Below, piece by piece: positions 1-24,000 of a stretch of DNA of 24,000 bases. The first letter of the stretch is position 1; the number at the start of each line of letters is the position of its first letter. The notes below the pieces were generated by a model. That model saw only the letters and a list, made by a program, of their open reading frames with translations, was not told where the DNA came from and made no database searches. The DNA comes from Magnetococcus sp. YQC-5 (GTDB lineage: Bacteria > Pseudomonadota > Magnetococcia > Magnetococcales > Magnetaquicoccaceae). The DNA lies in the NCBI GenBank assembly GCA_039908085.1, contig JAMOBH010000022.1, positions 1 through 24,000 of the forward strand. Direction: 5' to 3'. The translations under genes were made by a program, and so were the position numbers.

Positions 1-47
<47 letters not shown>

Positions 48-49
<2 letters not shown>

Positions 50-2444
50 ACATCCCTCCAAATGCCACAATTTGGTTGGCATCCTTGGACAGGAACAACT
101 GATCCAAAAGTTTGAACATTTGAGCGCGCAACTTCTGAAAATCATCCATCTCCTGGATGGCTGCATCTTTATCATTTTTAGAGATTTTAGCAACAATGGA
201 ACGAGCGGTTTCATGTACCTGCATGTGTACCCGGCCCAAATCCTGAAATAACGGTATGTTACCGAATTTTTCGGTTCCTTCGGAGTCATACCATTTACCG
301 AACACACATTGATGACCGCTGGCCACTTCTTCAGGTCTGAGTTTGGCACGACCCCGGATGACATGTTCAAGCTTGCCCAACCATTTGAGGTGCGCGTTTT
401 TCACGGCCTGCACATCGAATGCGGGTGGACCAAATGCAAAATTCTCCTCCCACTGTGAGAGAGAAAGACTGATCTCTTGGACTACAGTGGTCAGCATGGC
501 TCCATGATGGATGGAACCGTTGAGGAAATCGAGATGATCCAGGGATTGCAACACTTGTTTTTGGACATTGACTGACGAAATATAAATCTCTTCGGAACTG
601 AGTTGGAGAGTATTGGTACGTTCCTGGGCATGACCACTCTCCACTGCCACGCTGTTGGCACCCTGGGCCACACTGGACGCCGAGCGGGCGATTTCGGAGG
701 TTCCTGAAGCCGCCTCGATGGCTGCTCTGGCCACTTCCTGGGAGGCCATGGAGAGTTCGGCGGCGTTGCGGGTCACCTCATCGGCGGCATGGGTCACGTT
801 TTGCATGGATTGGGCGATATTGGCCACGGCTCTGGTTTGATCATCCACAGAACGGGTGATGTCATGATTGGTGGAAGTGATTTGTTCAATCAATACTGTG
901 ATGTCACGGGTGACATTGGCCGCCTCCCGTGTTTTATTTTGGATTTCACGGGTTTTTTCATTGATCATTCTGGTGGCGTCGGCGGTTTGTCGTGCCAGTT
1001 CCTTGACTTCGTTGGCCACCACGGCAAACCCCTTGCCAGCCTCGCCTGCGCCTGCGGCCTCGATGGAAGCATTCAACGCCAACATATTGGTCTGGTCGGC
1101 AATGGTTTTGATCATACCGACCACTTTGCCAATCTCGCCTGCGGCCACTGCGAGTTTGTTCATGACATCCAGGCTTTCCCTGGCGTTTTGATTGGCTTTT
1201 TCCGACCGCTGATCAGCCAGTTGACACCGTTCCCGAATGGCTCCCAGTGAGCTGGTCATTTGCGTCATGGCCACAGAAACCGTGTTGACGGATTGATTGA
1301 CCTGCACCAGATTGGCGTTGACGTTTTCGATATTGGCGGACATCTGTTCAGCTGCCGAGGCCATGGTGGTCACATTGACACTTGCCTCCTCGGAAGCTGC
1401 GGCAATGGAGCTGACGTTGTTGGACAGGACATGAGCCTCTTCATTGACTGCGTTGATGTTGGCTTTCACGTCATCAATATTGACTTTCAGAGCCTGGGTT
1501 TCCCGGTCCAGATCATCATTGAGTTGCAGAACTTTTTTGGCCAGATTGATGGTATCCTGCGAGTCTTCGGAGAGCAGATCCTTGAGGGGTATCAATTCAT
1601 TGGCCACAGCCATGACACTGGCCGCCTGGAGCTTTTGTTGCCGCAGGGAAAGAATGACTTGTTCGGCGACCCGGTTGATCCGTTCACCGATCCAGGCCAG
1701 TTCCGGGAAGTATTCAGGCTGGAAGTGGATGGTGAGATTGCCCTGGGAAAAGTCATCCAGAAGATCGGAAAAATGCGTGATCTGCTGTGCCATAGACCAC
1801 TTTTGCCATCCCAAAAAAAGTAAAATACAAACAACAAGGGCCAGAGTCAAACTCATCAGGGTCTTGATTGTTGATGTCAGATTTTTGGAATCCTGACGGG
1901 CCTGGTCCGTTATGGATGCAACGGATTTGTCCAGGGCGGTCAGGAGCGTGACGTGATCTTGCAAAACAGTGTTTTTGATGGCATCCAGATCCCCGGAACC
2001 GGCCAAGCCGGAACGGATGGCGCGTTGGAATTTTTCCCAGATATCTGCTGCGGCTTGCAGGTGAGTCAGGGTTGCGGGCGTTGGGGGGGGGAGTGCTTCG
2101 AACTTGGCAGGTTCCTGGTTCGGGGTGGAGGGGGCGTTGCCTCCGGTCATCAGGGCTTTCAAGGTCTGATCAAAAATCGTGAGTGTATTTTCCAGATTTT
2201 GTTTGCGGGTCCGATCACCGGTTGCCAGATAGATGAAAAATTCTTTGGTCGCCTGATGAACAAGCAGGCTTTGTCGACTGGCCAGTTCGCTGGCTCCAGA
2301 GATATCGTTTTTGATCTGGGTGGTGTGATAGAGATTGGCGATTGTCAGTAAAACCAAAGCCAGCAGGGCCAGTGCCATGGTGGACAATGTCAGGGAGATG
2401 CCGAATTTTTGCTTCCAGGCATGGATATGGTTTTTTGACGTCAT
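48..2444 (-). CDS. Methyl-accepting chemotaxis protein: PilJ-type periplasmic sensor, HAMP, MA signalling domain, C-terminal CZB zinc-binding domain
   Basis: The ORF runs 48..2492. I place the start at ATG 2444, which has AGGAA 6 nt upstream; the consensus promoter at 2507-2535 would leave ATG 2492 nearly leaderless. The protein has two TM segments flanking a PilJ-like region ([16 protein letters not shown]...). It carries the canonical MCP hairpin motif [35 protein letters not shown]. The C-terminal CZB motif is HLKW...CVFGKWY...HMQVH. Confidence 0.95.
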
Positions 2445-2506
2445 GGAATGTTCCTGATAAAATTTGGGTAGGTGCGCATGAAGGAAATGCATTATTCTAC
2501 GAGCAT

Positions 2507-2535
2507 ATTATAGATATTGGCCCTCATCGTGTCAA
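2507..2535 (-). promoter_or_regulatory. Consensus sigma70-type promoter for the MCP gene
   Basis: On the minus strand the sequence reads TTGACA (2535-2530), an exact 17-nt spacer, then TATAAT (2512-2507). I verified this base by base. The predicted TSS is near 2500, giving a leader of about 55 nt to ATG 2444. Confidence 0.6.
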
Positions 2536-2778
2536 ATGGAAAGCGGCTTGGGAAAAGCAATCCACGATCATGCAGATTGTACGGGCTTTTCCATAGGATC
2601 CAAAACCAGCGTTTGGTGCGGTCTGGGGGCATTTTGTCGGTAATCACTATGAAGCATATCGTCACATTGGATGATGTCACTTCGTCATGGCTCAATCCGG
2701 GGATGCCATGCGCATGATGAATCAACCGGGTGATAGGGCGTCACGCCTGGAAATTTGGCTTGTTCTGTTCCATACTTG

Positions 2779-2897
2779 AAAACCTTGGGGGGCGGTTCGG
2801 CCCCCCAACCCCCCCCCTCTTTTTTTTTAAATTTATTAAAAAAAAGAGGGGGTCTGGGGGATTCATCCCCCAGGGTTTTGCTTTTGTATTTTCTCTT
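2779..2897 (-). repeat. Palindromic intergenic element, copy 2 (full, inverted orientation)
   Basis: The sequence is AAAACCTTGGGGGGCGGTTCGGCCCCCCAACCCCCCCCTC-T9-AAATTTATT-A8-GAGGGGGTCTGGGGGATTCATCCCCCAGGGTTTTGCTTTTG. Hairpins lie at 2787-2806 and 2854-2873. The copy sits in the divergent gap between the MCP gene and pqiA. Confidence 0.9.
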
Positions 2898-2936
2898 GAA
2901 TGTTTGTTCCGATTCATCTGACAAGAGTTCTAATGA

Positions 2937-3542
2937 ATGACTGTTTTATTATCAGCATGTCACGATTGTGATGCCTTGTATCGGATTCCAGATGTGCCAT
3001 CTGGCAGTGTGGTGCGATGCTTGCGTTGTGGTGCCGAATTGTACCGGGACCGTGCGCACTCCCTGGATATCCCTTTGGCATGGACCTGCACCGGCATGAT
3101 TCTGTTTTTGATTGCCAACCTCAACCCACTGTTGATTTTGCAACTGGGGGGACGCATGCAGAGCAACACCTTGCTGGCAGGTGTCCAGGCGTTGGCTTAT
3201 GAAGGCATGTGGGATCTGGCCATCCTGGTATTTTGTACCAGTATTTTGTTTCCATTTCTGATCCTGGCCCTCCTGCTGTATGTTTTACTCCCCTTGAGGT
3301 TTGATTATATGCCGTGGCAACTGGCTCGAATCTTTCGTCTGGTGCAGGCCGTGACCCCCTGGGCCATGGTGGGAGTCTATGTGTTGGGCATTTTTGTGGC
3401 GTATGTCAAATTGATTTCCATGGCCACTGTGGTGCCCGGCATTGCGCTGTATGCCCTTTTTGCCTTGCTGCTGGTCACATCCGCTCTCCAAGCCACCCTG
3501 GATCCCCGGATGATTTGGTCTCGGATTCCGGTGTCACCATGA
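2937..3542 (+). CDS. pqiA: PqiA-family (paraquat-inducible protein A) integral membrane protein, first half-module
   Basis: The N-terminal zinc-ribbon is CHDCDALYRIPDVPSGSVVRCLRCGAEL, followed by multiple TM helices. The gene sits upstream of pqiB and pqiC. AAGAG lies about 10 nt upstream of the ATG. Confidence 0.85.
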   Translation: MTVLLSACHDCDALYRIPDVPSGSVVRCLRCGAELYRDRAHSLDIPLAWTCTGMILFLIANLNPLLILQLGGRMQSNTLLAGVQALAYEGMWDLAILVFCTSILFPFLILALLLYVLLPLRFDYMPWQLARIFRLVQAVTPWAMVGVYVLGIFVAYVKLISMATVVPGIALYALFALLLVTSALQATLDPRMIWSRIPVSP

Positions 3543-4180
3543 GCAGGAACGTACCCACTGCGGCTGGGGTCGGACTGATCGCCTGTCATGTTTGTGGTCT
3601 GCTCTCACCATCACACCAGGTGTTGCCCAAAACAAACAAGCGGTGTCCCAGATGTCAGGCTCCTTTGCATCTGCGCAAGCCAAACACGCTTTCCAGAACA
3701 TGGGCTTTGATATGGACCGCCATCATCCTGTATATTCCCGCCAACGCCTATCCGGTGATGACTGTCAGCAAACTGGGACGCGGCGAGCCGGATACGATTT
3801 TGAGTGGTGTCAAACATCTCATCGAAAGCGGCATGTGGCCCCTGGCCTTGCTGGTTTTTGTCGCCAGTATCGTGGTTCCTGTCATGAAGATCGGTGTTTT
3901 GATTTACTTGCTGATCACGGTGCAACGGCGTTCCAGGCAGCGATGTCGAGACCGAACGGCTCTTTATCGCCTGTTGGAGGCGTTTGGCCATTGGTCCATG
4001 GTAGACATTTTTCTGGTATCGATTCTGGCGGCCCTGGTTGATTTTGGTACACTGGCTACAATCAAGCCGAATATCGGGGCTTCATTTTTTGCGGCTGTTG
4101 TGGTTGCAACCCTGTTTGCGGCCCGAAGTTTTGATCCAAGAGTCATCTGGGATGTCATGGACGAGGAGCAGGCATCATGA
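3539..4180 (+). CDS. pqiA: PqiA-family integral membrane protein, second half-module
   Basis: The internal start of ORF 3314..4180 is at ATG 3539, forming an ATGA overlap with the upstream stop. The second zinc-ribbon is CHVCGLLSPSHQVLPKTNKRCPRCQAPL, followed by the PqiA-like stretch YIPANAYPVMTV and TM helices. There is another ATGA overlap with pqiB at 4177-4180. Confidence 0.85.
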   Translation: MSRNVPTAAGVGLIACHVCGLLSPSHQVLPKTNKRCPRCQAPLHLRKPNTLSRTWALIWTAIILYIPANAYPVMTVSKLGRGEPDTILSGVKHLIESGMWPLALLVFVASIVVPVMKIGVLIYLLITVQRRSRQRCRDRTALYRLLEAFGHWSMVDIFLVSILAALVDFGTLATIKPNIGASFFAAVVVATLFAARSFDPRVIWDVMDEEQAS

Positions 4181-5925
4181 ATGAAGAGTCGCACCACACG
4201 TCGGAAAAGGATCCTTTATCCTCTCCACCCCGTGATCTTGTCATTCCCGAACCTGTAGTGGAAATCTCCCGGCATGGCGGTTGGCAAACGATCTGGTTGA
4301 TCCCTGTGGTGGCGGTGTTGATCGGCGGGTGGGTGCTGGTCAAAACCTGGATGGATCAGGGACCGGAGATCGTTTTGACTTTCAAAAGTGCGGAAGGGAT
4401 CGAAGCTGGCAAGACTCGCATCAAACATAAATCCGTGTCAGTGGGGGTGGTGGAGAGTGTGGCTTTGAGTCCTGATTTTACCGAAGTAAGAATTCACGCT
4501 TCTTTGGTCAAGGGCACTGAACGCTTTCTGACGAGTGGAACCCGGTTCTGGGTCGTGCGTCCCCAAATGAATTTACGGGAAATTTCAGGACTTGGAACCC
4601 TGGTCGCCGGGGCACATATCGAAATGGAACCCGGTCAGGGCAGTGAGCAAAGAACCTTCAAAGGAGTCGAAAGCCCGCCTTTGGTGCGTATGGATGTGCC
4701 AGGTTCACGCTATGTTATTGAATCGAATACGTTGGGATCTCTGGACAAAGGTTCTCCGGTCTATTTTCGGGACATCCCGGTTGGGCAGGTGTTGGGATAC
4801 GAACTCATGCCAGACATGAAAGGGGTGGTATTGCCTGTTTTCATTCAGGAACCTTACAACCAACTGATCAAAAGCAATACCCGGTTCTGGGAGACCAGCG
4901 GAGTCGATTTGGTGGTTGATGCCCAAGGATTTCGTTTGAAATCCAGCTCTTTGACGCGTTTGCTCATGGGAGGGATCACGTTCAGTACTCCGGAAACGTT
5001 GGAGCCGGGCAAGCCCGCATCAGAAACCACCCGATTCACCCTGTACAAAAACGAGGCGGCGGTTGCAGAGGAATCCTATACCAAGAAGCTGATATTTGTC
5101 TTGTATTTCAAAGGTTCGGTGCGCGGATTGAACGTGGATGCCCCGGTGGAGTTTCGCGGTATTCAGGTGGGAAAGGTTACGGATATCCGGTTGGAATTCG
5201 ACTTTGAATCCAGCACGTTTCGGATTCCGGTTCTGGTGCAGATTGAACCGGAACGGGTGATCGAAATCACGACCGAGGGCGTGCAGGCCATTCGTCAGCA
5301 GCAGCCAGAAGAATTTCTGCAAACTCTGGTAAAACGTGGTTTGCGGGCGCAATTGAAAACGGGGAGTTATTTGACGGGTCAGCTTTTTGTGGAATTGGAT
5401 CTGCATCCCAATACACCGATTACGTTGTTGGGGGGCGGACAGCATCTTTACAAAGAACTGCCCACCATTCCTACCAGTTTGGACGAGATCACGGCTTCAT
5501 TGACGGATTTTCTGAAAAAAGTTCAGACGTTGCCCCTGGAAGGGATCGGTCGGGAGCTGCATGAGACCCTCAAGGGGGCGAATCGGACGGTCAATGCCCC
5601 TGAAACCATGGAGACCATTCGTTCTGCTGCTCAGGCTTTGGTCGAGGTGCGTGGATTGGTGAAAAATCTTCAGCAACAAGTGGATGCCCTTGGTTCTGGG
5701 GCGGTGCGGACCAGTAGTGCGGCCACAGCCACTTTGCAACAGTTGGAGGAAACTCTGGTCAAGGTGGATGGTCTCATTGGACCCAAGGCACCGCTTCATT
5801 ATGGCATGGTGGAGGCGGTACGGGAATTGGCGTCGGCGGCTCGTTCCGTACGCAGTTTCATTGATTTGTTGGAACGCAAACCAGAATCTTTGCTGTTTGG
5901 CAAGGAAAAAGAGGGAGGTCGTTAA
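4177..5925 (+). CDS. pqiB: PqiB-like multi-MCE-domain intermembrane transport protein
   Basis: The 582-aa protein has an N-terminal TM segment (WLIPVVAVLIGGWVLV). It has repeated MCE-type segments (TFKSAEGIEAGKTRIKHKSVSVGVV; PVYFRDIPVGQV; PVEFRGIQVGKV) and a C-terminal helical region. It lies in pqiA-pqiB-pqiC order. Confidence 0.9.
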   Translation: MNEESHHTSEKDPLSSPPRDLVIPEPVVEISRHGGWQTIWLIPVVAVLIGGWVLVKTWMDQGPEIVLTFKSAEGIEAGKTRIKHKSVSVGVVESVALSPDFTEVRIHASLVKGTERFLTSGTRFWVVRPQMNLREISGLGTLVAGAHIEMEPGQGSEQRTFKGVESPPLVRMDVPGSRYVIESNTLGSLDKGSPVYFRDIPVGQVLGYELMPDMKGVVLPVFIQEPYNQLIKSNTRFWETSGVDLVVDAQGFRLKSSSLTRLLMGGITFSTPETLEPGKPASETTRFTLYKNEAAVAEESYTKKLIFVLYFKGSVRGLNVDAPVEFRGIQVGKVTDIRLEFDFESSTFRIPVLVQIEPERVIEITTEGVQAIRQQQPEEFLQTLVKRGLRAQLKTGSYLTGQLFVELDLHPNTPITLLGGGQHLYKELPTIPTSLDEITASLTDFLKKVQTLPLEGIGRELHETLKGANRTVNAPETMETIRSAAQALVEVRGLVKNLQQQVDALGSGAVRTSSAATATLQQLEETLVKVDGLIGPKAPLHYGMVEAVRELASAARSVRSFIDLLERKPESLLFGKEKEGGR

Positions 5926-5970
5926 TGCATTATTTTGGCAGTTTCATAGTCCTTTTTGATCGGATCGTTT

Positions 5971-6067
5971 CCTTTTTTCCAATCAAAAATTTAAAAAAAA
6001 AGGGTGGAGGGGTCTGGGGAGGCCGTGAGCCGCCTCCCCAGGAAGTTTCTCCCAAGGAGGGTTTTGA
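5971..6067 (+). repeat. Palindromic intergenic element, copy 3 (degenerate/hybrid arm) inside the pqiB-pqiC junction
   Basis: A9 (5993-6001) is followed by GGGTGGAGGGGT, then a 10-bp-stem hairpin CTGGGGAGGC...GCCTCCCCAG (6014-6041), then GAAGTTT. Further on is CCCAAGGAGGGTTTTG, reminiscent of the CCCCAAGGTTTTG terminus. A residual T-run lies at 5973-5978. Confidence 0.7.
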
Positions 6068-6179
6068 TCGGGGGCGTGATGCTGTAGAAACGTCTCCTTC
6101 TTTTCATTCCTGTCATTGGTCGGGGCGTCCCAGGAGTGGTGGTTGGCGTCACGGATTTTTGGCGGTGTCGTGGATTTTG

Positions 6180-6752
6180 ATGGCTCTGTTTTTGACCGCC
6201 TGCCCAGGACAACCCTCGCCACCAACCCGTTTTTTTCTGTTGACTTCGCTGGTTCAGCCTCCACAGACCCGGGTGCAGCAGGCTGGACAGGGTCTGGTGG
6301 TGGAACTTGAACCTGTGGAAATTCCTCAGTATCTCAATCGTCCAGAGATGGTGACCCGGACCGGAGGGAATCGTTTGGGTCTGAACCGGATGGCGCAATG
6401 GGCCGGGGATCTCAAGGAGGATATTGGTCGCGTCCTGATGGAAAACCTTGCGCGTCTTTTGCCTTCGGAACGGGTGATGATCTTGCCCAAGCGTAGCAAT
6501 GAGGTTGCGAATTTTCGTGTGGCTGCGAGTATGAACCGTTTCGAACCGGATGCCACGGGACAAGTGATTCTGGATGCCCGATGGACTTTGTTCGATGGCA
6601 AGGGGAAACAACTTTTCACTCGTCATTCTCATATCATCACGCAAGCCTCCAACCCTGAGGAATATGAATCATTGGCTGAGGCAATGAGTAAGGCGTTGGA
6701 TATATGGAGTCGTGAAATGAGTGATACAATCAAATCCACCCCATCCCGATAA
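6180..6752 (+). CDS. pqiC: PqiC (YmbA/DUF330-type) transport-auxiliary outer-membrane lipoprotein
   Basis: The lipoprotein signal is ...RHGFLAVSWILMALFLTAC. Family-typical stretches are VEIPQYLNRPEMV, AQWAGDL and ARWTLF. The start is uncertain: candidates are TTG 6159, GTG 6165 and ATG 6180. The ORF is also open back to ATG 5925, which has a strong SD (see findings). Confidence 0.85.
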   Translation: MALFLTACPGQPSPPTRFFLLTSLVQPPQTRVQQAGQGLVVELEPVEIPQYLNRPEMVTRTGGNRLGLNRMAQWAGDLKEDIGRVLMENLARLLPSERVMILPKRSNEVANFRVAASMNRFEPDATGQVILDARWTLFDGKGKQLFTRHSHIITQASNPEEYESLAEAMSKALDIWSREMSDTIKSTPSR

Positions 6753-6896
6753 AAAATCCTTATTGCGGTTTTTCCAGTGTTCAAGTTTTTTTAAAATCAT
6801 TAAAAAAAAAGAGGGGGTTTGGGGGATTCTTCCCCCAAGGTTTTGCCTTTGATTTTTTTCTTTTGCCTTTGACTTTTTTGCTTTTGCCTTTTTGCC
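6753..6896 (-). repeat. Palindromic intergenic element, copy 4 (inverted; one arm decayed, other arm followed by a ~20-nt tandem repeat)
   Basis: The decayed arm is AAAATCCTTATTGCGGT... (6753-6785). It is followed by T7, AAAATCATT, A9 (6802-6810) and GAGGGGGTTTGGGGGATTCTTCCCCCAAGGTTTTGCC, with a hairpin at 6819-6838. Next come TTTTGCCTTTGATTTTTTTC, TTTTGCCTTTGACTTTTTTGC and TTTTGCCTTTTTGCC (6841-6896). Confidence 0.8.
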
Positions 6897-6971
6897 TGAA
6901 GATCCTGTTTTTGTATCCCCATTCCGTTTTGAGCATCCACAGCAAGTCACCTCCCCCCCCAAAAAAAATAT

Positions 6972-6987
6972 TGGCCGAAATTTTGCA
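6972..6987 (+). promoter_or_regulatory. Candidate sigma54 (-24/-12) promoter upstream of pomA
   Basis: TGGCCGAAATTTTGCA compares with the consensus TGGCAC-N5-TTGCW. GG (6973-6974) and GC (6985-6986) have the exact 12-nt register. The site is about 70 nt upstream of ATG 7059. Confidence 0.4.
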
Positions 6988-7058
6988 TGCATCTTTGATT
7001 GGCGTGGCTATATATGCCAAAATCACTTGATCCGTGGATATGGGGTGTAATACAAAAC

Positions 7059-7814
7059 ATGAAACTTGACTTTGCCACCATTTTTGGTTTGTTTATCGCT
7101 TCGTTGATTGTGTTGGGTTTGATGGGCCGCAATATCACCCTCTTTTGGAGTTCGCATGCTTTTATTGTGGTGTTTGGTGGATTGGTAAGTAGTACTTTTG
7201 TTAAGTTTAATATGACAGATATTATGAATACCATGGGTATCATGATGAAGCTTTTTAAGGTTCCCAAGGAACATCCCAAAGAAATCATCGAACAAATCAT
7301 CAACTGCTCCAACATTGCACGCAAGGAAGGTATCCTTTCCCTGGAGAAGGTGCAGATCAACCATCCTGTACTCAAAACTGCGGTCACGTATTGTGTGGAT
7401 GGTGTTGATCCTGTGTTTTTGCGTGAAATGTTGACCAAAGAACAGGAATACATGCAAATCCGTCATCATGTGGGTTTGGTTATGTTTGAAAGCATGGGTG
7501 AGGCTGCACCGGCCATGGGCATGGTGGGAACCCTGATCGGTATGGTGGAGTTGCTTTCCAACTTGAGCGATCCAGACTCCATCGGTCCCTCCATGGCCAC
7601 CGCACTGCTGGCCACCATGTATGGAGCCATTGTGGCCAATATGCTTGTGATTCCATTTGGTATCAAATTGCATCACTATAGCACACACGAGGCCGTCATT
7701 TATGAACTCGTCATGGATGGAATACAAGGCATCCAACGCGGAGTCAATCCACGCATCCTGGAGAAATCTCTCATCACAGCCTTGTCACGCAGTCAACGTG
7801 AGCAAATAGTATAG
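7059..7814 (+). CDS. pomA: Flagellar stator A subunit (MotA/PomA family)
   Basis: The start is taken at the internal ATG 7059 (MKLDFATIFGLFIASL...), which is the typical MotA N-terminus. Strong family motifs are present (GEAAPAMGMVGTLIGMVELLSNLSDPDSIGPSMATALLATMYGAIVANM; GVNPRILE). From memory it closely resembles Vibrio PomA. Ion specificity cannot be read from the sequence. Confidence 0.9.
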   Translation: MKLDFATIFGLFIASLIVLGLMGRNITLFWSSHAFIVVFGGLVSSTFVKFNMTDIMNTMGIMMKLFKVPKEHPKEIIEQIINCSNIARKEGILSLEKVQINHPVLKTAVTYCVDGVDPVFLREMLTKEQEYMQIRHHVGLVMFESMGEAAPAMGMVGTLIGMVELLSNLSDPDSIGPSMATALLATMYGAIVANMLVIPFGIKLHHYSTHEAVIYELVMDGIQGIQRGVNPRILEKSLITALSRSQREQIV

Positions 7815-7877
7815 CACACGTGCAAGGTTCTTGGTTTTTTGTGACAGGCAAAGATTGAGTACAAGGATGCTTCCCAG

Positions 7878-8603
7878 ATGGCCAAAAAATGTCCAACCTG
7901 CAAAAAAGGCACACCGCTCTGGTTCATCTCATGGGCGGATATGGCAACGCTGTTGTTGTGCTTTTTCGTGATTTTGTTTTCGATGTCCACGGTCAACGCA
8001 ACCAAGTTTAAACAGTTGCAAGGCACCATGAAAAACGCTTTTGGTCAGAACAGATCGGAGCAAGTCAACCCGGTGGGTGGAGACACCTTGGTGGCGATAG
8101 ATTTTCAGCAGGAAATCAAGCTGGTGCAGTTGATTGAAAAAATCGAGTTGATGGTTGACAATATGGTGGACAATGGCGAGGCTGAGATCAAGGAAACCGA
8201 ATCAGGCATTTTTCTGCGTTTATCCAAAAAAGTGCTGTTCAAGCCAAAGACCTTGGAGATTCATCCAGATAGCAAGTTGAAATTGAGTCAGATCGCAACC
8301 TTGTTGTTGGGGTTGCGCAACGAAATCCAGGTGATCGGTTTGCCGGATGCTTCACCTCCTCCCCCTTTGGCCGGCTTGTTGAATCCATGGGCGGCTGGCA
8401 TGGTGGAAGCTCAGGCCGTGGCCGGTTTTCTGGTTGACGAAGGTGGACTGGATGCCAGACGAGTCAGGGTGGTCTCCTATGGCAAGAAAGTCACTGACAG
8501 ACCTGAACATCAGCATGATAGCAAGACTTTTATTGTTGAGATTGGTGTCATGAAAACAACAGAGGTTAGAGGCAACCAAGATTTTTCTGGCGCGGCTGAG
8601 TAG
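7878..8603 (+). CDS. pomB: Flagellar stator B subunit (MotB/PomB family) with a divergent OmpA-like C-terminal domain
   Basis: The N-terminus is KKCPTCKKGTPLWFISWADMATLLLCFFVILFSMSTVNATKFKQLQGTMKNAFG. It parallels Vibrio PomB (KCDCPPPGLPLWMGTFADLMSLLMCFFVLLLSF...KFKQIAGSMKFAFG, from memory) and includes the plug/TM Asp. The C-terminus has the OmpA-like shape but altered binding motifs. Confidence 0.85.
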   Translation: MAKKCPTCKKGTPLWFISWADMATLLLCFFVILFSMSTVNATKFKQLQGTMKNAFGQNRSEQVNPVGGDTLVAIDFQQEIKLVQLIEKIELMVDNMVDNGEAEIKETESGIFLRLSKKVLFKPKTLEIHPDSKLKLSQIATLLLGLRNEIQVIGLPDASPPPPLAGLLNPWAAGMVEAQAVAGFLVDEGGLDARRVRVVSYGKKVTDRPEHQHDSKTFIVEIGVMKTTEVRGNQDFSGAAE

Positions 8604-8710
8604 ATGAGGGCTTTCGTTTGTGTTGAAGGCTAAGACAAAGTTGTTCCATGTCTTTCTGGTATCCATTTCCAATCAAAATCTGTCATCACGGAACATACTT
8701 GGAGAAGAGC

Positions 8711-9118
8711 ATGGCTGTTAAAGAAAAAGTTCCTCAGGAACGCAAAAATCGACGGATGACCGCATATAATCCATCTGGAAATCCATTGTTGTGGTGTAAA
8801 TATGTTGGTTATTTGTTTCTCGGTATGAGTCTCTATTTTGTGGATCTGGCCAAACCACCAGGCAAGACTTTTTTTCACAGGATCATGGATCCCGGTATTG
8901 AAAAGCAGTGGGATCTCGATGTGATGACCCTCTCTTGGTTTTTTTTGTGGTTGGCTCTCTTGGTGGGCATCGGTGGCTTGATATTGAATGCCTTACGCTT
9001 GCGTCGCAAAAATGATCATTTGAGCGTGGGATTGATCGTGTTGTTGCTTTTGGTTGTATTGGTTATGGCAAGAGTGCCATCCGGAAATTCCATCATGGTC
9101 TTCCTCTCCCATATTTAA
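8711..9118 (+). CDS. Small integral membrane protein (about 3 TM helices), function unknown
   Basis: The ORF runs 8648..9118. I prefer ATG 8711 because GGAG lies 7 nt upstream. Hydrophobic segments are YVGYLFLGMSLYFV, LSWFFLWLALLVGIGGLILNAL and VGLIVLLLLVVLVMA. I recognise no family. Confidence 0.5.
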   Translation: MAVKEKVPQERKNRRMTAYNPSGNPLLWCKYVGYLFLGMSLYFVDLAKPPGKTFFHRIMDPGIEKQWDLDVMTLSWFFLWLALLVGIGGLILNALRLRRKNDHLSVGLIVLLLLVVLVMARVPSGNSIMVFLSHI

Positions 9119-9123
9119 AAATC

Positions 9124-9260
9124 AAAGTCAAAAGCAAAACCCTGTGGGATGAATCCCCCAGACCCCCTCTTTTTTTTAATAATTTGTTATAAAATAAAAA
9201 AATAATAAAAAAAAAAGGGTGGGGGGGTTGGGGGGCGGTTCACCGCCCCCCAAGGTTTTT
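9124..9260 (+). repeat. Palindromic intergenic element, copy 5 (full)
   Basis: The left arm has a hairpin at 9142-9161 with one mismatch (T at 9145). It is followed by ACCCCCTC-T8, a 29-nt A/T core, A10, GGGTGGGGGGGTT and a right hairpin GGGGGGCGGTTCACCGCCCCCC (9230-9251), ending in AAGGTTTT. The copy fills the convergent gap 9119-9269. Confidence 0.95.
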
Positions 9261-9269
9261 TTATGAGGT

Positions 9270-11183
9270 TCAATTCGTGACAAAACGGCCTTGTATCGCG
9301 TGTCCAGAGACGTGAGTTCCACTTGGGAGCAGGTTGTTCAGGCTCGAAGTCCCCACAAATCCCAAATCAATATCACCAAGGCCCAGTTCAAACTGATATG
9401 TGCTGGCCGGTTCAATTAAATAAGGTATATTATTGGCACCATATTTATTGCGAATGAGATCAATTAATTTATTGGCATCAACTTGCAGGGATCCCTGATT
9501 TGAACTGACGACCAGATTGGCATCCTGAGCCACATTGGAGAGCAGGGCATTGAGTATCAAACTGTTGGTTTTGGCTGTGAAAGACAAAATCGCACCAGCC
9601 GGAATGGAGATATCCACGGCGGATGGTATGACGTTGGGGGGGGAGTTTCCAGTCAAGGTGACCTGTACTGGAAGCAGTGTGGCATTGATCATCCTGCCAT
9701 GGGTCACATCGAAAAAATACAAAAACAGTTTGCTTTCGTAGATCTTTTTTTCTTCCAAGGTGCCTGTTCCATCTGCATTGGTATACCCCCGCAGGGCGCA
9801 TGAAATAACCAGATCCTTGTTATCCACGTTAGTGACGGTGTTGCGCAACTGACCGTTGGATTCATAAGAAACGGTTTGAGAACGAAGCGTGCCGATGGTG
9901 ATTTGATTGTTTGCACAAGCCAATCCCTTGATTGTCAAAATTTTGTTGACTTGGTTTTGACATGTCGTGTCGCACAAAGTCCCAAGTGCCGTGTTGATGT
10001 CACTTGGCGTGGAAGGGGGGGAGCCACTGTCACTCGGCTTGGAGGGTGAGAGTTGCGCCAAGGCATTCATGGCTGCGACCGGGTCAATGACACCGGATGT
10101 CTGAACGATTTTTTGGGCGTTGGAGATGGAGGCATCCGTAACCGCAGCGTGGATCCTGTTTTTGAAATCAGGCTTGTAATCTCCATGGAGTGGGTCCAGC
10201 AGCAGGGCCAAATCTTTTTTGGCCTGGATGGTGTTCTCCAGTATCGTCAACAAGTCTGCATTGGTTTGGGTCACGGTTTTGATCGCAATGGGCACCAATG
10301 CCAGCATCTGCTTTTTGACGTCAGGCGTTGTCACGGTTGGCGATAATGCGTTGGTTGCAAGATTCATGATATTGGTCATCGATGTGGCAGAAACAGCATT
10401 CTCAAGCAGCGATGCGCCATGCGTGACCATGGCAGCAGCAAGGGAACCCATAAAAGCAGTGGCCTGTTCCGTATCCAACTTTTTGGCTGTGATGCTGGTA
10501 TACATCCGAACCAATGCCAGATACGTTTGAGATACAACAGTATTGAGTTTGGCCACTTGAGCCACCATGACTTGATCGGCTCCATCTGTTTTGCCAAACG
10601 GATGGATTCTGCTCACATCTGTCAGTTTTTTCGATCTGTCGCCAAACAGTATCTGCATCAATTCGGACTGTTGATTGGCAGGGGTCAAGGCGATAATGGT
10701 GGTCAACGGGCTGATATGGGATGGAAATGCCTCTGTCGGAGCCGGTCCCAACAAGGTCATTTGCGGGTCTTGGCCGGTCAAGGTGTCCAAGGTCGAACCG
10801 GTATTGCTCGAAGAGGCTTCGATTTGATCGCATTGGAGTGCTGCGTCGTAAGCGAATTGACCTTCAGCAGAGGTGATTGACTGGTTGTTCTTGATGTTGA
10901 CAATATTGACTTTTTTGTTGCCAGTAATGCATTGAATAAAAGCCCCTGCGATCCAGCCATCGACTACACTGCCATTCAACTGGCCAGGTACGGATGGAGG
11001 ATTGGATGAAGTGCTATTATTGTTTGCAACAGCCAAAGTGTCTGTGCTGGGAGCGGAAGTGGCCTTGTGACTGCTGCTGCCTCCACCGCATGCCACAGTG
11101 CCAAATACTAAAGCCACCGCACTGGTCATCGCCAACAGGGGGGATCCCTGGGAGAGGTTGGAGAGACGGCACAATTTTCGCAT
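9270..11183 (-). CDS. Large secreted protein / probable lipoprotein, function unknown
   Basis: The ORF runs 9270..11201 with a TTG start. I prefer ATG 11183, which has GGAG upstream. The signal peptide is MRKLCRLSNLSQGSPLLAMTSAVALVFGTVAC followed by GGGSSS. The protein is Ser/Thr/Asn-rich, and I recognise no conserved catalytic motifs. Confidence 0.7.
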   Translation of the reverse strand: MRKLCRLSNLSQGSPLLAMTSAVALVFGTVACGGGSSSHKATSAPSTDTLAVANNNSTSSNPPSVPGQLNGSVVDGWIAGAFIQCITGNKKVNIVNIKNNQSITSAEGQFAYDAALQCDQIEASSSNTGSTLDTLTGQDPQMTLLGPAPTEAFPSHISPLTTIIALTPANQQSELMQILFGDRSKKLTDVSRIHPFGKTDGADQVMVAQVAKLNTVVSQTYLALVRMYTSITAKKLDTEQATAFMGSLAAAMVTHGASLLENAVSATSMTNIMNLATNALSPTVTTPDVKKQMLALVPIAIKTVTQTNADLLTILENTIQAKKDLALLLDPLHGDYKPDFKNRIHAAVTDASISNAQKIVQTSGVIDPVAAMNALAQLSPSKPSDSGSPPSTPSDINTALGTLCDTTCQNQVNKILTIKGLACANNQITIGTLRSQTVSYESNGQLRNTVTNVDNKDLVISCALRGYTNADGTGTLEEKKIYESKLFLYFFDVTHGRMINATLLPVQVTLTGNSPPNVIPSAVDISIPAGAILSFTAKTNSLILNALLSNVAQDANLVVSSNQGSLQVDANKLIDLIRNKYGANNIPYLIEPASTYQFELGLGDIDLGFVGTSSLNNLLPSGTHVSGHAIQGRFVTN

Positions 11184-11437
11184 TTTTTCAGCACTCCACA
11201 AACAAGAATAACATCAATCCGCCAGAGGTCGCATGTATGGCATACCTGCATATTAAGCCATTTGACGGACTCTGTCCATCATTCATACCTGTCTGAGTTG
11301 GGGCTTAAGCTTTCATTATGGCGTATATTTTGCATGCCGTATAATGATATCCGCATCAACTCAGCAAATATTCGACTGCACGTATCTATCATCATACAAA
11401 AAAACGAGGGAGGAGCCCTTGGGGGCAGGTAAACATC

Positions 11438-11647
11438 ATGACAACTCTGGAACAGTTGAACGCATTAAGGGAAGAAAAAAAAGCAATCAAGGCCCAATTG
11501 GATCAAACCAAAAAGGCCATCAAACATTCGAGAAAATCGCTCAAATGTGAAAAAAAAGTCTCGCGCGCTGAAGAGAAACTGGCCCAAAAAAAGCAAAAAC
11601 TGGCCAAAAAAATGAGCGACCAAGGCAGCATTGAACCAGCAGAATAA
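11438..11647 (+). CDS. Small Lys-rich coiled-coil-like protein (69 aa), hypothetical
   Basis: This is an ATG ORF with purine-rich sequence upstream (GGGAGGAG...GGCAGG). The composition is highly charged and heptad-like (EEKKAIKAQLDQTKKAIK...). Its stop abuts the left arm of element copy 6. The A-rich DNA could give this ORF by chance. Confidence 0.4.
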   Translation: MTTLEQLNALREEKKAIKAQLDQTKKAIKHSRKSLKCEKKVSRAEEKLAQKKQKLAKKMSDQGSIEPAE

Positions 11648-11800
11648 AAGCAAAATATTTTTCTGGCAAAGAGAAAAGTCAAAAGCAAAACCCCGGGGGA
11701 TGAATCCCCCAGACCCCCTCTTTTTTTTTAATAATTTAAAAAAAATTAAAAAAAAAGGGTGGGGGGGTTGGGGGGCGGTTCACCGCCCCCCAAGGTTTTG
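11648..11800 (+). repeat. Palindromic intergenic element, copy 6 (full)
   Basis: The left extension is AAGCAAAA...GGCAAAGAGAAAAGTCAAAAGCAAAACC. The left hairpin core lies at 11695-11710, followed by ACCCCCTC-T9, the core AATAATTTAAAAAAAATT and A9. Then come GGGTGGGGGGGTT, the right hairpin (11770-11791) and AAGGTTTTG. The copy fills the convergent gap 11648-11802. Confidence 0.95.
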
Positions 11801-11802
11801 GA

Positions 11803-12768
11803 CTACGGAATGTCCAGGCCTGCCTTGCGTAACAACTCGATCAAAAGGGTGGTTGAGTGTTCGAGTTGTTCGATGCCATTTTTGAACTCTTTTTTCAAGG
11901 CGTTTTCTTCAGCCTTGCCCCGCAAGTCACGTGCCTCGGCGATTTGAGTGGAACTCTCATTGCCAATCCCCTGGGAGTTCAATCCCTGTTCCAATAACAT
12001 TTGAAAGACATTGTTGCGACCCAATTCATAGATATATTCGGCTTCCGGGGTGGCAAAGTTCAAGGTCTGATAGAGCGTTTCTCCCTTGCGCAATTGAATC
12101 AGCGCGTCCTGGACCTTGTTGTAAGCCCGATCCAACAAAGATACCCCCTCATTGATCTGGAATTTGTTGAGGAACTGTTGGGATTGATTGAGCATGGCGC
12201 GGATTTCACTGCTGGTTTGCTTGCCCGGTTCGCCCAATTTCTTTTCTTCGGCGATGCGATCATAGGCTTCAAGCATGGACCAGGCACTTTTCATGCGGGT
12301 CTGGTAATCGTGGGTGTGACCCTGGCCAATGGACCCTGATCCGGGTGGTCTGGATTGCAGAGGGGCGCGATTGAAAGAGAACGGGGATTGGACCTCTGGC
12401 ATGCGAGGCGTTCCGAGTCCGGGAAAAGCTTGGACATGACCTGCGCCATTATCCAGTTTGGCCTTGATTTCTTTGATTTCGCCGTTGCGTTGTACAGAAA
12501 GGGTTACCTCGGAACCAGGATTGAGGCGATAGATTTCCATGGAAAATTGGCTAACATTGAACAATTCATGATCATTCAAGCGCAGGATGATATCCCCGCG
12601 CAGCAAACCGGATTTGTCTGCTGGGCTGTCTTTGATGATATCGCCTACCTGAACACCTCGTGGTTGTTCCGGATGAACGCCCAACCAACCACCAGCAGCA
12701 TGCGTTGGTTGGATGGAGCCAAGCATGATCGCAGAGGCAAGAGCCAGCAGGGTTATGGATTTTTTCAT
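11803..12768 (-). CDS. Periplasmic PDZ-domain protein with a helical C-terminal region
   Basis: The signal peptide is MKKSITLLALASAIMLGSIQPTHA. The PDZ signature is GVQVGDIIKDSPADKSGLLRGDIILRLNDHELFNVSQF...GSEVTLSVQRNGE. AGGA lies 10 nt upstream of the ATG. Confidence 0.8.
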   Translation of the reverse strand: MKKSITLLALASAIMLGSIQPTHAAGGWLGVHPEQPRGVQVGDIIKDSPADKSGLLRGDIILRLNDHELFNVSQFSMEIYRLNPGSEVTLSVQRNGEIKEIKAKLDNGAGHVQAFPGLGTPRMPEVQSPFSFNRAPLQSRPPGSGSIGQGHTHDYQTRMKSAWSMLEAYDRIAEEKKLGEPGKQTSSEIRAMLNQSQQFLNKFQINEGVSLLDRAYNKVQDALIQLRKGETLYQTLNFATPEAEYIYELGRNNVFQMLLEQGLNSQGIGNESSTQIAEARDLRGKAEENALKKEFKNGIEQLEHSTTLLIELLRKAGLDIP

Positions 12769-13104
12769 GGATTGTATTCCTGTATGGTGATGGTGTTGAT
12801 GAAATTGTTTTTTTGGTCTACGGCCTTCTTTTTGCAGCAGGACAATTCATGCAGACGATGACCCCTGGTCCGAACAGTGAACAAGAAGCAAAGGCGATGG
12901 GATCATTTTTCATCATCAGGGGCAACTAATGCAAGCCATGGCTGTCAACTGGAAGGCAAAAAATGCAACAGATGCATGTGACACAGCAAGCCAGGGAGGC
13001 TTGTCAGTGCCAGTATTGGTGGCCAATCCCATGGTCAACTTGACAGGATAAGAAACCATGCAGATTGAGAGAAATAAGGGTTGGATCTGTCATGGTAAAA
13101 AATA

Positions 13105-13617
13105 TTATTGTAGATCAAGAAGTTTTTTTGGGTCGATCTCTTTCCCCATGCTTAATATTTGATGCAGGTGTTCGATTTCATTGGCTGCTTGATTGCTTAT
13201 ATTTAATCCTGGCAAATCAATAATCTTTGTGAACATTTGTACATTGAGATCATGTTCTGCCTGAATTTCAAGCTTGAGAATGGGCGAGACATGATCGGTC
13301 GTGTTTTTTTTGATGCGACAACATAAACGGGATGATAGCGACGATGCATGTTCGCCTTTATAATCAAAACCCGTATCTATGCTGGAAGGGCTGTCAACCA
13401 GGCTTGGAATTTTTTCTCCTTGGCTGATAGGGCCTCCTCCCAAAAACAAATCATCAAGCATTGATTCAAGTGTTTCAAAATCCGCTTTGACGGTTTTTTT
13501 GAACTCAACCACAGGAGTTTCTGTCGGACTCTCTGAAAGAAACTCAAATGTAATGCTGAACAGTCCACCTTGACTCCCTTTTACGCAAAAGTAATATGAA
13601 AAATCGTTCAGATTCAT
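13105..13617 (-). CDS. Hypothetical acidic cytoplasmic protein (170 aa), low-GC ORFan
   Basis: This is an ATG ORF with AGGA 9 nt upstream. It has no TM segment or signal peptide and no motif I recognise. Hand counts of four 60-nt lines inside it give 32-43% GC, against about 55% in a line of the adjacent symporter gene. Confidence 0.55.
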   Translation of the reverse strand: MNLNDFSYYFCVKGSQGGLFSITFEFLSESPTETPVVEFKKTVKADFETLESMLDDLFLGGGPISQGEKIPSLVDSPSSIDTGFDYKGEHASSLSSRLCCRIKKNTTDHVSPILKLEIQAEHDLNVQMFTKIIDLPGLNISNQAANEIEHLHQILSMGKEIDPKKLLDLQ

Positions 13618-13693
13618 GATTTTTATCCTTGTTTGTGAGGGGTGTCACTCAAAACCCTGAGCGATTTACTGTTTTTCAAGGTCTTGGTGTTGA

Positions 13694-15040
13694 TTATTCT
13701 AAAGTTTTAAGTTTCAAGTCCCGCGATGTAACCTGAAGGTCTTTCCGCAGGGTGGGAAGGTGTTGCAAGACTATGTAGGTCATTGAAGCCATATGCAATA
13801 TAACGATCAATCCAATGAGGATATCCCCGGAGGACCAAACCAGGGCTACAGGGAAAAAAGGGCCGACGAAAGTGACCGCAGTGAAAAACCAACGAAAAGC
13901 CAACAGGTTGCGGCCTCCCAGATATTCGAAACACCGTTCGGAATAATAGGACCATCCGATGATGGTGGTAAAGGCGAAAATCACCAGTGCCATGGAAACC
14001 GCCACTTTTCCGAACAGCCCCAGAGTCTCCTGAAACGCAGAGACCGTCAACTGGGCACCGGTCAGGTCGAGCCAATCCCCGACTGAAATCACGACCAATC
14101 CTGTGATGGTGCAGACCAACAGGGTATCCACCATGGGAACCAAAGCTGCCATGAATGCCCCGCGCGACGGGTGATCGGTATTGGCTCCCTGGAGAAACGG
14201 TGCCACTCCCATTCCAGAGTTGTGGGAAAATACCCCACGGGAAATTCCAAATTGCATGGCAGTCAAAACTGCATATCCGGCCACCCCTCCACCCAGGGAA
14301 TAGGGCGTGAAGGCATATTTGAACACCGCACCCAAGGCATCCAAGGTTCGCAAGGGATCCGCAAGCAGCACCATCCCCCCCAACAGCATATATCCCATGA
14401 CCATCCAGGGCGCGAGAGCTGTGCTGATGATCACGATTCGCTTCAAGCCCCCCAGAACCACGCCGCCTACTGTCCCAGCCATCACCACAGCCACCATCCA
14501 GGCGGGAATGTCAAAAGTTGTGGTCATGGCATGGGCCACGGAATTGACCTGAATCAGATTGGCTGTCAACAACCCTTTGATCAGCAACAAGGTCGCCAAT
14601 GCCGTGGCAACAAAACGCCATGCAGGCGGCAAAAACCTCTCCAGATAGGACATGGGGGTGGCAAAGAGTAAAGATTCAGGATCCTTCGGGCCAAATTTGA
14701 TGGAAAGATAGGTGGAACACATCCGAAAAGAAACACCCAACACTGCGGATATCCACATCCAGAACAAAGCACCTGGTCCGCCCAGGTGTATGGCTGTTCC
14801 CACCCCAGCCAGATTGCCTACCCCAACCGCAGCCGCAATGGCGGTAAACAACGCTTGAGTGTGGGGAATGTCCCGTTCCTGATTGAACCCATCCTCTTTT
14901 TTTTGTCGCCAGATCCCCCAGAAAACACCAAACGAACGTTTCCATGCCACCGCGCCAGTTAACAATAAAAATAAAATCCCCAGTTCCAGATAAATAAGAC
15001 TTAACAGGGGATTCCAAATCCACGACGCCAAAGTTGCCAT
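13694..15040 (-). CDS. agcS: Alanine/glycine:cation symporter (AGCS) family transporter
   Basis: The family-typical N-terminal region is ALFTAIAAAVGVGNLAGVGTAIHLGGPGALFWMWISAVLG, and the protein has about 11 TM helices. The start is placed at ATG 15040 (MATLASWIWNPLL...). The longer TTG start at 15085 would lie inside repeat copy 7. Confidence 0.9.
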   Translation of the reverse strand: MATLASWIWNPLLSLIYLELGILFLLLTGAVAWKRSFGVFWGIWRQKKEDGFNQERDIPHTQALFTAIAAAVGVGNLAGVGTAIHLGGPGALFWMWISAVLGVSFRMCSTYLSIKFGPKDPESLLFATPMSYLERFLPPAWRFVATALATLLLIKGLLTANLIQVNSVAHAMTTTFDIPAWMVAVVMAGTVGGVVLGGLKRIVIISTALAPWMVMGYMLLGGMVLLADPLRTLDALGAVFKYAFTPYSLGGGVAGYAVLTAMQFGISRGVFSHNSGMGVAPFLQGANTDHPSRGAFMAALVPMVDTLLVCTITGLVVISVGDWLDLTGAQLTVSAFQETLGLFGKVAVSMALVIFAFTTIIGWSYYSERCFEYLGGRNLLAFRWFFTAVTFVGPFFPVALVWSSGDILIGLIVILHMASMTYIVLQHLPTLRKDLQVTSRDLKLKTLE

Positions 15041-15070
15041 ATCCAACCTCAAGTTGATGTCTTTTACTCT

Positions 15071-15225
15071 AAAAGTCAACAGCAAAACCCTGGGGGATGA
15101 ATCCCCCAGACCCCCTCTTTTTTTTTAATATTTAAAAACAAAAAATTAAAAAATTAAAAAATTAAAAAATTAAAAAAAAAGGGTGGGGGGTATTGGGGGG
15201 CGGTTCACCGCCCCCCAAGGTCTTG
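15071..15225 (+). repeat. Palindromic intergenic element, copy 7 (full, expanded A/T core)
   Basis: The left hairpin is CTGGGGGATGAATCCCCCAG (15090-15109), followed by ACCCCCTC-T9. The core contains 4 perfect tandem AAAAAATT units (15140-15171) followed by A9. Then come GGGTGGGGGGTATT, the right hairpin (15195-15216) and AAGGTCTTG. Confidence 0.95.
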
Positions 15226-15235
15226 ATCAAACACT

Positions 15236-15643
15236 TCACCCGCCAAAGATCAATCCGCGCAACGTTTTGAGGGGATGGTGTAAAATGTCGTCCAGCAGTG
15301 TGCGATTCAAGAGTCTGTATTCAATCAACGTCAGAAGAAAAATGAGGTCTTTGCTCTCCTGTTTGAGATTTTCCAGCAACAGGTCTGCCTCGACAAATTT
15401 ATTTTGTCCAAACAACGCCACCATGGATTCCGCAGAGAGATGAAAGGCGCGGTGTTGTTTTTCCAACTGGGCCATCTCTGGAAATTCGCCATATTTTTTG
15501 TGACCAACCGTATACAGCCATCTGCCCAATTCGCAGGTGTCATGCGTATGCAGAATCAAATCGGTTCGGCCTTTCAAAATGGTGGCTTCGAGTGTCAATA
15601 CCCACTGGAGGTGAACCAAGCGAGCCACGGAAAGGTCAATCAT
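15236..15643 (-). CDS. Stand-alone CZB (chemoreceptor zinc-binding) domain protein
   Basis: The CZB motif is HLQW...CELGRWLY...HRAFH in a 135-aa protein. A strong SD (AAGGAGA) lies 5 nt upstream of ATG 15643. Confidence 0.8.
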   Translation of the reverse strand: MIDLSVARLVHLQWVLTLEATILKGRTDLILHTHDTCELGRWLYTVGHKKYGEFPEMAQLEKQHRAFHLSAESMVALFGQNKFVEADLLLENLKQESKDLIFLLTLIEYRLLNRTLLDDILHHPLKTLRGLIFGG

Positions 15644-15901
15644 GGGGTCTCCTTTTTACAGTCGTGTCAGGGGGAGGTCTGTCATTATTCCAATGATGCC
15701 GTATTGCATGTGCATTGGGGAGATGCCAAACCATACCACACTCCATGGAGTGATGAAAACTGTGGCCGTCGTGAGAGTAACAAAAAATGCTGTTGCAAAA
15801 AAAATCCTATACCTTTAAATACAACGTCATGTAAACTCTACACAAAACTTTGACAAAGTCTGTGTCTAACAACTAACATAACAGATCATAACAGGAAAAA
15901 A

Positions 15902-16546
15902 ATGAACGAAATCGATCAAAACCAACAACTTGCACAATCCATTCAAGCTTTGACCAATGCCCTGGCTGCCAGCGAACGACGCATCCAAGGCATGGAACGT
16001 CTCTTTCGCCGTCTGGGAATGGTGGTGGTACTCCTGATGGCCATGGTCCTGCTGCCCGGACTCGACGCCATGTTCGGAACAGCCAGGGCCTCCAATCCGT
16101 TTTTGCAGGGGTTGGGTTTCAGTGAGCAGGATTTGACTCATTTCAGTTCGATTCTCGCCAATCTTGACGCCGTGTTGACCATGACCAACCAGGCTGCCAA
16201 CACGCCGGAGGTCAAGCAGGCTGTTGCCGACATCTTCGTGTTGACAGGTCGACTCAAACAGGATTCCGATGTGTTGCGCAGGGGCATGGTGCAAGCCTCC
16301 CTTGCCCCGGATGCCTTTGCCGCGCTGCAAAAAGATCAAAAAGCTTATGATCAGGCCATCAACCAGGCATCACCTTCGCAGGCTCTGTTCAGTCTCCAGC
16401 AAGGAATTCATCGGATCCAGCAAGGCATTCAGCAAGAGGTTCGTTTTCTCAATGGCAACATCCAGGCCATGGTCATGGCCATCGATTCCACCATGGGGCG
16501 TTTCGGACGGATGATGTCTCCCATGCCCATGCCGTTTGGATACTAA
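15902..16546 (+). CDS. Hypothetical membrane-anchored/secreted protein (214 aa)
   Basis: The ATG has AGGA 6-9 nt upstream. There is a single hydrophobic segment (LGMVVVLLMAMVLLPGL), and the remainder is Gln-rich and helical. I recognise no family. Confidence 0.6.
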   Translation: MNEIDQNQQLAQSIQALTNALAASERRIQGMERLFRRLGMVVVLLMAMVLLPGLDAMFGTARASNPFLQGLGFSEQDLTHFSSILANLDAVLTMTNQAANTPEVKQAVADIFVLTGRLKQDSDVLRRGMVQASLAPDAFAALQKDQKAYDQAINQASPSQALFSLQQGIHRIQQGIQQEVRFLNGNIQAMVMAIDSTMGRFGRMMSPMPMPFGY

Positions 16547-16599
16547 AACCCTCGATGATCTTGGGATGGTTGGTTTAGTGGCTCTTGTCCCAAAATCCA

Positions 16600-16620
16600 C
16601 CAGGGGGATCATCCCCCTGG
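16600..16620 (+). other. Solo GC hairpin related to the element left-arm hairpin
   Basis: CCAGGGGGATCATCCCCCTGG is a near-perfect palindrome. Compare CTGGGGGATGAATCCCCCAG in the elements. It lies 54 nt downstream of the 15902..16546 stop and has no adjacent T-run. Confidence 0.5.
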
Positions 16621-16708
16621 CTCCCTGATACGAGCAGGAAACTTCACATGCCATTGCTTTTCGACGCATCAAAGCAAAAATGGCGTTTAGAATGGGAAGC
16701 CAAAAAAG

Positions 16709-16990
16709 ATGCAACATGTCACACTTGATGATCATCCGCATGCGGATCGACTCAGCTTGGAACAACTGAAAGAACTGGGTTCTGGATGCGTGGCACCCGA
16801 CGAGGTGGCATCTTTGTATCATCAAGCCTTTCAGAAATTCGGCACCCAGTCACTTTGGAGTCGACAACCAAGCGAACAACCGACTATTGCCCAGGCATTG
16901 GTTGTTTCTGAGTGTCTGCGACGTGAGGGCAACCTGACAACCCGCTCTTTTGCAATACAGATCGAAGAGGCATGCCGTGCCGCTTTCTGA
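16709..16990 (+). CDS. Small hypothetical protein (93 aa), candidate partner/antitoxin of the downstream AbiEii-like gene
   Basis: This is an ATG ORF whose 3' end overlaps the downstream gene by 14 nt if that gene starts at GTG 16977. I recognise no motif, and it is much shorter than canonical AbiEi. Confidence 0.45.
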   Translation: MQHVTLDDHPHADRLSLEQLKELGSGCVAPDEVASLYHQAFQKFGTQSLWSRQPSEQPTIAQALVVSECLRREGNLTTRSFAIQIEEACRAAF

Positions 16991-17795
16991 ACTGCAAAGC
17001 GCGATTCTCGTGCTTTTGGCATCACATGGAAATCCAGAAAGCTATGTTGCCGGTGCAAGTGTATTGAATCGGTATGGCCCGCGTTTTTCTGATGATATTG
17101 ATATTTTTCACGATCAGGAGGAAAGTGTCGCCTCTGCCTCGGCACTTGATATCAAGTTATTGGTTGAAAAAGGTTTTACGATTTATTGGTTGCGGCGACA
17201 ACCAGGTATTCATGCCGTCATTGTGCAGGGGCGGGGAGGTAGCACAAAACTGGAATGGGTACGTGACAGTGATTATAGATTTTTTCCAACGGTCGCTGAT
17301 GATTTTTTTGGTTATCGATTGCACGTGATTGATCTGGCCACCAACAAGGCTTTGGCGGCAGCAGGCAGGCGTGAACCGCGAGACATACTGGATCTCCTCT
17401 ACATTCATGAACAACACCTGCCGCTCGGCGCAGTGATTTGGGCAACGGTTGCCAAAGATCCAGGCTATTCACCAGAAAGCCTGATCACAGAAATCCGCCG
17501 CAACGCCCGCTATCGTGCAGATGATTACGCCGACTTGTCCCTGCTTGAACCGGTGGATGCCGCTGCCGTGTCGCAAGCCTTGCGGCTGGCCCTTGATGAA
17601 GCCGATTCGTTTGTGCGGGCCATGCCGGTTGGCAAAGAAGGGTTGTTGTTTTTGAAACACGGCATACCTGTACTGCCAGAACCAGAAAATCTGGCTGACT
17701 ATCAGGAGCATGCAGGACAGAGGCGCGGTTTGTGGCCGTCATCCTCGGAGATCTCGGCAGCCATGGTGGAATGGTATCGGACGTCGAAGCTGTGA
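16977..17795 (+). CDS. Nucleotidyltransferase of the AbiEii/AbiGii (DUF1814-like) toxin family
   Basis: SYVAGASVLNRYGPRFSDDIDIFHD resembles the G-x-x-L...R-x-S-x-D-I-D-x nucleotidyltransferase motif. NKALAAAGRREPRDILDLLYI resembles the conserved ...R..pRDlyDl... motif. The ORF track starts it at TTG 16950. I prefer GTG 16977, which has AAGAGG 6 nt upstream. Confidence 0.6.
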   Translation: MPLSELQSAILVLLASHGNPESYVAGASVLNRYGPRFSDDIDIFHDQEESVASASALDIKLLVEKGFTIYWLRRQPGIHAVIVQGRGGSTKLEWVRDSDYRFFPTVADDFFGYRLHVIDLATNKALAAAGRREPRDILDLLYIHEQHLPLGAVIWATVAKDPGYSPESLITEIRRNARYRADDYADLSLLEPVDAAAVSQALRLALDEADSFVRAMPVGKEGLLFLKHGIPVLPEPENLADYQEHAGQRRGLWPSSSEISAAMVEWYRTSKL

Positions 17796-17843
17796 TCGCT
17801 TGACCCGTTTGACCCGTTTGATGAAACAGGCGACCGGATTTCC

Positions 17844-18740
17844 TTAACTTGATTGATCCGATTTTTTTTCATCCACAACATCCTGCGTACAAGCAGGAGT
17901 CAAACGACGCGCCAGAGCCATCCTGTAAAGTTCGGTGGCGGGCAGTCCGGTTTGGGGAGCCAGATACCGGGTGGCATCCCGCATGCTCATGCCTCCGGCC
18001 AAGGCCGCATCCAGCATCTCGCCGGCCTGCTCCAACGACAGAGGCGTCCATGTTTTCCCCTCCAGAATGACCACAATCTCACCTCGTACCCGCTCCACCT
18101 GCAACCGCTCGGCTATTTCCAGCAACGTTCCTCGATACATGGTCTCAAACATTTTGGTCAATTCCCGCGCCACCACCACCGAGCGCATCCCGGCACCCGT
18201 CTCCACCAGATCAGCCAAGGTCGCTGACAATCGTTGCGGGGACTCGAAAAAAGCCACAGTCCGATCTTCTTGCACCATGGATTCCAAACGCCGACGTCGT
18301 TCCACTCCCTTGCGTGGCAAAAATCCCTCGAAGACAAATCGATCACAAACAAATCCACTCCCGGACAAGGCCGTCGTGATCGCCGATGCCCCAGGCAATG
18401 CCTCCACCTTGACCATCTCCGACGCAGCCCGGATCAAAGGCAATCCAGGATCGCTGATCCCAGGTGTCCCGGCATCAGAAACAAGTGCCATAACAACACC
18501 TTGTGCCAATTCATCCAACAATCCCGGCAGCAATCGCATGGCATTGTGATCATCAAAATGTGTCACAGGCGTCCGTACTCCATAATGATCACACAGTATC
18601 CGCGTGCGTCGGGTATCCTCGGCCAAAATGCGATCCACCTCATGGAGAAGACGAACTCCACGATAGGTCATATCTTCCAGGTTGCCGATCGGTGTCGGAA
18701 TGATGTATAATTTTCCAAGTGAAGTTGCATGCTCTTTCAT
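17844..18740 (-). CDS. rsmI: 16S rRNA (cytidine1402-2'-O)-methyltransferase RsmI
   Basis: GKLYIIPTPIGNLEDMTYRGVRLLHEVDRILAEDTRRT is the RsmI N-terminal signature. The start is placed at ATG 18740, which gives an N-terminal length like E. coli RsmI. The ORF extends to ATG 18779. Confidence 0.9.
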   Translation of the reverse strand: MKEHATSLGKLYIIPTPIGNLEDMTYRGVRLLHEVDRILAEDTRRTRILCDHYGVRTPVTHFDDHNAMRLLPGLLDELAQGVVMALVSDAGTPGISDPGLPLIRAASEMVKVEALPGASAITTALSGSGFVCDRFVFEGFLPRKGVERRRRLESMVQEDRTVAFFESPQRLSATLADLVETGAGMRSVVVARELTKMFETMYRGTLLEIAERLQVERVRGEIVVILEGKTWTPLSLEQAGEMLDAALAGGMSMRDATRYLAPQTGLPATELYRMALARRLTPACTQDVVDEKKSDQSS

Positions 18741-18755
18741 GGATTTTTTCTCACT

Positions 18756-20657
18756 ATGATGGCTTCGATCACGACTCATGGACCGTTTTCTTCAAGCTTG
18801 TGGCGTGTCCATTGGGCATCCCTCATGCTTTGCGTCTGCGCATTGGCCTGGATGCCTGCTCTGGCGGTCGCCGGGGACTCTACTGTCCCACACTCGCAAA
18901 AGACCGGCCATGACCAGAATTCCAATCAGATCGGCACGATCTCTCCTGCCCGGATCGTGCCCCTGGATCCATCGGATACACAATCCCCCTGGCAAAGCCT
19001 GATCAATGACTTTCTGCAAGATTCCAGGCACCATTCCTCCAGGAGCTACTTGCAACGAACACCTCCCACACCCTCGGCTCCTGATCAGATCCGTGAACTC
19101 TTTCTTGCATTGGCACCGTTGTCAAGGGATCAACTCAAAACCCTGCTCGACCGCCAACCCCCTTCTTCCGCACTGCTTCCATTCATCCATCTGGTGCTGG
19201 GTGATCGCGCCGCAGCCGATGGCGAAGAAAAAGAAGCCCATCTCCACTGGCAGAAAGCTTCCCTCTCCACCCTGGTCAATACCGAAGCCATGCTCCGTCT
19301 GGCCAATGACGCCAATCCCAAAGATTCCTTCGTGGCCGGTCTGATGATTCCATTAAGCGGTGCTTCAGCCTCCATGGGGACCAACCTCATCATGGCCGCC
19401 AGAAAAGCCCTGGCCGATTATCGCGATGTCAACATCCACCTCGAAGTCGCTGACAGCGGGGGGTCCGCTGCATCAGCCCAGGCCGCCGTGAAAAATCTCA
19501 TCGCACGCGGCAGCAAAATCATCATCGGTCCCATTTTTCACCCCGAAGCCATCGCCGCTGCCAAAACCGCCGCTGCCCATAACATCCCCATCATGCCCTT
19601 GAATCCCAGGCAGGAAATCCTCGCCGCTGGAGGGGCGGTCTATTTGAATGCCTTTCAACCCGACTCCCAGGCCCGGATCATGGCCCGCCATGCCTTCAAG
19701 GATGCCGGTTTGCGTCGTGTCGCCATCCTGGCCGCAGATACGGATTATGGCCAACTCCAGGCCCAAACCTTTATCGATGAATTCATGGCTCTGGGGGGCG
19801 AGATCACCCATTCCGTCCTCTTCCCGGAACAGGAGACCGATTTTTCCACAGCCATCAAGATGCTGGTGCATCTGGATCCGGATGCTGTCAAGGCCCGTTT
19901 GGCCGCTCCCAAAACCGGTGCCCTGGATCCCATGGATCGTCCAGCACCGCGCTCAGAAAAAAATCTGGAACCCCTGGTTGATTTCGAGGCCCTCTTTTTG
20001 CCCACTACAGCCAAACAGGCCAGACAAATCGCTTCACAAGCCTCCTTGTTCAATATTCGTTCACCTGGAATCGCCCTGTTGGGGGCTTCGCTCTGGAACC
20101 GTCCCGAACTCCTGGAAGAGACCGATTTTCTCCTGGGTGGAACCTTTTGCGATATCAACCAAACGGTCCGGGATCATTTCAATGCCATCTGTCAAAAAAT
20201 ACTCGGCGTGACCCCCATTCCCGCACTCTCCATGTTGACTTATGACAGCATCGTCATTCTTGCCCAACTGTTGCGTGATCAACGATTGGGCGGGGTCGAA
20301 TGGCATCAGGGCTTTACCAGATCCACAGGCTTTTATGGCAGTGCCGGACCTGTCCGTTTCTTGACCAACGGTGTTAGTGAACGTCTTTATCATCTTTATC
20401 AGATCGAGGAGAAAAGAACCGTGTTTCTCCCCGCACCACCGCAAAATGGTGCCCCTGATCCCAATCGTCGTCCATCCAGGGCAGATGCGCCAGATAATAA
20501 AACTGAGCAGGATGTCATTAAAAATGATTGGACCTCCCCTTCAACCCCGACTTCTGATAATACACAGCAGGATTCCATTCAAAATGATTGGACTCCGAAT
20601 TCAACCCCAGCGTCTGAAGATGATTCAGGCGTGGGAACTCCCGTTACTTCACAGTGA
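18756..20657 (+). CDS. lpoA: LpoA/LppC-like penicillin-binding-protein activator (type-1 periplasmic binding fold) with a repetitive C-terminal tail
   Basis: The PBP-type-1 region is GLMIPLSGASASMGTNLIMAARKALADY...GSKIIIGPIFHPEAIAAAKTAAAHNIPIMPLN. The divergent arrangement with rsmI matches the yraL/yraM synteny of gammaproteobacteria. The start is uncertain (ATG 18729, 18756, 18759 or 18825). Confidence 0.7.
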   Translation: MMASITTHGPFSSSLWRVHWASLMLCVCALAWMPALAVAGDSTVPHSQKTGHDQNSNQIGTISPARIVPLDPSDTQSPWQSLINDFLQDSRHHSSRSYLQRTPPTPSAPDQIRELFLALAPLSRDQLKTLLDRQPPSSALLPFIHLVLGDRAAADGEEKEAHLHWQKASLSTLVNTEAMLRLANDANPKDSFVAGLMIPLSGASASMGTNLIMAARKALADYRDVNIHLEVADSGGSAASAQAAVKNLIARGSKIIIGPIFHPEAIAAAKTAAAHNIPIMPLNPRQEILAAGGAVYLNAFQPDSQARIMARHAFKDAGLRRVAILAADTDYGQLQAQTFIDEFMALGGEITHSVLFPEQETDFSTAIKMLVHLDPDAVKARLAAPKTGALDPMDRPAPRSEKNLEPLVDFEALFLPTTAKQARQIASQASLFNIRSPGIALLGASLWNRPELLEETDFLLGGTFCDINQTVRDHFNAICQKILGVTPIPALSMLTYDSIVILAQLLRDQRLGGVEWHQGFTRSTGFYGSAGPVRFLTNGVSERLYHLYQIEEKRTVFLPAPPQNGAPDPNRRPSRADAPDNKTEQDVIKNDWTSPSTPTSDNTQQDSIQNDWTPNSTPASEDDSGVGTPVTSQ

Positions 20658-20686
20658 CCTTCAACCAGATCATGAGAGCAATCAGT

Positions 20687-20884
20687 ATGGCACAAACTTC
20701 TGTTGTTTCTTCCGCGAACAGTTCTTTCAAACCCAGTGCAACCGCGCCCAAATCGCAACTCGTCATGAATCGCTCTTCGGTTCAGCCATCGACCAAAACC
20801 GCAGCAGCGGCCAAACTCCCTGTGAAGGAAATCATGGAGCAGTCCACCAAACCAAGCAACAACCGGATCAGCGTTCAGGCGTGA
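20687..20884 (+). CDS. Possible small Ser/Thr/Ala/Lys-rich protein (65 aa), doubtful
   Basis: This is in-frame ATG 20687 within ORF 20654..20884, with GAGAG 8 nt upstream. The sequence is low-complexity, and a hairpin plus T-run follows at 20899-20938. I recognise no family. Confidence 0.25.
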   Translation: MAQTSVVSSANSSFKPSATAPKSQLVMNRSSVQPSTKTAAAAKLPVKEIMEQSTKPSNNRISVQA

Positions 20885-20898
20885 TCTGTTCATGGTGT

Positions 20899-20938
20899 CG
20901 GGGCGGTCAATCGCCCCTGAACCACTCACCTTTTTAAT
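20899..20938 (+). terminator. Diverged solo element arm acting as candidate terminator after lpoA
   Basis: GGGGCG-GTCAAT-CGCCCC (20900-20917) is followed by the 13-nt spacer TGAACCACTCACC and then TTTTTAAT. This layout matches the element arm GGGGGGCGG-TGAA-CCGCCCCCC, AACCCCCCCACCC, T9, AAT. Confidence 0.4.
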
Positions 20939-21005
20939 AGTCCAGGATGGATGGGTCATGCATGTGTTTTTTTTGTTTGCCAGGCGCGCTTGATTCCTTG
21001 ATCTC

Positions 21006-22379
21006 ATGGAAAATCCAGCCAATCCATTCAAAAACGCCAATATCTGCACCCATTGTGGATATTGTTTGCCGGTCTGTCCCACCTATCGCATCGATAACGA
21101 TGAAACCGAATCACCTCGCGGTCGTGTCGCCATTGTGTTGGCCTTGGCATCCGGGACACTCACCCCTGAAGAGGCTTCCATTGCCCTCTCCCGATGTCTG
21201 CTCTGTCGCGCCTGTCATACAGTCTGTCCAGCCGGGGTTCGACCCGCCAAATTGACCCTGTTGGCCCGCAATCTTACCCCACTGCAACCACTTCTTATCA
21301 TTCGATTGCTCCACTGGATTACTTCGAGTCATCGTCTGACAGCCATGGCAGCACGTTTGATTGCATTCTACCAAACGTCCGGTTTGCAACAATGGATCCG
21401 ACACCTTTGGATCCTGCCTCGTCTGCCGTATCTGGCCCGTCTGGAAGCCCTGCTGCCTGCATCACGTCCAAACGATCCCATTCCTGATTTTCAACGGTCA
21501 GTCTCACGCACAGATGATCCCACCTTGGCTGCAAATCCTGACATGCCACGTGTCGGCCTGCTTTGTGGCTGCATGGCGCGTCTGTTTTATCCGGGCGTAG
21601 CACCCTCCACAGCCAATCTGTTGACCCAAACCCAAACCCGTGTCACGCTTTTGCATGGATTCGGCTGTTGCGGTGCCCCGTTTCGGGAATCAGGCAACCG
21701 CAAAAAATTTCTGCATCAGGCCCGTCGGACCCTCGACGCCTTTATGGCCGCCTCTCCCCTGGATGCCGTGGTCTGCGATAGTGCCATTTGTCTGGTCACA
21801 GTCCAAAGTTACGCCCGTTCCCTGGCCGACGACCCCCACTATGCTGCCCCAGCCAGGGAGTTTTCAGAGAAGGTAATTGATTTCAACACCTTCTTGCTCA
21901 AACGACTCGCATTGCATCCCATACCCTTCGGTTTTCCTGGCCTGGATCATGTGGCTTATCATGACCATTGCCAAACCCGTTTTGGATTGGGTATAATTAA
22001 TGAACCACGAAAACTGCTCGATGCATTGCCCGTCAATCGTCGGGAAATCGTGCCTCCAGGAACAACAGCTGCCTGTTGTGGCGCAGGTGGAGATTATCTG
22101 TTGCGTGAACCCAAACGCAGTCAGGACGTGCGTACACATAAACTGCAAGCCATCGTCGCCTCTGGGGCAGATACCGTTGCAGCCAGCAATCCCGGATGCA
22201 TGTTGCACCTGGAAGCCGGATTGCGACAAACCGGCTCATCCATTCAAGTGCGTCATTTGGCTGAATTGCTTTGGACCGCTTTTCTCAGGTCTGCCACGAT
22301 CCATCAGACCAAACCGTCTGAGCCTTCAGATGACAGTTTTTGCTCTTCAACCACGATCAACCATGAAGGGATAAAATGA
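21006..22379 (+). CDS. glcF: GlcF-like (Fe-S)-binding oxidoreductase subunit (2x 4Fe-4S ferredoxin motifs + 2 CCG domains)
   Basis: The motifs are CTHCGYCLPVCPTY and CLLCRACHTVCPAG, then GFGCCGAPF and TAACCGAGGDY. No glcD or glcE lies adjacent in this window. Confidence 0.8.
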   Translation: MENPANPFKNANICTHCGYCLPVCPTYRIDNDETESPRGRVAIVLALASGTLTPEEASIALSRCLLCRACHTVCPAGVRPAKLTLLARNLTPLQPLLIIRLLHWITSSHRLTAMAARLIAFYQTSGLQQWIRHLWILPRLPYLARLEALLPASRPNDPIPDFQRSVSRTDDPTLAANPDMPRVGLLCGCMARLFYPGVAPSTANLLTQTQTRVTLLHGFGCCGAPFRESGNRKKFLHQARRTLDAFMAASPLDAVVCDSAICLVTVQSYARSLADDPHYAAPAREFSEKVIDFNTFLLKRLALHPIPFGFPGLDHVAYHDHCQTRFGLGIINEPRKLLDALPVNRREIVPPGTTAACCGAGGDYLLREPKRSQDVRTHKLQAIVASGADTVAASNPGCMLHLEAGLRQTGSSIQVRHLAELLWTAFLRSATIHQTKPSEPSDDSFCSSTTINHEGIK

Positions 22380-23377
22380 ATACCACACGTATGATCTCTC
22401 TGTTTTCACTGATTTTGTTTCTGACCTGTACGGCCACGCTCTTCTTGCCGGACGATGCCGACGCAGCCCGGTTCGGAGGTGGCAGTTCCGTAGGCTCCAG
22501 GGGATCCCGGAGTTTTTCCACCCCACATCAAGCCACGCAACGTTCCGAAATGAAGCAAACCGCACCTCAATCCACACCCGCCTCTCCCTCAGGTGGTTCC
22601 CGGTTGGGTGCTGGCCTCATGGGGGGGATTGGAGGCTTGGTGCTGGGGGGCCTGTTGGGTTCCATGCTGTTCGGAGGCGGCGGCGGTGGCTTTGGTCTGT
22701 TGGAAGTTCTGCTCATCGGCGGGGTGATCTGGTTTCTTTGGAACCGCTTCAAAAAATCACAACAATCCGCAGCACCCATTCCGGCTACCAACACGGGTGC
22801 GCATTATGACTCTTTGAAAAACCCTGCCGCTGGTTCGGATTTTCAATCAACCAGCACTTATACTGGGTTTTCCGCACCCCAGGGGGGGGCCACAGGGCTT
22901 GACGAAGTCAGTCAAGGAGTGGCGCAGATCATGCGCATGGATCCCAATTTTCAGGAACCCCGGTTCATGGAGGGAGCCAAAGCCGCCTATCAGCAAATTC
23001 AGGGGGCCTGGAGCAATTGGAGTGTGGATCGTTTGCGTCCTCTGCTTACAGAGCGCATGTGGTTCATGATTGAAAAACAGGCCAGGGATCGTCAGGCCGC
23101 TGGACGTCGGGATATCGTGGAAAAGATTCGTTTTATTGTCGCTGAAATTTCCGAGGCATGGCAGGAGAATGGCGAAGATTGGATCACGGTTCATTTTGTG
23201 GTCGAGATGGTGGAATACGAAACAGACGTGGTGGGCCTGATCCAGAAAGGCAACCCCGATAGCCCCATTCAGGCCGAAGAGTATTGGACGTTCTGTCGTC
23301 CTACAGGTTCCACCAATCCGAACTGGTATCTTTCCGCTGTGCAACAGCCCGGTGAAGTGGCCAGAAGCGTGCAGTGA
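22376..23377 (+). CDS. Tim44-like domain membrane protein
   Basis: There is an ATGA overlap with the glcF stop. The protein has a signal peptide, a Gly-rich TM segment (GGLVLGGLLGSMLFGGGGGGFGLLEVLLIGGVIWFLW) and a C-terminal Tim44-like region (RMDPNFQEPRFMEGAKAAYQQIQGAWSNWSVDRLRPLLTERMW...). Confidence 0.75.
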   Translation: MNTTRMISLFSLILFLTCTATLFLPDDADAARFGGGSSVGSRGSRSFSTPHQATQRSEMKQTAPQSTPASPSGGSRLGAGLMGGIGGLVLGGLLGSMLFGGGGGGFGLLEVLLIGGVIWFLWNRFKKSQQSAAPIPATNTGAHYDSLKNPAAGSDFQSTSTYTGFSAPQGGATGLDEVSQGVAQIMRMDPNFQEPRFMEGAKAAYQQIQGAWSNWSVDRLRPLLTERMWFMIEKQARDRQAAGRRDIVEKIRFIVAEISEAWQENGEDWITVHFVVEMVEYETDVVGLIQKGNPDSPIQAEEYWTFCRPTGSTNPNWYLSAVQQPGEVARSVQ

Positions 23378-24000
23378 ACTTGTTTCCGTCCCATCATTTG
23401 CACCGGTATCTGTTGTCATGCGCATGGCTCATGATGGTCTGCCTTGTGCTTGCTGGTTGTTCTGCGCCACCGGAAAAGAAAGTCACGGAGGAGAACAGCC
23501 TGACACAGGTGTCCTGGTCACAAGTGGCTTCAATCCTCAATCAAGATAGTGAACTCGCCTCCTGGGCCGATGCCCTGGAGGCGAGTGTCGGTTATTATGC
23601 GGCTCTGAAACCAGAAACGTCGGTTCGGTTTGGTGCCATGGTCGTGACGGCCTCGGTTATGGCCAAGAGTTGTAAAGATCTGGCTCAGGCGGCCCGTTCC
23701 ATGGCCCCTGAGGCTTTTCATGAGCATTTACAGAAAAATTATCTTTTGTTTCGCTCAGTTGGTAGTGATCAGCAAGGTGAAGTCCTGGCCACGGCTTATT
23801 ATGAGCCTCTGTTGCAGGGTTCGCTTACATCTACCAAGAATTATATTTATCCGATTTATCGGCGTCCCCACAATCTGGTGGAGGTCAATTTGTCGGAATG
23901 GTGGCCGGATTTCAAGGACAAGCGGATTGTGGGGCGTCTCGAAAAGAGCCAGTTGCGACCTTATTATGATCGTACCAGGATTGATCAAGACAAGGTCTTG
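23374..24000 (+). CDS. mltA: Membrane-bound lytic murein transglycosylase A (MltA), 3'-truncated by the window end
   Basis: This open-ended frame is not in the ORF track; I translated it by hand. The lipoprotein signal is ...HRYLLSCAWLMMVCLVLAGCS. The MltA signature is GEVLATAYYEPLLQGSLTSTKNYIYPIYRRPHNLV. Start candidates are GTG 23374 (GTGA overlap with the upstream stop), TTG 23398 and ATG 23431. Confidence 0.8.
   Translation, partial: MNLFPSHHLHRYLLSCAWLMMVCLVLAGCSAPPEKKVTEENSLTQVSWSQVASILNQDSELASWADALEASVGYYAALKPETSVRFGAMVVTASVMAKSCKDLAQAARSMAPEAFHEHLQKNYLLFRSVGSDQQGEVLATAYYEPLLQGSLTSTKNYIYPIYRRPHNLVEVNLSEWWPDFKDKRIVGRLEKSQLRPYYDRTRIDQDKVL

Follow-up and report, generated by a model that had tools for sequence, protein, structure and literature searches.

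The 24,000-nt stretch of DNA analysed here (the window) comes from Magnetococcus sp. YQC-5, an uncultured freshwater magnetotactic coccus, and carries several copies of a real and well-defined family of palindromic repeats of 120-155 bp in which GC hairpins surround an AT core. Copies of this element are nearly identical, lie outside genes at gene 3′ ends, are oriented with respect to transcription and are absent from some orthologous sites. We regard it as probable that they form a REP/BIME-like (REPIN-like) mosaic family, which supplies two-way terminator or mRNA-end hairpins and has spread by a candidate hairpin-dependent route that leaves no target duplication; the role in termination and the mode of spread are what we infer from sequence features. 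On the database and literature searches made, the family appears to be previously undescribed.

In each full copy, a left and a right arm enclose an A/T core; this is the architecture that the initial annotation had proposed (arms, T-run, A/T core, A-run). As read from the window, the left arm has the layout (AAAGTCAAAAG)CAAAACC-CTGGGGGATGAATCCCCCAG-ACCCCCTC-T8-9 and the right arm the layout A8-10-GGGTGGGGGGG-TTGGGGGGCGGTTCACCGCCCCCCAA-GGTTTT, and the core between them is made exclusively of A/T and varies in length from 9 to 54 nt. The dense composite palindromic intergenic family described in that annotation is recovered by pattern searches, a repeat finder and a profile alike. A left-arm 28-mer, with up to 3 mismatches, matches five window sites (2846-2873 and 6811-6838 on the minus strand; 9142-9169, 11693-11720 and 15090-15117 on the plus strand) and a 22-mer right-arm hairpin has three exact matches, the expectation in shuffled sequence being 0.00 for each. 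The repeat finder independently groups the window copies, and an nhmmer profile of the family built from 49 composite copies detects the four full copies at E = 1e-29 to 4e-33, positions 6787-6847 at E = 7e-16 and positions 5972-6042 at E = 2e-7. Judged by their sequence, the two arms are diverged inverted homologues of one module, as had been claimed. Their termini, CAAAACCCTGGGGG and CAAAACCTTGGGGG, show the reported inverted match at 13 of 14 positions (read by eye), and copies 9124-9260 and 11675-11800 share 52 identical nt in their right arms, rather than the 49 nt first counted. In all, the window holds four full copies and three to four partial ones:

1-49, plus strand: right-arm end (CCGCC...CAAGGTTTT), by eye; directly before the MCP stop codon (48).
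2779-2897, minus strand: copy A, full composite, inverted (E = 1.6e-29); right-arm hairpin 2785-2806, T9/AT core/A8 2820-2845, left-arm hairpin 2853-2874, A-rich tail up to 2897; flanked by the divergently transcribed MCP (start 2492) and pqiA (start 2937).
5972-6067, plus strand: degenerate right-arm copy (A9-GGGTGGAGGGGTCTGGGGAGGCCGTGAGCCGCCTCCCCAGG...; E = 2e-7); within an insert of about 230 nt separating pqiB from the probable true pqiC start.
6786-6896, minus strand: solo left arm, inverted (E = 7e-16), then TTTTGCC/TTTGA-type short repeats; between the pqiC stop (6752) and the motA start (6999).
9124-9260, plus strand: copy B, full composite (E = 3e-32); A-rich leader 9124-9138, CAAAACC 9135-9141, left hairpin 9142-9161, C-rich spacer 9162-9169, T8 9170-9177, A/T core 9178-9206, A10 9207-9216, G-rich segment 9217-9227, right hairpin 9228-9253, GGTTTT 9254-9259; occupies the entire gap between the convergent stop codons at 9118 (plus) and 9270 (minus).
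11675-11800, plus strand: copy C, full composite (E = 4e-33), with an A-rich leader from 11648; between the stops of a 69-aa ORF (11647, plus) and the PDZ-protein gene (11803, minus).
15071-15225, plus strand: copy D, full composite (E = 7e-33), with an expanded core containing (AAAAAATT)x4; between the Na/Ala symporter gene start (15085, minus) and the CZB-domain gene stop (15236, minus).
20899-20936, minus strand: weak, diverged right-arm-like module (E = 0.05).

The profile thus supports the four full copies, the degenerate copy at 5972-6067 and the solo arm among those originally listed, but not the fragment at 1-49, which gives no significant match to it. By eye this fragment reads as a right-arm end, CCGCCCCCC...CAAGGTTTT, whose C run has grown to about 43 nt. 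Positions 1-43 consist of 6 C, one G and 36 C, followed by CAAGGTTTT; this is possibly a hyper-expanded right-arm C run or a homopolymer or assembly artefact. The right terminus of copy C is only 2 nt away from the stop codon of the PDZ-protein gene. On the plus strand, the solo arm at 6786-6896 reads as a hairpin plus GGTTTTGCC, and the additional weak module at 20899-20936 as a right-arm-like hairpin, GGGGCGGTCAATCGCCCC, with a 13-nt spacer and T5, 15 nt past the TGA at 20882-20884. The core of copy D holds its A/T-rich tandem repeat, (AAAAAATT)x4, at 15139-15170. Similar A/T-rich repeats of 8-9 nt adjoin or fill elements elsewhere, such as (AATCTTTTA)x8 at positions 2590-2665 of locus L022 and (AAAACATT)n in the 5′ flanks of DH2_bin6 copies, which suggests slippage-driven length variation.

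Genes in the window encode a methyl-accepting chemoreceptor (MCP), PqiA, PqiB, PqiC, MotA, MotB, a PDZ protein, a Na/alanine symporter and a CZB-domain protein. Several features of the region lie apart from the repeats. A perfect sigma-70 consensus (TTGACA-17-TATAAT, 12/12) is present on the minus strand at 2507-2535, outside the element and just upstream of the chemoreceptor gene start at 2492. The pqiA region at 2937-4180 is covered by two overlapping ORFs, 2937-3542 and 3314-4180, which use different frames and both encode a PqiA domain; in relatives there is either a single gene of 426-463 aa or a pair of 208-aa genes. Two tandem direct repeats of 60 nt, 77% identical, lie at 20497-20616, near the 3′ end of a 642-aa periplasmic-binding-protein ORF. 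AbiEii-like nucleotidyltransferase toxin genes occur at 16950-17795 and, in nARSLQbin1, at positions 5012-5863 of locus L035, where the gene is bracketed by inverted left modules.

The element is common, nearly letter for letter, to at least eight related genomes. In a scan that covered one genome per species, exact matches to the 24-nt left-arm core occur in at least 79 stretches, all of them, among the matches listed, in seven Magnetococcales MAGs (DMHC-6, DH2_bin6, nARSLQbin1, nW5bin1, nW5bin3, nMBPbin6 and HCHbin5), and many of these stretches are at contig ends. More than 120 copies of the left hairpin module are present in about 610 kb of loci, and copies are near-identical both within and between genomes. 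The right arm, and hence the composite, is restricted to YQC-5, DMHC-6 and HCHbin5 in the loci examined. 'Ca. Magnetaquicoccaceae' is the family of YQC-5, and DMHC-6 is placed in another one (PMC11950176), with AAI values to FCR-1 of 63.5% and 55.0%, respectively (PMC11950176). The PqiB encoded in the window has 100% identity to a protein of the YQC-5 MAG, and its next relatives are 72-74% identical. The composite is missing in DH2_bin6 and nW5bin1, closer relatives of YQC-5, and the left core is absent, even at 5 mismatches, from the 21.7-kb FCR-1 locus and from the PDZX and JADGCA loci. The occurrence of the composite in YQC-5 and the distant DMHC-6, but not in the closer relatives of YQC-5, suggests horizontal spread or repeated loss.

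Outside these genomes, the left-arm core has no match in viral contigs or in a plasmid database. Only one of 15 matches of the 20-nt left hairpin to JGI metagenome contigs is a true element (locus L088), and no metagenome relatives were found of the flanking 643-aa protein. Twelve of the 15 metagenome matches belong to an unrelated conserved repeat of about 130 nt (loci L085-L099, for example L092 3950-4130), with the layout AACCGGTTCAAAGATGGTGGGTG...GTA-hairpin-CTTGTGCTAGC...CTGCGGGATTTATCCCGCAGGGTTAGGAAGTTCACCCACC and sometimes two copies per contig; it has no Rfam match, and its upstream ORF in L092 encodes a BNR-repeat protein. In the window, Rfam 15 gave no match at gathering score, with generic hairpin models far below threshold, and a tRNA/tmRNA scan found nothing. 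No description of such repeats for Magnetococcales or magnetotactic bacteria was found in the literature, and the sequence, which the initial annotation did not recognise, thus matches nothing in Rfam at the gathering threshold, plasmids, viral contigs or the literature on Magnetococcales repeats.

Comparison of the loci reveals a modular family. All genomes share a unit of about 50 nt, TCAAAACC-CTGGGGGATGAATCCCCCAG-ACCCCCTC-T8-(C)AAT, in which an A-rich tract leads to CAAAACC, a G5/C5 hairpin of 8-9 bp, ACCCCCTC and finally T8. This left module is solitary in nARSLQbin1, nW5bin1 and nW5bin3; in DH2_bin6 it stands between (AAAACATT)n on its 5′ side and another conserved piece of about 50 nt; and the DMHC-6 composite, of about 165 nt, has an extra small left hairpin (GAACATGATGCCCTGCGGGCAAAAAAA) and a right tail, GATTTTTATTTTTCCGATACAT. 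The flanking modules are lineage-specific, with ragged element ends that differ between lineages. Half-elements are commoner than composites in most genomes. Single sites mix clusters, partial units and other hairpin modules, deletion variants are present, partial elements stand in tandem at positions 1-190 of locus L071, and orthologous 3′ ends can carry different module sets (L004/L070, L035/L065 and L013/L073). A second hairpin repeat family, GGGGTCCAGGGG-(4-5 nt loop)-CCCCTGG, is present in nARSLQbin1 and DH2_bin6 as tandem arrays of two to three units directly past stop codons, often adjoining a left module (L004 1-200 on the reverse strand, L013 340-400, L022 2530-2590 and L035 3100-3160); at the orthologous sites, other genomes have different modules.

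The left arm at first seemed invariant beside a variable right arm, as if under special constraint. Among copies ascertained through the right arm, many left arms are mutated, internally deleted or missing; we therefore dropped this reading, the contrast being largely an ascertainment bias, and conclude that the family decays and recombines like other repeat families. A coding function was likewise rejected because run-length variation shifts the frame, in agreement with the earlier remark that no reading frame is conserved across copies.

Both filled and empty states are found among relatives at orthologous loci. Synteny of the MCP-pqiA-pqiB-pqiC block extends to FCR-1, nW5bin1 and two further MAGs. 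The MCP-pqiA spacer measures 444 nt in YQC-5, with the copy at 2779-2897, versus 82-232 nt in the relatives, which are without the element. The pqiB and pqiC genes overlap (ATGA) in FCR-1, nW5bin1 and the PDZX MAG; the YQC-5 genes are separated, from the pqiB stop to the likely pqiC signal peptide, by about 230 nt that contain the degenerate right arm at 5972-6067. The ancestral pqiC ATG is retained in this region (5925-6170), and the frame is open through the insert. A gene pair only 4 nt apart in DH2_bin6 has orthologues 147 nt apart in DMHC-6, with a composite between them; its right end is at the upstream stop, which the called frame places just inside the tail. One site is filled in nARSLQbin1, where a left module runs from the stop codon, and empty in nW5bin1, the flanking proteins being 91-93% identical. 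Some orthologous spacers are filled in both genomes, sometimes with different orientation or composition (L022/L063, L004/L070 and window/L071), and the DMHC-6 orthologue of the window PDZ gene has elements past its stop in another arrangement. Because every one of these comparisons spans species or families, the filled and empty states may date far back.

No direct repeats flank the copies, neither at least 30 DMHC-6 copies with defined ends nor the four window copies, and the target-site duplications that the initial annotation had in mind were thus not found. Its statement that the window encodes no transposase holds for all main ORFs, which were scanned against Pfam; in the related loci, no multi-copy ORF or transposase is present near or between copies. 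A phmmer search with an IS200 TnpA query, confirmed by Pfam as PF01797 at 131 bits, found no match among 3958 ORFs in the element-bearing loci, which total about 660 kb and cover a small part of each genome. A RayT sequence that Pfam did not confirm gave no match in the same 3958 ORFs (about 660 kb); as RAYT genes are usually single-copy, this is a weak test. The tetranucleotide GTAG/CGTC is absent from the element consensus, and the hairpins are flanked by AAAACC/ACCCCCTC on the left and by GTT or ATT/AAGGT on the right. We also rejected the view that inverted left arms delimit the cargo of a composite transposon: the genes that they bracket are ordinary housekeeping genes (for example those of RNase PH, a HemN-like enzyme, fumarase and methyltransferases).

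A classical MITE of the Correia/NEMIS type, that is, a deletion derivative of an IS with a DDE transposase, moved in trans by cut-and-paste through its terminal inverted repeats, would account for the size (120-165 bp), the high copy number, the inverted-repeat-like termini (13/14 match, read by eye), the AT-rich centre, which resembles that of Correia elements, and the existence of filled and empty sites. Its parent element could be expected to end in CAAAACC...GGTTTTG or GAACATGATGCCC...CCGATACAT. However, no parent was found in the loci covered, no multi-copy ORF or transposase accompanies the copies there, at least 30 DMHC-6 copies with defined ends have no target-site duplication, the arms occur alone or in other combinations in five genomes, and the ends differ between lineages. 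We therefore consider an origin as a MITE unlikely.

The location of the copies relative to genes was analysed with gene calls that, in the related loci, came from our own ORF and codon-bias caller. Outside called genes lie 112 of 123 left hairpin modules, and the remaining 11 are probably within ORF over-calls. In the window, the copies at 9124-9260 and 11675-11800 each fill a whole convergent stop-to-stop gap, those at 15071-15225 and 6786-6896 are between tandem genes, and the one at 2779-2897 is between divergent genes. Overall, 35% of convergent intergenic regions contain a left core, versus 12% of the divergent and 16% of the tandem regions (Fisher p = 0.0016 for convergent against divergent; 2.1 versus 0.4 per kb of spacer, about five-fold). 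Between tandem genes, the orientation of composites is biased 22:4 towards a right arm that faces the incoming gene (p = 0.0005). The right hairpin is 12-45 nt from the facing stop codon in 22 of 34 cases, which places that codon at the very end of the element; some DMHC-6 copies have the stop codon within their tail, and in 7 solo copies the TCA of the conserved T8-CAAT serves as a stop codon.

By hairpin anatomy and position, the elements look like two-way intrinsic terminators. The five top sites of a simple terminator scan over 20 kb of the window are element hairpins read outward, followed by GGTTTTG or GGTTTTTTT. Read inward, the T8-9 run is 8-13 nt from the stem, and the gap between left hairpin and T-run is 8 nt in the forward direction, both atypical of an intrinsic terminator. 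In 8 of 71 solo copies, the forward left module lies 2-42 nt upstream of a co-directional start codon; these copies do not fit a simple terminator and are hard to square with efficient forward termination. At positions 4990-5330 of locus L063, a divergent gene pair is separated by two left modules, each aimed at one start codon.

These features could also be those of ordinary intrinsic terminators that were never mobile, their likeness arising from selection or gene conversion for a strongly preferred sequence. Terminator anatomy and position favour this explanation, the diverged solo version at 20899-20936 resembles a plain terminator, and nW5bin1 has an unrelated classical terminator instead of the element at one orthologous site. 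It is nevertheless rather improbable given that more than 100 copies, from families whose proteins are 55-72% identical, agree exactly over 24-50 nt of loop, spacer and flanks, that eight cases are copies between divergent genes, that one copy lies between genes that overlap in relatives, and that internal-deletion variants are typical of decaying repeats. Conserved terminators had initially been set against mobility as an alternative that would exclude it; the two do not exclude each other here, as a terminator-like site and shape coexist with filled and empty orthologous sites.

The structure predicted for the composite, on either strand, comprises a closing stem (CAAAACC/GGTTTTG), a left hairpin, a long central stem, in which the C-rich segment and T-run pair with the A-run and G-rich segment, and a right hairpin. 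This four-helix junction has z scores of −4.3 to −6.1 relative to dinucleotide shuffles, with RNA as well as DNA parameters. RNAalifold found no compensatory changes; it missed the right-arm hairpin, whose sequence does vary, and the pairs of the left hairpin and closing stem are practically invariant. Covariation is uninformative on the structure because the predicted pairs are invariant and the right hairpin was not recovered. Inspection by eye of the left arm and T-run for a sigma-70 promoter found no convincing −35 box.

Such a junction, predicted with DNA parameters too, might instead point to a site that works at the level of DNA (a BIME-like target of a nucleoid protein or gyrase, a cruciform, a G-quadruplex or an uptake-type signal), the terminator-like position being a by-product. 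The exact conservation of loop and spacer sequence, which a terminator does not need, would be explained in this way, and the right arm has runs of three or more G and the cores combine an A-tract with a T-tract. We find this explanation rather improbable, since the bias in orientation with respect to transcription is strong and is not required of a symmetric DNA site, many copies are truncated or have lost an arm, and no protein partner is known. A multi-copy gene for a structured, cloverleaf-like small RNA is very improbable: the stable predicted fold of three hairpins and a closing stem would suit it, but this fold is equally good on both strands, no Rfam family matches at gathering score (sub-threshold matches being generic hairpins), there are no compensatory changes, the core length ranges between 9 and 54 nt, a conserved promoter was not detected and the arms occur alone.

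The REP/BIME-like reading, which we prefer, would work as follows. In YQC-5, DMHC-6 and HCHbin5, the left module is linked by the A/T core to the right module, its own diverged and inverted copy, and either strand of this doublet would fold into three hairpins closed by the CAAAACC/GGTTTTG termini. When transcribed from an adjacent gene, the GC hairpins followed by GGUUUUG or U8-9 would act as intrinsic terminators in both directions, and inside operons they might serve as attenuators and protect 3′ ends. New copies would arise by a hairpin-dependent insertion of the single-strand type, without duplication, for which a RAYT/IS200-like HUH enzyme is the obvious candidate; alternatively, copies may originate by conversion or replacement of pre-existing terminator hairpins. 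Recombination and slippage would afterwards shuffle, truncate and expand the modules and alter the lengths of G/C and A/T runs.

A more specific and quite tentative version, possible though not one that we favour, holds that the left module is the recognition site of a candidate mobilising or maintenance protein, and that the composite acts as a 'terminator cassette' that spreads itself by horizontal exchange among families of magnetotactic cocci, inserting at or on stop codons without duplication and sometimes supplying the stop. If true, it would explain the exact conservation of loop and spacer across an AAI of about 55%, the adjacency to stop codons and the phylogenetically discordant occurrence of the composite (YQC-5, DMHC-6 and HCHbin5).

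Should the REP/BIME-like reading be correct, freshwater Magnetococcales would have hundreds of copies of a standardised, possibly mobile two-way terminator. These repeats would then explain breaks in metagenome assemblies, given the many copies at contig ends, and would offer a lineage marker, a handle for strain typing and a compact natural terminator part in a group that has only recently become culturable (FCR-1). They would also be an additional case for studying how repeats of the REP kind remain identical over deep divergence when no transposase is evident. The repeat family alone reveals no new kind of genetic system.

Among known systems, the PATEs derived from IS200/IS605 resemble the magnetotactic family in having subterminal hairpins instead of true TIRs, in leaving no target duplication and in their strand or orientation bias; they differ in that here no TnpA/TnpB partner was found in the loci and no conserved tetra- or pentanucleotide target is demonstrated. 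ERIC/IRU elements of Enterobacteriaceae and Vibrio are imperfect palindromes of about 127 bp that are located in transcribed intergenic regions and conserved across genera, and we know of no established mechanism for their spread. Like the repeats described here, they are intergenic and conserved beyond neutral expectation over deep divergence, but their sequence and architecture are different, without homopolymer G/C hairpins or an A/T core, and their copy density is lower. Correia/NEMIS elements of Neisseria and other MITEs share with our family a length of 100-160 bp, inverted termini, an intergenic location, abundance and filled and empty sites, and they are able to terminate transcription or to undergo processing as RNA hairpins. 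TIRs of 26 bp, a TA duplication and an IHF site characterise Correia elements; copies of the present family, by contrast, have ragged ends and no visible duplication, and half-elements outnumber composites in most genomes.

REP/BIME elements occur in hundreds of copies and are strictly extragenic. Those of Enterobacteria and Pseudomonas are, like the present repeats, short GC-rich imperfect palindromes found outside genes, mostly at 3′ ends and in convergent gaps, as single units, inverted doublets or mosaics with other motifs, with a cluster make-up that varies between relatives and no target-site duplication. Their classical roles are those of attenuators, terminators and stabilisers of mRNA 3′ ends (PMC3733652), and most RAYT-associated REPs are marked by a GTAG/CGTC head (PMC3733652). 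The magnetotactic family differs by lacking this head and by the absence of a detected RAYT in about 660 kb of loci, as well as by its unrelated sequence, a C-rich spacer and T8-9 in each arm, a pure A/T core between them and a single core common to genomes that diverge at family level. The likeness to REPINs extends to two inverted units with a short spacer and to a predicted closing stem, central stem and two arm hairpins. The initial annotation had named MITE, Correia and REP/BIME elements together; the first two likenesses give way before the missing target-site duplications, the ragged, lineage-specific ends and the want of a parent element in the loci covered, and the best fit appears to be with REP/BIME elements, given modules that stand alone, form doublets and are shuffled in clusters. 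The family thus appears to be an addition to the known REP/BIME class of bacterial intergenic repeats.

Follow-up and report, generated by a model that had tools for sequence, protein, structure and literature searches.

For comparable repeats of other bacteria, earlier work has already documented both the placement near stop codons and the idea that dispersed repeats act as terminators. For example, SPRITE of S. pneumoniae is an interspersed repeat that was proposed in 2011 to be a co-opted terminator; its GC content is 28%, and hardly any copies are reported from species other than S. pneumoniae and S. mitis (PMC3049150). The repeat analyzed here, in a 24,000-nucleotide stretch of Magnetococcus sp. 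YQC-5 DNA (hereafter the window), shares with SPRITE a length of ~100 nt, very short terminal inverted repeats (AAAA/TTTT in SPRITE, AAAACC/GGTTTT here), a stable stem with a U-rich tract and a proposed co-option as terminator, strong enrichment between convergent genes and near the 3' ends of coding sequences, and the lack of a target duplication and of an identified partner IS. On the other hand, the two are unrelated in sequence and phylum, and whereas the AT-rich SPRITE forms one 18-bp duplex and occurs in ~30 copies per genome, the present element is rich in GC hairpins, of which it has two or three, offers terminator-like exits on both strands, is assembled from mosaic modules, is far denser (7 in 24 kb) and spans several genus-level lineages. 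Membership of the SPRITE family by sequence is implausible, the likeness being functional and architectural only.

The defining mark of REPs is a tetranucleotide, GTAG or CGTC, left unpaired at one palindrome end, and in convergent pairs REPs are documented close to both stop codons (PMC3733652). Like REP/BIME/REPIN sequences (PMC3733652, PMC3116915), the Magnetococcus repeat consists of high-copy, extragenic, GC-rich palindromes (imperfect and 20-40 bp long), often in inverted pairs and mosaics, and lies in gaps between convergent or co-directional ORFs, less than 20 bp from 3' ends (median 14 nt); its termini likewise sometimes supply the stop codon, and the proposed roles include termination and mRNA stabilization. 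However, no GTAG or CGTC tag stands beside either stem, and GTAG, CTAC, CGTC and GACG are all absent from the left-arm, right-arm, M0 and M3 consensus. In addition, unlike REPs, the element has a long central hairpin of A and T runs, its paired hairpins differ in sequence instead of being one REP inverted, and no RAYT was found in 610 kb searched by tblastn with an E. coli RayT query (best E = 0.25). The Correia elements of Neisseria (CREE/NEMIS) and other bacterial MITEs such as ERIC, RUP and Nezha (PMC3184786) resemble it as non-coding repeats of ~100-160 nt with long hairpins that are co-transcribed with neighboring genes and can affect their expression. Correia elements carry 26-bp terminal inverted repeats, a TA target duplication, an IHF site and outward promoters, whereas the terminal repeats here are ~6 nt long, with no visible duplication and no convincing sigma-70 promoter. 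The Rhizobium-specific intergenic mosaic elements (RIME), alphaproteobacterial-type mosaics of ~100-150 nt, are alike by description, being intergenic mosaics built from two different large palindromes, but their sequence is probably different. Bidirectional intrinsic terminators between convergent genes were reportedly described by Ju, Li and Liu in 2019. Ordinary terminators of this type (see also bioRxiv 10.1101/2022.10.23.513370) consist of a single locus-specific hairpin between an A tract and a T tract; the present repeat shares their convergent-gap structure, is U-rich on both strands and could end both transcripts without antisense overlap, but it uses two different hairpins, one per direction, and recurs as a unit at dispersed sites.

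The basic unit of the family is the left arm, composed of an A-rich heptamer tail, AAAACC, hairpin 1 (CTGGGGG-ATGAAT-CCCCCAG; 20-22 nt), the spacer ACCCCCTC and a T8-9 run. The right arm consists of A9, GGGTGGGGGGG, hairpin 2 (TTGGGGGGCGG-TTCA-CCGCCCCCCAA; 22-26 nt) and GGTTTT. Joined arms are found in Magnetococcus sp. DMHC-6 and in the genome of the window; such a pair forms three hairpins, closed by AAAACC/GGUUUU, whichever strand is folded, and for full copies ViennaRNA predicts a three-hairpin junction with a closing stem at -59 to -70 kcal/mol on both strands. The termini pair over these 6 nt only, and complementarity between the inner portions of the arms is 73-85%. The DMHC-6 form has two extra outer modules, and copies can be chained; the outer ends of this 190-nt form (GAACATGATG... 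and ...CCGATACAT) make no clear inverted repeat. Variants of the hairpin 1 stem comprise six compensatory and five broken distinct sequences.

The window contains seven copies or fragments (three full, one inverted, two half and one truncated), or about one per 3.4 kb, and copies are indeed present where a reading of the sequence alone had placed them. The full copy at 11648-11802 (+) comprises an A-rich tail (11648-11674), a left arm (11675-11730) with hairpin 1 at 11692-11713, the spacer at 11713-11720 and T9 at 11721-11729, and a right half with A9 at 11748-11756, hairpin 2 at 11768-11793 and the terminus GGTTTT at 11794-11799. The full copy at 9119-9269 (+) has its left arm at 9124-9177, with one mismatch in hairpin 1 (CTGTGGG), an AT-rich spacer at 9178-9206 and its right arm at 9207-9259, in which hairpin 2 (9228-9253) is followed by GGTTTTTTTA. 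The third full copy, at 15071-15225 (+), sits between two minus-strand genes and consists of a left arm (15072-15127), a (AAAAAATT)n spacer (15128-15171) and a right arm (15172-15224). A compact full copy is inverted at 2779-2897 (-; right arm 2779-2829, left arm 2838-2891). An inverted solo left arm occupies 6786-6895 (-; HMM match 6801-6856), lying 34 nt past the stop of a pqiC-like gene (6750-6752); its + strand reads as hairpin 1 (6818-6839) with a U-rich tail, and it has a long tail of T-rich heptamer repeats at 6857-6895. Between the MlaD/pqiB-like and pqiC-like genes lies a degenerate right-arm variant at 5981-6050 (+; A9-GGGTGGAGGGG-hairpin GGGGAGGCCGTGAGCCGCCTCCCC; right-arm HMM match 5993-6042, E = 1.4e-5), the one intra-operon fragment, which has no U tract. 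At 1-49 (+), a truncated right arm carries a run of ~43 C (one G inside) in place of hairpin 2, followed by CAAGGTTTT. The right terminus, ...CCCCCCAAGGTTTT, ends at 49, 9259, 11799 and 15225.

The closeness of this terminus to minus-strand stop codons, as reported in the sequence-only reading, is borne out: it overlaps the TAA (48-50) of the MCP gene (-), lies 10 nt from the TGA (9270-9272) of a 643-aa putative lipoprotein gene (9270-11201, -), 3 nt from the TAG (11803-11805) of a PDZ-domain gene (11803-12768, -) and 10 nt from the TGA (15236-15238) of the gene at 15236-15643 (-). The inverted copy at 2779-2897 is, as also said there, in a divergent gap, between the MCP gene (-, start 2492) and pqiA (PqiA; +, start 2937). 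The same reading held that single elements fill two convergent gaps, with the left arm starting 1-6 nt past the plus-strand stop, and this is true of the 9119 copy. The conserved small membrane-protein gene that follows motAB (8648-9118, +; true product likely 135 aa) has its TAA stop 5 nt before the left arm, and orthologues that are 56-64% identical follow MotAB in other Magnetococcales; with a genuine gene thus ending at 9118, the gap is truly convergent. The description does not extend to the 11648 copy, whose supposed convergent partner, a 69-aa lysine-rich ORF (11438-11647, +), is unsupported as a gene, with a coding score of 8.8 just over the cut-off of 7 and no homologue among 5.8 billion proteins; the ORF itself is absent from that database, which does include two further proteins encoded on this contig. 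Furthermore, the conserved left arm begins there at ~11672-11675, 24-27 nt after the ORF stop, and the A-rich GCAAAA-type tail alone reaches 11648. Of the two gaps called convergent, only that at 9119 is securely so, and the neighbors of the 11648 copy are more probably both minus-strand genes, the PDZ gene and then the 643-aa gene; the PDZ transcript would reach the right arm of this copy first. At least one of the native convergent gaps elsewhere in the window (17796-17843) has neither hairpin nor T run, so a terminator is not obligatory there.

Read in the direction of an incoming gene, each arm was said to give a GC hairpin followed by T8-9, the idea being that the proximal arm hairpin and the central T run stop the incoming transcript inside the element. 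The order of parts is literally correct in every arm. Intrinsic termination requires a U tract directly after the stem, but in normal arms 8 nt (ACCCCCTC, left) or 11-13 nt (AACCCCCCCACCC, right) lie between the stem and the T run, which is not the geometry of an intrinsic terminator, and because the spacer is C-rich, release would be expected where the RNA-DNA hybrid is rich in rC:dG pairs. Such proximal hairpin-T9 sites escape the consensus scan, and solo left arms are entered from the T-run side more often than from the hairpin side (43 versus 20). A perfectly palindromic relative, L008:706 (GAGGGGGTCTGGGGGAT/GAATCCCCCAGACCCCCTC between an A tract and a T tract), does have its T run directly after a 15-bp stem and would be an ideal bidirectional terminator; for the arms as they normally occur, termination at the proximal hairpin is highly improbable.

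The canonical arrangement of hairpin and U tract is instead at the exit end, and it is in this form that the earlier suggestion of a bidirectional terminator is partly supported, by terminator-like signals in both directions, by enrichment at gene 3' ends with depletion between divergent genes, and by copies placed against tRNA 3' ends. RNA polymerase crossing the element either way would meet, as it leaves, a GC-rich hairpin and an immediate U-rich tract: hairpin 2 and GGUUUU(UUU) from left to right, hairpin 1 and GGUUUUGCUUUUGACUUU from right to left. These exit hairpins have a GC-rich stem-loop with a U-rich tract within 0-2 nt, as in intrinsic terminators, and predicted energies of -17 to -27 kcal/mol, and at least 5 U follow hairpin 1 within 10 nt, in the exit reading, in 147 of 151 left arms. 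Among terminator-like sites in the window's first 20 kb, the five strongest are all element hairpins read toward their U-rich ends (9228-9253 +; 11713-11692 -, in the 11648 copy downstream of the PDZ gene, with the tail GTTTTGCTTT; 15110-15089 -, in the 15071 copy; 2853-2874 +; 6818-6839 +), although the window-wide number of such sites (33) is not above the shuffle expectation (25.2 +/- 5.5). Individual exits vary: the right-to-left exit of the 9119 copy is weak owing to the mismatch in hairpin 1, and U tracts are poor (GGUUUUGG and GGUCUUGA) where direction-A transcripts would leave the 11648 and 15071 copies. An exit hairpin with a U-rich tract in each direction suggests a capacity for bidirectional intrinsic termination or attenuation; judged from this consensus geometry, we would put it at an even chance that the exits terminate transcription.

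In a context census of the window and 83 related loci (654 kb; crude ORF caller; loci chosen via the element), repeat edges facing a gene 3' end lay a median of 14 nt from the stop codon (n = 139), with the stop at or inside the repeat edge in 29, and edges facing a 5' end lay a median of 48 nt away (3' versus 5', p = 1e-11). Elements occupied 45% of convergent gaps and 16% of divergent gaps (Fisher p = 8e-5); co-directional gaps of at least 60 nt were filled equally often as convergent ones (47%), which speaks against a cassette devoted to convergent pairs, as had been proposed. The unique DNA left over where an element fills a convergent gap had a median of ~45 nt, compared with 44 nt for the length of empty convergent gaps (Mann-Whitney p = 0.18), and the residuals in the window (~11 and ~30 nt) were within this range. 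Because the leftover DNA equals the empty-gap length, insertion into normally short 3' gaps suffices to explain the flush placement, which is real and general, yet no more than such insertion predicts. A stop-codon-specific mechanism is not behind it; short 3' intergenic gaps combined with selection against insertion near promoters would produce it.

The same figures would be obtained if the family were a purely selfish or neutral non-autonomous mobile repeat without host function, next to stop codons through short 3' gaps and the purging by selection of insertions into promoters, operon interiors and coding DNA. This possibility, which we regard as somewhat unlikely, accommodates both the leftover DNA and the equal occupancy of convergent and long co-directional gaps with depletion of divergent ones; in addition, elements coincide with synteny breakpoints, and in several MAGs contigs break at the element, as a high-copy repeat would cause. 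A parallel argument for tolerated selfish elements was made by Croucher et al. for pneumococcal repeats (PMC3049150), and 3'-end enrichment is equally expected of a merely tolerated selfish element, which weighs against co-option. On the other hand, the consensus of a 42-nt core (AAAACCCTGGGGGATGAATCCCCCAGACCCCCTCTTTTTTTT) is identical across 7 Magnetococcales genomes (MAGs), whereas orthologous PDZ proteins are only 53-70% identical, so that continuing constraint or activity is needed. The hairpin and U-tract design is also kept at both exits, and independent family members stand behind the same orthologous gene in different genomes, which is hard to reconcile with a repeat of no consequence to its host; each genome examined has, in the 3' flank of its PDZ orthologue, either a family member or a GC hairpin related to it, and at one of these loci, L081, a solo left arm takes up the entire 44-nt convergent gap. 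Taking these sequence features together, we lean toward a REP/BIME/SPRITE-like interspersed family that is tolerated and has probably been co-opted as intrinsic terminators. Copies, which would have spread by a copying mechanism, survive almost only downstream of transcription units, and in the window the element has probably been co-opted as a terminator after the motAB-ORF135, pqiABC, PDZ and 15236-15643 genes.

A transcribed repeat could also act after transcription, as a 3' stem-loop barrier that stabilizes the upstream mRNA and tunes expression of the upstream gene without ending transcription or, within ~15 nt of the stop, by interfering with terminating ribosomes in the manner of E. coli REPs, a stop-proximal effect reportedly described by Liang, Rudd and Deutscher in 2015. 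Very stable structures do stand straight after stop codons here, hairpin 2 starting 3-10 nt past the stop in the window, and many copies lie between co-directional genes with little space for a separate promoter. Some ORFs even end within the element, 4 in module M3 and ~8 at the TGA of ...ATTGAAAAAAAA, and REPs are known targets of and barriers to 3' exonucleases (PMC12320835). However, a pure stabilizer would not need the conserved U-rich exits, and two copies begin 3-9 nt past the 3' ends of tRNA genes, where translation is irrelevant; we consider such a post-transcriptional role unlikely.

Beyond the window, an exact match to a left-arm 24-mer was found at at least 79 loci, all in Magnetococcales MAGs and from 7 species among the matches listed, 36 of the 79 listed loci being from one MAG and the loci having been chosen via the element itself. 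HMM searches of 610 kb returned 187 left-arm and 120 right-arm matches in mosaic architectures, essentially all intergenic. At Rfam 15 gathering thresholds the window had no match and 14 loci gave a single tRNA gene, off the element, and a permissive search with one copy gave just generic long-hairpin (microRNA-precursor-like) matches far below threshold; together with the lack of any report of a Magnetococcales repeat in the literature searched, the family appears to be undescribed. We are very confident that it is a lineage-specific Magnetococcales family of dispersed REP/SPRITE-like interspersed repeats, common to several genus-level lineages and very abundant in some magnetotactic cocci. 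Its annotation would avert spurious ORFs, such as the 69-aa ORF, and over-extended gene starts, and the repeat explains MAG assembly breaks in Magnetococcales and marks rearrangement breakpoints. If the exits terminate, the family would be the source of much of the terminator repertoire of these genomes and another independent dispersed repeat doubling as terminator, after SPRITE and REP/BIME, and it could serve tool-building for magnetotactic bacteria as a compact genetic part that terminates in both directions.

Two features, polarity and cross-genus sequence identity, are the only ones that could lead somewhere new. In DMHC-6, the best-sampled genome, copies are strongly polarized relative to transcription (40 versus 9), which a symmetric terminator does not explain and which also argues against the selfish reading. 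A replication-strand cause of this polarity was dropped, as orientation showed no association with local GC skew in convergent and divergent gaps in an underpowered test. Near-perfect conservation covers the loop and spacer, beyond the need of a generic hairpin plus U tract, and each core position is conserved in at least 90% of 127 copies, in sequence and not just in pairing, although ascertainment by an exact 24-mer inflates this figure. The invariant core (loop ATGAAT, spacer ACCCCCTC) might be bound by a dedicated protein, such as a domesticated or undiscovered transposase, a nucleoid or termination factor, or a DNA-uptake receptor (compare the Neisseria DUS pairs that double as terminators). 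The conservation of the core, its common consensus in seven genomes, the DMHC-6 polarity and the extreme density in the window would suit such recognition, but the copies are essentially intergenic, unlike uptake sequences, and neither the genes bracketed by inverted arms nor the E. coli RayT search yielded a candidate protein, making this very doubtful. A bolder version, to which we give scant credence, is an order-wide, sequence-specific punctuation module in which the 42-nt core and cloverleaf-like fold (three hairpins and a closing stem) would be read by one dedicated factor of the Magnetococcales, for instance a domesticated transposase, an RNase P/Z-like activity or a protein of termination or processing, so that transcript ends would be defined genome-wide; recognition would then set the polarity to transcription in the order stop, right arm, left arm, next gene.

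We infer that the element is mobile, and its means of movement were sought in several ways. None of 27 complete DMHC-6 copies had a target-site duplication or matching direct repeats; their flanks tend only loosely toward ..TTAA (left) and NAA (right). Pfam scans of ten genes bracketed by inverted arms revealed ordinary genes and no transposase, and no IS was seen at L081-L087, the orthologous loci reached through PDZ and ORF135 homologues, where empty and filled sites could not be aligned because synteny breaks exactly at the element, the neighbors beyond it being different. A metagenome scan with the PDZ protein gave a single weak, irrelevant match, and two pattern scans of viral contigs gave 0 matches. 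Candidate functions within the element were also set aside. A central IHF site (WATCAANNNNTTR) did not match by eye. Peptides encoded by the element (ATG TAT CGG... from M3, and a 25-codon frame in a DH2_bin6 variant) are not credible because the lengths of the G/C and A/T runs differ among copies. An outward sigma-70 promoter at the left/M0 end was rejected, the consensus showing by eye no consistent -10 at a fixed spacing; TTGACT occurs in the left tail in the window and is paired once with AATATT, at 11682-11654.

The window is a segment of bacterial chromosome encoding, among others, an MCP chemoreceptor, PqiA/PqiB(MlaD)/PqiC-like proteins, MotA/MotB and a PDZ protein, and repeat search with alignment resolved seven pieces of the element in its 24 kb. 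Three of them are full copies on the + strand (9119-9269, 11648-11802 and 15071-15225), and another copy, compact and inverted, is at 2779-2897 (-). The remaining pieces are a solo left arm in inverted orientation (6786-6895, -), a degenerate form of the right arm within the pqi operon (5981-6050, +) and a truncated right arm (1-49, +). On the canonical strand, the left arm comprises an A-rich tail of GCAAAA/GTCAAAA-type heptamers, AAAACC and hairpin 1 (CTGGGGG-ATGAAT-CCCCCAG), followed by ACCCCCTC, T8-9 and a variable A/T spacer; the right arm reads A9, GGGTGGGGGGG, hairpin 2 (TTGGGGGGCGG-TTCA-CCGCCCCCCAA) and GGTTTT. ViennaRNA gives both strands of every full copy three hairpins enclosed by AAAACC/GGUUUU pairing, of which the middle one joins the C-rich/U9 and A9/G-rich segments, at energies of -59 to -70 kcal/mol. 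Spacer and tail lengths vary among copies, and microsatellite-like sequence is present both in the central spacer of the 15071 copy (15128-15171, (AAAAAATT)n) and in the tail of the 6786 copy (6857-6895, repeated T-rich heptamers TTTTGCC/TTTGACT). At positions 1-43, the right arm has about 43 C (one G, at position 7) where hairpin 2 would be, either through a homopolymer artefact at the edge of the assembly or because the G/C tract of the element has expanded.

A genome-collection search by an exact 24-mer of the left arm returned at least 79 loci, the window not being one of them; among the matches listed, all were from Magnetococcales MAGs (Magnetococcus sp. DMHC-6, nW5bin3, nARSLQbin1, DH2_bin6, nW5bin1, nMBPbin6 and HCHbin5), and no viral contig matched the left-arm pattern. 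Across the window and loci, HMMs built from the window arms gave 187 left-arm and 120 right-arm matches, of which 258 were left after overlap pruning, in 156 clusters that include 67 solo left arms, 51 left+right pairs and assorted chains. The arms of a pair usually lie just 7-10 nt apart, as in the 2779 copy, and DMHC-6 and the window are the only sources of right arms at E<=1e-3. The conserved unit of DMHC-6 is about 190 nt long, the left arm being flanked on its outer side by an extra module M0 (GAACATGATGCCCTGCGGGCAAAA) and the right arm likewise by M3 (GATTTTTATTTTTCCGATACAT), and units may follow one another directly, a mosaic build like that of BIMEs. DH2_bin6 harbors a separate subfamily, in which AAAACAT heptamer repeats precede the left arm and a distinct 48-nt module, CAATAATTGGATATTCATGCTCGGCTCAGGAATCACCAAACAGCCTCT, likewise conserved, is joined to it (e.g. 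L030:4496-4600, L016:71-170 and L022:2708-2810). Perfectly palindromic left-arm relatives, GAAAGAAAAGAGGGGGTCTGGGGGAT/GAATCCCCCAGACCCCCTCTTTTCTTTC, at L008:706-741 and L030:6890-6922 have a 15-bp stem with an A tract and a T tract directly at its sides; they would make an ideal bidirectional terminator, and they are possibly the ancestral form. The 42-nt core consensus is the same in seven genomes whose orthologous PDZ proteins are merely 53-70% identical, a conservation figure inflated by the exact-24-mer retrieval; a copy found independently of that pattern (L081) matches at 35/42 core positions. Element density varies greatly from genome to genome, since 44 kb fetched around PDZ homologues regardless of the element (L081-L084) held a single left arm. 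Contigs of nARSLQbin1 and nW5bin3 often start or stop within a left arm (L004, L009, L013, L018, L028, L042, L045 and L079), the repeat breaking these short-read assemblies.

The sequence-only reading described element arms flush against stop codons in gaps between convergent genes, and its coordinates are accurate: the minus-strand stops at 48-50, 9270-9272, 11803-11805 and 15236-15238 all lie 0-10 nt from right termini. Convergence is secure for one gap of the two. The + strand stop at 9116-9118 belongs to a real gene, ORF135, because orthologues 56-64% identical to its product follow MotAB in other Magnetococcales, whereas the + strand ORF ending at 11647 is a lysine-rich 69-aa frame with a marginal coding score, no homologue among 5.8 billion proteins and no entry of its own in that database, in which the PDZ protein and ORF135 from the same 30,312-nt contig are present. 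The 11648 copy thus most probably has a minus-strand gene on either side and does not fill a convergent gap.

The closeness of arms to stops is general over 654 kb (the window plus 83 loci; crude in-house ORF caller, with repeats masked as bases matched at least five times in all-against-all blastn). Repeat DNA occupied 32/71 convergent gaps (45%) versus 13/83 divergent gaps (16%; Fisher OR 4.4, p=8e-5), together with 75/340 co-directional gaps (22%), or 75/161 (47%) of those of at least 60 nt. Repeat edges facing a 3' end lay at a median of 14 nt from the ORF end (n=139), compared with 48 nt for 5'-facing edges (p=1e-11). The stop was at or inside the edge in 29 of the 139; the TAA inside ...GGAAAAATAA of M3 is the ORF stop in four cases, and the TGA inside ATTGAAAAAAAA of solo left arms also serves as one. 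Elements also start 3-9 nt downstream of tRNA-Phe (L003:4149-4224) and tRNA-Arg (L029:7558-7634), entered from the M3/right-arm side; what the elements follow is thus the end of a transcription unit rather than a translation stop as such. Short 3' gaps account for the closeness: filled convergent gaps retain a median of about 45 nt of unique DNA, against 44 nt (quartiles 6-74) in repeat-free ones (p=0.18), and the flush gaps of the window, with about 11 and 30 nt left, are what is expected of insertion into ordinarily short gaps.

Intrinsic termination needs a U tract directly after the stem. The hairpin and T8-9 run that had been read together as a terminator are both present, but a C-rich spacer separates them (8 nt in the left arm, 11-13 nt in the right), and this was the wrong pairing: the proximal hairpin with the central T9 fails because its U tract does not directly follow the stem, and a consensus scan does not call it. 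The scan instead calls the hairpin met on leaving the element. Read right to left, hairpin 1 offers a 9-pair stem with tail GUUUUGCUUU... at 11713-11692 and 15110-15089 (-) and, in the inverted copies, at 2853-2874 and 6818-6839 (+); read left to right, hairpin 2 offers an 11-pair stem with tail GGUUUUUUUA at 9228-9253 (+). These five sites, with local energies of -17 to -27 kcal/mol, are the top five terminator-like calls in the first 20 kb, and at least five U occur within 10 nt past hairpin 1 in 147/151 left arms read right to left. Every window gene running into a copy meets an exit hairpin in the correct sense, namely motAB-ORF135 (9228-9253), the pqiC-like gene (6818-6839), the PDZ gene (11713-11692) and the gene at 15236-15643 (15110-15089); the pqi-operon fragment at 5981-6050 has no U tract. 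We reasonably infer from sequence that the exits terminate transcription, and state this as inference because the 9119 copy has a mismatch in hairpin 1, U tracts are poor at the left-to-right exits of the 11648 and 15071 copies, the native convergent gap at 17796-17843 carries no terminator-like signal whatever, and terminator-like sites in the window total no more than expected from shuffling. With the geometry so corrected, a two-way terminator cassette would be plausible.

The two ends are used asymmetrically. Among the 51 left+right pairs, 33 of 47 informative right ends point towards a gene 3' end and 35 of 47 left ends towards a 5' end; co-directional genes transcribed in the right-to-left sense of the element are the most frequent setting (22; convergent, 8). 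All window copies follow this rule of right end to stop and left end to next start, except on the left side of the 9119 copy. In co-directional gaps, left-arm orientation is split 40 versus 9 in DMHC-6 (binomial p=9e-6) and 19 versus 15, not significant, in the remaining genomes. Orientation in convergent or divergent gaps showed no relation to local GC skew in a weak test.

The elements are located at rearrangement junctions, because synteny stops at the element and neighbours differ by genome: both motA-motB-ORF135 and PDZ gene order in relatives (L081-L087, reached through homologues of these genes) end exactly at it (9119 and 11802 junctions). The 3' flank and downstream neighbour of the PDZ orthologue differ in each genome examined, but what lies in that flank is in every case either a member of the family or a GC hairpin related to it: a solo left arm forming the whole 44-nt convergent gap in L081, an M0-R-M3-M0-L chain in DMHC-6 (L071), and hairpins CCGGGGGGGCAATTCCCCGG, CCAGGGGCTGTTCGCCCCTGG+ACCCCCTC and CCAGGGGGATTATCCCCCTGG in L082-L084. 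MotA-MotB-ORF135 is kept in L085-L087, followed by a leader-like stretch, a 49-aa gene and a convergent ApbA gene, and the synteny of the window with these loci stops at the element after ORF135. The stretch, about 135 nt of conserved non-coding DNA in three Magnetococcales MAGs (L085:3415-3550, L086:2555-2695 and L087:3420-3558), sits between ORF135 and the conserved 49-aa membrane-peptide gene and looks like a structured leader, with two predicted hairpins, TTCTTGCTTGA...TCAAGCAGGAA and CAGGGTTTGGGGTGGCCCTG; the window lacks it and has the element in its place. No empty site was alignable among L081-L087, no target duplication was found around complete DMHC-6 copies, and no transposase was found by RayT tblastn over 610 kb or among genes bracketed by inverted arms.

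The idea of a dispersed repeat as terminator has close precedents. SPRITE, a dispersed repeat that resembles a Rho-independent terminator and was possibly recruited as one, has AAAA/TTTT termini, lies close to 3' termini, shows the strongest enrichment of the repeats between convergent genes and lacks any known duplication or partner IS, so that the concept is already published (PMC3049150). The element itself matches no Rfam family, and the papers searched contained no description of such repeats in Magnetococcales. It lacks the tag that marks the GTAG/CGTC REP super-families and so is no member of them, and it does not qualify as a MITE, since no duplication is visible and its terminal repeats are just 6 nt. 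A sequence-specific partner is hinted at by the strong polarity in DMHC-6 and by a core that hardly varies between deeply diverged genomes.

Elsewhere in the window, a perfect sigma-70 consensus (TTGACA, 17 nt, TATAAT; 2535-2507, minus strand) lies just upstream of the annotated MCP start (2492), between that gene and the inverted copy. Overlapping ORFs at 2937-3542 and 3314-4180, in different frames and with one PqiA domain apiece, may reflect a frameshift or an over-extended start of the second ORF. The 60-nt tandem repeat at 20497-20616 (77% identity), inside a 642-aa ORF (18729-20657), is coding and bears no relation to the element.
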